Source of the DNA: Candidatus Thorarchaeota archaeon
GTDB taxonomy: Archaea; Asgardarchaeota; Thorarchaeia; Thorarchaeales; Thorarchaeaceae
DNA length: 64,000 nt
Assembly: GCA_963726195.1 (NCBI GenBank)
Contig: CAVSBO010000004.1
Location: 32,001 to 96,000 of the forward strand
Reading direction: 5' to 3'
Shown here: positions 1 through 64,000 of the stretch, in pieces
Layout of the letters: every line of letters begins with the position of its first letter
Numbering within the stretch: the first letter of the stretch is position 1
Position numbers and translations under genes: made by a program
Notes under the pieces: model-generated
Database searches by the model: none
Told to the model about the DNA's origin: nothing
Seen by the model: only the letters and a program-made list of their open reading frames with translations

Positions 1-1
1 G

Positions 2-655
2 CATGCGGATCTCGATATTAGAAATGGAAACGCCACTAGCAAGTACGTCGTGGGCAAGTCCTTCAACACGGTTATCCACTGTGCCGCCCTGACTAGCATC
101 AGGTATTGTGAAGAACACAGGGAAGAGACCTACGACGTCAATGTCAATGGCACTCGGAACATTATTGAGGCACTTGCCTCTTCGGAAGCAAAAGGCCGCT
201 ACTTTGTGTACTTGAGCACGGCCTGTGTCTTCCCCGGCGATTCACCTGACAAATGCTATTCCGAGGATGACATCCCTTATCCGAAGAACTTCTATGCCCT
301 GACGAAGTTGATTGGTGAGCACTTCGTCAAGGGTTTGTCAAACAATCTCAAAGTCTTGGTCGTCCGGACGAACTTCATTGAGCGAGGCGAATGGCCATAC
401 CCGACGGCGTTCACCGATCGGTACGCGACCTACCTGTATTCGGACCAACTGGCCAAGGCAATCAAGGATCTTGTTACGAAGAAAACGACAGGGCTTGTGC
501 ACGTATGCGGGAACAAGCGCATGAGCATGTATGATTTTGCAAGGCTAACTGACCCCCGAGTCAAACCCATGACCATAAAGGACTACAGTGGGCCGCCCCT
601 CACAATGAACATGAGTCTCACATCAAGAAGAATTCCTTTGATCCAATTTGAATAG
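2..655 (+). CDS. rmlD: dTDP-4-dehydrorhamnose reductase-like SDR (5'-truncated by window edge)
   Basis: Frame is open from position 2 (HADLDIRN...). Motifs VIHCAALT, YLSTACVF, P.N.YALTK (YxxxK), VVRTN. Confidence 0.8.
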   Translation, partial: HADLDIRNGNATSKYVVGKSFNTVIHCAALTSIRYCEEHREETYDVNVNGTRNIIEALASSEAKGRYFVYLSTACVFPGDSPDKCYSEDDIPYPKNFYALTKLIGEHFVKGLSNNLKVLVVRTNFIERGEWPYPTAFTDRYATYLYSDQLAKAIKDLVTKKTTGLVHVCGNKRMSMYDFARLTDPRVKPMTIKDYSGPPLTMNMSLTSRRIPLIQFE

Positions 656-679
656 GCAACCGAGAGGAGCAAGTGAAAG

Positions 680-1606
680 ATGAGAATCCTAGTAGCAGGT
701 GGCGCTGGCTTCGTAGGCAGTCACCTTGTGGACAAGCTAGTCCAGCAAGGCCACAAGGTCGATGTCGTCGATGATCTCAGCAACGGCAGGCTCGACAACC
801 TCCAAGGTGTGATGCCCAAGATTCGTTTCCACAAACTCGACGTGTCCCATCCGTACGCTGATCAGTTTTCCAAAGATTCGTTTGATGTGATATACTACCT
901 ACCGTGCTTTCCTCGTAGCCAGAGTTTCGAGGATCCGAAGCGAGATGTTGAAGTCAACGTCATCGGCATGGTCCATACGCTTGAGCTCGCTCGGAAAAAC
1001 AAGTCCAAGGTCATCTTCAGTTCCAACTCCGGGATTTATGACACATCGAAGATACCGATTGATGAAAAGACAGCCGACAGCCCAAAGACCCCATATGACT
1101 TGGACAAGCTGCAGGCAGAGAGATTCATGAAGCTCTATCGAGAAGTCTACGGGCTGGAATTTGCGATATTTCGTTTCGCCACCGTCTACGGACCGAGGCA
1201 GAGCCTGTCGCCAACTTGGAAGCCTGTCGTTCTTGAATTCATTGCTCAGTTGATGAAAAATCGAAAGCCCACTATCTACTGGGATGGTGAGCAGACCCGC
1301 GATTTCATCTACGTTGCTGATCTCGTGGACGCCTTGGTGCTCGCATTGGGCAAGGAGGCAAATGGTGAGACCATGATTCTGGGCTCCGGAAAAGAAACTA
1401 GCATCAACCAGCTATTCCAGACGGTCTCACGGATTTTGGCAGTGAACGTTGAGCCCATCAGGGAACCGATGAAGCTTGGAGACATTCGAAGGATGCGGTA
1501 CGATTGTCGAAAAGCAGAACGCATTCTCGGGTGGAAGGCACGAGTCACTCTGGAAGAGGGAGTAAAGCGAATAATCGCGAGCGACCGGGAGCGCTTGTTG
1601 CGGTAG
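680..1606 (+). CDS. NAD-dependent epimerase/dehydratase (UDP-glucose 4-epimerase-like)
   Basis: GGAGFVGSH, DDLSNG, PYDLDK (YxxxK), VYGPRQ, DGEQTRDFIYV. Confidence 0.9.
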   Translation: MRILVAGGAGFVGSHLVDKLVQQGHKVDVVDDLSNGRLDNLQGVMPKIRFHKLDVSHPYADQFSKDSFDVIYYLPCFPRSQSFEDPKRDVEVNVIGMVHTLELARKNKSKVIFSSNSGIYDTSKIPIDEKTADSPKTPYDLDKLQAERFMKLYREVYGLEFAIFRFATVYGPRQSLSPTWKPVVLEFIAQLMKNRKPTIYWDGEQTRDFIYVADLVDALVLALGKEANGETMILGSGKETSINQLFQTVSRILAVNVEPIREPMKLGDIRRMRYDCRKAERILGWKARVTLEEGVKRIIASDRERLLR

Positions 1607-1658
1607 GCCGGTTCGTGGTCTACGCGCTTGGCTATACAGGACCTGATGTCGCGCCTAA

Positions 1659-3261
1659 TCATAGTTGAAGGCTCTGGTCCTCTTCTACAATTCGCCGATG
1701 CCGCCCAAGATGCTCGTAGAACCAAATCAGGCGATCGAGTCTTCCTTTGCTTGCCCGGGATATGATCTCCATTTCAGATGTAGTGAAACACGACAGAACG
1801 CCTGAAAGAATGAATAGCGTTGACAGCGTGATCCCAGCGATTATGAAGAGGTCTTCAAGGCTAAGTGGGGAATACCACACGGTGAGGAAGTACGTTATTC
1901 CCATCTGCAAGATGCCCAGTATAGCAACGCGGATCAAGGCTCCCCACCCTACTTGCCTGAGTTCCTTTGTCTGCGCCATCAGAAGCAAGAGAGTAATGGC
2001 GAAACTCATGGCTGTGGTGATCGCTATGCCCGCCATTCCTAGGACCTGTAGCCATCCCAAGACAGCAAACACGTAGTAGAAGGGAATTGCCGACAGGGCA
2101 TAGAACGCTTCGAAGAGAAGAAGCCGATGTGTCTGAGCTTTTGCCCCTATGAGGTTCAAGAAAACCGTGTTAAGAACGGTCGCTGCCATCATGATTGTTG
2201 CGAATGCAAGAGTAGTATTAGTCTCTGGACCTAGATACTGTGAGCTGGTGATTACCGACATGACCTTTGACCCACAGTAGATTAGAACGGGCGACACATA
2301 CAAGACTGCGTGCGCCAGCATCTTCAGAACGGTTCCCAGAGCTATTCCAACCCGTTCAGGCCTCGTCTTGAGCATCACGATTATGATGGGCGAAAAAGGT
2401 ATCATCAGGGTCATGATTGCGTCCGTCGCCATCGTGGTTACGCCGATAACAAGGTTGTAAGTTGCAAATACTGTAGTCCCGAAGAGCAGAACTGTGAAGA
2501 AATTGTTTATGGCTCCGCGAAATGAGTCAAGCACAGTGAGACCGATGATTGGTAGTGTGAATGCCATAGGTGCCGAGCTCGGCCATTTTGGATGGTAGAG
2601 CGATGCCTGACGTCTCAAACCTGAGGTCGGGATTGCCACAATTATCGTTAGGACATCAGCGATGATCCAGCCCCAGAAAATCATCATGAAGTCTCTAGTC
2701 AGAAGGTACATGCCAAGGGGAATGAGCTGGTAAGCTACAGTTCGCCCTGCTCCAACAACAACGCCACGCTCGATTCTCAAGTAGGAATTGTAGACCCCCA
2801 AGAACAGCTGAATGAGAGAGGCTGTGATGGAGAGGGGAATCATCATGATGATTCCTTGGTACAGTGAGCCACTGGACTCCTGCGAAAACAGAGGCCAGAA
2901 ATATGAAGCCGATTGCCAGAAGGGGCGCGAGCACTAGGCTTGCGATTATCCCGTATACAAACATGTGGTGTATGAGTACGTTTGATGCTTCTGGATCCTT
3001 CTCCGACAATCCCCTCTGTGTCATGACCCAGACGACCCACGGTATCGCGAGGCCAGTTACTAGGCTCGCACCGAGCGCTACAAAACTAACGAGACCGTAG
3101 AGATCCTTGCTTAGAATGTCGGGCTGTGTTATGATTTTAATCCAAATGAGCTGAGTTCCACGGGTAATTATGATCCGGCCCCAACCAAGCGATGTAGATC
3201 TCGCATAGGTCTCTGCCAACCCCGTTTGTTCCGAATTGGTTCCCGATCCCTTGTCGTTCAA
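1659..3261 (-). CDS. Oligosaccharide flippase (Wzx/MOP family), split by a frameshift near 2850
   Basis: Two consecutive hydrophobic ORFs (2695-3261, 1659-2846) totalling about 14 TM segments. N-terminal 'ILSKDLYGLVSF' pattern; adjacent to nucleotide-sugar genes. Confidence 0.7.
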
Positions 3262-3535
3262 TGAAGCACCTTCGTCTAGTTGCTACGCATTTCTTGGGAT
3301 AGGCGAACTGTGGCAGAGCATCAGAAAGGCTCTGAAATCCTCCTCTCTTCGTCCTTTAGGGGTCTTGGAATCGAGTGCGGCATGAGTGTGGGAATAAGCT
3401 TATCGGTCCTCTCCCAACCCACTGTCAATATCAGGTCAATCGGAAGGATTGACGGCTCCCGCTCGGACTGCCACCCAATGCTTGGATTCAGATGCACAAG
3501 TTCTGGCTAGTAGTCGATGTTGATTGGATGGAGAG

Positions 3536-4323
3536 ATGATGACGATCGACTCTCTTCTTATCCGGAAGGGTCTTGCAACAGCATTGCTCAAGCCCCGGGT
3601 CATTGTGCTCGAGACGGTCGACTCAACAAATGACATACGCGAAGAACTTGCTCGTACGGGCGGCTTGCACAAGACATAGTCATAGTGGCAGAAACACAGC
3701 AAGCCGGCCGTGGTCGACACAACCGACACTGGTACTCCCCTCCCGGCGGGCTATACATATCGCTAGCAACGAAGCCGCCTGTGCACAACAGGGATGTGGC
3801 ACTACTAGGACTGCTTGCAGGGTGTGCTTCGGCCAGTGCGATTCATCAGATGACTGGGCTTGAAGTAGGCTTGAAGTGGCCTAATGATATTATGATTCAC
3901 GGACACAAGGTTGGCGGCATATTGAGCGAAGTTGTCAATATATACAATGGGACAACGAGTGTGATTCTTGGAATCGGCATCAACCAGAATACGCACTTGG
4001 AAGACATGCCTGCAGAGCTCAGAGACAAAACCACAACCATCCTTGCCGAATCCGGCCTCGAAACCTCTAGAGAAGAGCTTGCTTACCGGATTGTCAATAG
4101 TATCGATTCACGGATGGCCGTGCTTGTATCCGACGCCTCACCATCATCGATTCTCGAGGAATGGATGAGGATCAATGTGACCATAGGAAAGAAGGTGCAA
4201 GTCGACGATGGAGAGCGTGTCATTGAAGGAGTAGCCACTGGAATAACTCCTACTGGTTCTCTCAAAGTCAAGGTCGGGCGCCGCATCATCGAGATTCAGG
4301 CTGGAGATGTCGCTCATGACTGA
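3536..4323 (+). CDS. birA: Biotin-[acetyl-CoA-carboxylase] ligase, frameshift near 3670
   Basis: ETVDSTND upstream, then AETQQAGRGR, WYSPPGGLYIS, LKWPNDIMIHGHKVGGIL, LGIGIN. Confidence 0.9.
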
Positions 4324-4396
4324 ACAAACCACATTGCATTTTCACATTCAGGAAATCACTCGTCCCGAAAGACCCTAAGACATAAGACTTCCGAGA

Positions 4397-5288
4397 ATGC
4401 CCAACAGCTGGGATTCTGCTTTGGGACCTACAACAGTAAAGATTGACGCGACTCACTTGGAACAGCTCCATCAGTTACTAATCAAAGAGTCTCAAGCTAG
4501 CGAGGTCAGGACCACCAACAAGTATGAGGCGTTTAGAATCGAACTTGCTGGCGGGTTGGTCATCGCTTACAAAACAGGCAAGATAGTGGTCAACGGAGAG
4601 AAGCTGCCACTCTCTTCTAAGCAAGGTCTTGGAGCGCATGGGACTCGAAGAAACAAGATACGACTTCATAATCGGTTCTGACGAAGCGGGCAAGGGTGAG
4701 TGGCTAGGTCCGATGGTCGTCGCCGCTGTGGCATTGACCGCAAAGCAGTCGGGAGTTCTGAGAAGTCTGGGCGTGATGGACAGCAAGGCTCTGAGTCAGA
4801 AGAAGATAGGAGCGCTCAAAGAGAGAATTCTCGGGAATGCAACGGCAGTCAAGACCGTGCTGGTATCTCCGCAGACATTCAATGAACGTATGGAGGAACT
4901 ACATGACGAGGGTAAGAGCCTGAACGACTTGCTGGCATGGGCTCATGCCAAGGTGATTGGTGAGGTTCACAGTCAGCTAAGTCGTGAGCATTCTGGTGCA
5001 CGGTTCGAAGTCGTAATCGACGAATTCTCAAAGCTGAAGACCGAAGAGCGACTCAGCCGGGTTCTCACGCTAAAAGAGGTGGAGGTTATCCAAAGACCGA
5101 GAGCAGAAGATGAGATGGCGGTTGCCGCAGCTAGCATTGTGGCGCGTGGACTGAGAGATGAATGGGTAGACAGTACATCAAAGCGGCTCGGAGTCGACCT
5201 GCTGAGTCTGACTCCCGAAGATGCCATGCGCCGCTCAGACCGACACAGGCTCGTCAAGACCAGCTATCTCAAGAAGCTTCGTGGATGA
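4397..5288 (+). CDS. rnhC: Ribonuclease HIII (TBP-like N-domain plus RNase H2-type catalytic domain), frameshift near 4620
   Basis: N-part 'VIAYKTGKIVVNG'; C-part IGSDEAGKGEWLGP, GVMDSK, VIDEF, VAAASIVAR. Confidence 0.85.
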
Positions 5289-5429
5289 GAATGGAGCTGG
5301 CATTGCCTACCATGTTTCTTTGTGTCTTCCCAAGAAATACCACATTGACCGTCTCATTGAGTCACTGGACGGCCAACTGAGTGTACTGCATCTGAATCCT
5401 TAAGTGAGAGCATCCTAGCCACTTGTTCG

Positions 5430-6503
5430 ATGTCGAGTTCTGTGAGCCAACAACCCCGATCCAAGATACGACTATTTGACAAGTTGCTGCCACTCTGGAT
5501 TCTGCTTTCAATGGTTGTCGGTCTTCTCCTCGGGTACTTTGTGCCGAGTATTTCGGGTATGCTTGACTACTGGAGATTCGATACGGTCTCATTGCCAATC
5601 GCAATAGGGCTGCTCTGGATGATGTACCCTGTGCTTGCGAAGGTCAAGTACGAAGAGCTCGGGAAACTCCGAAATGAGAAGAAAATGTTCGCAGTGTCCT
5701 TGTTCTTGAACTGGGTCGTTGGTCCCATGTTGATGTTTGTTCTCGCATGGACTTTTCTTTCCGACCTAGCGGACTATAGAGTTGGCTTGATACTGGTCGG
5801 ACTTGCTCGCTGCATAGCAATGGTACTAATCTGGAACATTATGGCGGGAGGAAACAGCGAATACTGTGCAGTCCTCGTGGCAATCAACTCAATAATGCAG
5901 ATATTGCTCTACAGCGTAGAAGCTTGGTTCTATGTGACGTTCCTTTCTGCGATTGTGGCTCCCGGCGGAGGCAGCATTGTACAGGTTTCAATCATCGACG
6001 TTGCAAAGAGCGTTATCATATTCTTGGGCATTCCTCTGATAGCAGGAATCATCACTCGAGTGGTCCTCATCAGAAGAAGAGGAAAGGAATGGTATGATGG
6101 TCGATTTGCGCCAAGGCTCGGGCCACTCGCACTCTTGGGACTACTTTTCACAATCGTTGTCATGTTCTCCCTGAAAGGCGGGGTTATCCTAGCATTGCCG
6201 TTTGACGTGTTCAGGATTGCCTTGCCACTGCTGTCTTACTTTCTTCTGATGTTCTTTGCTTCATTCGGCATCTCATATCTCTTCAAGTTCAACTATGACA
6301 AGAACGTCACTATTTCATTCACGGCGGCGAGCAACAATTTCGAGCTTGCAATCGCTGTTACCATCGGAGTCTTTGGCTTGAATTCTGGGGAGGCACTGGC
6401 AGCGGTGGTTGGACCCCTCATTGAGGTTCCAGTGCTGGTTAGTCTCGTTTACGTGGCTCTCTGGATGCGGCGAAGGATTTATGGAGAACAACAATTAGCA
6501 TAG
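5430..6503 (+). CDS. acr3: ACR3-family arsenite efflux transporter
   Basis: GLARCIAMV, AASNNFELAIA, VGPLIEVP; about 10 TM segments. Confidence 0.95.
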   Translation: MSSSVSQQPRSKIRLFDKLLPLWILLSMVVGLLLGYFVPSISGMLDYWRFDTVSLPIAIGLLWMMYPVLAKVKYEELGKLRNEKKMFAVSLFLNWVVGPMLMFVLAWTFLSDLADYRVGLILVGLARCIAMVLIWNIMAGGNSEYCAVLVAINSIMQILLYSVEAWFYVTFLSAIVAPGGGSIVQVSIIDVAKSVIIFLGIPLIAGIITRVVLIRRRGKEWYDGRFAPRLGPLALLGLLFTIVVMFSLKGGVILALPFDVFRIALPLLSYFLLMFFASFGISYLFKFNYDKNVTISFTAASNNFELAIAVTIGVFGLNSGEALAAVVGPLIEVPVLVSLVYVALWMRRRIYGEQQLA

Positions 6504-6564
6504 ACCTTTGCGTTTCCGCTCCGCGCTCGGTGATGTGCCGCGATTCTGTTTACGGTAACGTGCC

Positions 6565-7078
6565 CTACTTCTTCCAATAGTACACAAAGTCACAGCAGTC
6601 ATTGCCTTGCATGAGTGTCTTCGTTCGCTTCAACGCCACCTTCGGGTGAATGGCTTTCGTTGTCTCGAAATCATGTTCACAAAACCTGATGTAGCCCAAG
6701 TCCGTCGCATTCAGTGCCTTGAATACAGTAGCATAGATACACTGGGTCACGGTGCATGCACATTTGTCGGCGGTCTCTTCCGTGATTGAGACATCCTCCA
6801 TGCTGCTGTCATTCAGCTCGTCCACCCATCTTCTGACAAGGGCGCTAACGTCAGCGAAGTTCTTAATCGGCTTTTTCTCAGCTTGCACTGAGCTTCCTGA
6901 CCTCTTCCACAGCGCCGCGTTCCGACCACTTTCTTACGATGTCGTCGGCCTTCTCTTTTCCAATCACTCGTTCCATTTCGCGAATGATTGCGACTTCCTT
7001 TCCATGCATGTCGAGGAAGTGTTGTCTAACAGTGGTCTCAATACTCGTCTCGAACTTGTCGCTTCCTTTGGTGATCAA
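6565..7078 (-). CDS. L-2-amino-thiazoline-4-carboxylic acid hydrolase family protein (V4R-like fold), frameshift near 6885, start uncertain
   Basis: VTQCIYA, FCEHD, LKRTKTLMQGNDCCDF; N-terminal 'VIGKEKADDIV' helix lies in the adjacent frame. Confidence 0.75.
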
Positions 7079-7181
7079 TCTGTTTCCATCCCGTGTCTTG
7101 ACTGGCGTGACCCTTGAATATCGGGATAATATGGCTAGCGTTTCTTCGCTTACGGCTATCATATGGCATGCGTTTGCTATG

Positions 7182-9473
7182 TCATACATTGGAGCCGCTC
7201 GTAGATTGCGCCGCTGGCCCCTTGGCGGCTGGCAGGGTGATGACAAAAACGGTGCCCTTGCCGTAGTCATTTGGAACCCTATCCTCCACGGAAATGCTTC
7301 CTCCAAACGCCCGTACTAGCGCATAGACAACTGACAGGCCGAGTCCGGTGCCGTGGGCGCGGTCCATGTACCTCTCAAACAGCTTGGCCTTGCGCTCTGG
7401 CTCGATTCCACTGCTGTGGTCAGCAACTCGTATCTCCCACCAGTTCCGACCCTCGCGTATCACCAGCGAGATGATGGCATCAATCACGAGCTCACCTTTG
7501 GCATATTGTACGGAATTGTAGAACAGATTGAGGAAGACATCAGTGAGCAGAGAATTAGCTCCCACAAAGCACTGTCCCAGCTCTTTGTCGACGCTGAACC
7601 TTAGTCCTCTTGCAGTAGGAGTCCTAGCCACAATACGGTATGATTCGAGGATTGACTGCACAAGGTCCACCGGCACGAAGGAGCTTTCCGCCATGCGATC
7701 CACCATTCCAAGACGCCTGACGTTTCTTACCAAACTGTCAGCCCTCATGAGTTCGGAGTTTGCATCAAGAAGGGTCTGTTCCCTAAGCCCTGCGGGTAGG
7801 TCCTCGATTTCTAACAGATTCAGGCATACGAGAATCGCTTGGTGGTAGTTGGAGATGTCGTGAACCAAGAGATCGGCGAATAGGGTAGCCCTGTTCTGGG
7901 ATGACTCCGCTCTCGCTAGTTCCTTCACATAGAGAGAACCAAGGAAAGCCGGCCCAAACAGAAACGTCACTAACAGAAAAACCTCAGCAGCCCACCACCC
8001 CGAACTCCAATCCGCGTAATTGCCCTTGAGTATCGTTGGTACGACCAAGAGAATAAGAAACCCCACTGACATAACCTCTGCGGACACGCGGCCCCGTGAT
8101 TCCACGATTAGTGTCCAAGCCAGATATGTCACTGCGAACATCACGAGCACGTTCATACTCAATAGTAACGAAACTCCGATTGGACTCCCAGACAACCCCG
8201 AGATTTCTGACTCAAGGTATTTCTGAAGTGCCATCCCGACTATGTTCGTCAGAATGATCGACACGATAAAGAGAGCAACGAACCTTTCTCGGACGGGTGT
8301 CGCATCTGCTCTTTGTGGGACTCTCGTCCATTTGACTGCCAAAGGCAACAGAATGAGAGACAGAAGACCAGCTATCACGTAGGGTATTGTCGTTTCACTG
8401 AAGGCGGTATGATAGAAGACTGCACTTATTACGAGGGTGACTTGGGCCACTGACCATGCGATGAAGAGCCAGATAATGGGATATCTATTCATCGCTGGTC
8501 TCCGTTGATTGTAGGCTGAAACGAGAAAGGCCATCACTCCCGACATGACTGCAGCCCCAAGATGCGTCAAGTAATACGTCTCCATGCTTACGAATTGGAA
8601 AAAGGGCGCAACGACCTCCAGAAGAATCGTGACGAACACAGGAGTGAACACGAACAATGATGGTATGGAGGCAATCTCGTATGCACGCAGGCGTTTGACT
8701 CCCAGCTTAATCAGAACCGGTGAAGCCACGGCTACGTTCAATACGAACAGGCCTACGGCTCGCAGGATGAAAGCGAGACTCCAAATGGATGATGGGAAGA
8801 ACAAGGCAATAACGGAGGGAGCCCAAGAAACCCCAAAGAGAGTGAAGGCCACTGCCATCTGCCCGACATTGAATACTCTCATCCCAGCAGGCAGGCGTGA
8901 CCAAACAAGACCAGCCAGAGTAGTCGCGACTGCTGCCACAATGCCTAGGCAGAGGCCGACTGCGTACAGATATCCTTGAGTAACCTGAGTTATGACTAGG
9001 TAGTACAGGATGCCATGGGCACCGAGGCTCGCAAAAGGGATGATTACGATGCTGTACAGTCTTGAGTGCATGGTCCCGCTAGGTCTCCATGCGGCAGCGA
9101 GAATCAGGCACCCAAAAACAGCCACGTAGAGCAAATCACTTACCAGAATTGGAGGGGAGCTCATGGTATCAATTGCCGCCGGGTCGAATAGGACTCTGAC
9201 TGCGCGACCGATATTCACCACGGCCGAATACAGCAGAGCGGAATGCAGAATCGACTGGTCATGGTCGCCTCCGAGACTGGACTCAGCCAACGCGGCAGCA
9301 GAGCAGGTCGCAGAAAGATATGCGAGAAGCGAGTAGAAGACCACAGCTGTACGATAGACCGACCACGCGGGCAAAGCCAGCAGGTACCAAGCCGCACACA
9401 ACGGGCCGAAGATGGCAAACATGACCATGACCTGTCCAATCGCCATCTTTCCGGAAGATGAGGTCTGCGTCAT
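7182..9473 (-). CDS. Multi-TM sensor histidine kinase
   Basis: About 14-15 hydrophobic segments, then H-box LLVHDISNYHQ, N-box NLFYNSVQY, DHSSGI and GTGLGL. Confidence 0.9.
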   Translation of the reverse strand: MTQTSSSGKMAIGQVMVMFAIFGPLCAAWYLLALPAWSVYRTAVVFYSLLAYLSATCSAAALAESSLGGDHDQSILHSALLYSAVVNIGRAVRVLFDPAAIDTMSSPPILVSDLLYVAVFGCLILAAAWRPSGTMHSRLYSIVIIPFASLGAHGILYYLVITQVTQGYLYAVGLCLGIVAAVATTLAGLVWSRLPAGMRVFNVGQMAVAFTLFGVSWAPSVIALFFPSSIWSLAFILRAVGLFVLNVAVASPVLIKLGVKRLRAYEIASIPSLFVFTPVFVTILLEVVAPFFQFVSMETYYLTHLGAAVMSGVMAFLVSAYNQRRPAMNRYPIIWLFIAWSVAQVTLVISAVFYHTAFSETTIPYVIAGLLSLILLPLAVKWTRVPQRADATPVRERFVALFIVSIILTNIVGMALQKYLESEISGLSGSPIGVSLLLSMNVLVMFAVTYLAWTLIVESRGRVSAEVMSVGFLILLVVPTILKGNYADWSSGWWAAEVFLLVTFLFGPAFLGSLYVKELARAESSQNRATLFADLLVHDISNYHQAILVCLNLLEIEDLPAGLREQTLLDANSELMRADSLVRNVRRLGMVDRMAESSFVPVDLVQSILESYRIVARTPTARGLRFSVDKELGQCFVGANSLLTDVFLNLFYNSVQYAKGELVIDAIISLVIREGRNWWEIRVADHSSGIEPERKAKLFERYMDRAHGTGLGLSVVYALVRAFGGSISVEDRVPNDYGKGTVFVITLPAAKGPAAQSTSGSNV

Positions 9474-9753
9474 CGCTGCTAGCCCCCGGGCAGAAACCTA
9501 CGCTCTACAATATTCCTTGTGCAGCCGGAGGCGAGAGGACTCGAGGCATATTAAGTGAATTTGCGACAACCAATCTCTTGACGTCCGCTTCGAGGTGCCC
9601 GACTCTGCGGGTCTGGGCCATAAACGGAGGCCATCTCCGAGCCGGACCGAGACACCTATATCGGGATAAACGCGGCCTAGCGCTAACCGATGCGAGAGCG
9701 ATTGCTCTCGATATCAACGATCGGTGGGGATGTAAGCAAGAGGTTAGTAATCT

Positions 9754-11590
9754 ATGAAACTACCTACTTTTGACAGAAATCAGAAAGCGCTGTTCTTCTG
9801 TCTGTTTTGTGTCCTCTCTTTCGCGCTCATCGCCCACTACACGCAGAACAACTTCGGCACCATCAACATTAGCACAGTAAACATTGTTGATGAGAACGGG
9901 CAGTCAATAACAATGCAGATTTGGCGCCCCGCGGCTGCCACATCAAGTTCCCCGGCCCCCGCTGTTCTGTTGTTGCATGGCATGAATAACGACAAGGAGA
10001 CAGAAGCTACAGTAGCACTGGAACTAGCAAGGCGAGGATTCGTAGCAGTCAGCCTTGACCAGCTGAGTCACGGCGATTCTGGTCCAGTTAGCAATCCTCT
10101 ATTTCTTCTAGGTGCGTCCAACTACACACTCGGTGCTAATTCTGCATACCAGTACATGAAGAGCCTAGCTTTTGTTGACAACACAGAGATGGGAGTCGTG
10201 GGTCATTCGATGGGCGGGATGACAGCCAGAGTGGTTGCTATGATGAATCCAGACCATCGTGCGATAGTCATTCAGGCCGGTGGTCCGGACAACCTGACGC
10301 TGTACCCCGGCTTCCACAACTACCTGAATGTCTGGCCCTATTATGAGGAGCTCTTCACAGTCGCTCCAAGGGCTGTGTTCATGAACGAGAGCCTTCTGAT
10401 GGTAGGCTACAATGAACATCTAGGAACAGGAGTTATGGGAGCATATGACCACACATATGGTACATTCGCAAATGGCACAGCACACAGGTGCGCTCTTTGC
10501 CCCTGCACTCATCCTGGTTCAACATGGAACTCTAAGGCAGTAACAGAAGTCGTCGCTTGGATGTTTCAGGCTCTTTCAGGGTATTCTGAATCTGCGGCCC
10601 TGGCTGCGTCTGTTACTACTCAGACATACATGATAGTTCAGTACTCAGAGCTTGGCGCTCTCATCATGTCTGTCATTTCTCTGATACCCTTGACCGCCAT
10701 TCTTCTGAACGTGCCCTACTTTGGAATGGTGAAGACTTCCCTTCCGACGAAGGTATCGCTTACTGGCTTCAATTGGTGGAAGTACGCCTCACTCAATACT
10801 CTGATAGGTGGAGTCACATTCGTCGTTCTGCCCATGGTTGGGCTTCTAGGCGGGGCGGTTTTGGGCATTTTCGCTCCAATCTTCCTACTGGCGACTGCAA
10901 ACGGGTCTGTTCTTTGGCTGTTGGCGAACTTCCTGATTGCATGGCTGTTCTACAGGGAGTGGTACAAGAAACAGAGCACAGAGAATGGACTTACCCAGAC
11001 CGACGTCGGTCGCGTCGAGAGCATCAAGAACCCGGAGGGTCGTGAGATCGTATTCAGGACGATTGTCCTCGGGACACTCATGTTTGCATTCCTGTACGCG
11101 ATCGTGACCCTTTCAGTGTCCTATCTCGGGGTTGAGTTCCGTTACATGTGGCCAACATTCAAGGAGTTCACCCCACTCAGGTTCGGTCAGTTCTTGCTGT
11201 ACCTCATCCCGGTCTTGCCGTTCTTCCTCTTGAACGGGGGCACGTTGCTCTTCGGGATGCTGCGTCAGAATGAGACGAAGTGGCCGATCATCACACAGTT
11301 TGTGTGGTGGCTGAAGGGCCTCTTTGCAATGGAGGCCGGCCTGCTTGTAGTCTTCCTTGTGCAGTACTTGCCAATGTACACCTTGGGTACAGGTCCTATC
11401 ATAAGCTCAGCCTTAGGGATCGTATTCGGGCTGTATGGCGTGTTCTTAATGCAGATACTGCCTTGGTTCGCAGGCATGTTCTTCCTCAGCTACGGCACTC
11501 TACCGGATGACGGGGAGAATCTATCTTGGCACCATAATGGTCACCATACTCACCGTCTGGTGGATGGCAGTCAGCTCAATGCTGGTATAG
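9754..11590 (+). CDS. Membrane-bound alpha/beta hydrolase; C-terminal frameshift near 11490
   Basis: LLLHGMNN, GHSMGG nucleophile elbow, THPG; multi-TM C-half ending YRMTGRIYLG...MLV* in the shifted frame. Confidence 0.85.
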
Positions 11591-11610
11591 GATTCGTTCA
11601 GTAGTTTCCA

Positions 11611-11657
11611 CGCGGGTCGGACAGGTTCCGATCCGCGCCTGCTTTCTTTTGCTTTCC
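11611..11657 (+). terminator. Stem-loop followed by a T-rich tract after the hydrolase gene
   Basis: cgcgggtcgga-caggt-tccgatccgcg (11-bp stem, one G.U) then gctttcttttgctttcc. Confidence 0.55.
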
Positions 11658-11670
11658 AATGGTTGTTCAT

Positions 11671-11899
11671 AGAGGAACGCGGCGAGGAGACCCCCAACTT
11701 CAGTCGGGGGTGGAAACGCCGCCGCGGGATATACGAGTTTAAATGTGAGCTTGAAAAGTGAAGAGTCGTATCCGACCGTGGCAATGCTGTGGTCGGAAGG
11801 GCGCATGTCAACCGCCCGAATGTCGCACGAAATGACGAGGTAGAGTTCCTACCGCGGATCGCAGTGGCAAGCCTACGACTTTAGTCGCAGGTAGTTGAC
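11671..11899 (+). mobile_element. Non-autonomous IS200/IS605-family mini-element (PATE/MITE-like), no transposase or TnpB ORF
   Basis: Left-end palindrome cgcggcg...acccccaacttcagtcgggggt...cgccgcg (11678-11726). Right end aagcctacgactttagtcgcaggtagttgac (11869-11899) matches the usual IS605/IS1341 tnpB right end. Confidence 0.8.
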
Positions 11900-11920
11900 C
11901 TCAGTCGATTCCAGAAGAAA
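11768..11920 (+). ncRNA. Putative TnpB omega-RNA (reRNA) scaffold plus flanking guide
   Basis: TTTAAAT at 11738-11744. Hairpin 11771-11797 with three G.U pairs. Stem gggcg/cgccc with loop GTCAAC (11807-11812) complementary to terminal GTTGAC (11894-11899). Confidence 0.6.
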
Positions 11921-11993
11921 ACCCTAAGAGCAATCGATACGTTGCTGTCCCAGAAGGACTGCTTTCTAACAGACTTGGGGTGACAGATGGCAA

Positions 11994-12351
11994 GTGGCAT
12001 CAACAGGTGTCTGTCCATCATGTGGCAACCAAATGAAGAGAGGATATATTGTTGCAGCCCAAGGCATGTGGTGGAACGACCACGTACCTAGCGTTATTTG
12101 TCGGAGTGGTGAGAAGCTTGCTTGGAGTTGGACGGGATGTGCATCCATTCCAGGATTCAAGTGTGACAACTGCAAATTAATCGTATGTTACCCGGGTGCG
12201 GAAACCGGCGGACAAGAGGATGAAACGTATCGCCTGTCCTCAGTGCGGCAAGACTTATTCCTTTACACATGCAAGCATGACTGAAGATGGTTCTTTGCGT
12301 TGCCCAGGCTGTGGCGATGATTTCCTGATTACCGATGCAGAAAGGCAGTGA
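11994..12351 (+). CDS. Double zinc-ribbon protein: PF20097-like domain plus an MJ0042-type finger (12220-12351), probably one gene with a frameshift
   Basis: CPSC...MKRGYI...CDNCKLIV, then MKRIACPQCGKTY...GSLRCPGCGDDF in the +1 frame. Confidence 0.6.
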
Positions 12352-12482
12352 TGGGAATTCCTCTTGTCTAACATGCACACACGCGAGCGGTGTTCAAGTC
12401 CACACGTTTTAATACGAGGGAGATTGAGTGTGGTTCAACGAAATGCTTGGAATTGAGTACCAAGCACTCCAAGGCGATGATA

Positions 12483-12884
12483 ATGAAAGGCTATGTCACT
12501 GCTATTGAGAAAGAGACCCGGAAGAACACTGATTTCCGCCGAGTGTTATACACAGGCAAGCACAGCCAACTTGTGCTCATGAATCTCAAACCCATGGAAG
12601 AGATAGGAGAAGAAGTGCACACTGATGTGGATCAGTTCTTCCGATTCGAAGCGGGAGAAGGGAAAGTCGTCATCGACGGTGTAGCGAGCCCTGTAAAGGA
12701 TGGAGACGCAGTTGTTGTCCCATCAGGCGCAAAGCACAACGTCATTAACACATCCAAGACGACTGAACTCAAACTGTATACAGTATACTCGCCTCCTGAG
12801 CATCAGGACAAGGTAGTACGCAAGACTAAGGCAGAGGCCCTAGCCAAGCCAGAGGAGTACGACGGCAAGCCTACTGAGAAGTAG
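12483..12884 (+). CDS. Cupin domain protein (mannose-6-phosphate isomerase-like)
   Basis: NTDFRRVLYTGKHSQLVLM, EIGEEVH, DQFFRFEAG, HNVINT, LKLYTVYSPPEH. Confidence 0.9.
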   Translation: MKGYVTAIEKETRKNTDFRRVLYTGKHSQLVLMNLKPMEEIGEEVHTDVDQFFRFEAGEGKVVIDGVASPVKDGDAVVVPSGAKHNVINTSKTTELKLYTVYSPPEHQDKVVRKTKAEALAKPEEYDGKPTEK

Positions 12885-13064
12885 AATTCGAATGCGGCGC
12901 AGCAACCTTCTGACATTGGCTGCCGCAGCCGGGCACTATTCACCGGGCCAAAGCACGACGGACCTATTCTTGAAAGCAATCTTCTTATCACGCGCTCATG
13001 CAATGCGCAATCAGTGAGGATTGAAGATACAGCTAAAGAAGCTGACGCGGTTCGGTGATTTCAT

Positions 13065-13986
13065 TTGATTGAAATTGAGAATCTGACTAGGAAGTTTGGT
13101 GATCTTACTGCGGTTGACAATCTCACATTGCATGTTGATGAGGGCGAGGTTTTCGGTTTCTTGGGACCGAACGGTGCAGGAAAGACCACTACCGTGAGGA
13201 TGCTTTGCTGCTTGATATCAAGGACCAGCGGCAAGGCTACGATAGGTGGTTTTGATATCAGTAACAAGGCTGACCAGCAGAAGATTAGAAGGATGGTCGG
13301 ATTGTTGACTGAAAACCCCGGTCTGTATGATAGCCTTAGTGCATACCAGAACCTAGATTTCTATGGTCGCCTGTACAAGATCCCTGAACAGCAGAGAAAA
13401 GAGAGAATAGATTACTTTCTCAAAATGCTTGAGCTCCAAGAGAAGAAGGACGTTGCTGCAGGAACATTCTCGAAAGGCATGAAACAGAAGCTGGCGATAG
13501 CTCGTGCCCTGATTCATGATCCTCAGGTTCTGTTCCTTGACGAACCAACGGCAAGTTTGGACCCAGAGGCCTCGAAGACTGTAAGGGACTTTATCCTTGA
13601 ACTGAAGAAAGAGAAGCGTACCATCTTTCTCAACACCCACCTTCTGGACGAAGCACAGAAAATCTGTGATAGAGTCGGGATACTGAAGACAAAGCTGAAT
13701 AGCTGTGGGCTCTCCGCAAGAGCTCGGACGGCCGCTTTTTGCGCGGAAGATTGTGGTTCAACTCGACCGTGTTAACGATGCAATTGTGGCGGCTGTGAAG
13801 AGAGTCGAGCCGGGCAAGATTGAGGTAGCTGGTAATCAGATTACCATCGAGGTCACTAACCCCGAAACGGAGAATCCTACCATAATCGACGCAATTAGAG
13901 CAGCTGGCGGACGAATCCAGTTTGTCAACGAACTTACTCCTAGTTTGGAGGATACTTATCTGAAATTGATCAGGGGTGGAAAATAA
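13065..13986 (+). CDS. ABC-2 transporter ATP-binding subunit, frameshift near 13700
   Basis: GPNGAGKTT, FSKGMKQK, LFLDEP, NTH; C-terminal PSLEDTYLKL in the second frame. Confidence 0.9.
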
Positions 13987-13988
13987 GA

Positions 13989-14724
13989 ATGGACCTAGGA
14001 ATCTCGTGGACAATCACGAAGAAAGACTTCAGCACATTTAGGAAACACAAGTACATTATCTACACATTGGTTCTTGTTCCACTCTTAATATCGATTCTCC
14101 TGCCCACAGTTATGTGGTACGTGCTTCAGAGGGGCGGGCCTCAGTCGTTAATCGTCCCGCAGCTGCTGGACGCATTTTCCTTCATCTTCGTTATATTGCC
14201 GGGCATTATACCGGCGACTATTGGTTCTTACAGCATCGTGGGCGAAAAGGTCGAGAAAAGTCTAGAACCACTTCTGGCGACACCAATAACCGACGGTGAG
14301 CTCTTGCTGGGAAAGGCGATCGCAGGTTTCCTGCCCACTCTGTTATCTACGTGGGGGGACTGTGGTATTCATGACCCTACAGGACGTGATAACTTACAAT
14401 CGGGTCTTCGATTATCTGTATTTTCCGAACTGGAACGTCGCAATCGTTCTATTGCTTGCCGTTCCACTCGTGTGCGCTCTGAGCGTTGGTCTGAACGTAG
14501 TCATCTCTTCCAGAACTAGCGACATAAGGACTGCTCAGCAGCTGGGATACGCTCTGCTTATCCCTTTTTTGGCTGTCTACATCTTGTTCGAAACCGGTAT
14601 CATTACATACGACCAAGACAGCTTGCTAATGATTTCGGGCATTTGCTTGATACTGGTCCTGCTCGTGATGTTCTTAGCCCGAGCCGTATTCCGCAGGGAA
14701 GAGATACTCACAAAATGGAAGTAA
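13989..14724 (+). CDS. ABC-2 transporter permease, frameshift near 14355
   Basis: SIVGEKVEKSLEPLLATPITDGELLLGK; about 6 TM segments; ends FRREEILTKWK. Confidence 0.85.
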
Positions 14725-14845
14725 TCGCCGCTTGAATCAGGTGCTTCGCTGAGGTTGTGAGATTGCAGGCCATTTCCCAAGAACAATGACGTGAGCTCTT
14801 CGTATTGGTCGGATGATGGAGACGGGAAAGCCGGCGCGAGAAGTT

Positions 14846-15625
14846 TCACGTAGTCGAAGGATGTTTAGGTGGAACCAGCCGCATGACGATTAGGCCCATG
14901 ATAAGAGCCAGTGGGAACGGGACAATTACACTAAACCATAACTGTAGACTCAGAAGGTACACTGTCACGAATAACACGCAACAAGAAACTAGACACACGA
15001 TATCAGACCGAACCTTGGCGCTTTCGGTTGCGGTTCCAAGGCGAGTCCTCCAAACAATAGCGCCTATGACAAGGAATAATGCAAGCGGGATCAGCACACC
15101 GAACCCGGACGGTCCACCCAACAAGTATGGAAGTGCTAGTAGTAGCACACACGATGGAACCAGACATATGATTCCGAATACATTGGTCCTTTCCCTCGTT
15201 GTGGTGCCTCGGTAGAGCCTCCAAAGCTGGCCCGTGAAAACAAGCTGAGGCACAGTCACGAAAATGAATGCAATGATTCCAATTTCCGGAGCACTCTGCA
15301 CATAGGTTAGGCCGCTAGTCAAGGGAATGTAAAACTCGCCGAAGGTGCCAAAGAGTATGAGCACATAAGGAATGTACAAACAGAAACCGGGAGCCGCGAA
15401 CGCGAGTAACGCCAACATGAATGCTACTCTGTTCATGTTCAAAGGTCGGTGAATCTGTGCACCCAATAGTAATAGAATGACGGGTGCGACGAGCAGCCAG
15501 TAGAGAACTGGCACCAAGAAGTAGCAAGTTAAGAGAACCAACAAAACGAACAAGAGCAGCAGTGGAAAACCATAGTTCCTTTGCCTCTTTTCCACAGGAC
15601 GCGACTCGGCTGGGCTCTCCGTCAT
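14846..15625 (-). CDS. Multi-pass membrane protein of unknown function
   Basis: About 8 hydrophobic segments; paralogous to the neighbouring upstream gene. Confidence 0.65.
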   Translation of the reverse strand: MTESPAESRPVEKRQRNYGFPLLLLFVLLVLLTCYFLVPVLYWLLVAPVILLLLGAQIHRPLNMNRVAFMLALLAFAAPGFCLYIPYVLILFGTFGEFYIPLTSGLTYVQSAPEIGIIAFIFVTVPQLVFTGQLWRLYRGTTTRERTNVFGIICLVPSCVLLLALPYLLGGPSGFGVLIPLALFLVIGAIVWRTRLGTATESAKVRSDIVCLVSCCVLFVTVYLLSLQLWFSVIVPFPLALIMGLIVMRLVPPKHPSTT

Positions 15626-15796
15626 TTTTCCTCCCCTTTTGTAAGCGGGGCAGATCATAGCCCAAATAATCCTTCCGTTCGTGGAAATCGTACTATTCGG
15701 AACCCTGTCAGAAATCCGCGTTCACCAATCTTGATACTGCGTGTCTCTCTGTTGCGAGTTCCGAGGATGTGATTGGTAGACCTCCAAGAGGTGATC

Positions 15797-16582
15797 CTAG
15801 AGACGAATGCGAGGCTTCGGACTTTGACAGTCTTCACGCGGTGAGGAACGTTGAGGTGGAAACAGCCACAAGACGATTAGACCAATGATGAGCGCAAACG
15901 GGAGCGGGAAGACACTGAAGGCTCGGGTGGTGGAATCAGGACGTACACAAGCAAGAGCATCATTCAAAACGGGACTTACTACAATACGCCAGAATCGCAT
16001 TGCGTATTTAGAAGTGGCCCCTTCGAAGTATCTCGAGAGGATTGCTAGGGAAATGATTTGGGGAATAACCTGTAGTCCAGTCAATACAATTCCCGTCGCG
16101 ATGTCGCCAAACATTGAGACGTATCCGTTGCTGAAGCGCATCCATATAGTTCCGAATGACCCGAAGAGAGCAATCATCTGGGACTAAGGCCGGCAGCAGA
16201 AGGCGCAACAACAGAAGGCAAATCACTGTGAGTGCCACTTTGTTTATGTCGAGCGGTTGACGTAGTTCCATGACCAACAGAATCAGAAACAAGGGGGCAC
16301 GATTATACAAGAGAGATGCTGTGCGAAGATGATACAGAGAAGAAGGACAACTGCAGCACAGAGGGCTAGCAGTTCAAAGTTGGAGTCTGCCGTTGGTCGC
16401 TCGGCTTCAACGGGCGCCCCACTCACGCTCTCAGTAGGCTTTGCACGGAATTGACTCTCGCGCGTTCCATTCTTCGCAGTGGGCAATACTCTGGAGTTGC
16501 CAGAATAGGGAAATACAATGGAACCTACATGCTCAGATGCCGCATACCTCACTCCTGCCATCGGCTTGGCAGGATGCCCCAT
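15797..16582 (-). CDS. Multi-pass membrane protein, tandem paralogue of 14846-15625, several frameshifts
   Basis: Fragments QPLDINKVAL / LFGSFG / PFALIIGLIV match RPLNMNRVAF / LFGTFG / PLALIMGLIV of the neighbour. Confidence 0.55.
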
Positions 16583-16705
16583 AAGCGTTCCGGTCTGAGG
16601 GTGTTATACTGATACAGATAGCGTATAGCTTGTCAGGACAGAAGTGCTGGACAGAACACTCAAATCACTATGTCGCTAGCGCGAGCACACTAGGTGAAAC
16701 ATTCC

Positions 16706-18255
16706 ATGCCAGATGACAGGTTTGGGCAACTTCAGAAGAAACGAGACGAACCAAACTCGGCGGCGAGGACCGATCAAAACAACATGAGGCCGGAAAGTAT
16801 ACAGCACGAGAGCGAATTGAGAAGCTGCTTGACCCGGGTTCTTTCGTCGAGTTTGACGAGTTCGTCGTTCATCGATGAAACTGACTTTGGACATGGACAA
16901 GAAGAAGATACTCGGCGACGGCGTCATCACCGGATGCGGCACAATCGACGGCCGAAAGGTGTTCATCTTCAGTCAGGACTTCACGGTCTTTGGCGGTTCG
17001 CTGTCTGAGATGTATGGGCTCAAAATATGCAAAGTCATGGATATGGCAATGGCAGACGGGAGCGCCCATGATAGGGCTAAATGATCGGCGCAGGTGCGCA
17101 GAGTCCAAGAGGGTCGTCAAAGTCTGCTGGCCTCGTATGCGTGTATTTTCCTCAGAAACACCCTATGCAGTGGCGTAATTCCCCAAATCTCGGCTATCAT
17201 GGGTCCTTGTGCAGGAGGAGCCGTTTACAGCCCCGCGGTGACCGATTTCACGCTTATGGTAAAGAACACATCCCACATGTTCATCACCGGCCCGGATGTT
17301 ATCAAGACGGTCACAGGCGAGGAGGTCACGATGGAGGAGCTGGGCGGTGCAATGACCCACAACTCGATTTCGGGTGTCGCCAGTTTTGCCAGTGAGAATG
17401 AGGAAGAGTGCTTTGCTCAAATACGGAAGCTCCTGAGCTATATGCCAAGCAATAATCTTGAGGAGCCGCCTCGCGTCAGCACGGGTCACGCACCTGATAA
17501 TGTCGATATGTCCGTTGACGAAGTTGTGCCTGATGATCCCAACAAACCATACGACATGCGCGATGTAGTCACAAAGGTAGTCGACAATGGTGAGTTCTTT
17601 GAGGTCCACGAGCACTGGGCGAAGAACATGATCGTGGGCTTTGCTCGCTTCGATGGTCGCTCAGTAGGCATTGTCGGGAACCAGCCCGCTCATCTTGCCG
17701 GAACCATTGACATCGATGCCTCGGACAAGTGCGCTCGATTTGTCAGGTTCTGTGACGCGTTCAACATCCCTCTCATTACGTTCATGGACGTGCCAGGTTA
17801 TCTCCCGGGGACAACACAGGAGTGGGGAGGAATAATCCGGCATGGTGCGAAGATTCTCTACGCCTTCAGTGAGGCAACAGTTCCCAAAATCACGATCATT
17901 ACTCGTAAGGCCTACGGCGGCGCGTATGACGTGATGAGCAGCAAGCACATCGGGGCTGACCTTGGTTTACGCTTGGCCGACCTCAGAGATTGCCGTAATG
18001 GGTCCGGACGGTGCGATCAACATCATCTTCAGAAAGGAGATTGATGAGGCCAAGAACAAGGAGAAGCGACGTGCTGAGCTCGTGAAGGAGTATCGCGACA
18101 AGTTCGCGAACCCTTACATTGCTGCGGAACTTGGCTACATTGACAAGGTGATTTTCCCTCACGAGACTCGGCCACTAATCTGTAAGGGACTGGAAATGCT
18201 TGCCAGCAAGAGGCAGAGCAGGCCGCCCAAGAAGCATGGCAACATCCCGCTATAG
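16706..18255 (+). CDS. pccB: Acyl-CoA carboxylase carboxyltransferase beta / transcarboxylase 12S-type subunit, multiple frameshifts
   Basis: [73 protein letters not shown]. Confidence 0.9.
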
Positions 18256-18338
18256 GTTGTCCATAGACGGTTCTAAGTCTCGGGCGGCGTTCCTCTCTCT
18301 GTCTGCTCTAGTGTTACTGGCTCACGACTCACCCGCGC

Positions 18339-21300
18339 CTAGCACCGGGGATACTGTTTGGCCACGTGGCTCACGACAGGAAGCGTGTACCAAGAGTAGT
18401 AAGTTCCCGAAGCCTGCACAACAGTGCTGAAGGTGTAGCTTTCGACATGGAAGTTGCCCGGTGATTTCCACACGGAGCCTGTCAGATCGAATTCCATGGC
18501 CACTGAAACAAACACTCTTGCTCCGGACGGAACGTTGGTTACGGTGATCGCATGCCCGTCAAAAGACACCGACACACTATCGTAAGACCTGGGATATAGG
18601 ACAATTCCGCCACGGCATGTGCAGTTCATGTACACATACATGAGCACCTGGTGGCCCGAAGGCAAGACCAACCAGACAGTGAGGCCTCTCATCGTAAAGT
18701 CCGAGGGCAAGCTGGGTGCAATGCTGAGAGTTGGAATCGATTCTGAAAGCTCGCTCTTCACGTCGATGTTGTACCAAAGCAGCCAGCTGCCCGTCATCAG
18801 AACGTAGCCTGCTCGTCGGTTATAGATGAAATAGACGTCGAGTGAATCCAATGGGGCGTACTTGCATGGAGGATAGGGATAGAACGATACGAATGAGGTG
18901 ACTTCGACCTCCGTCAACGTGAATACGGTTGACTTGGATAATTCCTCATTGCCTGCGTTGTCGACGCTATAGTAGTCAATCACGTTCATGCCAGCTGCGG
19001 CTGCGAAGTGGAAGGGCTCAGAGTACTCGATCCAGTCGGCTCCTATCCTGTAGTAGGTGTATGCCACGCCCGACATCGAGTCGGTTGCTGTCAGCGATAT
19101 CATGCCAGTTGTATGGTACGATTCGGTGCTCAGTTCTGTATCTGGGGGAGTCATGTCAATGTTGATATCAATTGCCTTCACTTTCTCGGTATTGCCCGCT
19201 GCATCGACACTGAAGAAGTAGAGCTTGAAAGTGCCTTCAGATGTCAGGTCGAACACTGTGACATAGGCGTTCCATGTGGCATTGTCGAAGCTGTAGTACG
19301 TGATTGAAATGCCCGAGATAGGGTCAGTTCCAACAAGTGTCACGTTGACATCCGATACGTACCAACCCAGATTTCCCACTTCGCCCTGCAGAACAGCCAC
19401 AGTTGTTGGAGGGCTCATGTCAATCGGGATGCTCATCAGTGCAGGGGTCTCCATGTTGCCAGCATAGTCCACCGATCGGTAGCAGAGACTTGTCGTTCCT
19501 TCGGTTCGAATAGCGATGGGTTCCGAGTAGGTGAACCAAGTATTGCCATCAAAGCTGTATTCACTGCAGGCAGTCCCTGAGGTCATGTCGGTGGCTGCGA
19601 GAACAACAGTGACTTCGGAAACATACCAGCCATTCGACCCGAGTCCACCTTGGATATCTGCCGTTGTTGTGGGTGAAGACTTATCTATGAGCAAGGTGAC
19701 TGACTGCGAAGCTTCTCTGTTGCCCGCGTTGTCGTAAGAGTAGTAAGCAATGTTCCAGATGCCTTCCTGAGCAATGACGAATGGCCCAGTATAATCGGTC
19801 CAGGTGAGGCCATCCAGCGAGTACACGACGCGTGCAATGCCCGATTCGCCATCGCTCGGTGTCAGTCTGACAGCAACGTCAGAAAGGTACCAATTGTTTT
19901 GTCCCGCTGTTCCACTTGAGCTCTACAGTCGTGACAGGCCTTGTCATATCGATAGAGACTGTGATGGACTGCATATCCTCTGTACTGCCCACATTATCGG
20001 CCGAATAGAAGTAGATGGTGAACACTCCATCGTTGTAGAACGTTAGAGGGTACTCATAGGTCGACCATGTAGTCTGATCAAAGCTATATTCTGTGTCAGC
20101 GACTCCTGAATAGCTGTCAGTCGGGACCAGTGTCATGGTCACCGCAGAGGTATACCAGTCGTTCAGTCCCAACTTACCATCGAGTATCGCAACCGTGGTC
20201 GGAGGGCTTCTATCAATTCCGAACGTCACGGAGTGCGCATCCTCTACATTTCCCGCTAAGTCCATGGACCTGAATGCGATCTCATGATTGCCGTCTTTAG
20301 TGATTGTCAGGGGCCCAGAGTATACAGTCCAGGCACCGCCATCAATGCTGCATTCACTGTAGGCGACTCCAGAAATCTCATCCGTTGCAGACAGAGTCAC
20401 TGTTACATCTGAAACATACCAACCCGCAGGCGGAAGGTTCCCTTCGATTGCTGCTGTGGTGACAGGAGAAATCATGTCAATCTGGACCGCCTCGAATCTT
20501 GACAGCTCGGTGTTGCCTGCATGGTCACTAGAGCAAAACAGTACTATGTGCACTCCTGTGCCTGAGAGCGTGATAGGACCATTGTATGTGGACCAGCTTA
20601 TGCCATCGTAGCTGTATTGGGTATCAGCGACTCCAGAAGCGCTGTCGCTAGCTGCCAAGGTTAGAGTGACGTCAGAACGATACCATCCGCCGGGACCAAG
20701 TATCCCGTCCAGACTGGCCATGGTAATCGGGGCGTTTGTATCAACCCGCACACTTTCGGTCTGGGTACTCTCTACATTGCCTGCTATGTCAGCTGACCTG
20801 AATGTCAACTGGTGCTGCCCGTCCTGAGATACTACGAACGGTCCATTATACACGACCCAGTCAGCGCCATCGATACTGTATTCCGTGTAAGCAATACCCG
20901 ATACTGCATCCTCCGAGGACAAGGTCACAGTCACGCACGAGAAATACCACCCCTCTAGGCCCAGGTTACCATCCAGACTTACTTCGGTCACTGGGGATGA
21001 CATGTCGATGTTGATTGTTACATTGTGGATCGACTCCGTGTTGCCAGCGAAATCCCTTGAGCAGTAGTAGATGATGGTACTCCCTTCAGAGCTCACATAG
21101 ATCGTTCCATAGTAGTCGGGCCACATGTACTTATCAAAGGAGTATGCCGTTTCAGAGACTCCACTGCTATCGTCCGAAGCTGACAGACTTATCTGGACAG
21201 GTGATGTATACCAGCCACTCAGTCCTGCCACGCCGGTCAACGCTACCGTTGTTACAGGTGGAATCATGTCCTCTCCAGGGGTATCAGTAGCTGGTGCCTC

Positions 21301-21426
21301 CGGAACCGTAACCCTCAAGGGATTCTCTGGGTTTCGCTGGGGCGTTATGGACGCCGTGTACTGAAGCCCAAGAAACAAGACTGCTACTACGATTGCAATC
21401 GCAGCCGTCTCTGAAATCCTATGCAA
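18339..21426 (-). CDS. Large secreted/surface protein with about 9 tandem Ig-like (OmpL47-type) repeats, frameshift near 19900
   Basis: N-terminal signal/anchor. Repeated ~88-aa unit D..PPVT...G..GWY.S.VTV.L.A.D..SG.A...YS.DG..W..Y..P.....G.H.I.F.S.D.AGN.E. Confidence 0.85.
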
Positions 21427-21851
21427 CGCTCAGTTTCCTCCAATGAACGACGCTGAATCGAGTCCAGCGCCAAAAGGTGGGGGCCTTGGGCCTTCGTGCT
21501 CAGACTCAATACTCAGGGGATGAGGCGGGTTTGGTGCGTGATAGTCGGTTCGTAATACCTATTATGATATAATCTTTCGGACAGCCAACTAATGGTCGGG
21601 CTGGATGGCTAAGGACTCGTACTTGAGCCAGATGAATTATTTCGGACGATTTTCGGTTAACCTATGAGAAGGCAAATAACGGTCGGGGCTAATGCGCAAA
21701 CTGTGCCGTCGTGACCGCGTTCTCAAATCCCAAAGCCCCGCCCCCGGACTCTGCTATTTGCCAATCCTTTTCTCAATACGTTTCAAGGGGTACTATGTGA
21801 CAGACGCGCAGTGTTTGCCGAGGTTCGGAAATGACTCGAGAATCTACATAC

Positions 21852-22998
21852 ATGGGTAGCTACCAAGGATACGAAGTAGGTCCAATAAGGCCGCCGAGCG
21901 AGGCCGAGAGCTTTCTGATTCGTGTAACACGCAACTGCGAGTGGAATCGTTGCACGTTCTGTCCTGTATACAAAGGGTCTTCGTTTTCCAGACGGTCGTC
22001 CGAAGATATCACGAGGGACATTGACCTCGTAGGCAAGCATCTGAACGGCCTACGGGAAACCTTCAACGAGCCCTCTCTTATGACAGGTCCCGAGCTGAAG
22101 GCTATAGTCAACAGAGTAGCCGCCGGAGAATCGGCGGCGTTCAATGCCGCGTTCTATTGGTTTGTGAACGGAATGAGGAATGTGTTTCTGCAGGACTCGG
22201 ATGCTCTTGCCACGGAGCCCTCGGTGCTAATCAAGATTCTGCGACACCTTAGGGAGAGTTTCCCTTCGATTGAGCGCATCACGTCTTACAGCCGATCAAG
22301 CACCATAGTTCGGATTAGAGAAGATGACTTGAAGGACATGCGAACTGCGGGACTCAATAGGATACATGTCGGTCTAGAATCAGGTTCGGACAAGGTCCTG
22401 AAGATGGTCAAGAAAGGCGCATCGAAGGAAATGCATCTGAAGGCAGGGCTGAAGGTCAAGAATGCTGGCATGGAGTTGTCGGAATACGTAATGCCCGGAT
22501 TGGGCGGTATTGAGTTGTCCGAAGAGCACGCTCTGGAGACTGCGGATGCACTCAATCAGATAGACCCTGACTTCATACGTCTGCGGACACTGGCAGTTTC
22601 GGATCGGGCGCCTCTGAGCGTGGACCGCACGTCGGGTCGTTTCCAAATGTGTCCAGATACCATGATTGTGAAGGAAATCAGGACCCTGATTGAGAACCTC
22701 CACGGCATCGACAGCGTCGTCAAGAGCGACCACATACTGAATCTGTTCGAGGATATTGAGGGAAAGTTGCCGCAAGATAGAGAGCCAATGCTCGCAGTCC
22801 TAGATGAGTTTCTGAACATGGAGCCGCAGAGAACAAGACCTGTACCGAATTGGCAGAAGGCTTGGCGTTTTCTTGAGCTTGAAGGACCTCAGTGATCCCG
22901 AGCGCGTTTCTCGAGTCAAGCAAATCTGCCAAGCCAATGGAATAACGTCCGAAAACATCGAATCGGTGATTGACAGGTTGTTGCAGAGTTTCATCTGA
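21852..22998 (+). CDS. Radical SAM protein, C-terminal frameshift near 22830
   Basis: GPIRPPSEA, CEWNRCTFC cluster motif, GLESGSD, PDFIRLRTL, SDHILN. Confidence 0.85.
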
Positions 22999-23176
22999 GA
23001 CGGCACACAGAACTAATCAACTTGACAAATGGTTAATGAAAGGAAAGTCATTCAAGGCTGCACGTCTTGAATTAGAATGAGGAGATTATCCTCATGCTCT
23101 CGCTCTGGAGCCGCTGCCATCGAAGACGACATAAAGCCAAACATGAGTTCGAGCGAGCAAGAGTTATTATGCAAAC

Positions 23177-23662
23177 GTGCTCGTATTTGTCTTGGTCGTG
23201 AATATCTTGTCAAAGAGCGGACTGTTCCCGGATGAGGCTGTCGACCTCAAGATGAGCTGTAAGTTCGAAGGGTCGAATGGAGAACTGGTAGTAACTGATA
23301 GAAGAGTGTTCTTCGTAAAACCCCGAGGTCTCGTGCACTCTATCAATTTCGGAGATATCACGCAAATGAAGGTCGAACCGGCTTTCCTAGGGGTGCAACT
23401 CGTGATCCTGACAGTCAGCGGCCCGTACAAGTATACTTGTAACAAGGTCGAAGGAGAAAGCGTTGTCCGTGCAATCGCGATGCGCAAGACTCAGGGTCCA
23501 AGCCGCCAGTTCCAGCCTGGAACTCAGTTCCAGCCTGTGACTATCGCTCAACCTGTTACACAACAGATTGTCAAAGAAGTGGTGCTTGTAGTCTGTCCCC
23601 ATTGTGGGGCGAGGAACGACGCCAGCAACAGAAAATGCGATAACTGCGGGGCTTCGATTTAG
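23177..23662 (+). CDS. PH-like domain plus C-terminal zinc-ribbon protein (true start probably near 23250)
   Basis: GELVVTDRRVFF...SINFGDI PH/GRAM-like pattern; CPHCG...CDNCGA. Confidence 0.7.
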   Translation: MLVFVLVVNILSKSGLFPDEAVDLKMSCKFEGSNGELVVTDRRVFFVKPRGLVHSINFGDITQMKVEPAFLGVQLVILTVSGPYKYTCNKVEGESVVRAIAMRKTQGPSRQFQPGTQFQPVTIAQPVTQQIVKEVVLVVCPHCGARNDASNRKCDNCGASI

Positions 23663-23894
23663 CCGGCGCGATTGTCCCGGACATAGGATCAGGCTTCATT
23701 GTCCCTCCCGTGGATTTGTTGTCATCCGAGGGCGCGAGGACACTAACATGTATATACGAGTGAACGTTAAATCCCAAAAGCTTCAAGCCAAAGGTGCGGT
23801 AGTCTGCGCCACATGCAGGTTCCGTGCTCGAAGGGACCCCCACGGAATCTGACTGCTCGGTCTGAACATTGCCGAATGTACAAGGTGATTGAGA

Positions 23895-26800
23895 ATGAAT
23901 GCGTCAAAGGCAACGCTGGTCATTATTTGTGTGTTGTTTTCGTTCAGCTCTGCTACGTGGTTCAGCTGTAACGCCCATACAAGCAACGACGGACACTGGC
24001 GAACCACGGTCAGTAACTGTGTTTGTAATTGCTGATGGCGTCCCACCTATTCTCAATTCGCCCTCGGACTTTACCTACGAAGAGGGCGCGACCGGGAACA
24101 CGATTAATTGGACCTACAGTTCCAGCGATCCTAACGGCACGACAGTCGAACGTAATGGAACCACAATCGCTTCGGGCTTCTGGGCTTCCAACGACACTTA
24201 CCCCTTCAACGTTGATGGTCTTACCCCGGGCGTTTACAACCATACCATTATCGTCACAAATACCTATGGGAACAAATCCGTGGACACAGTATTTGTCACG
24301 GTGATTGCCGGAACAATTCCGACGTGGAATCAGCCTCTAGCAAACCAGACAGTTGAGTACGGCAGCACATTCAGGTACAATGTCAGTGCATGGGACTTTT
24401 CAGGCATTTCGAGCTATTGGATTAACGACACTGGAAACTTCAACATTGATACGAATGGCATTATCACAAACAAGACGGCTCTATCAGTTGGCATGTACGG
24501 TCTAAGAGTGAACGTCACCGACAAGGCGACACACACACTGTCTGGCACGTTCAACGTGACTGTTCAGGATACAACAGCACCTAACTGGGCCCCGACACCA
24601 GTCGACCAGACAGTTGATTACGGGAGCCCGTTCATATATGACATAGACGCCACAGACCCATCAGGAATATCGACTTGGTGGGTTAGCGATGCAGTCAATT
24701 TCCAGATTGATGCGAGTGGTGTGATAACTAACAACACGTTCCTAGCAGTGGGCGTCTACGCCCTCCGAGTAAACGTCACGGACAACCACGGTAATCATGC
24801 GTCAGCCACTTTCAGTGTCACCGTTCAGGACATCACTCCTCCTTCTTGGGCCCCGACACCAATCGACCAGACAGTTGAGTTCGGCAACCCGTTCATATAT
24901 GACATAGACGCCACGGACCTATCAGGAATATCGACTTGGTGGGTGAGTGATACAGTCAATTTCCAGATTGATGCGAGTGGTGTGATAACTAACAAGACCT
25001 CCTTAGCAGTGGGCATCTATGCCCTCCGAGTAAACGTCACGGACAACCACGGCAACCATGCGTCAGCCACTTTCAGTGTCACCGTGCAGGATACAACGCC
25101 CCCGAAATGGGACCAAGATCCCGTTGACTGGATTGTGGACTATAGCAAGCCGTTCAGATATGACCTTAATGCTTCGGACTTGTCAGGTATTTCTGGTTGG
25201 TGGATTAATGATACGGTCCACTTCCAGATTGATGCGAACGGCGTTATCACGAACATTACCTCTCTCACGATACGAACATACACAGTCCGAGTGAACGTCA
25301 CAGACAATCATGGGCAAGTACGCTCGGCGACTTTCCACATCATCGCCCGCGACACCAGCAAGCCAGTGTGGGATCAAGTGCCCATCGACCAGTCAATCGA
25401 ATATAGAAACACTTTCAGGTATGATTTGAACGCTACGCATCCATCAGGCATTTCGGGCTGGGCAATCAATGACACAACCAACTTCCAGATTGATTCAAAC
25501 GGAGTGATTACGAACAAGACCCTCTTGGCTGTCGGCCTATATGGCCTGAATGTGACCGTCACGAACAACTTAGGCAACAGCCTGAGTGCGATGTTCACTA
25601 TAACCGTGCAAGCAAGCGCTCCACCAATATGGGCTCCAGCACCGACGGACCAAATCGTCGAGTTGGGTAACAGTTTCAGTTATCAATTGATTGCCACGGA
25701 CATTTCAGGTATCGGTAGCTGGTGGGTGAATGACACGACCAACTTTGCCATCAGCAGTGCTGGCTTAATCACGAACAAGACGTTCTTGGCATTTGGCGTA
25801 CACTGGCTACGAGTGAACGTCACGGACCGGTTGGGTAACATACAGACAGCAACATTCAAAGTCACCGTCCAAGACACTGCTTCGCCAACTTGGCTGCAGT
25901 CTCCAGTGGACCACGTGATTGAGGAGGGCTCAGCATTCAGATATGATCTCAATGCAACCGATCTATCAGGCATCAGCCGCTACTGGGTGAATGATACCAC
26001 ACACTTCACTGTTAGTGGAATTGGTGTTGTCACAAATGCGACCGATCTGTCAGCTGGAATCTACCCGCTGCGAGTCTATGTTAATGACACACACGGCAAT
26101 TCAATGTTTGACATATTCAAGGTCACGGTGCTAGCCAGCGCTCCGCCCACTTGGGATCAGCCTCTGGCAAACCAGACAGTTGAATACGGTAGCACATTCA
26201 GGTACAATGTTAGTGCATCAGACTTTTCAGGCATTTCGAGCTATTGGATTAACGATACTGTCAACTTCCAGATTGACACGAATGGTATTATCACAAACAA
26301 GACAGCTCTCTCAGTTGGCATGTACGGTCTAAGAGTGAATGTGACTGACAAGGCCACGCACACACTGTCTGGCACGTTCAACGTGACAATTCAGGATACA
26401 ACCTTCCCGGTTTGGGCTCCGGCCCCAGCTGACCAGACTGTTGAATTGGGTGATATCTTCCGGTACGACTTGAATGCAACTGATTTCTCAGGTATAACTT
26501 GGTCAATCAATGGTACCTACTTCGCAATAGATGCAAAGGGTGTCGTCAGAAATGCCACAACTCTCCCAGTCGGGGTGTATCATATCTACGTTAATGCCAC
26601 TGATCCCTACAATCATGTTCTGAGTGAATCTTTCAAGGTGACAGTTCAGGATACGACTCTGCCGGTATGGGTTCACAGACCGAGTGACCTTCAGTACGTA
26701 GTGAACGCGACTGGCAACACATTGTCTTGGACCGTCTATGACCTCGCTCCGGGCACCATACAAATCCTGAGAAACGGTACTCAGGTCAGTACACCAACTT

Positions 26801-27106
26801 GGGCAACCCGATCACAAGTCATCCCAATCAGCGTTGACGGATTGATTGTAGGTACTTACAACTACACGATCGTAATCAAGAGATGCTTCCGGAAACACCA
26901 TTTCCAACAGTGTGACGGTTCAGGTAACAGTGCCTACAACCTCGACGTCGCCAACAGGGGATATTATCAGCATAATTCTCAATTTCCTCATGAACGGATA
27001 CGTGGTTGCTGCGATTATCGTCGCGGTCGCGCTTCTTGCCGCTTTCAGGGGCCGGAAGGGACCGAGAATGTACGAACCCCGTGACATGACGCCCAAGTTG
27101 AAGTAA
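23895..27106 (+). CDS. Large membrane-anchored surface glycoprotein with cadherin-like/Ig repeats; frameshifts near both ends
   Basis: Signal peptide MNASKATLVIICVLF; nine ~87-aa repeats; many N-x-S/T sequons; C-terminal TM YVVAAIIVAVALLAAF followed by a basic tail. Confidence 0.85.
24316..26660 (+). repeat. Nine tandem ~261-bp coding repeats
   Basis: Units at 24325 and 26152 are 1827 = 7 x 261 bp apart and about 90% identical. Units at 24586 and 24847 are near-identical. Confidence 0.9.
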
Positions 27107-27245
27107 GCGATTCAGAGCGACTCCGGAAGGAAAACACCGGAGCGCCCTGTCGCCCTGTGCAAAGGCTTGGGATTCACTCAGGCCTCGCACTGGACGATAT
27201 TTGGCTCCGCATGTTTAAGAGCGGCTCCGGACAACGGTAAGTCCA

Positions 27246-28781
27246 GTGGCACAGGGGCGGCTAGTCATGAAACCAAGCTCTGCGACCAGCTCTTCTCGGA
27301 TGAAACACGTAGCTTGGCTTTCTTCATTTCCACCAAAGCTCGTTGTCTTCTGCATTATAGCGTCCCTGCTGGTTGCGATGTCTACTGGCTCATTCCCCGC
27401 GACAACACAAAGCATGAAGCATTTCGGCCCTACGGAGGTCTTGAGCGACTATCTAGCGCATGACCCGATAAGCATCACGAGTAATGCAGATTTCGTGTCG
27501 CAGGGATGGCCAGGTGCTGGAACAAGAGAAAACCCGTACAGGATAGAAGGTTGTAGTATTACTAACGACTCCGTTTGTGTCAGTATCGTCAACACAACTT
27601 CGTTCTTCATTGTGAGGGACTGCATACTGACCGGAGGAGAAGGGTACCGGCGTACGGCATTATACTTCGACAACGTTACAAATGGAGCTGTGCTTGACTG
27701 CGTTTTTTCGACGGTCTATGCTGAGACAGGTATTTCGGTGGTAGGTTCATCGAGTAACGTCACCATTCGAGGAAACACAATCCAATCGTATAGAGACGTA
27801 GGCATCGGAGTCTCTGGGAGCCAGTCGGTTTCAGTCGTCAACAATACAATCGCGCACTGCAGATTCGGTATCTTACTTTTCGACGCGACGGGGTGCGATG
27901 TCTCCAACAATAGCGTCTTAGGCAATTGGGAAGGGTTGCTGATGTATGGGGTCCGTAGCTCGCGATTCATCGGGAACTCCTTTGCGAACCACCTCTTTTC
28001 TGGCGTCGATGTGACTAGAGATTGCTTGAACAACGCGTTCTCCTCGAATGTATTCCGTGCAAACCGCTTGAACGCAATCGATTATGGCAACGGCAATACT
28101 TGGACGGGCAACTGGTGGGATGACTACATCGGAATTGGGTCATATCCAATCCCCGGGACTGCAGGGAGTGTCGACTTCTCGCCGCAACCCCAGAATCCAA
28201 CTCTGATGGGATTGGTTGCAGTATCCATCGTTCTTGGCGCGGTTTCTGTCTCCTATCTGGTGATCCGTATCAAGCGGAAGGTGACTTCTGCTACCCGCGT
28301 TCATCCCCCATTAGCTGACTGGGATATGAAGGAACGACTTGTGCTTCCCATGGTTCTGTCGTTACTCCTTCCAAGCGGTATCAATGTACATCAATGGCCA
28401 TACAATCCTGCTCTCTGGTCTGTCGGACTCGTGGGGATGCTGGGGCTCCTCTCGGTTTCTTTGTACCCCTCTGGTCAGACTCTTGGCCTCGTGCTTTACT
28501 TCCCGTTCAGTGCTCTTGATTCTCCTAGTTCCATGCCCTACTTCGGGCTAACTCTTCTCTATTGGATTGCATTCGGACTACTCTACTTTCTTGTCTTCCT
28601 CGCCCTCCTGCACTACCTCTGGCTTGTCTTGGAAGGCAAGATGGGAATCCAAGTCCTGAGAAGGATAGCATTTGGCACTTTGTTGCTTTTCCTCTTGCTG
28701 GGTGTGGCCACCGCAACCATACCGTTGCCTTTTGTGCCGCTGAGCTGTGCTGCTGCAATTGTCAAGAGTCAAGAGCCCTGA
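27246..28781 (+). CDS. NosD-type right-handed beta-helix protein with C-terminal TM segments
   Basis: HDPISITSNADF..QGWPG.GT..NPYRIE, parallel beta-helix repeats, GNWWDDY, PIPG.AGSVD..P. Confidence 0.85.
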   Translation: MAQGRLVMKPSSATSSSRMKHVAWLSSFPPKLVVFCIIASLLVAMSTGSFPATTQSMKHFGPTEVLSDYLAHDPISITSNADFVSQGWPGAGTRENPYRIEGCSITNDSVCVSIVNTTSFFIVRDCILTGGEGYRRTALYFDNVTNGAVLDCVFSTVYAETGISVVGSSSNVTIRGNTIQSYRDVGIGVSGSQSVSVVNNTIAHCRFGILLFDATGCDVSNNSVLGNWEGLLMYGVRSSRFIGNSFANHLFSGVDVTRDCLNNAFSSNVFRANRLNAIDYGNGNTWTGNWWDDYIGIGSYPIPGTAGSVDFSPQPQNPTLMGLVAVSIVLGAVSVSYLVIRIKRKVTSATRVHPPLADWDMKERLVLPMVLSLLLPSGINVHQWPYNPALWSVGLVGMLGLLSVSLYPSGQTLGLVLYFPFSALDSPSSMPYFGLTLLYWIAFGLLYFLVFLALLHYLWLVLEGKMGIQVLRRIAFGTLLLFLLLGVATATIPLPFVPLSCAAAIVKSQEP

Positions 28782-28861
28782 GACAAAGTGAATCACTGGC
28801 CAGTTGTTAGGCTGAGAAAGGGCAATGCAACTGTCAGTGCTTCCTGGTTTTGGCTTGATGG

Positions 28862-29404
28862 CTAGCGACTTGGGCTCTTCCTTCGAATTTTCATCTCCTC
28901 AGTGAGTTGCCAAGTTTTCCCATTGTCATGTGTTTCCACCGAACGCCATCGAAAGGACGTCGGCTTAACCTGGGAGAATATCCAATTCTCTGGATAGCCC
29001 TCCTTCGTTTTGCCCTCAAGTACAATCTCGTCGTTAGTCTTTCGCGCTATGAATGTTCGAACGACACCTTGTTTTGGCTCAATCCAGATAACATGCCATG
29101 CGTCAATCTTACCGTCATAGAAGCGTACCGTCGTCCCATCGGGAACGGCTCTGTGAAGATTCTCGTCGTAAGTCATCCAGACATCTTGTACAGCTCTGCC
29201 ATCAAGAATCCATCCGAAATGAACTTCTCCCCTGTGCCTAATCTCAGTTCCATCTGGCTGTGGATATCGGTCCTCGGTGATATCCCAGTCTCCAATGAAC
29301 TGGCCGAAGAGCATCAGTTTCTCTTTCAGTCCTGGGTTTGGGCCGTCTGCACCTAGACCTTCGATTGCCCATGCAGTTCTCTGTTCTCTTGCTCTGCCAC
29401 CCAT
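28862..29404 (-). CDS. Conserved beta-barrel protein (DUF1579-like)
   Basis: LFGQFIGDWD, FGWILDGRAVQDVW, GTTVRFYD, WIFS...SFRWR, D.GKTW. Confidence 0.7.
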   Translation of the reverse strand: MGGRAREQRTAWAIEGLGADGPNPGLKEKLMLFGQFIGDWDITEDRYPQPDGTEIRHRGEVHFGWILDGRAVQDVWMTYDENLHRAVPDGTTVRFYDGKIDAWHVIWIEPKQGVVRTFIARKTNDEIVLEGKTKEGYPENWIFSQVKPTSFRWRSVETHDNGKTWQLTEEMKIRRKSPSR

Positions 29405-29921
29405 TTGAGATCGCTTCATCGTCGAGGGGATTCCAAGTAGAATAAGACCATTGTGGCTGCAGGCAGAATTCTCGCTGCCCCGTTGAGGAACTCGGCGCAT
29501 CGAGCGCTGATTCGCAAGGTTCTCTTGGTTGCACGTGTGCAAAGCCTACCAACAAGGGTAACCCAATCATGCTTTTGAATGAAGCTCAGCGTGCTGAATG
29601 AAGGTAGGAAATGAGAATAAGTGAACAGACCAAGAGAGCCTTCAAATCTAGCTTGCATTCGCTTTTTGTAATTGCCGGCCTCTTCGTGGGTGCGGCGTTG
29701 TCCTAGACATTGGTCTCCCTAGACCCGGAGCTGGTTGTTCAGTGTGACGGGTGGTTTCTAGTCATTTGCTCTTCTGTGGGAATGATACTGACTTCTTGCT
29801 GTCTAGACTCAGTGCTGTACCATCCACATGGACAGCTTGGGACATGATTCGCTCTGATGGCCGGACCACACATTTCGAAAGCAGAACAACTAAATATAGC
29901 ACTGCGGATCTAAGATGAGAA

Positions 29922-30827
29922 GTGGGCAAGATGGTCCAAGGCAAGTTGGGTCAACTAGAACTTGCAGAACAGCTGCTGGATCTCCTGAATGGGCGTCTCA
30001 CGATTCGGATGCCTCCGGGCGCTAGGCTCGAAGCGCGGCGTGAGGACATTATGTCTCCCGCCGAATCAGCGGAGCAAGAGTCCCGAGTCATACTGGACGC
30101 AGGCGATGAACGCTTCGTCGTCATGGTATACGAGTCTTTTGAGACGGCCGGCAAGGACTTTGAGAAGCAGGTCAGGAAGATGGTTGACACGTGGGAGATG
30201 GGTGGCACTGCGATAGTGGCGCGCGAGGGGGGCGGGTTTCTCATTTCACCCACAAAGCTGAATGTTCGCAAAACCACCATTCCGGTCCTCTTTGTGGTCA
30301 TGAGCCACAAAGACGGCCTAGTTCAACTAGTTCAGTTCTTTGTCAACCACAAGGCGGGTGCGGATGCGGCGGGCTGCACAAAGCTGGCTCGTTCGGTCGC
30401 CGCGACCATCGCCCTCGGCAGCAAGGTGCTTGATCTCAAAGGCGGCCAGCGCAAGATTGGAAGATTCACCACCACAGTCCCCGATGGATACGCGCTCACG
30501 ACACAGCGAGGACCAGATTTTGTGGTCTATCGGCTGCAGAAGGTGGTCCCCCTCGGAGCGCCCAGTTCCCAGTTTGGCGTCTATATCGGCGGGCACCCCG
30601 GCTACCACCATGAGCATGAAAAAGTGAAGTTCACCAAGCTGAAAGAGCAACTGCTGGGCACCGAGGTCGAGTGGCACATATGGTCCACAGGGAGTACCAT
30701 TCACCACGAAGTAATCGTTCCATCTTCTTCTGACGCCGGCACAATGCTTCATATCTTCCTCGCTTCTTCGAGCACATCTGACATTACGCAAATGCACGCA
30801 ATCGCAGAATCCCTCATGGCAAAGTAA
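29922..30827 (+). CDS. Hypothetical protein (GC-richer than neighbours)
   Basis: Clean 301-aa ORF with an upstream TATA-like ACTAAATA; no motif recognised. Confidence 0.65.
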
Positions 30828-30939
30828 CTGCCAGTTCTCCAAACCGCGGCAACTGCGCAAGCCGGGGAATCCCAGCGTAGCCTTCCTGACAAGAAGAGCG
30901 TTAGGGTCTTATAGGCGACTTCCCTCAGGCCAATCGACT

Positions 30940-31200
30940 ATGACGCGGCTAGAGATAACTGACACTGTTCTGCGTGATGCCCACCAATCCCTCCTCGCCA
31001 CGCGGATGAAGACAGAGGATATGATTCCTATCTGCGAGAAGCTCGACAAGGTGGGATACCATTCGCTTGGGATGTTCGGCGGTGCCACCTTCGACACCAT
31101 GATGCGTTCCCTCGATGAGGACCCCCAGAGCAGCTTGAGACCCTGCGAGGTGCACCACCTTATGCGAATCTGCAGGCGCCTCTGCGGGCAGTATGTCATG
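30940..31200 (+). pseudogene. Truncated, diverged duplicate of the 5' end of the pycB/oadA-like gene at 37084
   Basis: 58 of the first 62 codons encode identical residues; decayed and frameshifted homology continues to about 31200. Confidence 0.9.
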
Positions 31201-33050
31201 TCCCTGAATCCGAGTCATCGTCTTCAAATGTGATTCCATCGAAAAACAGATTTCCCTGTGTCTTCTTGGCCGCCTGAATTCTGGTCAGAAACCTCTGAAG
31301 CTGTCTGGTCTTGTGGGGAGAATTGTGCATAAACGTATATATGTCTCCGACCTCGATTTCGGAATCCTTCAGAGTTCTGATGGACTGCCGCAGTTCCTTG
31401 TCTGCGAGATTCTCTGCAGCTATAACCTTGCAGTGCACTTGACACTCCGCGGACATGGTCTTCTCAAGAACTTCTTCTTTGCCTTAATCTCCTCCACAAG
31501 TTTGCCAATGGACTTGGGCGAACGAGGAATGCTCTTCTGACATTCAATGACAAAAGTGTCTTGGTCCTTCCAAGCTAGCACGTCGATTTCCCGATTCCCT
31601 GTTTTCTTGTCACGATATCTCCATTTGACATGATAGCCTTCTTCTGCCATGCATGTTGCCACGAAAAGCTCGATGAATACTGCGGAGAGCTCATCACTGT
31701 CGTCCATTATGAATGTGGCTAGTTCGGATCTTGTCAATGAGCCGTCAAGTGACTTGCTCTTTTGCTCGATTTGACCCTTCAAATAGCGCTCGAATTGTGG
31801 TCGTGCCACCGAAATCTCATGGACTTCCACTAGGTCGCCTAAGCGTTGTATTGTCTCCTCAGCGATTTTCATCATGGACCTGGCTCCGCCTGTGAAGTTG
31901 TTGCATGAATCTAGGTGCACAATCCAACCTGAAGCATCGCTCCAAACCGTGCCGTAACATGGCAGTAAAATAGCATAGCTGATGTCGGCAGCCTTAGGGT
32001 TTCCGATGGTCGGATGCATTATTCGTCGAACTTGAACGGGACCTTGCGCTCTGCCGTCCGCATACATCCTTGCCAGTCCCTCGAGAAGGAAGGCAAATGC
32101 CGGGTCCCAGGATACAGAACAGAATCACCGCCATCCAGAACCTGTATGTTGTACCAAAGAAACTCAGCATCAAGCTGGCTCTCTGTCGAATCTCTGGTAG
32201 GCACACGGTATGGTTCAAGGATGGGGGCCAGAATGCTAGCATTCGGAGTTGGCATCTCCACTATCACATCTGTAGTGGCAAGTCCGAGGCATCCTTCAGC
32301 TTCAGATATTCGATTACGCACTACCTTGTCGTAAAGTGCGCCAAAATCTCCCCAGTCCTTGCATGCCAATATGTCTGTGCAAGGGTTGCAAGTCACGACA
32401 GCGTCGGCTACGTGTTGCCAGAGATATGAAAGGCCCTCTCTATAGCCTTCAAACATGCGTTCAAAGAGCCCGCCCCTCTTGAATGCGGCTGTTCGTTTTC
32501 CAAATCCAAAATCAGTGATGCCTGATTTAAGCGGCATCTTCAGCGTTCTCTGCTGAGTCAGGCTCGCCAAGAACTCCATCGAGCAGAAAGCCAATCCCCG
32601 TTCTTTTGACACATCCTTCGCTCGGCCACGAAAGACCGGAATGCTTTCTCGGATACCCCTGAGCGCGGATAAGTAAGGCCCAAAGCCTCGTTTATTTGCA
32701 TCAAAGAACTCGTCGCAATTCTGCGCCTTAAGAGATTCTGTGACTCTCGAATCCAAACCACGCAGAACTTGTGCCAATTCCGAATCGCTTGGCACGAGCC
32801 GCGCGGCACACCCAACGAACACGGCCCTCTTAGTCATCAAGTCCCGCTCCAGATAGAAAGGCGGTCCGTCTTCAAACACCCACTTCTGTTTGTCAACTAC
32901 CGTGTTAAGTAGGAGTTTCAATCCAAGAAGCAACTTGCCAGATTGACCATGTACGAGACTCTGCGCGTTGAGAAAATCGAGAAACGGCTCATAGGCTGCA
33001 AGACTCAAGCGATGACGAGCCTCCAAACAGCTGGCCCAAAGTGTAAGCAT
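31196..33050 (-). CDS. Large hypothetical protein with C-terminal PD-(D/E)XK (Mrr-like) nuclease domain, two frameshifts
   Basis: Three chained ORFs; [13 protein letters not shown]...REIDVLAWK...FVIECQ. Confidence 0.65.
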
Positions 33051-33316
33051 TCATACCGGTCGAAGTAGGCTTGCTCAACTCGCACTCACCTAAGGTGTCT
33101 TAATCGCGTTTCCCTTTTGAGCTCTTCCTCGTGATAGAGCCAAGGCTTTTTCCATGAGTCAATATCATGATTGCCGGGGATGAAAAGACAAGAATGAGTC
33201 CGTCCACAGGATACTTGAGCGGCGGTGCATGCGACCTAGCGTGCGTTCTGCGGGATTGCGGACCGCAATCAGTGTCGACGAGGCTATACAGCAGCAGGAC
33301 TCTTCAGAGTAGTGTG

Positions 33317-34036
33317 CTAGTCGCTTTCAGTCTTTGCCAGAGTTGTGGCCAAACCTGCTGCCTCAAGAAAGTACCCTGCTAGGGAAATAGAGACTGCGTC
33401 GCCAGTGATAACGTAAGCCAAGGCTCCGGCGATTGGGGGAAGAAGAAGACACATGAGAATCACTGGGTAACCGATTCGTTTCTTCTTTGGCTTTGAGGCT
33501 CTTATCGACGTCACTCCCGCTGATGGGGACTCAAGGGCTTCCATACTTTCCTTGCTTCCACCCTGTCTGCTTCCTAGACACGGTTCGTACGGCGGTTTCT
33601 GTCTTCTAACTGGAATCCAAGCTATTCTGAGATGAATGACCTTCTCTTTGGTCTGTGCGTTCTCATTTGAGAGGACCACACCATAACTACCGTCTCGCGT
33701 GAAGGTGTATGTGTCTTCAAAATCGTTTATTGAAAACTCTCCAATGAGTGCTCGTTGTGCTCTGTATGCCTGCTCTAGTATGTCCTCCGTTGGCAGAAGA
33801 AGGATGTCGAAGGAGCCTCCGTTTTCTTCCCAGGCAGACACTTCGACAGTGGATCCACTTCTTGCCTCGAAGTGGACATCATCCCACTCCCCGGGAGCCA
33901 GCATTATCGTCTGAGAGTATTTGTTCCCTTTGAACTGCCGGACCACGTTCAGCGCTTCACCTCTGGTACTGTTTGCTAGTTGACAGTTGTGATGATTGGG
34001 GGCTTGATCACAGGTCATGTTCTGTAGTTGCAGCAT
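33317..34036 (-). CDS. Beta-sandwich (GOLD/p24-like) domain protein with two C-terminal TM helices; start uncertain
   Basis: GSTVEVSAW...GGSFDILLL...YTFTRDGSYGVVLSN...KVIHLRI, then KKKR followed by two hydrophobic helices. Confidence 0.55.
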   Translation of the reverse strand: MLQLQNMTCDQAPNHHNCQLANSTRGEALNVVRQFKGNKYSQTIMLAPGEWDDVHFEARSGSTVEVSAWEENGGSFDILLLPTEDILEQAYRAQRALIGEFSINDFEDTYTFTRDGSYGVVLSNENAQTKEKVIHLRIAWIPVRRQKPPYEPCLGSRQGGSKESMEALESPSAGVTSIRASKPKKKRIGYPVILMCLLLPPIAGALAYVITGDAVSISLAGYFLEAAGLATTLAKTESD

Positions 34037-34049
34037 ACGTTTATATGCT

Positions 34050-34060
34050 ATATCACATTA
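34050..34060 (+). promoter_or_regulatory. ATATCACATTA box upstream of wHTH paralogue 1
   Basis: An identical 11-mer occurs upstream of paralogue 2 in the same relative orientation, next to a TATA-like TTTATAT. Confidence 0.5.
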
Positions 34061-34085
34061 GAATATAGGAGTTAATGGAACAACC

Positions 34086-34736
34086 ATGAGAACAGCATTC
34101 GAAGTGCCACCGAAAGAAGGCGATATATTGGTGTGGTTGCTAGAACATGGTCACAATATTGCGTACCAGATAGCGAAATCCTCGGACCTAAAGCAGAGTA
34201 CAGTTTACGCGAATCTCTCGAGACTCGAACAAAAGAGAATGGTAGAATCAAAGGAACTTGAGGGCAAGAACAAGACGAAGGGAGAAAAGGAATATGCTCT
34301 CACAGTTCAGGGTCTTGCCTATGCTTTCATAGAATCTGCAAGGCGAAAGAAATGGAGTCCAAAAGCAGACACGTGGGCATATCTTCTTCCTCTCATATTC
34401 GGGAAATGGCAGCTTTTCGTAGACGGTGGATTTGAACACGATATGCAGGAACGTCTTGTGTCGACTAGCTATTTCTTCATCAGCATGTATGTTTGGGGTG
34501 ACGATGATCTGAAAAGAGAAACAGCAACAGACAGGTTTCAGTATTCGTTCTATGCTTTGAATGATGAGGCATTAGATGAGGAATTTCCTAAAGAACTCAA
34601 GCAGTTGAGGCGATTATACAGAATCTCTGCCAAGGACAGAGAAATACATCACTTCATCACCCAATACTTGAACAATGAGATATCGCAGCTGTCCAAGAAG
34701 AACGGGACCTTCCAGAGCCTAAAGGAAATCCTCTAA
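34086..34736 (+). CDS. Winged-helix (TrmB/MarR-like) transcriptional regulator
   Basis: ILVWLLEHG.NIAYQIAK....KQSTVYANLSRLEQKRMV...EYALT.QG. Confidence 0.8.
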   Translation: MRTAFEVPPKEGDILVWLLEHGHNIAYQIAKSSDLKQSTVYANLSRLEQKRMVESKELEGKNKTKGEKEYALTVQGLAYAFIESARRKKWSPKADTWAYLLPLIFGKWQLFVDGGFEHDMQERLVSTSYFFISMYVWGDDDLKRETATDRFQYSFYALNDEALDEEFPKELKQLRRLYRISAKDREIHHFITQYLNNEISQLSKKNGTFQSLKEIL

Positions 34737-34801
34737 CCGCTCGGAGAAGCAACCGAAAACACAGGCCGTGCCTGTCGAAGAGGCTAGGCACTGGGAGGCG
34801 C

Positions 34802-35314
34802 GTGATGCCGCAAAGCTCCTGCCAGGCGACGACCGCTGACTCAAGCAAGGACATTGTACCATTGGATAGTGATGCTCTGGCAGAGGTGTACTCCAACCAC
34901 AAATCCAAGATAATGCTCTCCCATATGCTTGCTTTTCAAGCGTTTCTGCCGGACCTGATCAGGCACGGTTTCATCGATGCTGATGAGCTTCTAAAAGAAG
35001 CAACCCTTACGTTCGAAAGCGAGGCCCTACAAGGGATGGCCGACGATAGTGCGGAGATGGAGGACACGCGTCAGAAGGGCATGTATGTTACGATTTCGGA
35101 AGAGGACGATGGTTCGCTCACGGTTACATCACCCGACGACATGAGTAGAGAAGATACGATGGCCCTCCTTGAGAAGGTGGTGGATTTACATCGCTTCCTC
35201 ACCTTCGTGATTGACACAATAATGAGCAATAAGCAAACACGAAACTCATTCCGAAAAGCTGTGAAGCAGATTATCAGTGAAGCAGCAGCACCAGACGCTG
35301 ACTGCCAAGTGTAG
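34802..35314 (+). CDS. Acidic hypothetical protein
   Basis: 170-aa ORF between the two convergent wHTH genes. Confidence 0.55.
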   Translation: MMPQSSCQATTADSSKDIVPLDSDALAEVYSNHKSKIMLSHMLAFQAFLPDLIRHGFIDADELLKEATLTFESEALQGMADDSAEMEDTRQKGMYVTISEEDDGSLTVTSPDDMSREDTMALLEKVVDLHRFLTFVIDTIMSNKQTRNSFRKAVKQIISEAAAPDADCQV

Positions 35315-35330
35315 CTGCATTTTACGGTGA

Positions 35331-36098
35331 TCAGAATATCCTCCTCAGGGCCTCGATTCCTTTTTCTGTCATGCGCAAATCAGCTAACACGTCACTTAGA
35401 CGTTGAACTATGAAAGTGCGAAGCTCTGCATCTTTGGCAACAAGAGGATACAATGACTCAAAGAGTCTCTTTTCGAAGTAACGGGATTCAAACAATTCAT
35501 TAACCCACTTACCCGGACCATAGAAGAATTCTGCCAAGGTCCTCCCGCCCTCTTCATCCATGAAGGTTTCTGGAGGTTCTTCGATACTGACATATTTCCA
35601 GAATGATGGGCGAAGCAATTCAAGTAACCATGTGCTAGCCCGGTACAGACGTCTTACTGCTTCGCTTGCCAATCCATTACTAACAAAGATTTCCCACCTC
35701 TCCAGTATCAGAGGTGCGAGATACCCCCAGTTGTCTACAATGGGTTTCCAATTCACCAATGCCAATAGACCGTCTTCGGTTGTGAATGCCTGTACAAGAC
35801 CACGAATGGTCAATTTGTATTGTCGTTCTCCCTTCGTTTGCCTTTTGCCTCTAAGCTTTCGCGAGCTTACCATCTGCTTCTTTTCGAGTCTGGATAGAGT
35901 CACGTAGATCGTGTTCTGTCTCACACCTGAATTGTGGGCTATTCGATAGGCAATGTTGGGCCCGTTTACAAGGAGACATGTCAGGATACTGACTTCTTTC
36001 TTGGGTAACTCGTCGGTGAGGCCGTTAAGCTCCTGTCCCTTCTTGACAAGCCAATCTTCGATGGTCTTTCCTTTCTTTGGCATTTCGGCTCTCAGCAT
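35331..36098 (-). CDS. Winged-helix regulator, paralogue of 34086-34736
   Basis: ILTCLLVNG.NIAYRIAH....RQNTIYVTLSRLEKKQMV...TKGERQYKLT.RG; also shares W.YL.PLI...W..FV..G. Confidence 0.8.
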   Translation of the reverse strand: MLRAEMPKKGKTIEDWLVKKGQELNGLTDELPKKEVSILTCLLVNGPNIAYRIAHNSGVRQNTIYVTLSRLEKKQMVSSRKLRGKRQTKGERQYKLTIRGLVQAFTTEDGLLALVNWKPIVDNWGYLAPLILERWEIFVSNGLASEAVRRLYRASTWLLELLRPSFWKYVSIEEPPETFMDEEGGRTLAEFFYGPGKWVNELFESRYFEKRLFESLYPLVAKDAELRTFIVQRLSDVLADLRMTEKGIEALRRIF

Positions 36099-36119
36099 AT
36101 CGTATTATTAAATCAGTCA

Positions 36120-36130
36120 TAATGTGATAT
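36120..36130 (-). promoter_or_regulatory. ATATCACATTA box upstream of wHTH paralogue 2
   Basis: The + strand reads taatgtgatat, inside the AT-rich divergent spacer 36099-36170. Confidence 0.5.
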
Positions 36131-36170
36131 CAGATATATAGACTCTGCCACTACGCAGAAACGACCTACA

Positions 36171-36374
36171 ATGAAGGGAATAATCACCACAACCGTCAGG
36201 ACTCCAGAAGGCACGGACAAGCTGATTATGTGTGTCACCCAATCGAGGACCGAGAGCATCAGTGCTTTCATTCGTCGGGTTACCTTGAGGAGATTAGCTG
36301 CCTTGAGCTATAATCCTTGGAGTCTGAAGAAATCTCTGTGTGTTCCTGTTTCTGAAGAGGTGACTGCCCAATGA
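36171..36374 (+). CDS. Ribbon-helix-helix (CopG-like) DNA-binding protein
   Basis: IITTTVR strand, helix, then ESISAFIRRVTLRRLA; divergent from the wHTH gene. Confidence 0.55.
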   Translation: MKGIITTTVRTPEGTDKLIMCVTQSRTESISAFIRRVTLRRLAALSYNPWSLKKSLCVPVSEEVTAQ

Positions 36375-36601
36375 ACATGGACAAAACACTCCGCCAGCTC
36401 GTTTGCTGGGTACTAAGGAAGTTGCAAGAGCGGTTAACGCCGCCTGACTTTCAAGCTGTTCTAGAGGGAAGCAATTTGTCGGTGACTACTGCGTGTCAGA
36501 CCTGCTCCAGCGCTTGGTCGGCGGTCCTCAATGTCGAGTTTGCCCGTGAGTCTGTCCGGCTTCGACTGTATCAGCAGAAGCGGAAGAAGACCGGACACTG
36601 A
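36371..36601 (+). CDS. Small hypothetical protein
   Basis: ATGA overlap with the RHH gene; CxxC. Confidence 0.45.
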   Translation: MNMDKTLRQLVCWVLRKLQERLTPPDFQAVLEGSNLSVTTACQTCSSAWSAVLNVEFARESVRLRLYQQKRKKTGH

Positions 36602-37083
36602 GTAACAAGAGAGCGACATAAGGTCGCCCTTTCCTCTTCTTGAGCAAGTGCGGAATCCTCTGCCACTAGGAGCGAGGTAGTCCTTTGCCATCCTAGTCCT
36701 AGGCTCTAGGAATGAATCGATATCATTGGCGGATGTCGTCGCATGGATTAGTATGCCAACCTCAAAGATTCGGACCAGTTCGTCTTTCGTTGGCGAGTCC
36801 CACTGTCTCGTCATGGCAACCGGGAGCTCTCTCATTCCCTCCCGGACACTTCTCTGCGGGTAGATCGAAGGAATCCTGACAGAGATTGCGATTCAGTTTC
36901 CTCTTGACTCTCCTGAGAAGATGCCTCGTCAATCGCAACAGACTCTGATAGGCACATTTCGAGTGCGTCTGACTGAGATTCCTCGCCCAACAACATCTGG
37001 AAGATTACGCACTCTCATGACAGGTCCACGGAGCGCGTAAACAGAATAACTAAATACAGAACCAGAACTGGGAGCAGCCAACC

Positions 37084-38670
37084 ATGACACGGCTAGGAAT
37101 AACAGATACAGTCCTGCGTGACGCTCACCAGTCATTGCTCGCAACACGGATGAAGACAGAGGACATGATTCCCATCTGTGAAAAGCTGGACAAGGTAGGC
37201 TATCATTCGCTTGAGATGTTCGGCGGCGCTACCTTCGATACGATGATGCGTTTTCTCGAGGAGGACCCATGGGAGCGACTGGAGGTATTGCGGGATGCAC
37301 TGCCCCATACAAAACTCCAAGTCTTATTGCGCGGGCAGAATATCGTCGCCTACAGGAATTTTCCGGATGACGTACTCGAAGCATTCGTGGTCGAAGCAGT
37401 CAAAGCCGGACTGGACATTTTCAGGATTTTCGATGCTCTGAACGACGTTCGTAACATGGAGGCCGCGATGCGCTTCGTGAAGCGAGAAGGTGCTCACGTT
37501 CAGGCGGCGATATGCTACACACTAAGCCCGTATCACACAATAGAGAAGTTCGTCGAGGACGCAAAGACGCTCTATTCAATGGACGCTGACTCGATTTGCA
37601 TCAAAGACATGGCTGGACTGATTTCTCCACAGGCTGCATTTGAGCTCATTACAAGACTGAAGGAAGAGGTTGACATCCCGATTCAACTCCACACTCACTA
37701 CACGAGCGGGATGGCCTCCATGGCATACCTGAGAGCCGCGGATGCAGGTGTTGATGTTGTCGACTGCGCGATCTCTTCCCTGTCGATGGCAACATCGCAA
37801 CCAGCCACGGAGTCCATAGTTGAGGCGATGAAAGGAACGCCGAGAGACACGGGGCTCGATGTTTCGTTGCTCGCTGAGATTGCAGACTACTTCAAGAAGA
37901 TTCGAGGCAAATACTCTAAGTTCGAGGGAGCCTTGCAGGGCGTTGACCCGCAGGTGTTAGTTTTTCAGATTCCCGGCGGAATGCTGTCCAATCTTGATAA
38001 CCAGTTGAGGGAACAAGGCGCCCTTGACAGGTATGATGAAGTCCTGAAGGAGGTACCGCGCGTCAGGGCAGAGCTTGGCTATCCCCCGCTTGTCACTCCC
38101 TCAAGCCAAATCGTCGGGGCACAGGCCACGATGAATGTTGTCACGGGAGAACGTTACAAGGTTGTCCTGAATGAAGTCAAGCAATATGTCAGAGGTTTCT
38201 ACGGCAGACCTCCTGCACCAATTGACCCCAAGATCAAGAAGCTTGTAATAGGCGATGAAAAGCCCCTCAGTGTGAGACCAGCCGACCTGCTTGAACCCGA
38301 GCTACCGAAGGCTCGTGAAGCCCTGAAAGATATACCACATGTCCCTAGGGACGAGGTTTCGTACGCATTGTTCCCACAGTACGCTCTTGAGTTCTTCAAG
38401 CGGAGAGCTGAGCGTCAATCCAAGGGCAAGACCAACATAGAGCAAGCCATTGCCGTGATTGCCGCTGTGCTTCATATGAGCAGCCATCAGACTGCCTTTG
38501 AGCAACCCGGTGCTGCGGGAGGCAATGCGTGGGCAGAGGCCGGTGTTGCAGAGCTCGTTGCAGGAAGGACTGACCAGAACGCCCCCGGTCGATGGGAACG
38601 AGGCTCCTCCGCTTGGGCATCGGCTGGAAGAAAGGATCTGATGAAAAGCCGCGAACAGGGCGAGATGTGA
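37084..38670 (+). CDS. pycB: Pyruvate/oxaloacetate carboxyltransferase (PycB/OadA/transcarboxylase 5S type) with a C-terminal extension
   Basis: [56 protein letters not shown]. Confidence 0.9.
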   Translation: MTRLGITDTVLRDAHQSLLATRMKTEDMIPICEKLDKVGYHSLEMFGGATFDTMMRFLEEDPWERLEVLRDALPHTKLQVLLRGQNIVAYRNFPDDVLEAFVVEAVKAGLDIFRIFDALNDVRNMEAAMRFVKREGAHVQAAICYTLSPYHTIEKFVEDAKTLYSMDADSICIKDMAGLISPQAAFELITRLKEEVDIPIQLHTHYTSGMASMAYLRAADAGVDVVDCAISSLSMATSQPATESIVEAMKGTPRDTGLDVSLLAEIADYFKKIRGKYSKFEGALQGVDPQVLVFQIPGGMLSNLDNQLREQGALDRYDEVLKEVPRVRAELGYPPLVTPSSQIVGAQATMNVVTGERYKVVLNEVKQYVRGFYGRPPAPIDPKIKKLVIGDEKPLSVRPADLLEPELPKAREALKDIPHVPRDEVSYALFPQYALEFFKRRAERQSKGKTNIEQAIAVIAAVLHMSSHQTAFEQPGAAGGNAWAEAGVAELVAGRTDQNAPGRWERGSSAWASAGRKDLMKSREQGEM

Positions 38671-39194
38671 TGAGCGAGGAATATGTCGCCAAGTCAGATG
38701 GTCGGGACTTCAAGGTCGAGGTGCGACCTTCGGGCGAAGAGGGTGCGTTGGTCGTGAAGGTTGGGGACGAGTCCTTCACCCTGAAGCCATCTCTCAAGAA
38801 GGATGGGACATGGTCAGTAGACAATGCCTCGCTTCACCACAGTGTAAAGGTTGTCAAGAGAACGGGCAAGAAGGTCCTGATGGAAGTCGACGGTGAGGCC
38901 CGAGAGATTGAGTGGGAGCATGTTAGGAGAGACGAGGCAGAGGAGAAGACAGGCACGCAAACCAAGAGCGGCAAGAGAGTAAGCGGCGGTATCTATCCTC
39001 CGATGCCAGGGAAGATTTCTGAAGTCAGGGTAAAAGTCGGAGACAAGGTTCAATCAGGTCAGACTGTGTGCATCCTTGAAGCAATGAAGATGTTCAATGA
39101 GTTGAAAGCCCCATCCAATGGTACCGTCAAAGAGGTCACTATCAAGCCGGGTTCACTTGTCGCTTTGGGAGACCTGCTTGTTCGCATAGAGTAG
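38670..39194 (+). CDS. Biotin carboxyl carrier protein with N-terminal BT-like domain
   Basis: PMPGKI, LEAMKMFNE biotinylation motif; start overlaps the pycB stop. Confidence 0.9.
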   Translation: MSEEYVAKSDGRDFKVEVRPSGEEGALVVKVGDESFTLKPSLKKDGTWSVDNASLHHSVKVVKRTGKKVLMEVDGEAREIEWEHVRRDEAEEKTGTQTKSGKRVSGGIYPPMPGKISEVRVKVGDKVQSGQTVCILEAMKMFNELKAPSNGTVKEVTIKPGSLVALGDLLVRIE

Positions 39195-39208
39195 GGGGAG
39201 GTCGAGCG

Positions 39209-40373
39209 TTGGAACAGGTCTATGTTACGGGCGTTGGCATGACGAAGTTCGGAACGCTGGACGAATCTATTACAGAGCTTGCCAAGTCTGCCGGGTTGGA
39301 GGCAATCCGGGATTCGAATGCACTGGACGCCAAGTTCGACTACGTTATCGTGGGAAGTCAGAACCCTGACGAGTTCACTGGAGTGGGCCACCTTTCAACG
39401 CTGATGGCGGACTCGTTGGGCCTGGTGCCGGCTGGAGCTGCAAGAGTGGAGACCGGCCCCTCCGCTGGTTCGAGCGCGTTTGAGGAAGCAGTGGCGCTTG
39501 TGAAGTCTGGGCTTGCCGAGCTTGTGTTGGTCATCGGCGTGGAGAAGATGTCAGGGATCGACCGAGGTGCAGCTTCCAAGATACTCGCCAAGATGATTTC
39601 TATTGAGAGTGAGGCTAGACTCGGTGGAACACCAGCCGCTCTTGCGGCCATTGTTGCCCGAAGGTATATGCATGACTATGGACTGTGTCGTGATGATCTG
39701 TCTCTCATCCCTGTCAAGGCGCACAAGAATGGAGCGAAGAACCCACTTGCACACTTCAGGGAAGAAATCACTCTTGAGAAAGTCAAGACAGCGAAGTTAG
39801 TTGCTGATCCGCTGACGCTTTACGATTGTTCTCCTACCTCCGATGGTGCGGCGTCAGTTGTTGTTGCGTCGGCCAAAGCTGCCAAGACGCTTGCCCGGGT
39901 CGACGATTCGGTGAAGGTTCTTGCAGTGGGCCATGCTACAGACTACCATGCGGTTCAACATCGGCTGTCTCTCACTTCTCTAGGTGCAACCGTCATCTGC
40001 TGCCAAACACGCATTCAAGATGGCCAAGCTCAAACCCGAGGACATTGACTTATGCGAACTGCATGATGCTTTCTCGATACTGGAAATCATCGACATGGAG
40101 GATGTCGGGCTGGCGAGACCGGGTCATGCCATAGATATAGTGAAGAATGGGGAGACGAACATCGACGGCCGCGTACCTATCAATACTACCGGGGGCCTGA
40201 AAGCAAGGGGGCACCCAACCGGTGCAACGGGCGTCGCGCAGATAAGAGACGTAGTCCTCCAGATTCGAGGAAAAGCACCAGCAGGGCTCCAAGTCAAGAG
40301 TCCTCAGTTTGCATTAACGCAAAATATCGGAGGATTTGGCAACAACGTCGTCGTTTGCATCTTTGGAAGGTGA
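39209..40373 (+). CDS. Thiolase-family protein (archaeal/SCP2 type), frameshift near 39995
   Basis: GVGMTKFG, GVEKMS, DCSPTSDGAA, ELHDAF, GGLKARGHPTGATG, NIGG. Confidence 0.9.
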
Positions 40374-40579
40374 CGATGCGCCGCTGAATTTACACGACGG
40401 ATTCTCACGTATACCAAAAAGAATCACACATCTGTCGAAGAATCTCTTATTAATGAGACAAGGAAATACCTCTCCTGAGACTATTCATGCTACCAGTGCG
40501 CCGAAGATGAGGAACAGGTTCTGGTTCCGATCGTACACTGTGAAGGGCAGCCGAACCGAGAATCAAGGATATGGGACCA

Positions 40580-40979
40580 ATGGGCATATTCGATACATGG
40601 AGAAGAAAGAAACCTGAGCAGCCAGGTGGAACGGCACCCACTACTTCACGAGACATTATGCGCGCGGGACTTGCCAAGCCGTCTGCTGAATCCCAACCAG
40701 CTGCGGCTGAAGCGTCACGACCGGCTGTCCGCTCGCCCGCATCTCAATCAGAGATGAACAGCCTCCTCAGCTGATTACGAGCGTCTCTTTCAAAGACGCG
40801 AGGAACTTCGGGTCCAGGGAAATGAGCTGATGGGTCGTCTCGACAGAGGAGAAATCACAGCTCAAGAGTGGCGTAAGAGCCTGATGTCCAGAACTCAGGA
40901 AGCGGCGCAACTAGCTGAGAAGCTGCGGATTGCCAGGTCACGTCTGAAGTTTCTGGGATACACGGGTCTGCTCGGATGA
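40580..40979 (+). CDS. Small coiled-coil protein, frameshift near 40770
   Basis: MGIFDTWRRKK, a Pro/Ala linker, then DYERLFQRREELR...LDRGEITAQEWRK...LKFLGYTGLLG* in the shifted frame. Confidence 0.6.
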
Positions 40980-41075
40980 TTCGTTGGGACCCGGTTTTCC
41001 CGACTTTCTGCCATTGCGGATGTCGCACAATGAAATGGCAACTCTTTTGACCAGCGAAAAGCAGCCAAGGCTCGG

Positions 41076-41429
41076 TTGTTTGGATTGGCAATACAGGTCT
41101 CCAGATGCAATAGATGCAATCGCGTAGTAGTTCCGCCGAGAGACATCTGCCCATATTGCGGTCCGGGAGCCGGTGGGACAGCTCGCATCGCCGTGAAGGG
41201 AGAAGGGAGGGTGGCGAGCTTCACGGTCTCTTACATGCCTCCTGAGGGTTTCAAATCGCCGCTTCTGTTGGTGCTTGTCGAATTGGACCAAGGTGGGACG
41301 GTCTTATGTCTTGGCGATACAGAAGACACGGCTCATGTTCGCATAGGCGGAGCGGCAAGTGTGTATGTTGACGATGAGGGGAGGTATAGATACACACCGG
41401 CGGCTTCAGAGGGGCACAGACCCGAATAG
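41076..41429 (+). CDS. DUF35 zinc-ribbon/OB-fold protein (thiolase partner)
   Basis: CNRC...PPRDICPYCG, GEGRVASFT, PPEGF..P, LVELD. Confidence 0.85.
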   Translation: MFGLAIQVSRCNRCNRVVVPPRDICPYCGPGAGGTARIAVKGEGRVASFTVSYMPPEGFKSPLLLVLVELDQGGTVLCLGDTEDTAHVRIGGAASVYVDDEGRYRYTPAASEGHRPE

Positions 41430-41570
41430 ATCGTCAGCCTTTCATGGTCAGCCAGCCTTGCCTTGTTTTTCCAACAGTACTGCATAATCATTGATAGACG
41501 GTCTCGTTGCCTGCTTACCCAGCTATTGATTTAAGGCGCTACTGCAACGCCCGGACCGGGTCAGCTTATC

Positions 41571-42735
41571 ATGGACTATCTCAGCAGGACTTTCTGGACG
41601 GACGACGAAATCAAGTTCCGTGAAGAAGTGCGGGCTTTCTGCGACAAGGAAATCACGCCCATCGCAGACAAGCTTGACAAGGGTCCGTATCCAAGGGAAC
41701 TGATTCGGAAGATCGGCAAAGCCGGCTACATGGGCGTACATCATGAGAAAGCCGCGGGTGGGTCTGCCAGAGGTCTCTCCTACGAGATTATAGTGGCAGA
41801 GGAGATTAGCAGATGCAATGGCGGCCTTGACATGGCGAGGATGGCGTCTGCTACTCTATACGGTATGCCGGTTAGCAAGTTCGGGACTCCAGAACAGAAA
41901 GAAGAAGTACCTCACACCCATTATCCGAGGCGACAAGGTTGGCTGCATTGGCATCACAGAACCGGACGTGGGCTCCGATACGGCCGGCATGAAGACGCAT
42001 GCTGTGAAGGACGGTGATGATTGGTTCATTTCTGGGGAGAAGAGATTCATCACGAATGGCAGCCAGGCAGATTACATGTGCTGTTTCGCAATAACTGACC
42101 CAAATGTGGATCCCAAGAATGGCATGACCGCTTTCATAGTTGACACCAAGACCAGCGGTTTCAGTGTGCTAAAGGATCACGACCTTCTTGGAATGAAATC
42201 ATCAAGAGTATCATGGCTTAAGTTCGACAGCGTTCGTGTCCCGCCTGACATGGTGCTTGGCGCGCCGGGACAAGGTTTCAAGATACTGATGGATGAACTG
42301 GACAGCGAACGCACCGCCATTGCAGGTGAGGCAATAGGCTATGCACGAATTCCGTATGAGACCGCAGTCAAATACGCTAACGAACGACAGCAGTTCGGAA
42401 AGCGAATCAGGGAGTTCGAAGGAGTCAGTTTCAAGATTGCTGACATGGCAATGAAACTTGAGGCTGGCAGGGCATTGACACTGAACGCTGCCCGAATGCT
42501 TGACAAAGGGATGAAAGCCACGAAACAGGCTTCCATTGCGAAACTGTACACAACTGAGGCTGCTGTCCAAATCACAAACGATGCTCTGCAGATTCTCGGT
42601 GGTTTGGGGTACACAACGGACTATCCTGTAGAACGCTTTCTCAGGGATGCAAGATTGATGACCATTGGCGGCGGTACAGCAGAAATCCTTCGGTTCCTCA
42701 TTCAACGAGAAGTGTTCAAGGAGTTCGAGCTATAG
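41571..42735 (+). CDS. Acyl-CoA dehydrogenase, frameshift near 41900
   Basis: ITEPDVGSD, GEKRFITNG, RQQFGKRI, QILGGLGY, IGGGTAEI. Confidence 0.92.
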
Positions 42736-42744
42736 CGCGTCACG

Positions 42745-42775
42745 AGGAGGAAGGGGCAGCTACCCCTTCGTTCCT
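42745..42775. terminator. Hairpin between convergent genes
   Basis: gaagggg-cagcta-ccccttc with a flanking agga/tcct extension. Confidence 0.4.
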
Positions 42776-44598
42776 AGTTCTTGACAATGGCGATTATCTG
42801 GTACTGTCCCTGCACCACATGGATGGTAGCAGTGAAGCTGTCACTGACGTTTAGGTTCAGCAGAGTGTACCAGTCAGTGAGGTTCATCCAAGCCCGAGCG
42901 CCCTCGATGTACGGGATAGGTCGATTGCTGGTGCCCAGAACAATGTGCGTATTGCCATCTTGGACATACTGGGTCTTGTTCATGACAGTGGCTGTCATAT
43001 TGAACGTGCCCTTCGGCCCCTCAACTGTTCCTCCGAGTCTGGTTATGTAACCTTCTCTCGCTGCTTGAACAAGCGTCGGCCCTGAAAGCGTGCCGCCTAA
43101 CTCCTGAATGTAGAATTTGTCAACGTTGGCCGCGTCTACGAGTGCAAGAGCGTGCAGTCTCATGTCAGAAACCTGGAATGTCGAATCCGAATAGATGCCG
43201 TCCTCCCAGTAGAGCGGACAATACCATGTCCACTTAGTTTCCGTGGGACTAATCTGGACCGGATACAGTAAAGGCATGGCGCCGTAGTAGCTGCCTGTGG
43301 CTGGAGGAGGCAGCTGACTCAACACGTTCGCCTTCGCCGCTTCTCCACTAATGAATCCAAGTGAACTCATATCATAATACCACACGCCGTCATGGGTTGC
43401 CCTGAAGACACCGGCCAGCGCACTTGAACTTGTTATTGGATGAACACATATGAATGCCTCGACGGTCTGTGTTCTCAGGGTTGAGAATGTACCGGGTGTC
43501 TTCGGACATCTCCAGTCGGTCGTTGGAAGGGGCAATGAACCAGAGGAATCCTCCAGCGAAGAGATCGAAACCACTTCCTCTTCGATAGCTGCCCCATCTT
43601 GTCACCTGCCGTTCGAGCCATTCTTCGGAGTACGCCTGAGTAATCCACTTGGGCGTTTCAGCAATCGAAGGGTAGCTGACCACAGTGCCGTTTTCGCAAT
43701 ATACAATGGGACCTATGGCACGTTCGACAAAATCGAAACCCAGTGGCGTTCGGGTCTGGACGTATACCATGTGCCCGAGTGGGTCCCAAGTTGGATATGC
43801 GTACTCATAGCTCGAGGACATATCGTTCAGGTAGTTGCCAAACTGAATGTTGCGATCCCAGAACAACCCTTCTCCGACGGGGATTGAGGTCTGGTTGATA
43901 AGAATAGGGCTCACCGTTTGCGGGTCATTCGCATCCACAACGATGAATCCCTTGAGGAAATTCGCCGCGATTACATTCGATGACACTATCGTACAGACCC
44001 ACACAAGACGCCCCAGACGGGTGGTGATGTGTGCGGACGCCACTACGACATTCGAGCCGAACGGGGATAAGTGCTGACCGGCAACATATGTAGCATATTC
44101 CTCAGTGACCAACCTTACTTTGTCATCTGGTATCGGTGAAGAAAACAGGGACCCGTTTGCCACCGTGATCATTGAGTTGAAAGAGTTTGCATTAGAAACA
44201 TCTGAAGTCCACCCTATTATGCCCGAGAACAATGGAATGATTAGAACAAGTAGTAGACCCACGCACAGTACTGGCATTCGGAATCCCGAATCTCCCGCTC
44301 CCCAAAGGCGCCTTGGACGAAGGCCGCTCGAGATAATCATGAGTATTCCGAAGCTGAGCAGTAGCGTCAGAGTTGCCCAAGGCAATATCTCGACGAGGGC
44401 TAGACATATCACAATCCAAGCAGCTGTTCCCCAGACAAGTCTGAATGGTAGCCACCTAATCAGCCGCTTCGGGCTCAGCATCTCCTTCGAGAAAGGAATG
44501 GGTATCGAATGCAGCAGGAGTGAAATCAGGAGGAAGAGTACAACATTCATTGATCTTTCACCGGGTCGGGTCGACTTGATACCTTGTCGGGGGCTCAT
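42774..44598 (-). CDS. Membrane-anchored hypothetical protein, frameshift near 43470
   Basis: About 4 N-terminal TM segments, then a large soluble domain continuing in the 42774-43574 ORF. Confidence 0.65.
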
Positions 44599-44657
44599 GG
44601 TTTATAGCGTTTTGCAGTCCCAGAGCCGCTAGCGCTGGCGGTCTATCTTGAGACCTG

Positions 44658-45176
44658 CTAGGGGCGCGCTTTCTTCACTTCTCGAAACCATGAAACTGCG
44701 CCGCCGGCTTGTAGTATGTCAATGACCATTGGCGACAACGGCTGCCCGCCAAGCTTCTCACCGCTTTCTTTGATCAAAACAGTGGATTTGAGCAGGTTGA
44801 TGTCCAGTGTCATGCCGTCTTTGACCGATTGTGCTACATTGGGTACTACTAGCACGGGGAGCCCAATATTGATTGCATTCCGGTAGAAGAGCCGGGCAAA
44901 CGATTGGGCCAAGACGCACCCCACACCCAGCTGGGCCAACACACGGGGTGCTTCTTCTCTGGATGATCCTCCTCCGAAGTTCTCTCCTGCCACGACCACG
45001 TCGTTCTTCTTCACATTCTTGGAGAACTCCGGTCTCGGTATCTCAAATGCATGCTTTGCCATTTCGGAGTAATCTAGCAAAGTTAGATACCGACCTTGGA
45101 TTATCTGATCCGTATCCACATTGTCACCAAAGAGCCAAGCTTTTCCACGAATAACCTTCAGGCCGATTGTCATCAC
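44658..45176 (-). CDS. leuD: 3-isopropylmalate dehydratase/homoaconitase small subunit
   Basis: GDNVDTDQII, ENFGGGSSREEA, SFARLFYRNAINIGLP. Confidence 0.9.
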   Translation of the reverse strand: MMTIGLKVIRGKAWLFGDNVDTDQIIQGRYLTLLDYSEMAKHAFEIPRPEFSKNVKKNDVVVAGENFGGGSSREEAPRVLAQLGVGCVLAQSFARLFYRNAINIGLPVLVVPNVAQSVKDGMTLDINLLKSTVLIKESGEKLGGQPLSPMVIDILQAGGAVSWFREVKKARP

Positions 45177-46451
45177 GTGAGCCTCCGTGGATCAGTGATT
45201 ACACCTTTTACTGCACTGGCAGCCACCGTCGCCGGGGATGCGAGGTAGACCTTGGAGTCCGGGTGCCCCATTCGGCCCCTGAAGTTTCTATTCGTGCTGG
45301 AGATGCAAACTTCTCCGGGTCCTAACACACCTAGGTGACCGCCAACGCAAGCGCCACAGGTCGAGTTCGTGAAAATCGCGCCAGCGCTAAGGAAGGTTTC
45401 GATATACCCCGCTCTCAATGCTTCAATATAGGTCTCCTGACTGGCAGGAGTGATAACCAAACGAAGGTCTGGATGGATTTTCCTTCCTTTGAGAATCCGA
45501 GCTGCTATCTCGAAATCTTCCAGCCGCCCGTTAGTGCAGGACCCTATGAATGCCTGGTCCACGTGCACGCCCTCAACCTCTGAGACCGGTCTGCCATTCG
45601 CCGGGCTATGAGGCGTAGCGACTATTGGGTCGAGATGCTCTGTGTTCAAGTCAATCTCAATATCTGCAACATACTCGGCGTCTGCATCGGGTTCTACAGG
45701 AGTCCATTCTGCAGACGGATTGTGAGTCGTGACCCATTCCTTGACCGCATTATTGACCGTCATCAATCCACACTTGGCTCCAGCTTCGACAGTCATGTTG
45801 CACATTGTCATTCTTGATGCGACGGACATTGATTCGATAGTAGAGCCGTGAAACTCGATCGAACGATAGTTGGCCCCATTGACTCCAAGGTCGCTCACAA
45901 TCTTCAGGATGAGGTCCTTACTCATCACCATCTCAGGCAATTGCCCGTTTATGTTGATTCTCAAAGATTCAGGGACCCTGAACCAGCACTTCCCGGTTGC
46001 CAAGATTATCGCACTGTCTGTTGCAGCGAGAACCTGTTGAGAATGCATTGAAGGCTCCGTAAGTAGTCGAGTGTGAGTCGCTCCCAATAACAAGATCGCC
46101 CGGCTTGACAAGCCCCATCTCTGGCAATACCTGATGACAAATACCGCAATTGACATCACAGAAGTGCTCTATGCCCTGCTCTTTCACGAACTGCCTGTTT
46201 CTGATATGAATTTCCGCGCTCTGGGTGTCGGATGCCGGTGCCCAGTGGTCGTTGACTACTAACACCTTTGCCGGGTCCCAGATTCTCTTCACACCCATCT
46301 CCTTCAGTATGGGGATTATTCTTGAGCCTAGTACTTCGTGTACCATCAAGAGGTCAATGGAAGCATCAACGATTTCACCGGCCGATGCCTTTCGGTTCTT
46401 GGTATGAGAGGCGAGCAGCTTTTCCGCGAGCGTCTTTCCCAGCTGGCTCAC
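45173..46451 (-). CDS. leuC: 3-isopropylmalate dehydratase/homoaconitase large subunit, frameshift near 46030
   Basis: KTLAEKLLA, GICHQVLPE, DSHSTTYGA, FIGSCTNGR, CGACVG, STNRNFRGRMG. Confidence 0.9.
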
Positions 46452-47610
46452 CCCTTCACGGCTTGTTTTCCCACGGCGTCTGCAACTGCAGCGGCAACAG
46501 TCTGAGTCGATGAAGGTGCCACCTTTGCGTACTTGCCGATGCATAGATCGTAGGTTCGTGTTCTTGCATCTTTCAGGACTGATGCGACTGCCTCTCGGAT
46601 GAGTCTGCCGCCCTCAGTGCAATTGCGGTCTCGATGTGTGGAGCCCAGCCAGTCCAGCATCATGCCTGCCGAGAGAATCGAGGCGATGGGATTTGCTTCG
46701 TTCCGGCCATAGTGCTTTGGTGATGAGCCATGTACAGGCTCGAACATTCCATGCTTTTCACCAATGTTCCCGGCAGGGGCCACTCCAAGCCCCCCTTGAA
46801 CTGCAGCTCCTAGGTCCGTGATTATGTCACCGAACTCATTAGGAGCAACGACAACGTCATAGTACTCAGGTCTTCTGAGGCACCACTGCGTCCATGCATC
46901 GACGTATGAGTAGTCCTTCTGCACTTTTGGGAAGTCTTCTGAGACCTCGTCGAAGACCTCTCTGAAGAGCTGACATCCAGAGAGAAGATTGCTCTTGTCG
47001 ACACAAGTCACTCTCCTTATCCCATCAACTGGAGCGCCGTTTCTCGCCATTGACTGCTCGAATGCGAACCGAGCAATCCTCTCGGAACCTTTTCTAGTGA
47101 TTATTCGCACATCCACGGCGAGTTCCTTATTCTCTCCCCTAGACAGACTTCCTCTGATTGGTGCGTACAATCCTTCCGTGTTCTCTCGAACTATCACCAT
47201 GTCAATGTCCTTGCTACCCTTGTCAGCAAGAGGCGTTGGCACTCCTTCGTAGAGCTTCACGGGGCGCACGTTCGCATACAGGTCCAATGCCATCCTCAGG
47301 CCAATTACGACACTGTAACCTGCCATGTTGCCATCCGGCAGCCGTACTTGTTCGCCATTGCTATCCAACCGCGCCGACTGCGCCAAGCAATACTGCGTCG
47401 GCTTCGTTCATGACGAAAGTCTCGGCTTCTTCTGGCCACTCCCGTTCAGTTCTTAGATAGTACTCCCCTCCGCACTCGAATTGGTTCATTTCGAGCTCAA
47501 GCCCGTTGACTGCATTCTCAGTTGCTTCTAGAACATGGACTGCCTGCGGAACAACTTCCCTGCCTATTCCATCACCCGGTAAGCACAGCGACTTTGTATT
47601 TGCGAACCAA
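46448..47610 (-). CDS. leuB: Isocitrate/isopropylmalate dehydrogenase family protein, frameshifts near 47380 and 47580
   Basis: GDGIGREV, VRENTEGLY, VDKSN, NEFGDIITDL, FEPVHGS, ANPIA. Exact substrate (LeuB or AksF) not resolved. Confidence 0.8.
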
Positions 47611-47620
47611 TGTGCACCAC

Positions 47621-47950
47621 CTAGTAGTTACCAAGCCAGCCTAAATCATTGCCTCGGTCGTCGATGAGGTTTACCATGGTATCAATCCTTTCGCCATCCA
47701 CATATCTGATTTTACACCGAATAGTGAATTGCCTTCCGCATTTTGCGCATTTCACAAGCCAGTCTTCTGTCACCTTCTCCAATCCCCTGCCCTTTATGCT
47801 CTGGGGATTCTTTTTCATGCTGACAAGTGAAATTTCCTTTCCGTCACACGCGTAGGTGCATTCTTTGAGAGGTATTGGCTCCATTCCTCTCTGGCCGAGG
47901 GGCGCAAAGACTTCGTTAGGCAGGTCATCGAGACTTGGTGCGGGTTCCAA
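47621..47950 (-). CDS. Small cysteine-containing (zinc-finger-like) hypothetical protein
   Basis: CTYAC...CAKC; immediately upstream of the leuB-like gene. Confidence 0.6.
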   Translation of the reverse strand: MEPAPSLDDLPNEVFAPLGQRGMEPIPLKECTYACDGKEISLVSMKKNPQSIKGRGLEKVTEDWLVKCAKCGRQFTIRCKIRYVDGERIDTMVNLIDDRGNDLGWLGNY

Positions 47951-48015
47951 GTACTACACCACGTTTCCGATTTACTGGCGATACGGATAAATGAGGCGGT
48001 TGGGATACTGAGCCC

Positions 48016-48921
48016 ATGCGACTCGTCACTTATTCGAGGCTGGGTGTGCCTTCCATAGGTTTAGATTTGGACAGCGGTATTCTTGACATACCTGACGCTG
48101 CCTCTTGTTTTGGCAGGACCTACCATGTTCACGGCCACAAGTTTCCGAACACGATGATTGACCTTCTCAACTGGGAGTCAGGAATTGAGGTCGTGAGGCA
48201 GATTCTGGGAAGGTACCTGAAGACTCCTGCGGAGGAGCGACCACTCACTTATCAGCACTCCTCTGTGCGTTTTGAGGCACCCGTTCCTCGACCTGGCAAA
48301 ATCATTGCCATTGGCACCAACTACAAGAGCCACATAAAAGAACTTGGCCAAGAAGTACCGAAGTTTCCTATAGTTTTCGCCAAGTTTCCTTCTTCAGTCG
48401 TGGGACCTGACATATCCATATCCATTCCCAAGGTCACGAGCAAGCTGGATTGGGAAGTGGAACTGGCCATCGTAATCGGAAAGGCATGCAAGGATGTTGC
48501 GGAGAAGGACGCGCTCAAGTATGTTGCTGGATACACTGTTGTGAATGATCTCACTGCGAGGGAGCTACAGAAAAGCGATGTTCAGTGGGTGAGGTCCAAA
48601 TCGCTCGATGGGTTTTGCCCGATGGGTCCAGCAATCGTCACGACTGATGAACTAGGCGACGGGTCGGGGCTCAGATTGTATACAAAGGTGAATGGAGCTG
48701 TCAAGCAAGACTCGAATACATCTGACCTGCTCTTTGGCGTGCCCAAACTGGTTTCTTGGCTCTCTGAGTCCTTCACGCTTGAGCCTGGTGATGTCATTCC
48801 CACAGGCACACCTGGTGGGGTGGGTTTCTTGCGCAAGCCCCCTGAGTACCTGAAGGCGGGCGACAATCTTGAGCTCTACGTCGATAAGATAGGCTATCTG
48901 AGGAATACGATAGTGGCCTGA
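48016..48921 (+). CDS. Fumarylacetoacetate hydrolase family protein
   Basis: KIIAIGTNY, DWEVELA, NDLTAR, KSLDGFCPMGP, GDVI.TGTPGGVG. Confidence 0.92.
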   Translation: MRLVTYSRLGVPSIGLDLDSGILDIPDAASCFGRTYHVHGHKFPNTMIDLLNWESGIEVVRQILGRYLKTPAEERPLTYQHSSVRFEAPVPRPGKIIAIGTNYKSHIKELGQEVPKFPIVFAKFPSSVVGPDISISIPKVTSKLDWEVELAIVIGKACKDVAEKDALKYVAGYTVVNDLTARELQKSDVQWVRSKSLDGFCPMGPAIVTTDELGDGSGLRLYTKVNGAVKQDSNTSDLLFGVPKLVSWLSESFTLEPGDVIPTGTPGGVGFLRKPPEYLKAGDNLELYVDKIGYLRNTIVA

Positions 48922-49109
48922 GTCTTCCAGATGGTGGGGGAAACGGGGTGCAGGGACAGGAAATGACCAAGAGACGGCGAAAGCTAGCAAAGAGGGTTCG
49001 AAGGGCTGTGGCTGCCTCGCCAGAAACCCAAGCATTCAACGGGTCCATCTCAGAGATTGATACCGCCTACCCGGTTCCGATAGAGAGGCTGATCTCTGCC
49101 ACTTTCACT

Positions 49110-49926
49110 TTATGCTAGTCTTCTCTCTTTGAAAAAAGCCCTAAGCTTCATCTGACTGAGGGAAATCCAAGTTCCTATAAATCGCTTCTATTATTTGCTC
49201 CAAGGGAACCCAAGCCACCGACAACAAATGCTTCTTAATCTCTGCAAAATCCCTCCAAGCAATGTCATCCTTGATTTTGCTGAAATCAGTGTATTCTTGG
49301 AGTTTGTAGTAGTAGAATCTGCTCTTCTTTCTGTACAACTCTGAAGGAGAACACAACAATACGACAAGCCTTTGATCCTTCTTGAGCCTTGATATGCCTA
49401 CATCGACGGTTCTTGCCAACTGATTCCTATGAACATTGAAAGTCGTCTGAGAAGAAATGTCAGAGGTAAACTTCACTTCAACCAACATCAGCAGATTCTT
49501 AGCTTCGAGGACAACATCAACATGAGTATTCGTTTCCAGAGGCTTTCTTGCTTCAGCATGTTCTCTTCCCTGCTCTCTGATATATCTTATCGGATGCTTG
49601 CTCACTTCTCTATCAAGCCACTCTAGGTAACCTTTTGGAGGACTGAGCTGTCTCTCAAAATCAAGAGTCAATGGTTCTTCAACAGGCTCACCTATGCCAC
49701 AAAAGCCCAGAACCTCTTGAACCACCTTTTTCTTGTCTTTCCTCAGATCAAGTGGTGCAAAAGTGTAGAAACTGATCAGCTCTTCAGCCTTGTCATACTG
49801 ATTGTCTCCGGATTCTAATGATCCTGACTCTCTCGCTCTGCTTGTATTCTCAAGCCATGCTTCATACTTGCGAATCCTTTCCTTACTCAAATGATCCTTT
49901 GCCAAATCTTCAAAAAGCATCCTCAT
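49110..49926 (-). CDS. PD-(D/E)XK restriction-endonuclease-like protein, AT-rich, terminal frameshift
   Basis: ETNTHVDVVL...LVEVKFTSD...RNQLAR. Confidence 0.65.
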
Positions 49927-50181
49927 TCGAGCACCTCGACAACACTATTGGATTTCAGATAACTGATTTCGCTGCTTATAACATCTGGCGAGTCTTTGCT
50001 GGAAGAGCTGCACAGTCCAATTCCCTACACGCAAGCATCAAATGCCTGTATTGAGCCATGCGTATCCATCGGCCGTGCCAAGGCAATCAGGGTTGAGAAC
50101 CCTCAAGGTTTCGGACTCGGCCGGTTCATAAGACGGCTCTTTCTCTCCAGGCATATTCTTCAGACCGCGTCTGCCTTTCCT

Positions 50182-52473
50182 CTAGACCCTGTAATCGACC
50201 CTGATAGTTTGACCCCCTTGAAGACCTGTCGAACGGCAATCACTTCTTGGGCGACTCGCTCGAATTTGACTTCTTGGTCGTCGACGAAAGCAGTCTCGGG
50301 AATCCATCCCTTCCCTGTACAAAGAACACGGCCTCAGGCTTTCTTGTGCTTCTTTTCACTGTGATACTGAGCTCTCGCTTGTTAGAGTTCCAAGCAGAGT
50401 TGTCGAGTTCAACCGCTCCTTGAGTGAAATGAATGCTGGTGCCCAAGACGGATGGCGTGGCCGATTCTGGCTTGACCGCGAAGAGCTGACAGGAATGCGG
50501 TTTGAGATGCTTGATGGTCATTTCATTCTCAGTAAGTCCGAGGTACTCCTGCTTCCAGAATTCAAAAACATGGTGAGGTTGACTCGCATCTAGACCGGCG
50601 TCTTCGAGTCGAATTGAGACATCGATAGGTCTCTCAGTCAGGTTCACAGCCGCAACGACTGCCCATCGACCGAGTGAGGTCTCAATGGGAAGCACGAACG
50701 AAGTCGGTTCGCTCAATGCAAGGGAGTCGAGTGCAATTGCACCACCGCCATAGGGCGGGAGGATCCTGTCTATGATTTGGAGTCGTTCTTCCGAGACGTC
50801 CATCATCCGGTCGCTCAGCAACAATGCCCCGCCGCTCATTGCCACGACTGAGGCCCAGAGAAGCAATTCATCAATGGTGAGCTCGCTGTCATCTTCGCCG
50901 CACTAGCAAGCAGTCCGGGTCGTTTGTCCACCACCGGCGATGCAACACCGCTCGAGTCATTGTGTTAATCGTGCACTCATAGACTCCTGGTCCCGACTCA
51001 TAGCGCCAAGCCGGAGCTATATCATTGCCTATGCGCATGGCATTGACGATTCCGACACAAGGACCGAACGGTGCGCCACACCCAAGGATTAGGTCGTCAC
51101 CCACAGTCTTTCTTATTGCTTCGAGACCTTTTCTTAGCGCCTGTGCCCGAGTGATACGCATGTCATTGCGAATGCCTTCCGCAACTGCATGGTAGAGAAA
51201 GTCGATTTTGAAGTATTCAAACCCGTCTGCCTTAAGCGTCTTGAAGACATCCTCGATGTGTCTCAGAACCTCGGCGTTGGTAAGATCAAGGGCATAATAC
51301 TTGCCCAGCCAGAGTGGGTTTTGATCGACAGCTAGGGGTTCATTCTTCTCGTTTCGAACGAACCAACTTGGCTTCGTTTTGAACAACTCAGAATGCTCGG
51401 TCGCAACAAAGGGGGCGACCCATATGCCAGCCCTGTAACCGCTCTTCTTGACATTCTCCACAATGCTCTTCAGGCCTTTCCCGAATCTGGAATTCACCTG
51501 CCAGTCGCCAACTGTCTTCTGATATCCGTCATCGAGCTGAATCCATTCAATCTCATTGCCGAATCTTCTCTCAAGGAAACGGGTGTTTGCAAGAACCTCC
51601 TCCTCATCAGGCATCGTGTAGTAAAAGTACCAAGAACACCACCCTGTTGGAATGTTGGTCCAAGGAACAGCTTTCATGCGTTGTGATGCAATGTCCACAT
51701 ACTTGCATAGACCATCGAGGGCTCTTTCGGTGGCAACAACCAGCATCTCCTCAGACATGATTGACTGTTTCTCGGACACAGGGATGCTATCAGTGTGGCA
51801 TCTGCAAACTATGCGTGCCAGTCTCTTGTCTTCCGTCTGCCCGCCCCACAAATGTAACCGTTGATAGCTGGTCGGCCGCAGTGGTGAAACCAAACACGAG
51901 CGCGGCGCCGCTATCTATCTCATGTAGCACAGAAAACAGATGACTTGTATTGTCACCAGAAGAGATTGGCTGAGCTTGGCTCAATTCCCACGACTGGAAC
52001 CCATTCTTGAAGAAACGGAGGCGCTGCCCGTTCCAACCTGTGTACACTCTTGACTTGTCATCAACATCGATTACGAGAGTATCAATTGACTTCACGTTGA
52101 TTACGTTGCCAGTACGGTTCCTGAATTGAACAACGCAGGCGAAACCTGCTAGGTTCTTGATTACGACCAGCTTGATGTAAATCTCACCAGTAGCGCCGCT
52201 GTCTTGTAGCCTGAGGACTACAGCCTTCCCCTCCCCTCGCTCATCGTTGAAGTCGAGGCTGCTTACACCGCGATAGACCATCTTGCGTGAGTCGAATACT
52301 TGCGATGACGTTTGCACTTGGACGTAAGCCCGAGAGAAACACATGGTCTTCTCATCGGAGGACGTGAGCATGATTAAGCCGGTTCGCGTGTCAAAGAACA
52401 CAGACACGAGTCCATTGCCGAGTCGTATGCCTGTGTCCGCTACTTCGAGCCTGCATTCATCTTGACCTGACAT
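50182..52473 (-). CDS. Alpha-galactosidase (GH36), several frameshifts
   Basis: NGFQSW, GWCSWY, QLDDGYQ, GIWVAPF, YFKIDFL, LGCGAP, MRIGND, NDPDC. Confidence 0.88.
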
Positions 52474-52551
52474 GAAAGCTGTCCTCCAACATTGCACAAA
52501 GGGGCGACAGGAGTTCTTCTTATTTCTTACCAATTGGCAGGGGCAATAGGA

Positions 52552-53091
52552 TTAGAGACGGGATGCCTTGGCCAGAGCATCATCTGCTTCTTCATATTCA
52601 AACAGTCTCTTATGAGCTCGTGCAAGCATCTCCCAAACTTCCTTGTCCTTGCTTTTCATTTCCAGGTACTTTCTGCAGTAGAGCTTGACTCCTTCCCAGT
52701 CCGACAGCTCCTCGGAACAACGGGCAGCATAATACAGGGCCCTTTTGTGATTCATCTTGGGCCCCATGAAATCTTTGAATACTGCCAGAGCTTCTTGCCA
52801 TTGTTTGTTCTCAAACAGCTGCATTCCCTGTCTGAACTGAATCTCCATGTCTTCGTAAGCAGGAATCTTGGCTGAATAGGAGCTTATCGCAAGGTAAGAC
52901 GAACAGCAGAGAAGAATGACCGAGCTCGTTATTGCAGCTCCGAGAATAAGACCAGGCGAGATAGGCCATGCGAGCCAGCTTGCGACCCATGCAAGCACGG
53001 CTCCCACCACGAAAAATGGGATGGCAAGGAGGGCGATGGCCTTGATATGACTGAACCCGACTATTTCGCCTCTCTGAGCTTTGGATGTCAT
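52552..53091 (-). CDS. Two-TM protein with C-terminal TPR repeats
   Basis: Two hydrophobic helices then TPR-pattern helices. Confidence 0.7.
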   Translation of the reverse strand: MTSKAQRGEIVGFSHIKAIALLAIPFFVVGAVLAWVASWLAWPISPGLILGAAITSSVILLCCSSYLAISSYSAKIPAYEDMEIQFRQGMQLFENKQWQEALAVFKDFMGPKMNHKRALYYAARCSEELSDWEGVKLYCRKYLEMKSKDKEVWEMLARAHKRLFEYEEADDALAKASRL

Positions 53092-53152
53092 CTGTGTATC
53101 TTCACCTCGATGCCCGTGCGCTCTGGTCATGCTTGTTACGTTGTAGATTCTA

Positions 53153-53803
53153 CTATTCCGGTCCACGCAAGTCCTTATCGAGTCTCTTGTTTGGGTCCGT
53201 CCTGCGTTCGTATTCGTCCTGCAGCTTCCTGGCTTCCAATCTGGCCTTTGAGACATGAATCCATTGCTCTACCAGCGGCCCCAGCTCGGGGTCCAACTTC
53301 ACAGCAAGCTCTCCGTAGGCGATGGCATGCTCGTCGTCTTCCTCAATGAAGTGAGCATTCGCCTTGTTGTAGAAAGCTTCTGCGTAGTCGGGTTTCAATG
53401 CAACAGCTCTCGTATAGAATTCGATGGCCTTCTGGCCTTCACCAAGTCTGGATAGGCAGTTCCCCAAGTTGTTCCACGCTTCAGCGTCGTCTGGTCTAAT
53501 CTCGACTGCCTTTTGGTAGCACTCCTTTGCACCCTTGAAGTCTTTCAACTGATACAGGACAGTTGCCTTGTTGAACCAACTCTCGAAAATCATGTTGTCA
53601 ATTGCTAGTGCTTCGTCGTATGCCTTGACGGCATCATCGTATCTATCACATTCTGCAAGGGCGACGCCCAAGTTGTACCATGCTTCAACCGAATGAGGAT
53701 CGTCGTTCACGAAGGCTTCGAGAGTATCAACTGCCTCCTCGTATCTGCCTGCCTTCATCATGGCGACGGCGCGACCTATGGGACTCGCCTTTACTTTCTT
53801 CAA
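53153..53803 (-). CDS. Tetratricopeptide repeat protein
   Basis: AWYNLG, SWFNKA, AWNNLG, AFYNKA repeats. Confidence 0.9.
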   Translation of the reverse strand: MKKVKASPIGRAVAMMKAGRYEEAVDTLEAFVNDDPHSVEAWYNLGVALAECDRYDDAVKAYDEALAIDNMIFESWFNKATVLYQLKDFKGAKECYQKAVEIRPDDAEAWNNLGNCLSRLGEGQKAIEFYTRAVALKPDYAEAFYNKANAHFIEEDDEHAIAYGELAVKLDPELGPLVEQWIHVSKARLEARKLQDEYERRTDPNKRLDKDLRGPE

Positions 53804-53843
53804 GCTGGTCTCGCACCAGTCTTCTTGGCGGGCTGAATAAGGC

Positions 53844-54300
53844 TTACGACGCAGTCTGTTTGCTCTTCCCTGCGGTCAAACGTGCGATTATTGAGAGCAC
53901 TGCTCCAACCCATCCAGCTGACTGAGACGCCACCATAATGAAGCTCACCACAGCTCCGAGGCCGGATGTATAGAGCATTTCTCCAAGAGAGACTAGAAGT
54001 CCTATGAGCCCTAGTCCTGCTCCCAGACCAATCAAGAGTTTCCCGGTGCGCAAGCGCCCCTTTGTCAGCAGAGAACCTCCGATGATAACGCTGATGCCTC
54101 CGAGTCCTGCAAGAAAGAACGACACGTACAAAACGAGATTGATGAGCCACATAATACCCAAGAGCTGCGGAAACAGGGTCGGAATGTCTGCGACGAGCTG
54201 AAGGAATCCGATACTACCCGTTGCGCCGTTGGTTATCAGCAATACGCCACCTATCAAACACAATACGAAAGCGAGTCGATTCTGCAGTCCTGAACCTCAC
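53844..54300 (-). CDS. Small Gly-rich membrane protein (start uncertain)
   Basis: Four Gly-rich hydrophobic helices. Confidence 0.6.
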
Positions 54301-54325
54301 TGTTAGATAGACCTCAACAATGCTA

Positions 54326-55186
54326 TCATCTTTTTGGTTCCATGCTGGACATGATTGCTCGCTTCTGCCGGAATGTTGACACGCTCGAGAATCCACACTC
54401 CTTGATCATGCTTAGAGCCTTTTCTACTCCAGCGCCAACGTCCTTTGGATTGTGCGCATCAGATCCTATTGTTACTGTCTTGATGCCTGCCCTGCGCAGA
54501 GCTTTGATCATGGAACTCTCCGGCAACGGCTGTTCCATGCCTCTTCTCCACGAGGAAGTGTTCACTTCGAAGCCGACATGGTACCTCTTCATGCTCGATG
54601 CCAGTTGTTTTACATGGGACAACCAGATCGAGTGTATGTCTGGCCCATAGAACTTCTCACCGTAACGTCTGTATACGTCAATATGGCCAAGCACATTAAA
54701 CAGCCCGGTTTCCGCACAGTCTGTCAGAAGCTGAAAGTAGCGATCACCAAGCCGCTGAATTGAGAGATTCGCAAATGCGTTCTGGGCCTCAGGCTCTGTG
54801 GTAATCTGCATGTGGTCGATGAGATGAACGGACCCCATGATCATATCGAAGTCAGTGTCGTGAAATCTATCTGGGAGGCCCTCCGCGACTCCGGGATAAT
54901 AGTCGACCTCGACGCCCAGAAGCACTGCGAGACCGCGCTCCTTGAAGGAATCGGCAGCGGCCCTCACGTTTGACTCGTAGTCTTCCAGCCAGCGATTGTC
55001 GAGCACACCGAGCCTTTTTCCGTTTACCACCACGTAGCCATCGTTTGAAGTCGGTTCGCTGTCCAAGTGTGTCGTGAAACAGATTTCACGAAGGTTGGCC
55101 CTTAGTGCAGAGACACAGAATTCCTCAAGAGTGCCTTGTGCATCGATCGAGTAGTTTGGATGAACGTGGTAGTCGATCATGACCAT
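54326..55186 (-). CDS. Histidinol-phosphatase HisJ/HisK-type PHP family protein
   Basis: DYHVHPNYS.D, LGVEVDY, GSVH, GHID, EVNTS, TIGSDAH. Confidence 0.88.
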   Translation of the reverse strand: MVMIDYHVHPNYSIDAQGTLEEFCVSALRANLREICFTTHLDSEPTSNDGYVVVNGKRLGVLDNRWLEDYESNVRAAADSFKERGLAVLLGVEVDYYPGVAEGLPDRFHDTDFDMIMGSVHLIDHMQITTEPEAQNAFANLSIQRLGDRYFQLLTDCAETGLFNVLGHIDVYRRYGEKFYGPDIHSIWLSHVKQLASSMKRYHVGFEVNTSSWRRGMEQPLPESSMIKALRRAGIKTVTIGSDAHNPKDVGAGVEKALSMIKECGFSSVSTFRQKRAIMSSMEPKR

Positions 55187-55323
55187 ATTGTTGCCTTCAA
55201 TGAGTGGTCTTGGTATGGGAAGCCACATGCAAAGGGTCTGATGTGAGTCTTTCCCGGGTGCGCATCCTCTTCGATGTCGCGGGACTGGCGATGTATAATA
55301 CGTTATCTGAGGAGCGTTATCCG

Positions 55324-55350
55324 AAAAAAAAGGAAGCAAGAAGCAGGTTT
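55324..55350 (-). terminator. Oligo-T terminator behind the Pro/Ala/Lys-repeat gene
   Basis: The minus strand reads ...cttcttgcttcc followed by a T8 run directly after the TAG. Confidence 0.5.
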
Positions 55351-55352
55351 CC

Positions 55353-55935
55353 CTACTTCTTCTTCTTCACCGGTTTCTTAGCAGGCTTCTTCACTGCTGG
55401 CTTCTTAGCTGGCTTCCTCACTGCTGGCTTCTTCAGCTGGCTTCTTGGCTGCTGGCTTCTTAGCCGGCTTCTTGGCTGCTGGCTTCTTCAGCTGGCTTCT
55501 TACTGCTGGCTTAGGAGCTGGCTTGGGAGCTGGAGCCGGAGCTGGCTTGGGAGCTGGAGCCGGAGCTGGCTTAGGAGCCGGGGCCGGTGCCGGAGCTGGC
55601 TTGGGAGCCGGGGCCGGTGCCGGAGCTGGCTTGGGAGCTGGTGCCGGTGTTGGCGCAGGATAGGGCCGAGGAGCTGGCGTCGGTGTTGGCGCCGGATAAG
55701 GCCGAGGAGCTGGCGCAGGTGTTGGCGCCGGATAAGGCCGAGGAGCTGGTGCTGGACCCGTTCCTGGCTTTGGAGGCTCTGAACCCGGCTTTGGAGGCTC
55801 TGAACCTGATCTTTCCATCTTTTCCCAACTCATTTGTATGTGTGGGTTTGCTCCATCTTCCTCTGATTGAGTTGATGAAGCTCTGTCCCGCTCGTAACTG
55901 TGCGTACCCTCTGGATTTAAACAATATGTAGGCAT
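55353..55935 (-). CDS. Low-complexity Pro/Ala/Lys repeat protein with a histone-H1-like basic tail (frameshift in the tail; start uncertain)
   Basis: (GSEPPKP)2, (APRPYPAPTP)3, (PKPAPAPA)n, then KKPAAKKPAKK...KKPVKKKK*. Third codon positions vary between repeats. Confidence 0.7.
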
Positions 55936-56404
55936 GGGCAGAAAACGGTCAAAGACTGGCAGAATTGGCCTCTTTTCCTGCTCATGGCATATCGAAAGAG
56001 CTGCAGATTGGTCACTGCATTCGCGCCGTTGTTACGCTATTCAACATGATTCAACCGCATTCAATACCAGAGGTAGTTGCAGAAAGATAAGAAACCCCGA
56101 TACAAAAACAGCACAGGACGGTTAGGGTTCGAGGCAGCCGCCGAAAAAGTGGACGAACTTAGACATGAAACTGCAGGAGCATATGAGCCTCAGTGAGGAA
56201 TTCAATCATTGAGGTTGAAACGACACGAACCTGACCTCGAGGAGTTTGAGCCCAGTGCCGTTTCTGGGCGGACGAAGACTCCTGTGTCCAACTTTGTCCA
56301 ACTGAGAATAAACGGTAACTGGCGACCAGAGCATTGCTCCGGCCACCAGCACCGCTTCGACTCGGTAGTTTTGCAGGTAAGGCTTTACAATTCCTACTTA
56401 AAAG

Positions 56405-58444
56405 CTAGACACACCACGCAATCGATGTGGGCGAAGCCTCACATGTCCTATCATACGCGCAAACACGCCTAGGATGATAATGCATGAGCCATAGCACAAT
56501 ATTGAGTGCCAGTGTCCCATCATAATACGAATGGTATTGATGCGTCATGCCGTAATTGTCGAATTCGAAATTGGAACCTGAGATAACGATCCTGCCACCA
56601 CCAGCACCCTGAAGGCATGCCAACACCGGGTCGATGCCGTAGCTTCCCAGAGTGGTTGCGCCGCCGGGGACTTTGATGGGTGCTCCAAGGAAGTCGAAGT
56701 CGTAAACTCCCACGGTCGTGGGATGGGCGGTGACTTGAGTAACAAGAACAGGACTGTCGCCAGAACCAACTCTGCCGTTTGTCAGAGAGAAGTTGGTCCA
56801 GCTGAGGAAATGATTGAGAGAGTGAACATCCAGACTGTCGTTTGATAGAGCAACAACGAGTATTCCACCACCGCTATTGAAGTATTGATGATAGGCTGTA
56901 ATCTCACTGTCTGAAAAGGGCACAGAGAAAATAGATGGGTTGAATGCGTCGCTCTCGTTTAAGTCCCAGACGCATGGGTCCAGCAAGAGGACTGCGTCAA
57001 ACGTGGAGAGAAGACTGTACGTGATTTCCGAGCTGTTGCGCAACTCCGTCACTGAGAACGAGTTCGTTGTGAGCTTCTTGTAGAACTCTCTGAACTGACC
57101 ATAGATTGTGTCAATGGACCAAGTCGTGTGGCTGATGTCGAAGGCTACCCTTGCAGTAGCGTCTGGAGCTGTGAACCGAATTGTGACGCGCGATGTGCCG
57201 CCGGTGTTAGATACGAATGTGATGTTGCCGCTGTAGGATGTGATACCGCTAGCTGGCACAACCACCTTCAGAGGAACAATGCCAACTTGGTTGATAGAAA
57301 CAGGCGAAGACACATTGAATATGCCTGGGGTGCTGCTGGTGATCTTAATGTCGAATGTCGCCTGCGATGACGTGAAGAGCTGCAGATTGAATTCATAGGT
57401 ATCTCCATGGAAGAGGCTCTCGAAATCAATGGGAAGTTCAGCAGGGCTTACGTATGAAATGTTAGGCAAAAGCCCTGTGCTCGAACTACCGGCTATCACT
57501 TGGATTGAATTCGTGAGATCTAATGCGCCAGCGCCAACAACATACTCTGGATAAGGCAGCGTGTCAGCACCTTTCAACAGGGCAGTCATGATTGAACCGG
57601 GTGTGAATGGCAAACTGTTCTTGATGCAGTAGGCGACCAGCTCCGCTGCCGCGGCAGACACACGTGGAGATGAAAAGGATGTTCCATAGTAGGTGGTTGT
57701 CGTCGTCTGAACGTAGCCAGCGGCGGCGATGTCTGGTTTCATATAGCTTGACGCAGTTGGGCCTGTACTTGAGAAGTAGGCCGGGGACCCATTATCATCG
57801 AGAGCCGCGACCGCTAGGCAGTCCATGAATACACCTGGCGACGAGACGCTCGTGCCGGCTCTTCCGCTGTCACCCTCGTTGCCCGCGGCTGCCACAACGA
57901 CGACTCCCTTTGAAAACGCATACTGTATCGCCTTCTCAGTTGGATCATCATAAGTTGGCGTCGAACCAAGGCTCAGATTGATGACACTGCAGTTCTGTTC
58001 GACTGCCCAGTAGATAGCGGCGATTAGTCCCGGTGTGGTGGCTTGTCCATTCGAATCAAGGATTCTTCCATTGACTATCACACAGTTTTGGCTTTCTTGA
58101 GCGATTGTCATAGCCACGAGTGTACCGTGTGGCGTGCCACCGGGCCTGGAATCAGTTGTGGTAAGGTCGCTGGAGGTGTAGCCGTAATCGACCGAAATGA
58201 AGCTCTGCTGCGAGGCGATTCTGCCCTGAAGAACGCCAGAGCTATCCATCCCCGAATCCAAGACTGCAACTCTGACTTGCCCAGTCCCTGACGAGAAAGG
58301 CCCGAGCTGCAAGAGAAGCATTACGCCGGAAGACATCACAATGAGAAGAATCACAAACACTGCCAGGAGCTTGATAGCGGTTGACGAGGACCGTTTGGGG
58401 CCGCTATCTCTGATTTCCCAATAGTTCATCATTGGATTCACCAT
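56405..58444 (-). CDS. Membrane-anchored S8 subtilase with Ig-like and GldG/DUF4350-type C-terminal domains (Site-1-protease-like architecture)
   Basis: N-terminal TM; catalytic motifs VLDSG, HGTLVA, GTSFSSP; oxyanion AAGN; C-domain RVAFDISH...GGRIVISGS. Confidence 0.85.
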   Translation of the reverse strand: MVNPMMNYWEIRDSGPKRSSSTAIKLLAVFVILLIVMSSGVMLLLQLGPFSSGTGQVRVAVLDSGMDSSGVLQGRIASQQSFISVDYGYTSSDLTTTDSRPGGTPHGTLVAMTIAQESQNCVIVNGRILDSNGQATTPGLIAAIYWAVEQNCSVINLSLGSTPTYDDPTEKAIQYAFSKGVVVVAAAGNEGDSGRAGTSVSSPGVFMDCLAVAALDDNGSPAYFSSTGPTASSYMKPDIAAAGYVQTTTTTYYGTSFSSPRVSAAAAELVAYCIKNSLPFTPGSIMTALLKGADTLPYPEYVVGAGALDLTNSIQVIAGSSSTGLLPNISYVSPAELPIDFESLFHGDTYEFNLQLFTSSQATFDIKITSSTPGIFNVSSPVSINQVGIVPLKVVVPASGITSYSGNITFVSNTGGTSRVTIRFTAPDATARVAFDISHTTWSIDTIYGQFREFYKKLTTNSFSVTELRNSSEITYSLLSTFDAVLLLDPCVWDLNESDAFNPSIFSVPFSDSEITAYHQYFNSGGGILVVALSNDSLDVHSLNHFLSWTNFSLTNGRVGSGDSPVLVTQVTAHPTTVGVYDFDFLGAPIKVPGGATTLGSYGIDPVLACLQGAGGGRIVISGSNFEFDNYGMTHQYHSYYDGTLALNIVLWLMHYHPRRVCAYDRTCEASPTSIAWCV

Positions 58445-58641
58445 CGAGTCACAGCTCGGGACCTGCCAAACCAATCAATCCATTGTACATGAAGCTGTTG
58501 TTCTGATACAATGCGGTCCACAGTGGAGCGATTGCATTTGAAAGGACCAACCGCAAGCGCGTTCGGAAGCCGTCGACCTGCTCAAAAGAAGCTTCAAAAG
58601 GTGGCCAGAGGAGGCCGAGTACGTTTTGGACTCCACAGAAC

Positions 58642-61620
58642 ATGTTACAAGTTGATTTATCTGGAAAAGGGCAGTCGAAGTGCTCAATCAACGGGGAACT
58701 CATCGTGCCAGAACAAGACGCCATCACAACTAGCCTAGGAGCTGAAGGTTTTCATTCGATACCTCTCGACGACCTGCTGCAAGTGCTCTCTGTTGATCCC
58801 AAGATTGGACTGTCGGACGAAGAGGTGAAGTCTCGCCTTCAGCAATATGGCCCCAACTCCATTCCGAAAGTCAAAGGGTCCTTCTGGAAAGTCTACTTGG
58901 CACCAATCCTGAACTGGCTGATTAACATCTATATCGTGAGCTCTGTTGCTCTTCTCGCAATCTCGTTGCTCTTTCCGTCTCCAGAGAACGGGCTCTTACA
59001 AGCCACAATCTGGATTGCTGTGGTTGCCGTGAATTGCATTGTGGCCATCTTTCAGCAGTATAGGGCCCAAAAGAAGCTTGAAGCGCTCGAGAAGCTGGCG
59101 GCAGGAGAAACAAGGGTCATACGTGACGGTTCAGAGATGAAAATAGACCCTGCCCGCATCGTGCCCGGTGATGTGATTAAACTCGAGCAGGGCGACAAGA
59201 TACCTGCTGATGCTAGGATAGTCTCATGCTCCAACCTCACGACCAATGAGGCTTCATTGACTGGTGAGAGTGTTCCCAGCACGAAGGACTACGAGGCAGT
59301 CTTGCCAGCGGCTGCTCCTATCACGGATATGACCAATACGATATTTCTGGGTACCTACGTTGCCACAGGCAGGGCACTTGCCGTCGTGACAAAGACCGGG
59401 GCCGCCACTGAGATTGGGAAGATCCAGAGAGAGCTGGAGGCGCTCAACACCGGGGATATACCTCTCCGGAAGAAAGTGAACCGACTCGCCAAGTATCTCG
59501 GCATAACGGCTCTCCTCTTGCTGGCCGTGTCCATCCTATGGCAGGTCTTCCTTCTACCGCTCATCACGAACACTCCCATCGTCATCACTCCTGAGGCTAT
59601 CGCTGCTAACCTGGAACTTGCCATACCCAGAGCCTTGACGATCATGCCCATGAATATCCCGTTGCTCACCACAATTGTGCTTCTTACTGGTGTTCTTGTC
59701 ATGGCGCAACATGGAGTAATCATCCGGGACCTCTCCGCTGTAGAGAGTCTGGGTCGGGTCAGTGTCATATGCTCAGACAAGACTGGCACATTGACGCGGA
59801 ACCAAATGACTGTCAGGTTTTGCTGGGACACGCAGAATCTCTATTCTGTAACTGGAGATGGATACGAGCCCTCAGGTCAGATATACCGACTCAAGGATTC
59901 TTCGGGAATCATGTCGTTCAATTACGAACATGAAAGCAAGCCGACTGACGTGAGAACTTCGAAGAGCCTGTACAAGCTAATGATATGCGGGGCGATAGAC
60001 AACGATTCTGAGATAGTGAAGAAGGAGATTCCCAGCCAAGGTACCGCTTGGACCGCTATCGGAGATCCGACTGATGCTGCCCTGCTTGCGCTCTTCAGAA
60101 AGACCAACCTCGATGAAGAAGATGTCAGAAAGAAGTACAAGGTGGTCAAGGAGTTTCCGTTCGAGTCTGAGCTGAAACGTGTATCAAAGATATGTCATGA
60201 CGGAAAGAAATTTGTCGCCTTTGTGAAGGGAGCAAGCGAAGTCATACTGCCAAGATGCACCACAATCGATGGAAGCGATCGCCCCTCAAAGCTCACGACC
60301 GATACTGCAGGCAAGATTCAGGGATATGTCGATAGCTTTGCAGCGATGGGATATCGTGTCATATCACTTGCTTACCATGAGATGGACTCCTTCCCCGAGT
60401 CTGAAGACGCAAGAGACCTGACCGAGAAGAACTTGGCATACCTCGGCTTTGCGTGCATTGTCGACCCGCCCCGTGATGGCGCAAAAGAAGCCGTAGAGAG
60501 TTGTCACAGTGCGGGGATTAACGTTGTGATGATTACTGGAGACGCCTCCGCCACTGCACAGACGATTGCTCGCGATTTGGGAATCTCGTCCAAGAACTCA
60601 CTAGTCGCAGAGGGTGCTTCGATTGAGGAACTCAGCGATAGCGATTTTGCAAAGGTGAATGTGTTCGCGCGCGTCAATCCTCAACACAAGCAAGTCATTG
60701 TAGAGCGGTACCAGAACCAAGGCAAAGTGGTCGCGATGACCGGAGACGGTGTCAACGATGCGCTTGCACTTGCGATGTGTGATGCAGGTATTGCCATGGG
60801 TATCACCGGTACGGATGTGGCCAAAGAAGCGGCAGACCTCGTGATAACCGACGACAGCTTCACGTCAATAGTTGAAGGTGTGCGTCAAGGAAGGGGCCTG
60901 TTCAACAAGATCCGAATGATGGTCTACTTCTACTTGGCTATCAACCTGTCTGAGAGCATTCTCTACTTTGGAGGGCTCTTCCTTCTGCCTGCGTCAATGG
61001 CAGTGCTGACATCGTGGCAGAGTCTGTACCTGATAGTCACCACTCATTCGTTTCCGGGATTGGCTCTCGTATTTGACAGAACTTCGCGTACGGCAATGGA
61101 CGAGAAACCAAGGGACAGTGAGGCAATTATCACTCATCCACTTGCCAAGTTTATGGCCCTCAACATAGTGCTGATGGCAATCGGCGCAGGGCTCGCCTAT
61201 GCATTGACCGTAACCGGGTGGTTCGGAATCGAGGGTCTCTTTCCCGAAAACGTAGGCGGTATCTACTCAGCTTCAATTGATTCCGCATTCAAGGCGAGGG
61301 TCATGATGTTGAGCGTGATGCTGCTGACCGAAAGCACGTTGGTACTCATAGTCAGACGCGTGAACATGTCTCTGAGGCGGAGTCTTAGGGAACCAGGGAC
61401 GATGATATTTGTTCCCTTCCTCGCAATCATCTATGCCGCACATTTGCTTCTGATGTACGTCCCACAGTCCCAAGGGTTATTGTCAACTGTAGGGCTTCAC
61501 TTTTACTTCCTGCCTTTGACGCTCTATGACTGGGTCATCTGCTTCTTGCTAGCTATGCCGGCAATAGTGGGTATGGAAGTGTACAAGTGGAGACTTAGAC
61601 GACAGGGCAAGACCATCTAG
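58642..61620 (+). CDS. P-type ATPase, type II (SERCA/PMR1-like scaffold) with non-canonical transport-site residues
   Basis: GLSDEEV, TGES, DKTGTLT, GDPTD, FESELKR, KGA, DPPR, TGD, GDGVNDA; 10 TM segments. Confidence 0.92.
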   Translation: MLQVDLSGKGQSKCSINGELIVPEQDAITTSLGAEGFHSIPLDDLLQVLSVDPKIGLSDEEVKSRLQQYGPNSIPKVKGSFWKVYLAPILNWLINIYIVSSVALLAISLLFPSPENGLLQATIWIAVVAVNCIVAIFQQYRAQKKLEALEKLAAGETRVIRDGSEMKIDPARIVPGDVIKLEQGDKIPADARIVSCSNLTTNEASLTGESVPSTKDYEAVLPAAAPITDMTNTIFLGTYVATGRALAVVTKTGAATEIGKIQRELEALNTGDIPLRKKVNRLAKYLGITALLLLAVSILWQVFLLPLITNTPIVITPEAIAANLELAIPRALTIMPMNIPLLTTIVLLTGVLVMAQHGVIIRDLSAVESLGRVSVICSDKTGTLTRNQMTVRFCWDTQNLYSVTGDGYEPSGQIYRLKDSSGIMSFNYEHESKPTDVRTSKSLYKLMICGAIDNDSEIVKKEIPSQGTAWTAIGDPTDAALLALFRKTNLDEEDVRKKYKVVKEFPFESELKRVSKICHDGKKFVAFVKGASEVILPRCTTIDGSDRPSKLTTDTAGKIQGYVDSFAAMGYRVISLAYHEMDSFPESEDARDLTEKNLAYLGFACIVDPPRDGAKEAVESCHSAGINVVMITGDASATAQTIARDLGISSKNSLVAEGASIEELSDSDFAKVNVFARVNPQHKQVIVERYQNQGKVVAMTGDGVNDALALAMCDAGIAMGITGTDVAKEAADLVITDDSFTSIVEGVRQGRGLFNKIRMMVYFYLAINLSESILYFGGLFLLPASMAVLTSWQSLYLIVTTHSFPGLALVFDRTSRTAMDEKPRDSEAIITHPLAKFMALNIVLMAIGAGLAYALTVTGWFGIEGLFPENVGGIYSASIDSAFKARVMMLSVMLLTESTLVLIVRRVNMSLRRSLREPGTMIFVPFLAIIYAAHLLLMYVPQSQGLLSTVGLHFYFLPLTLYDWVICFLLAMPAIVGMEVYKWRLRRQGKTI

Positions 61621-61649
61621 CACCAGAAGCCCATTGGGGGCCCTAGCAA

Positions 61650-63614
61650 ATGCTGCAACTGCCGTTCTTCAGTCCGTTGATTTGGGGCCTAATGCTCGCG
61701 GCCGTCTTCCTAGTTACGGCTGTAGGTTCCATCATTGAGCTGACCATGAGAGCGAGAACCCGTCAAGTGCAGAGACTGGACGCGATGCTCCTCACTCGGA
61801 TGACCATTCCTGTTCTGGAGCTGGCAAATGGTCTTGACAAGAAGGCCCTCGACAAGTCGAGTACATTGGCTGTTGTTAAACGCGCAAAGAACGCAATGCT
61901 GAGCTTTGCCGGGAGCTCAGTCGTTTCAGTGCCACTGATGATGCAGAGACTTCGCTCGCAGCTCGCTGACAGCAGCGCAATCCATGTGGCAGATGAATCC
62001 AAGCGTTGGGAACTCTCAGATGATCAGATTGCTTCGTTAGTAGAAACAATCACAACGGCTGAGGGCATGGATGTTGTTCTGACGAAGGATGGAGATTTCA
62101 TTCTAGTCACTGAATTCAAGGGACGCATGAGGGATGCGCTCAATCTTGGCGGGCGCTTGGATATCTCGTCAGAGGCCCAACGCATGAGAGTGGATCCCGG
62201 AGAGCTCAGAAAACTTGTACAGACCTGGGGTTGGGGACTGATTGAGGGGTCTGACGGTTCACTGGTTTCAACACGCTGGCTGAAGTCGACTCTTGAACGC
62301 GGTGTCGATAAGCTGGGCTATCTGGACCCGAAGGCTGAGGCAGCACGATTGCACATTCCTGTGGGAGCCATCACGGAAACAATCAAACAGCTGAAGTGGA
62401 CACTCATCGAGACACAGGACGGGAGACAGGTGCCAAGCCACCTGTTGGAGCAGCACCTTGTCGATAGCATTCGAAAGGAAGGGTTCATTGATCTCGACGC
62501 GGAATCGAAGGAGCTCAAGGTAGGTGTTCCGGACCTACTAAGACTGCTGCGCACGGCTGGCATGCGCATAGTCTCCACGAAAGACCATTCGGTTGCGACT
62601 GTCGAGTACGTGCGAGACCGAGTCAGAGACGACATGCAGCTCTCCGGCTGGGTGTCACCCGATCAAGAGGCAGAGGTCCTCGGGGTCGACAAGAACGTCA
62701 TTGACGATATCTTGAAGGGCCAGCCCGGTTTGAGAAGAGGAAGAGATGGAAGGTATGTTTCGCTAGAATCCCTTCGACGATGGCTTCTTCAGGAAGCTGA
62801 AGAAGCAGGTGTGATTCGAGTGAACGACGCGGAGACGCAATGGGGTCTGTCTCCTCTCGAACTCCAGTTACTTGTAAGAGAGTCGGGCTTGACCACGGTC
62901 GTCACGCGCTCCGGTGACTACCTATCGACCGCGTTTGTCCGCCGAAAAGTACAATCTGATCTCAGCAAAGGTGTTCGTGTGGAGCCTTCCGTTCTCGCCA
63001 GTGGTCTAGGGATCGACTCAAGAACGGCTGAAGGAATCATGGCACGGGTGAAGGGAGAAGGGCTAGTCACAGAAGATGGCTCACTAATTCCTGCGTCTCT
63101 CTTGCGAAAGAATCTTCAGCAGGCATTTGCGTCCACGGGGATAGTTGACCTGGTGAGGGAGGGCAGAACTCAGAGACTCGACGTTTCGGATCTCAGAAGG
63201 ATAGTAGTAGGCTTGGGAATAGAGACGCTGGAGACCGCAACAAACAAGCTTGTTGACGTATCGTGGATTATCAATGGCATGAGACAGGCTCTCAAACTGA
63301 AAGGAGTCTTTTACCTTGCTAGACTAGCGAGCACTCTCGAACTTGATTACGTGACAGTGGCGGAGGTTGTTGAAAAGAAGCTTGAAGCCAATGAGATGAT
63401 TGTAGACCCAGCGGGTGTGGTTGTGAATTCTGAATGGGTTGCGGATCTTCGCCAGTATTCCTCAGTTACAGACATGATACCGGTTACACAGTTATCGACC
63501 GAGATGGGCCTTAGCCCCGAGTCGGTGCTTCATTTGCTCAAGAGGTACGTGGGCGGTCTCTACAATTCGCGGACCGACTCATTCACCCCTCGACTGCAAC
63601 AAACAGGTACGTAA
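61650..63614 (+). CDS. Membrane-anchored tandem winged-helix repeat protein, UFL1/DDRGK1-like
   Basis: N-terminal TM helix, then about 11 repeats of ~53 aa (helix, G.h.h...A..h.h....h..hh, T.DG.h wing). Confidence 0.7.
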   Translation: MLQLPFFSPLIWGLMLAAVFLVTAVGSIIELTMRARTRQVQRLDAMLLTRMTIPVLELANGLDKKALDKSSTLAVVKRAKNAMLSFAGSSVVSVPLMMQRLRSQLADSSAIHVADESKRWELSDDQIASLVETITTAEGMDVVLTKDGDFILVTEFKGRMRDALNLGGRLDISSEAQRMRVDPGELRKLVQTWGWGLIEGSDGSLVSTRWLKSTLERGVDKLGYLDPKAEAARLHIPVGAITETIKQLKWTLIETQDGRQVPSHLLEQHLVDSIRKEGFIDLDAESKELKVGVPDLLRLLRTAGMRIVSTKDHSVATVEYVRDRVRDDMQLSGWVSPDQEAEVLGVDKNVIDDILKGQPGLRRGRDGRYVSLESLRRWLLQEAEEAGVIRVNDAETQWGLSPLELQLLVRESGLTTVVTRSGDYLSTAFVRRKVQSDLSKGVRVEPSVLASGLGIDSRTAEGIMARVKGEGLVTEDGSLIPASLLRKNLQQAFASTGIVDLVREGRTQRLDVSDLRRIVVGLGIETLETATNKLVDVSWIINGMRQALKLKGVFYLARLASTLELDYVTVAEVVEKKLEANEMIVDPAGVVVNSEWVADLRQYSSVTDMIPVTQLSTEMGLSPESVLHLLKRYVGGLYNSRTDSFTPRLQQTGT

Positions 63615-63716
63615 CCAGAAGTATGCTTGGCGTATATACAATATGTTCCTACCGCTCTCGATATGGGAACTCTATAAATAAGCGGTTTGTCTTGTATTCT
63701 GATGGGTGCACTTACT

Positions 63717-64000
63717 GTGGGCCGCATGACCACTCACAAGATTAGGCAGATGAAGGGCAAGAAGAAGATCGTAATGCTGACCGCTTACGATGCTCCATGT
63801 GCTCGAATCCTGAGCGACAACGGAGTTGACATCATTCTTGTTGGAGACTCTGTCGGCAATTCGTTGCTCGGCTACGAGAGCACGATACCCGTGACCTTGG
63901 ATGACATAATCCACCACTCCGCAGCAGTGGCAAGGGCAAAGCCAAGCTCGCTAATTGTCGGCGACATGCCTTTCATGTCGTACAAAATCAGCGAAGAACA
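63717..64000 (+). CDS. panB: 3-methyl-2-oxobutanoate hydroxymethyltransferase (runs off window; absent from the ORF track)
   Basis: KIVMLTAYDA, DIILVGDS.G..LLGY.ST.PVTLDD..HH..AV, VGDMPFMSY; TATAAATA at about 63673. Confidence 0.95.
   Translation, partial: MGRMTTHKIRQMKGKKKIVMLTAYDAPCARILSDNGVDIILVGDSVGNSLLGYESTIPVTLDDIIHHSAAVARAKPSSLIVGDMPFMSYKISEE

Follow-up and report, generated by a model that had tools for sequence, protein, structure and literature searches.

In P2- and P3-type pumps, a glutamate in helix M4 and an aspartate in helix M6 are regarded as near-universal determinants of ion binding. LMCA1 and the PMR1/SPCA-type pumps use site II, with a Glu in M4 and Asn/Asp in M6. In the P3 proton pumps, the position of SERCA E309 is taken by Ile or Val (PMC4937031). 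Those of the P3A subclass work with an acid/base pair and an Asp–Arg release mechanism, and in the P1B-4 metal pumps a histidine of M6 acts as an internal counter-ion (PMC10654040).

Here we describe a P-type ATPase encoded within a window of 64,000 nucleotides—the whole stretch of DNA that was analysed—from a Candidatus Thorarchaeota archaeon. The original prediction, made from the DNA alone, was of a SERCA-like pump with a rewritten transport site. We compare this protein with its relatives in Asgard archaea and beyond, and discuss what it might transport.

A complete P2-type ATPase

The longest open reading frame of the gene runs from an ATG at 58642 to 61620 on the plus strand (992 aa), and residue numbers refer to it throughout. 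The true start is probably the GTG at 58705, which gives a coding sequence of 971 aa (58705..61620, plus strand; from the ORF list, Pfam and homologue starts). Homologues begin, with M-P-(E/Q)-x-D-A, at the position of residue 22 of the long frame, and residues 1–34 of that frame are disordered in the AF2 model. A TATA-like box, TTGATTTATCTG, lies inside the over-long ATG frame at 58652..58663 (plus strand), 42–53 nt upstream of the GTG. It occurs once in the window, where 0.03 chance matches are expected, and the form ATTTATC(T) is found at about −50 from the start in 19–22 of 29 Thorarchaeota intergenic regions. In two studies, metagenome contigs from peat and from freshwater sediment contain either the gene or a version of it with about 95% identity, and all of their indels are in-frame.

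The protein is a complete, 10-helix P2-type ATPase with an intact catalytic core. TGES, the dephosphorylation motif of the A-domain, is at aa 207–210 (59260–59271, plus strand) and reads (L/M)TGES in 121 of 121 close homologues. The phosphorylated Asp379 belongs to DKTGT at aa 379–383 (59776–59790, plus strand), a motif in which D379, K380, G382 and T383 do not vary. GDGVND, found by motif match at aa 701–706 (60742–60759, plus strand), is the hinge and Mg2+ motif of the P-domain. All three are thus intact as originally predicted, and kept in homologues. Leu708, just after GDGVND, is specific to the family; canonical pumps have Pro there. These motifs, and a score of 260.5 bits on the generic P-type model TIGR01494 (cut-off 62.3), place the protein in the P-type (HAD-IC) ATPase superfamily. 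Its type II (P2) architecture is agreed on by Pfam, AF2 and the fold search: five P2-type domains each score above cut-off (Cation_ATPase_N, E1-E2, N-domain, hydrolase and Cation_ATPase_C), the AF2 model has a pLDDT of 82.6 and a pTM of 0.76, and the best fold matches are E2 states of SERCA (TM 0.76–0.77, 27–28% identity). All of the top 50 structural matches are P2 ion pumps.

Below the level of class, no named subfamily model of NCBIfam reaches its cut-off, either for the query or for four other members of the family. On the SERCA-type model TIGR01116 (cut-off 703.4) the query scores 411 bits and the others 421–493. The PMR1/SPCA-type model TIGR01522 (cut-off 798.3) is the top NCBIfam match for the query, as it is for two of the other four, and gives 460 bits for the query, 421–541 for the others and 688–823 for canonical controls; on the two Ca2+-pump models together, canonical pumps score 650–823. 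The P2B, P2C and P2D models (TIGR01517, TIGR01106 and TIGR01523; cut-offs 507, 946 and 645) give the query 410, 362 and 445 bits, and the other members 340–416, 351–396 and 369–403, again below the cut-offs. Placement relative to eukaryotic P2D, P3A, P4 and P5 pumps is by these model scores, as a proxy for a tree. On the P3A model (TIGR01647, cut-off 615.5) the family scores 310–375 bits and ordinary Ca2+ pumps 423–457; on the P4 model (TIGR01652, cut-off 431), 86–126 and 78–106; and on the P5 model (TIGR01657, cut-off 618), 198–240, with canonical pumps at 248–255. The P5 signature of M4, PP(E/D/A)LP, is absent, the query having a single Pro before the variable residue. P1B models give 195–233 bits against a cut-off of 346.

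A homologue falls in generic P-type clusters alone (Atlas), and a related-locus search with the family alignment, in which generic motifs were used, returned ordinary bacterial pumps only. A literature search found no description of the clade to which the protein belongs, although absence from a search is not proof of absence. The suggestion that it represents an undescribed P-type subfamily agrees with these results: curated subfamily models leave the clade unclaimed, below every cut-off, and we did not find it described in the literature.

Transport-site residues and their conservation

The residues that set this protein apart lie in M4, M5, M6 and M8, all encoded on the plus strand. In the unwound segment of M4, IMPMNIP (aa 334–340, 59641–59661), P336 is followed by M337 at the E309 position of SERCA and by N338 at the G310 position. 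M5 includes INLSE (aa 767–771, 60940–60954), in which N768 and E771 retain the SERCA numbering and align with the N..E of SERCA2. M6, QSLYLIVTTHSFPGLAL (aa 793–809, 61018–61068), has I798 at the N796 position, H802 at D800 and S803 at G801. LLTES in M8 (aa 894–898, 61321–61335) supplies E897 at the position of E908, aligned to the M8 Glu of SERCA2. The four segments are where they were first reported, and both HMMER and profile alignments back the SERCA equivalences. HMMER pairs ‘mpmnip’ of M4 with ‘ipeals’, and ‘lylivtthsfp’ of M6 with ‘lfinlvndslp’, of Listeria LMCA1. A profile of the family's C-terminal third, matched to SERCA2 chains (E 2e-15), matches the N..E of M5 and the Glu of M8 to their SERCA2 counterparts; in M6, the His falls at the Asp, and the Asn is replaced by a residue that is aromatic or hydrophobic. 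(The piece of the query from M8 to the C-terminus gave no PDB matches by itself; the family profile then succeeded.) In the AF2 model the helices break at 333–338 (M4) and 802–803 (M6), at the motif residues.

Had orthologues shown canonical residues, the query would be a deviant copy. When looked for, they prove to keep the non-canonical ones, and the changes are coordinated, as had been proposed. The site features (a hydrophobic residue at E309, Asn at G310, N768, E771, His and Glu) are kept in 120 of 120 Thorarchaeota clusters of close homologues. At the 50% identity level they hold as well in about 37 clusters, which reach down to 33% identity to the query. Position 337 (E309) is I in 70%, V in 8%, F in 8%, M in 5% and W in 5% of the family, versus E in 99% of canonical pumps, and position 338 (G310) is N in 92%, versus G in 95%. 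The two M5 positions are strongly conserved (N768 89%, E771 100%). The D800 position is His in 97% of the family, versus Asp in 91% of canonical pumps; the E908 position is Glu in 95%, versus Gln in 60% and Glu in 33% of canonical prokaryotic pumps. Conservation of this kind, throughout the clade, puts the site residues far beyond chance.

Two details of the original prediction need amendment. N768/E771 and E908 are indeed retained, family-wide; T799, the Thr before the His, is retained in this copy and is not conserved in the family (T 24%, A 22%, V 22%, S 16%). Of the two motifs whose conservation was put forward for testing, P[MI]NI and TTH, the first stands (PINIP in 120 of 120 close homologue clusters, the Met of the query's PMNIP being a local variant), and the second keeps its His but not the Thr before it. 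Some family members read PISIP or PITIP in M4. Positions specific to the family are N338, H802, Q139, P88, Y85 and L708. Acids of the cytoplasmic Ca2+ entry funnel are neutralized (E109 is replaced by Gln, and the Asp position of M1 is Asn in 82% of the family), and aromatic residues are gained at 764, 798 and 85.

Proteins with these features form a monophyletic ‘His-site’ clade with a support of 100* in two trees (FastTree and IQ-TREE). The query lies inside it and shows all six of the clade's features: a hydrophobic residue at E309, Asn/Ser at G310, N768, E771, His at D800 and Glu at E908. IQ-TREE places the clade within the P2 radiation, with MgtA-like paralogues outside (88–89, unstarred); in FastTree the MgtA-like copies join the canonical pumps, and the His-site family lies across that split (93, unstarred). 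Neither tree groups the family with P3-like paralogues, and nothing was found, in trees without eukaryotic references, that ties it to the origin of eukaryotic P4/P5 pumps. The clade is old and duplicated. Of 33 Asgard families, about 17 have it, frequently in several paralogous copies; there are tandem pairs, and family f21 has a deep paralogue. A sister branch in Thermoplasmatota retains the His/Glu/Glu/Asn residues and has Trp at the E309 position.

A canonical-type P2A pump is present in 331 of 400 Asgard genomes as well; the Thorarchaeota copies checked read PEGLP and N..TD. The idea that the family replaces the canonical Ca2+ pump, which would appear as phyletic complementarity, is accordingly rejected: the two co-occur. 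This coexistence argues for a non-redundant function of the His-site family. It does not exclude Ca2+ as substrate, since eukaryotic Ca2+ pumps coexist as paralogues.

Gene neighbourhoods offer few clues. A membrane-anchored S8 subtilase (56405..58474, minus strand; Pfam Peptidase_S8, E 5e-36) diverges from the ATPase, and this head-to-head arrangement recurs in 28 of 28 informative Thorarchaeota loci. Of the 20 Asgard loci screened, the 17 from outside Thorarchaeota all lack the subtilase; the pairing is conserved in Thorarchaeota alone, and any functional link between the two genes is unproven. The 20 Asgard loci (about 12 families) have no neighbouring gene in common across families, and their annotated neighbours are unrelated (Lon-like protease, oxidoreductases, KaiC-like, YhhN, MFS and TrmO). 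Across lineages, the neighbourhoods examined contain no metal-responsive regulator, candidate subunit or conserved partner gene, and no cytosolic metal-binding domain was found.

Candidate substrates and mechanisms

The reading that we favour, with moderate confidence, is of a working P2-type ATPase that pumps a cation through a single site, site II having been plugged and site I rebuilt from Glu, Glu, His, Asn and Asn. Such a pump would follow an ordinary Post–Albers cycle, with Asp379 of DKTGT being phosphorylated and dephosphorylation proceeding through TGES. Hydrophobic residues at E309 (Met/Ile) and at N796 (Ile/Tyr/Phe) would shut the position of Ca2+ site II, leaving one pocket at SERCA site I that may be formed by Asn338 from M4, Asn768 and Glu771 from M5, His802 and the small polar residue 803 from M6, and Glu897 from M8. 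One small cation per cycle would be exported from the cytoplasm, and His802 might be a ligand, or else a built-in counter-charge that aids release of the ion and triggers dephosphorylation. That the protein is not a standard two-site Ca2+ pump, as originally claimed, is borne out by the clade-wide replacement of E309, N796 and D800, and by scores below cut-off on the Ca2+-pump models. What the clade transports is probably a small cation that is not calcium.

The identity of the cation is a more delicate matter. No specific ion is free of objections: Na+, K+, Ca2+ and Mg2+ are not commonly bound by histidine, and a funnel that has lost acidic residues suits a proton or a monovalent ion more than it does a divalent metal. 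We rank a borderline divalent metal (Mn2+/Fe2+/Zn2+ class) first, as a tentative choice that could easily be mistaken, and H+, borne by a Glu–His pair, a close second. Anything larger is rather doubtful, Ca2+ or Mg2+ is unlikely, and Na+, K+ or NH4+ would appear scarcely as likely as those.

A proton pump is a genuine, if minority, possibility. Glu771 (or Glu897) would take up a cytoplasmic proton, and His802, drawing near in E2P, would lower its pKa such that the proton is expelled to the outside—by analogy, a charge-swapped version of the Asp(M6)/Arg(M5) pair of P3A pumps, whose Asp–Arg release provides the precedent (PMC10654040). The acid/base pair is present in M5 and M6, the residue at E309 is hydrophobic as in P3 pumps (PMC4937031), the entry funnel is without acids (E109 to Gln; the M1 Asp position mostly Asn), and no P3A-type pump was recognized among this genome's nine P-type genes. 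However, the Asp that defines P3A pumps in M6, their proton acceptor, is absent, the family scores lower on the P3A model than ordinary Ca2+ pumps do and far short of its cut-off, and a site for one proton would not call for as many as five conserved polar side chains. To a Ca2+ (or Ca2+/Mn2+) pump that uses site I, rather than the site II of LMCA1, SPCA and PMCA, we give little credence. Its closest matches, by sequence and by profile, are to Ca2+ pumps (LMCA1, E 3e-114; the PMR1-type model), and the site I residues N768, E771 and E908 are retained. In Thorarchaeota, such a pump might supply the cell surface with calcium, for example for the neighbouring subtilase, which is of a Ca2+-dependent type and adjoins it in every informative locus; but that pairing is limited to one family of the phylum. 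The Asp common to both Ca2+ sites is His, no Ca2+ ligand, in 97% of clusters, T799 is not conserved, scores on the Ca2+-pump models (411–541 bits) are far under the cut-offs of 703 and 798, and most genomes already possess a canonical Ca2+-type pump.

Transport of a bulky or non-ionic substrate (a lipid, lipid-linked sugar, peptide or polyamine) by way of M1, M2, M4 and M6, as in P4 and P5 pumps and with the hydrophobic M4 residue as a gate, seems highly improbable. The P-I-N-I of M4 (P-I-S/T-I in some members) resembles the PISL of P4 (PMC4937031), and the original prediction took a hydrophobic residue at E309 as a hallmark of the flippases; it is not specific to them, for P3 proton pumps have Ile or Val there (PMC4937031). 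The aromatics gained at 764, 798 and 85 also suit such a substrate, as do glycosylation genes nearby: Thermoplasmatota copies share an operon-like array with genes for a GT4 glycosyltransferase and for a sugar-nucleotide epimerase, and one Asgard copy adjoins a PMT-type glycosyltransferase. These neighbours are limited to two lineages, though, and none is shared phylum-wide. The hint of a flippase finds no support in the protein itself, either. The A-domain has TGES instead of DGET, the P4 and P5 models score the family no higher than they do ordinary Ca2+ pumps, P4/P5 chains are missing from the top 50 folds, and two buried glutamates and a histidine sit with the asparagines in the classical ion pocket. 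The notion that the gene is a decayed or inactive version of an ordinary Ca2+ pump, or a sequencing artefact, has only the departure from canonical motifs in its favour and merits next to no credence. The gene's frame is open and its catalytic residues do not vary; it is preceded by a conserved promoter-like box and recurs on independent metagenome contigs, and the same non-canonical residues are shared by hundreds of genomes in two phyla. The conservation data refute it.

Significance and comparison with known pumps

In the His-site clade, other residues take the place of both the Glu of M4 and the Asp of M6, under strong selection, in a group that is large, ancient and still expanding, and that spans about half of the Asgard families together with a branch of Thermoplasmatota. 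Its substrate, once found, would add a Glu/Glu/His/Asn/Asn design to the ion sites of the P-type repertoire, and would illustrate how a two-site pump can be converted into a one-site pump of other specificity. Public annotation labels these proteins ‘Ca2+-transporting ATPase’, and a study of the Asgard transportome took the P2-type pumps of the phylum as evidence for Ca2+ signalling (PMC7997004). Such inferences would have to be revised were the clade to pump something else, and were that assignment to include it. Should the substrate turn out to be a lipid-linked sugar, some other amphipathic building block of the surface or an organic cation, and not a simple metal ion or proton—an outcome that would surprise us greatly—the clade would be a prokaryotic ‘giant substrate’ P-type pump, in the archaeal lineage nearest to eukaryotes. 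To our knowledge, pumps of that kind (P4/P5) are known so far from eukaryotes alone.

With SERCA1 and SERCA2 (for example PDB 5zmv, 4ycm, 5ncq and 5mpm), the family shares the 10-helix fold, TGES, DKTGT and GDGVND, the unwinding of M4 and M6, and the site I residues N768, E771 and E908. It differs in having Met/Ile for E309, Asn for G310, a hydrophobic or aromatic residue for N796, His for D800 and Gln for E109. LMCA1 (6zhf, 6zhh and 9euq) and the PMR1/SPCA-type pumps (8iwp and 7yag) are the query's best sequence matches (E 3e-114 to 1e-106), and they and the query's family are probably all one-site pumps. The family, however, is without the site II residues, and conserves instead Glu residues of the site I type in M5 and M8; 60% of canonical prokaryotic pumps have Gln at the M8 position. 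The P3A pumps AHA2 and Pma1 are similar in the hydrophobic character of the E309 position (Ile/Val; PMC4937031), and in having a buried acid with a basic partner that could drive release (PMC10654040). In the family, acid and base are on swapped helices, Glu on M5 and His on M6, and the M6 Asp is absent. The P4 flippases (PISL, DGET) also have a hydrophobic residue after the M4 proline, but the family has TGES, charged residues (E771 and E897) in an ion pocket that is free of acids in flippases, and no P4 chain among its top 50 folds. In P1B-4 pumps of the sCoaT type a histidine of M6 likewise serves the transport site (PMC10654040), by analogy only: these pumps, which have 8 helices and bear an SPC motif in M4, are of another class.

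The pump and its place among P-type ATPases

The pump occupies a single long ORF of 992 aa (58642-61620, forward strand). Residue numbers refer to this ORF, and coincide by chance with those of SERCA at N768 and E771. Translation probably starts at the GTG at 58705, for a protein of 971 aa: this is where close homologues begin, with M-P-(E/Q)-x-D-A; the predicted model shows residues 1-34 of the ORF as disordered; and a TATA-like box, TTGATTTATCTG (58652-58663, forward strand), falls within the additional N-terminal codons. Of 29 Thorarchaeota loci, 19-22 have this box ~50 nt 5' of the pump's first codon. The motifs quoted in the original prediction are all present where it placed them on the forward strand: TGES (59260-59271), IMPMNIP in M4 (59641-59661), DKTGT (59776-59790), GDGVND (60742-60759), INLSE in M5 (60940-60954), the M6 segment QSLYLIVTTHSFPGLAL (61018-61068) and LLTES in M8 (61321-61335). 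The protein has the complete P2-type domain set (Pfam Cation_ATPase_N, E1-E2_ATPase, Cation_ATPase, Hydrolase and Cation_ATPase_C), and is an intact catalytic machine of the SERCA fold.

No curated subfamily model passes its cut-off, whether with the query or with four further family members; the generic P-type model alone does so. The models rank as they do for ordinary Ca2+ pumps (P2A > P2D/P2B > P2C > P3A > P3B > P5 > P1B > P4), with P2A scores of 420-541 bits for the family versus 650-823 for canonical controls. SERCA E2 states head the Foldseek matches (TM 0.76-0.77), with SPCA1, LMCA1 and the Na,K- and H,K-ATPases next. In trees built with FastTree (93 rows) and IQ-TREE (43 rows), all sequences with the signature group into one clade (support 100 in starred form, 100*; stem 0.26-0.36). 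IQ-TREE leaves the MgtA-like pumps of the same genome outside this clade; FastTree joins them to the canonical pumps, with the family apart from that group. From the scores, the structural matches and the clade support, we regard the family as a clade of its own within the P2 radiation, as yet unnamed and with a placement among canonical P2 pumps that differs between trees. The earlier suggestion of a P-type subfamily outside those described is supported.

The assignment of pump residues to SERCA positions is borne out. HMMER alignment to Listeria LMCA1 pairs the query's Met with the M4 Glu, its Ile with the M6 Asn and its His with the M6 Asp; the register is identical against chains of the H,K- and Na,K-ATPases. 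A profile of the C-terminal third, from 14 family members, matches SERCA2 chains at E 2e-15, aligning M5 N..E with N..E, the His with the M6 Asp, and the M8 Glu with its counterpart. Finally, the AF2 model (pLDDT 82.6, pTM 0.76) breaks M4 at 333-338 and M6 at 802-803, like P2 pumps.

Conservation, distribution and co-occurrence with canonical pumps

Close orthologues keep the P[MI]NI and TTH motifs, whose conservation had been put forward as a check. The 120 top-ranking database clusters (62-81% identity; names Thorarchaeota or Promethearchaeota) all have MP-I-NIP, INL-x-ES, TTHSFPGLAL and the M8 Glu; Met in place of Ile in M4 is confined to this copy. An exhaustive search of 50%-identity representatives adds ~40 clusters that carry this signature, at identities as low as 33-37%; ordinary PEGLP / N..TD pumps start beneath them. 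These two sets of clusters rule out a degenerate copy.

Compared with canonical pumps, 37 family clusters show I70/V8/F8/M5/W5% at position 337 (SERCA E309; canonical E99%), N92% at 338 (G310; G95%), N89% at 768 (N768; N94%), E100% at 771 (E771; E92%), Y/F/I/V/A at 798 (N796; N97%), T24/A22/V22/S16% at 801 (T799; T89%), H97% at 802 (D800; D91%) and E95% at 897 (E908; Q60/E33%). The conserved polar set is therefore Asn338, Asn768, Glu771, His802 and Glu897. The equivalent of T799, which the original prediction counted as retained, does not belong to it. Other family-specific positions are Y85 and P88 (M1), L708 after GDGVND, and Q139 at the position of the M2 funnel Glu of canonical pumps. In some subclades (L126, L131 and L136, of Asgard family f8; P0129; P0143) the site varies in a coordinated manner: the M4 Asn becomes Thr, Ser or Met jointly with 'H-D' in M6 (P0129), and P0143 has Ser for the Asn, and Gln for both the His and the M8 Glu. 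Such variants resemble a natural mutant series for the pocket.

Matches at E<=1e-100 occur in 368/400 genomes of the phylum, and strong family-type matches (E<1e-190) in ~17 of 33 coded Asgard families, including the largest: f1 (Thor, 60-69% identity), f14 (~50%), and f8, f11 and f22 (43-46%). Representative genomes of ten other families, inspected directly (one of them 100% complete), have canonical pumps only. Named members in the database are all Thor-, Odin- or Helarchaeota or 'Promethearchaeota'. The family has undergone repeated duplication, with tandem pairs at four f22 loci and in the f32 genome, and a deep paralogue restricted to f21, whose genomes carry a main-clade copy too. The tandem paralogues share a strand (L127, L130, L137 and L138 in f22; L123, G397:C86, in f32), and the f22 pair, with M4 'DIMPINIP' in one and 'NIMPINLP' in the other, falls in separate subclades of the tree. 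The deepest branch, the P0158 group, belongs to Thermoplasmatota rather than Asgard archaea (13 species-level genomes, and many MAG proteins so named). Its motifs, PWSFP (M4), N..E (M5), STH(I/L)FP (M6) and W(A/G)EC (M8), indicate that the His/Glu/Glu/Asn core is retained and that Trp plugs site II. Among 141 fetched P-type ORFs from named loci, about half of them unparsable at the M6 position, His occurs there in Thermoplasmatota and Asgard archaea only.

A SERCA-type model search finds a canonical-type pump (E<=1e-150) in 331/400 genomes, including 69/85 Thorarchaeota; two inspected Thor copies read IPEGLP, N.GE and WVNLVTDG. We reject, on this count, the idea that the His-clade pump replaces the Ca2+ pump, and the co-occurrence points to a role of its own. 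The window's genome (89% complete) has nine P-type loci: a CPC copper-type pump, two MgtA-like pumps, a PEEFP pump, two fragments, the His-site pump, L009 and L002; no full canonical pump was found in it. L002 (G000:C3:499483-503088) is a canonical-type P2A gene with M4 PESLP, split between two frames (TGES and DKTGT in frame 0; KGA.E, DPPR and GDGxND in frame 2), and is either a frameshifted pseudogene or an assembly error. L009 (G000:C13:8418-8996 region; 968 aa; M4 PEGLQ, GDGAND, M6 'AIDLFIEILPS') resembles Na,K/H,K-type (P2C) pumps, and joins a P2C-like cluster in both trees. Archaeal P2C pumps are listed as an open question (PMC10654040).

Gene neighbourhood

Among the Asgard pump loci examined, we found no neighbour common to the whole phylum. 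In the window, a membrane-anchored S8 subtilase (56405-58474, reverse strand) diverges from the pump across an intergenic region at 58475-58704. This head-to-head arrangement recurs in 28/28 informative Thorarchaeota loci (~16 genera), with 110-300 bp between the genes, and is kept despite eroded synteny elsewhere, which suggests co-regulation or a functional link; in the other Asgard families sampled, the subtilase is not near the pump. A second conserved word, ATGAACCTATCG, lies ~-175 from the pump start, toward the subtilase end of the intergenic region, in 18-21 of 29 Thorarchaeota loci (L091-L119), and is absent from the window. Downstream, 30 nt past the pump stop, begins a 654-aa protein (61650-63614, forward strand) that has a single membrane helix at its N-terminus, a long, helical and repeat-like body, and a weak match to E3_UFM1_ligase (UFL1-like; PF09743, 26 bits, aa 117-216). 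It is retained there in 6/29 Thorarchaeota loci and is not near the pump in other lineages sampled. The start of a PanB-like (ketopantoate hydroxymethyltransferase) gene follows (63687-63998, forward strand; translated sequence only), and runs beyond the window.

In Thermoplasmatota (L140-L152), the ATPase shares a same-strand row with a GT4 glycosyltransferase before it and a membrane protein and an NAD-dependent sugar epimerase after it; GT4 is directly upstream in 10/12 loci with a called ATPase ORF, and gaps are short or overlapping. In full (e.g. L149:4777-13102) the row is operon-like: a DUF4405-like membrane protein and a small CcsA-like protein precede GT4, and a membrane protein (weak PF06695) and then an NAD-dependent epimerase/dehydratase follow the His-site ATPase. 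At one Asgard locus, a gene for a PMT-type glycosyltransferase lies downstream of the pump. Subtilases are typically Ca2+-stabilised. As leads rather than evidence, the subtilase and glycosyltransferase neighbours are compatible with a pump that may serve the cell surface, in the way that secretory proteases and glycosyltransferases of eukaryotes receive Ca2+ and Mn2+ from PMR1/SPCA.

The ion site and its possible substrates

In SERCA, site I comprises N768, E771, T799, D800 and E908, and site II comprises E309, M4 carbonyls, N796 and D800. By the residue equivalences, the conserved non-canonical set is located at this classical pocket. Read against established SERCA structure–function knowledge, the hydrophobic side chains at 337 and 798 would eliminate site II, and site I would be rebuilt with His in place of the bridging Asp; the glycines in the unwound stretches of M4 and M6 would give way to Asn338 and, at 803, to a small polar residue. 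With two carboxylates instead of four, the pocket would hold one divalent cation, with neutral His as a ligand, or else one monovalent cation or proton, for which a protonated His could act as a built-in counter-charge. Such counter-charges recur in P-type pumps of reduced stoichiometry, including the M6 His of P1B-4 pumps (PMC10654040).

The His ligand and the octahedral-size side-chain set favour a borderline metal (Mn2+/Fe2+/Zn2+ class), which we rank first, tentatively, as a possible substrate. H+ ranks second, as a somewhat doubtful candidate; in its favour are the hydrophobic M4 residue, common to P3 H+ pumps (PMC4937031), an acid/base pair in the pump site, and the missing funnel carboxylates. 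Ca2+/Mg2+ on the one hand, and Na+/K+/NH4+ on the other, are both improbable, and about equally so. Larger substrates seem unlikely, and, within them, a lipid-type substrate very unlikely. The glycosyltransferase and epimerase neighbours are leads here too, being what glycolipid transport would also predict. The earlier hint of a flippase is not supported: P4 model scores (86-126 bits, versus 78-106 for controls) are not distinctive, and neither P4 nor P5 chains appear among the top 50 Foldseek matches. P5 scores are 198-240 bits (controls, 248-255), and on such comparisons the family has no special affinity to P4/P5, the eukaryotic giant-substrate pumps.

Family proteins are named 'cation-translocating P-type ATPase' or 'Ca2+-transporting ATPase' in their sources, and a survey of the Asgard transportome takes the P2 pumps of this phylum to be putative Ca2+-ATPases (PMC7997004). 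Neither Asgard archaea nor a clade of this kind comes up in a recent review of the field's open questions (PMC10654040), and other literature searches found no description of the clade. The family should interest P-type ATPase specialists, and is directly testable. Nothing so far points to a categorically new mechanism; the His-site family is a real, conserved and so far uncharacterised version of an established type of pump.

Follow-up and report, generated by a model that had tools for sequence, protein, structure and literature searches.

UFL1 is an unusual E3 ligase of poorly understood origin, in that it lacks a catalytic domain. Its partner, DDRGK1 (UFBP1), ends in a partial winged helix, which is made whole by another partial winged helix at the N terminus of UFL1. 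UFL1 helix α1 (residues 1-26, with I8, F15, and Q19) binds the E2 enzyme UFC1; the DDRGK motif sits in the wing of DDRGK1 WH1′, and R265 contacts both UFC1 and CDK5RAP3; and the UFL1 C-terminal region occupies tRNA sites of the 60S subunit in the human complex. The pair (PF09743 and PF09756; structures 8b9x, 8c0d, 8ohd, 8qfc, and 9gy4) presents an N-terminal anchor, a long helix, and a continuous cytoplasmic array of seven winged helices, contributed by two chains. According to a proposal by Picchianti et al. (2023; PMC10183829), both proteins were born in Asgard archaea before UFM1, with a UFM1-independent function.

Asgard archaea encode single-chain proteins of related design. Proteins of about 790 residues, present in 62 of the 68 genomes of one Asgard family (f9) that also has E2 enzymes, join in one chain Zn-ribbons, winged helices of the DDRGK, E3_UFM1_ligase, and PCI types, and a Vps28 C-terminal domain. 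They probably belong to the fusions described by Liu et al. (2021; bioRxiv 10.1101/2020.10.19.343400), and probably also account for the UFL1/DDRGK1 homologues reported from Asgard archaea by Picchianti et al. Asgard receptor-like single-pass proteins (P0029, 2867 residues; P0032, 919 residues; P0039, 1208 residues) carry a TM helix and, directly after it, a cytoplasmic UFL1-type winged-helix array. Serial winged helices that dock RNA or large complexes are found likewise in SelB (C-terminal WH1-4) and in Pol III RPC82/RPC62.

The Thorarchaeota protein described here can be set against each of these. It has the anchor, long helix, and continuous cytoplasmic array of UFL1-DDRGK1, but in one chain with eleven winged helices. 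It shares the GGR..I, DG wing, and VD motifs of the UFL1 N-terminal region, and UFL1-DDRGK1 is its best structural match in the PDB, yet it lacks the UFC1-binding α1, the DDRGK motif, a demonstrable UFIM, the UFL1 C-terminal domain, and a CDK5RAP3 partner. The f9 proteins resemble it in their single-chain tandem UFL1-type winged helices and in being confined to Asgard archaea. Unlike it, they are soluble: they have no TM helix, start with Cys-rich Zn-ribbons, and end in Vps28, whereas neither a Cys-rich N terminus nor a VPS28 match is found by translation and Pfam scan in the Thorarchaeota protein. Their scores are also far higher (60-74 bits for PF09743, up to 56 bits for PF09756). The receptor-like proteins match C-terminal units of the Thorarchaeota family (E 1e-16 to 1e-37), but have a signal peptide, large PKD/Big/NosD ectodomains (about six residues in the Thorarchaeota protein), and fewer winged helices. 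SelB and RPC82/RPC62 show no sequence-profile match to the family.

An anchored winged-helix array

The window analysed is a stretch of 64,000 nucleotides from Candidatus Thorarchaeota archaeon (assembly GCA_963726195.1, contig CAVSBO010000004.1, positions 32,001-96,000 of the forward strand), from a genome that is 88.9% complete. The array gene occupies 61650..63614 on the forward strand, stop codon included, and encodes 654 residues; the ORF list, the translation, and family conservation agree on this extent. Its relatives are Asgard sequences of Thorarchaeota type. A length of about 650 residues is kept across 23 full-length family sequences, although pairwise identity ranges from 28 to 93%. 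An NCBIfam scan of the protein finds no match. Its overall pI of 5.9 is slightly acidic, and the net charge of most winged-helix units is zero or negative. Such a charge would be neutral to slightly unfavourable for a surface that binds mainly rRNA.

One hydrophobic segment is present, at residues ~7-30 (61668..61739, forward), where the Kyte-Doolittle 19-residue mean peaks at 2.3; it forms part of a predicted helix spanning residues 9-49. A basic juxtamembrane stretch, which would carry the long helix on into the cytoplasm, follows (residues 31-49; 61740..61796, forward), including R34, R36, R38, and R42, of which R34 and R36 are invariant in the family alignment; in the model this stretch also is helix 1 of the first winged helix. 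Most full-length family members share the pattern. By the positive-inside rule, basic residues flanking a TM helix mark its cytoplasmic side. Because of this TM-plus-basic pattern, the protein would lie N-out/C-in, with only about six residues outside the cell. The first-pass annotation, which described an archaeal, membrane-anchored protein with an N-terminal TM helix, was right on each count.

The AlphaFold2 model, built from a 10-sequence alignment, has a mean pLDDT of 88 and shows the long helix (9-49) followed by 11 winged-helix units of 54-59 residues, each a helix-helix-strand-strand element plus a long connecting helix. The number agrees with that read from the letters in the first pass, about 11 tandem units of ~53 residues. 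Profile self-comparison finds internal repeats at offsets of ~57, 114, 169, and 224 residues (E down to 2.6e-28); self-BLAST of the 654-residue protein shows none. WH1 (residues 35-93; 61752..61928, forward) is, in the model, the topological counterpart of DDRGK1 WH1′. WH2-WH3 (residues 94-207; 61929..62270, forward) match the start of UFL1 (its pWH and WH1) and, before that, the pWH′ of DDRGK1 in the chimera 8b9x, according to PF09743, the PDB profile comparison, and hhalign. Eight further winged helices, WH4-WH11 (residues 208-647; 62271..63590, forward), are delimited by the model, repeat statistics, and Foldseek. The C-terminal tail (residues 648-654; 63591..63611, forward) is of low confidence, with pLDDT <50 for 651-654.

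Conservation is uneven along the array. WH3 is the most conserved unit, with the lowest column entropy (1.39), and residues K157, G168, R169, E175, Q177, W193, and W195 in its region are at least 95% conserved. WH7 and WH6 rank next.

Kinship to UFL1

The 654-residue protein is a genuine but distant UFL1-family winged-helix array. The Pfam UFL1 model, PF09743, scores 26.1 bits (gathering cut-off 23.2; E 8e-6), and its positions 16-119 align with residues 117-216. It matches all ten aligned members at E ≤ 1 (best E 2.3e-9), and is the sole Pfam family in all of them. Separate scans place several members below the 23.2-bit cut-off and leave one without a match, and give one further member 46.3 bits (E 5.6e-12). 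Searched against the PDB, the family (A1) profile has a single significant match, 8b9x, the engineered DDRGK1-UFL1 chimera (E 1e-5); profile residues 95-187 align with 8b9x positions 76-168, spanning the DDRGK1-UFL1 junction of the chimera. Against a UFL1 alignment that was mammalian only (all 120 matches listed were mammalian), hhalign pairs residues 122-184 with human UFL1 27-91 (E 0.0015), the 63 aligned columns being 32% identical.

These alignments reproduce, by HMMER and by hhalign, the UFL1 register proposed in the first-pass annotation. The segment quoted there, 62010-62195, encodes exactly residues 121-182, and the human string set beside it is indeed UFL1 residues 26-89 (P0094).

Structure comparison tells the same story. 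UFL1 or the chimera fills Foldseek ranks 1-5 (8qfc_B, 8ohd_A, 9gy4_E, 8b9x_A, and 8b9x_B; E 9.8e-13 to 5.3e-9), with 581-642 columns aligned to full-length UFL1 chains. Other tandem winged-helix proteins score 4-8 orders of magnitude weaker (RPC82, 2.3e-4; SelB, 3e-4). VIA-align to 8b9x_A gives Z 12.2 (rmsd 6.6 Å, 222 residues), against Z 7-8.4 for single winged helices. UFL1 ranks well ahead of SelB, RPC82, Vps22/25, and PCI both by sequence (PF09743 and the PDB profile) and by structure (Foldseek and VIA-align); the ranking that the first reading had named as refuting it is not what these searches give.

It is highly improbable that the protein is instead a generic tandem winged-helix repeat, whose likeness to UFL1 arose by convergence or comes down to a common WH fold. 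Such a reading would account for the faintness of the direct signal: pairwise BLASTP against human UFL1 gives no significant match (E 0.75); hhalign against the shallow mammalian alignment reaches only E ~1e-3; and the family profile, searched against 1.84 billion proteins, finds no eukaryotic UFL1 at E ≤ 1e-3. It fits poorly with a PF09743 score above the curated cut-off in the only Pfam family common to all aligned members, with a PDB sequence match to the UFL1 chimera alone, or with the Foldseek gap. Moreover, the f9 proteins bridge the two sides, matching the Thorarchaeota array family (hhalign probability 92%, E 8e-7) as well as PF09743 (74 bits).

One chain in place of two

The first-pass annotation went further, seeing in the protein an unsplit DDRGK1-UFL1. 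Part of this stands. The order TM anchor, long helix, winged helix, and UFL1-like units is that of DDRGK1 with UFL1 placed after it, and the family profile crosses the chimera junction. In the collinear register, one intact winged helix would take the place of the DDRGK1/UFL1 partial winged-helix junction; in the model, the chain runs without a break through residues 94-121, which make up helix 1, strand 1, and helix 2 of WH2.

The remainder of the claim fares less well: the register is not unique; there is neither a DDRGK match nor a DDRGK motif; and both the UFC1-binding helix and the C-terminal domain are missing. Of the two eukaryotic Pfam models, that for UFL1 matched, as above, but PF09756 (DDRGK) does not match the 654-residue protein at E ≤ 10, nor residues 1-152, which scanned alone match no family; it matches one of the ten aligned members (E 0.8). 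In the own genome this model yields three weak matches in small ORFs (at most 18 bits), of a kind that unrelated control genomes show too. The WH1 wing reads ..SFAGSSVV.. (family consensus NA.LS..G..V.S), with no DDRGK motif and no acidic-basic loop. The UFL1-like stretch begins at the equivalent of UFL1 L27, with no free helix in the place of α1. The UFL1 C-terminal families PF25041 and PF23659, both present in human UFL1, have no match at E ≤ 10, and the chain stops directly after WH11.

The register bears on a specific proposal: that the protein keeps an ancestral unsplit DDRGK1-UFL1 layout and, at the Sec translocon, grips the large ribosomal subunit as part of co-translational quality control. 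Seven of the 11 members scanned have their best PF09743 stretch in the collinear register, which also comes out on top when hhalign is run against UFL1 residues 1-420. In this register the three most conserved units, WH3, WH6, and WH7, fall on UFL1 WH1, WH4, and WH5, the units that in the human complex touch eL13 and uL1 (PMC10937380); both ribosomal proteins are encoded in the genome. However, three of the 11 members, the highest scorer among them, favour other registers, and full-length hhalign against the mammal-only alignment (Neff 1.0) is weak and places the collinear register behind two shifted ones. Comparing each of the 11 units by hhalign with UFL1 and with the f9 protein, an underpowered test, shows no collinear diagonal; most units match best to UFL1 residues ~120-180 (E 2e-4 to 0.1). 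VIA-align places the 8b9x chimera on residues 208-432; the A1 profile places it on 95-187.

Other observations weigh against the same proposal: the missing PF09756 match and DDRGK motif; the absence of the UFL1 C-terminal domain, the tRNA-site occupant in the human complex; and the far closer fit to eukaryotic profiles of the soluble f9 chains, with both DDRGK (56 bits) and UFL1 (74 bits). In addition, the gene occurs in a single Asgard family, with at least four losses there, which would be odd for core ribosome quality control. The proposal is therefore unlikely. A leaner version, in which a pre-fission DDRGK1-plus-UFL1 layout tethers large ribosomal subunits to the archaeal membrane without a ubiquitin-like modifier, is distinctly unlikely as well. 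If true, membrane tethering of ribosomes would be the scaffold's primordial job, later split and coupled to UFM1 in eukaryotes. Because much stronger single-chain DDRGK-plus-UFL1 proteins exist in f9, the Thorarchaeota protein is probably a side-branch relative rather than a direct ancestor of the UFM1 ligase, and not "the" precursor.

UFM1 pathway and E2 enzymes

The genomic context differs from that of eukaryotic UFL1. Pfam models for UFM1, UFC1, CDK5RAP3, and UfSP (PF03671, PF08694, PF05600, and PF07910) find no match in the own genome, the first three being among the genes that the first pass suggested for search; a default whole-genome search with PF09743 also missed the array gene itself, and single negatives of this kind are read cautiously. 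A profile search finds no UBC-type E2 in the own genome either. This negative has a control: E2 enzymes are found in 108 of 125 non-Thorarchaeota Asgard genomes, versus 1 of 26 (a weak match) in the Thorarchaeota family, a lineage without detectable UFM1, UFC1, or UfSP.

Thorarchaeota also seem to lack ubiquitin (Hatano 2022; PMC9192718). Structure-based Ufm1 homologues have been described in nine Asgard clades (Koestlbacher et al. 2026; PMC12962969). The Pfam Ufm1 model yields, in 6 of 201 Asgard genomes, only weak, sub-threshold matches that lie within large ORFs. Since sequence profiles could miss homologues recognizable by structure only, and since the genome is 88.9% complete, this lineage could still have a cryptic modifier.

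Neighbourhood and loss

At every locus that carries it, the array gene lies between a P-type ATPase gene and panB. The ATPase is SERCA-like, on the same strand, and ends 29 bp upstream. The spacer (61621..61649, forward), read by eye, contains a G-rich Shine-Dalgarno-like element (GGGGG, ~10 nt 5′ of the ATG), and no AT-rich promoter element is seen within its 29 bp. The array gene may be co-transcribed with the ATPase.

This proximity, on one strand with no obvious promoter between, and the constant adjacency could indicate a regulatory or scaffolding subunit of the pump. But an orthologue of the ATPase occurs in 75 of the 80 family genomes, and in every genus that lacks the array gene; there panB comes directly after the ATPase. 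The pump evidently does not need the array protein, and the adjacency is inherited synteny; a dedicated ATPase subunit is largely ruled out, and any subunit role is scarcely credible.

The array gene is present in 22 of 76 family genomes, and the ATPase-panB site is either filled by it or empty. Searches of the empty junctions for remnants yield nothing below E 0.03. The ATPase tree, a quick tree rather than a full maximum-likelihood one, forces at least four presence/absence changes. Judged by this distribution, the array gene is an accessory, dispensable gene, ancestral in the Thorarchaeota family and lost at least four times.

Function and significance

Probably, the gene product is a non-catalytic, membrane-tethered UFL1-family scaffold, a cytoplasmic adaptor that works without a ubiquitin-like modifier. 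In the proposed mechanism, the single N-terminal helix would anchor the protein in the cytoplasmic membrane, N-out/C-in; the long helix would project off the membrane, and the eleven winged helices would form an elongated cytoplasmic array; and this array would serve as a docking surface, holding a large cytoplasmic partner at the membrane with no ubiquitin-like conjugation. The array may be a general adaptor module, because it also tails receptor-like surface proteins and is fused to Vps28 in other Asgard archaea.

Winged helices are typical DNA or RNA binders, so the docking-scaffold reading must allow that these units can bind nucleic acids too. That the protein tethers nucleic acid (chromosome, plasmid, or mRNA) to the membrane is nevertheless very unlikely. 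Single units do superpose on Z-alpha (Z 8.3-8.4), on numerous wHTH repressors, and on the domains of SelB that bind mRNA (Z 7.6-8.1), and some members have weak Pfam matches to HTH families. These Pfam matches are sporadic and below cut-off, however; the acidity of the protein and of most units argues the other way; and the multi-domain, specific matches are to UFL1, a protein- and ribosome-binding scaffold.

With the anchored UFL1-type scaffold as the preferred reading, the Thorarchaeota family lends itself to a clean natural test of the idea of Picchianti et al., an early, UFM1-independent function of UFL1 and DDRGK1, in a lineage almost without E2 matches. The identity of the partner of the cytoplasmic domain would reveal the scaffold's role before UFMylation. 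The scope is bounded: this is a side branch, dispensable, in one archaeal family, and Asgard UFL1-like proteins already have been published (Picchianti et al. 2023).

By homology, the large ribosomal subunit would be the best single guess for the partner, although a guess considerably more apt to be wrong than right. A complex prediction with residues 35-654 and uL1 of the same genomes (6-row alignment, without controls) scores 0.00, which speaks neither for nor against binding. The residues that contact eL13 in the human complex differ in the Thorarchaeota protein: N78 aligns with D171, and Q83 with A176.

The array protein and its kinship to UFL1

The gene at 61650-63614 (+) is an intact open reading frame of 654 codons. 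Its 654-aa product contains a single strongly hydrophobic segment (residues ~7-30) followed by an Arg-rich stretch, a pattern common to most full-length relatives. Membrane topology was read with the positive-inside rule, by which the Arg-rich stretch is predicted to leave the six N-terminal residues outside and the remainder of the protein in the cytoplasm. The AlphaFold2 model (10-sequence alignment; mean pLDDT 88) displays helix 9-49, which extends out of the membrane, and then eleven winged-helix units of 54-59 residues. In each unit a long helix 1 precedes a short strand, which leads to helices 2 and 3 and then to a wing built of two strands; directly after the eleventh wing the protein ends. 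These internal repeats are invisible to BLAST self-comparison of the protein; profile self-comparison finds them at each multiple of ~56 residues, with E-values down to 2.6e-28. Reading frame, hydropathy, model and repeats together bear out the description and coordinates in the first-pass annotation, and the human UFL1 string given there is indeed residues 26-89 of that protein.

The annotation also held the array to be UFL1-like. PF09743 (E3_UFM1_ligase) is the sole Pfam family matched (26.1 bits versus the curated cut-off of 23.2), and is matched by all 10 aligned members at E <= 1; generic winged helix-turn-helix families give sporadic, sub-threshold matches among the same 10. Searched against all PDB sequences, the family profile has one significant match, 8b9x, an engineered DDRGK1-UFL1 chimera (E 1e-5), with later matches only at E ~1. 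Foldseek places UFL1 chains and the chimera at ranks 1-5 (E 9.8e-13 to 5.3e-9), ahead of RPC82 and SelB (2-3e-4) and ESCRT-II (0.03). With VIA-align, the chimera scores Z 12.2 and isolated winged helices 7-8.4. Thus, UFL1 comes first by both profile and Foldseek, with no generic winged helix, SelB or Vps protein equal to or above it, and the array is UFL1-like. The kinship is distant. Pairwise BLASTP against human UFL1 is not significant; hhalign against a shallow UFL1 alignment reaches an E-value of only ~1e-3; and a search of 1.84 billion proteins with the family profile gave no eukaryotic UFL1 at E <= 1e-3.

An unsplit DDRGK1-UFL1?

The more specific proposal was that this protein is an unsplit DDRGK1-UFL1 precursor. 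Its layout (TM anchor, long helix, one winged helix, UFL1-like stretch) does parallel DDRGK1 followed by UFL1, and the profile alignment to 8b9x runs through the chimera's artificial junction: residues 95-121 pair with the partial winged helix of DDRGK1, and residues 122-187 with UFL1 from L27. Of 11 members scanned, 7 have their best PF09743 stretch in this collinear register, which is also the top hhalign match versus UFL1 1-420. Sliding windows of the protein match PF09743 only where they hold units 2-3, and the best-conserved unit is WH3 (the third winged helix), which this register sets against UFL1 WH1. But 3 of the 11 members, including the best-scoring one, match PF09743 in other registers; in full-length hhalign, two shifted registers score slightly better than the collinear one; VIA-align places the chimera on units 4-7; and unit-by-unit comparison yields no diagonal. 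Moreover, the protein has no match to the DDRGK Pfam model, and the DDRGK motif is absent from the WH1 wing. With register support mixed, and both DDRGK model and motif missing, collinearity is plausible but unproven.

Ligase capacity

The UFL1-UFBP1 ligase features are the UFC1-binding helix alpha-1; the DDRGK loop; the C-terminal domain; and CDK5RAP3 (PMC10937380). By comparison, the array protein has neither helix alpha-1 nor the DDRGK loop, and is without the C-terminal domain of UFL1.

The source assembly (2.92 Mb, 19 contigs, completeness 88.9%) encodes one ThiF-type E1, a protein usual in most prokaryotes, and no UBC-type E2 (PF00179). The E2 search has a positive control in the non-Thorarchaeota Asgard genomes, where 108 of 125 match, versus one weak match among 26 window-family genomes; this fits the report that Thorarchaeota seem to be without ubiquitin (PMC9192718). 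The search for UFM1-pathway homologues that the first-pass annotation called for came back empty: sequence models matched no Ufm1, UFC1, CDK5RAP3 or UfSP in this assembly. Such models could miss Ufm1 homologues recognised by structure alone, which have been reported from nine Asgard clades (PMC12962969).

Relatives in other Asgard archaea

UFL1 and DDRGK1 have both been traced to Asgard archaea, with a UFM1-independent ancestral role proposed (Picchianti et al., PMC10183829). A search of 301 Asgard genomes found PF09743-type proteins in 132. The highest scores (60-74 bits) belong to proteins of ~790 aa from another Asgard family, f9, where 62 of 68 genomes encode them, for example at L028:436-2799 (-), L037:811-3180 (+) and 12 similar loci (L029-L041). 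These soluble proteins start with Cys-rich Zn-ribbons, have a DDRGK match of up to 56 bits immediately ahead of the PF09743 match (up to 74 bits), and also contain three PCI-type winged helices, with a Vps28 domain at the C-terminus. They resemble the fusion class of Liu et al. (bioRxiv 10.1101/2020.10.19.343400), and presumably are the Asgard proteins meant by Picchianti et al. The two families are related (hhalign probability 92%); f9 proteins are much closer to the eukaryotic profiles. Since f9 single chains hold both DDRGK-like and UFL1-like parts, the single-chain layout of the array protein is not unique. The f9 proteins are the strongest archaeal UFL1/DDRGK1 relatives found in this analysis.

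Receptor-like relatives (P0029, 2867 aa; P0032, 919 aa; P0039, 1208 aa; P0045, 701 aa) have a signal peptide, a PKD/Big/NosD-type ectodomain, one TM helix and a cytoplasmic UFL1-like winged-helix array. Compared with these, the array protein is a minimal form, anchor plus array. The build of the receptor-like proteins suggests that the array is a reusable, membrane-proximal adaptor module. The array also is found linked to TPR repeats. Partial family-profile matches at G063:C20:34630-35328 (773-aa ORF) and G116:C65:10413-11177 (634-aa ORF), in genomes of the window's family, one of its own genus, do not adjoin the ATPase gene, and probably are further architectures with the same array.

Asgard UFL1/DDRGK1 homologues and domain fusions are already published; no description of the TM-anchored 11-unit family was found in the literature searched. 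New here are the comparison with the f9 proteins; the E2 search backed by its control; the analysis of register and conservation; and the site between ATPase and panB genes, filled or empty, with at least four losses.

Distribution and history

The full-length relatives are from Asgard MAGs of Thorarchaeota type. Proteins with exactly this architecture are rare: 1.84 billion representative proteins yielded 38 matches, about 17 of full length. Among the 301 Asgard genomes, the architecture occurs in 22 of 76 from the window's own family and as one weak match outside it. The gene starts 29 bp 3' of a P2-type cation ATPase gene (992 aa) on the same strand, and panB follows 72 bp 3'. Within the 29-bp spacer there is a G-rich run resembling a Shine-Dalgarno sequence; AT-rich elements are absent.

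Wherever the gene is present, its neighbours are the ATPase gene on one side and panB on the other. Genomes that lack it have panB directly after the ATPase gene, and include members of two genera in which other genomes keep it. The ATPase orthologue itself is found in 75 of 80 family genomes. On its tree (quick maximum-likelihood, rooted with a paralogue), gene-bearing lineages are basal and scattered, and well-supported branches force at least four presence/absence changes. No gene remnants were found in the empty junctions. Since it is implausible that the gene was inserted independently, several times, at exactly the same site, we infer that it was present ancestrally and has been lost cleanly more than once. 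It is a dispensable gene, and the ATPase does not rely on its product.

Proposed role

The protein is a cytoplasmic, membrane-tethered, elongated UFL1-type winged-helix array in a lineage where conjugation machinery is undetected. Most likely the array is a passive dock by which a large partner is kept at the membrane. The only partner that homology suggests is the ribosome: of the seven winged helices in the human complex, six contact the 60S subunit (PMC10937380), and the collinear register would bring the three best-conserved archaeal units onto the domains that contact eL13 and uL1. The human contact residues, however, are not conserved; the protein is acidic; and the module occurs also in receptor-like and Vps28-linked proteins. 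A ribosome as the docked partner seems rather unlikely.

Neighbouring genes

The ATPase (58642-61620 (+), SERCA/PMCA-like) has intact P-type domains. Ca pumps carry PEGLP in TM4; here TM4 reads ..IMPMNIP.. and TM6 ..LIVTTHSFP.., which suggests a rebuilt ion site. Divergent to the ATPase gene is that for a 689-aa S8 subtilase (56405-58474 (-)), which has a hydrophobic segment near its N-terminus and whose long C-terminal extension abounds in N-x-S/T sites; this synteny is kept in all related loci examined. A 234-aa ORF at 52552-53256 (-) has a borderline ANAPC3/TPR match (27.3 bits versus a cut-off of 27.2).
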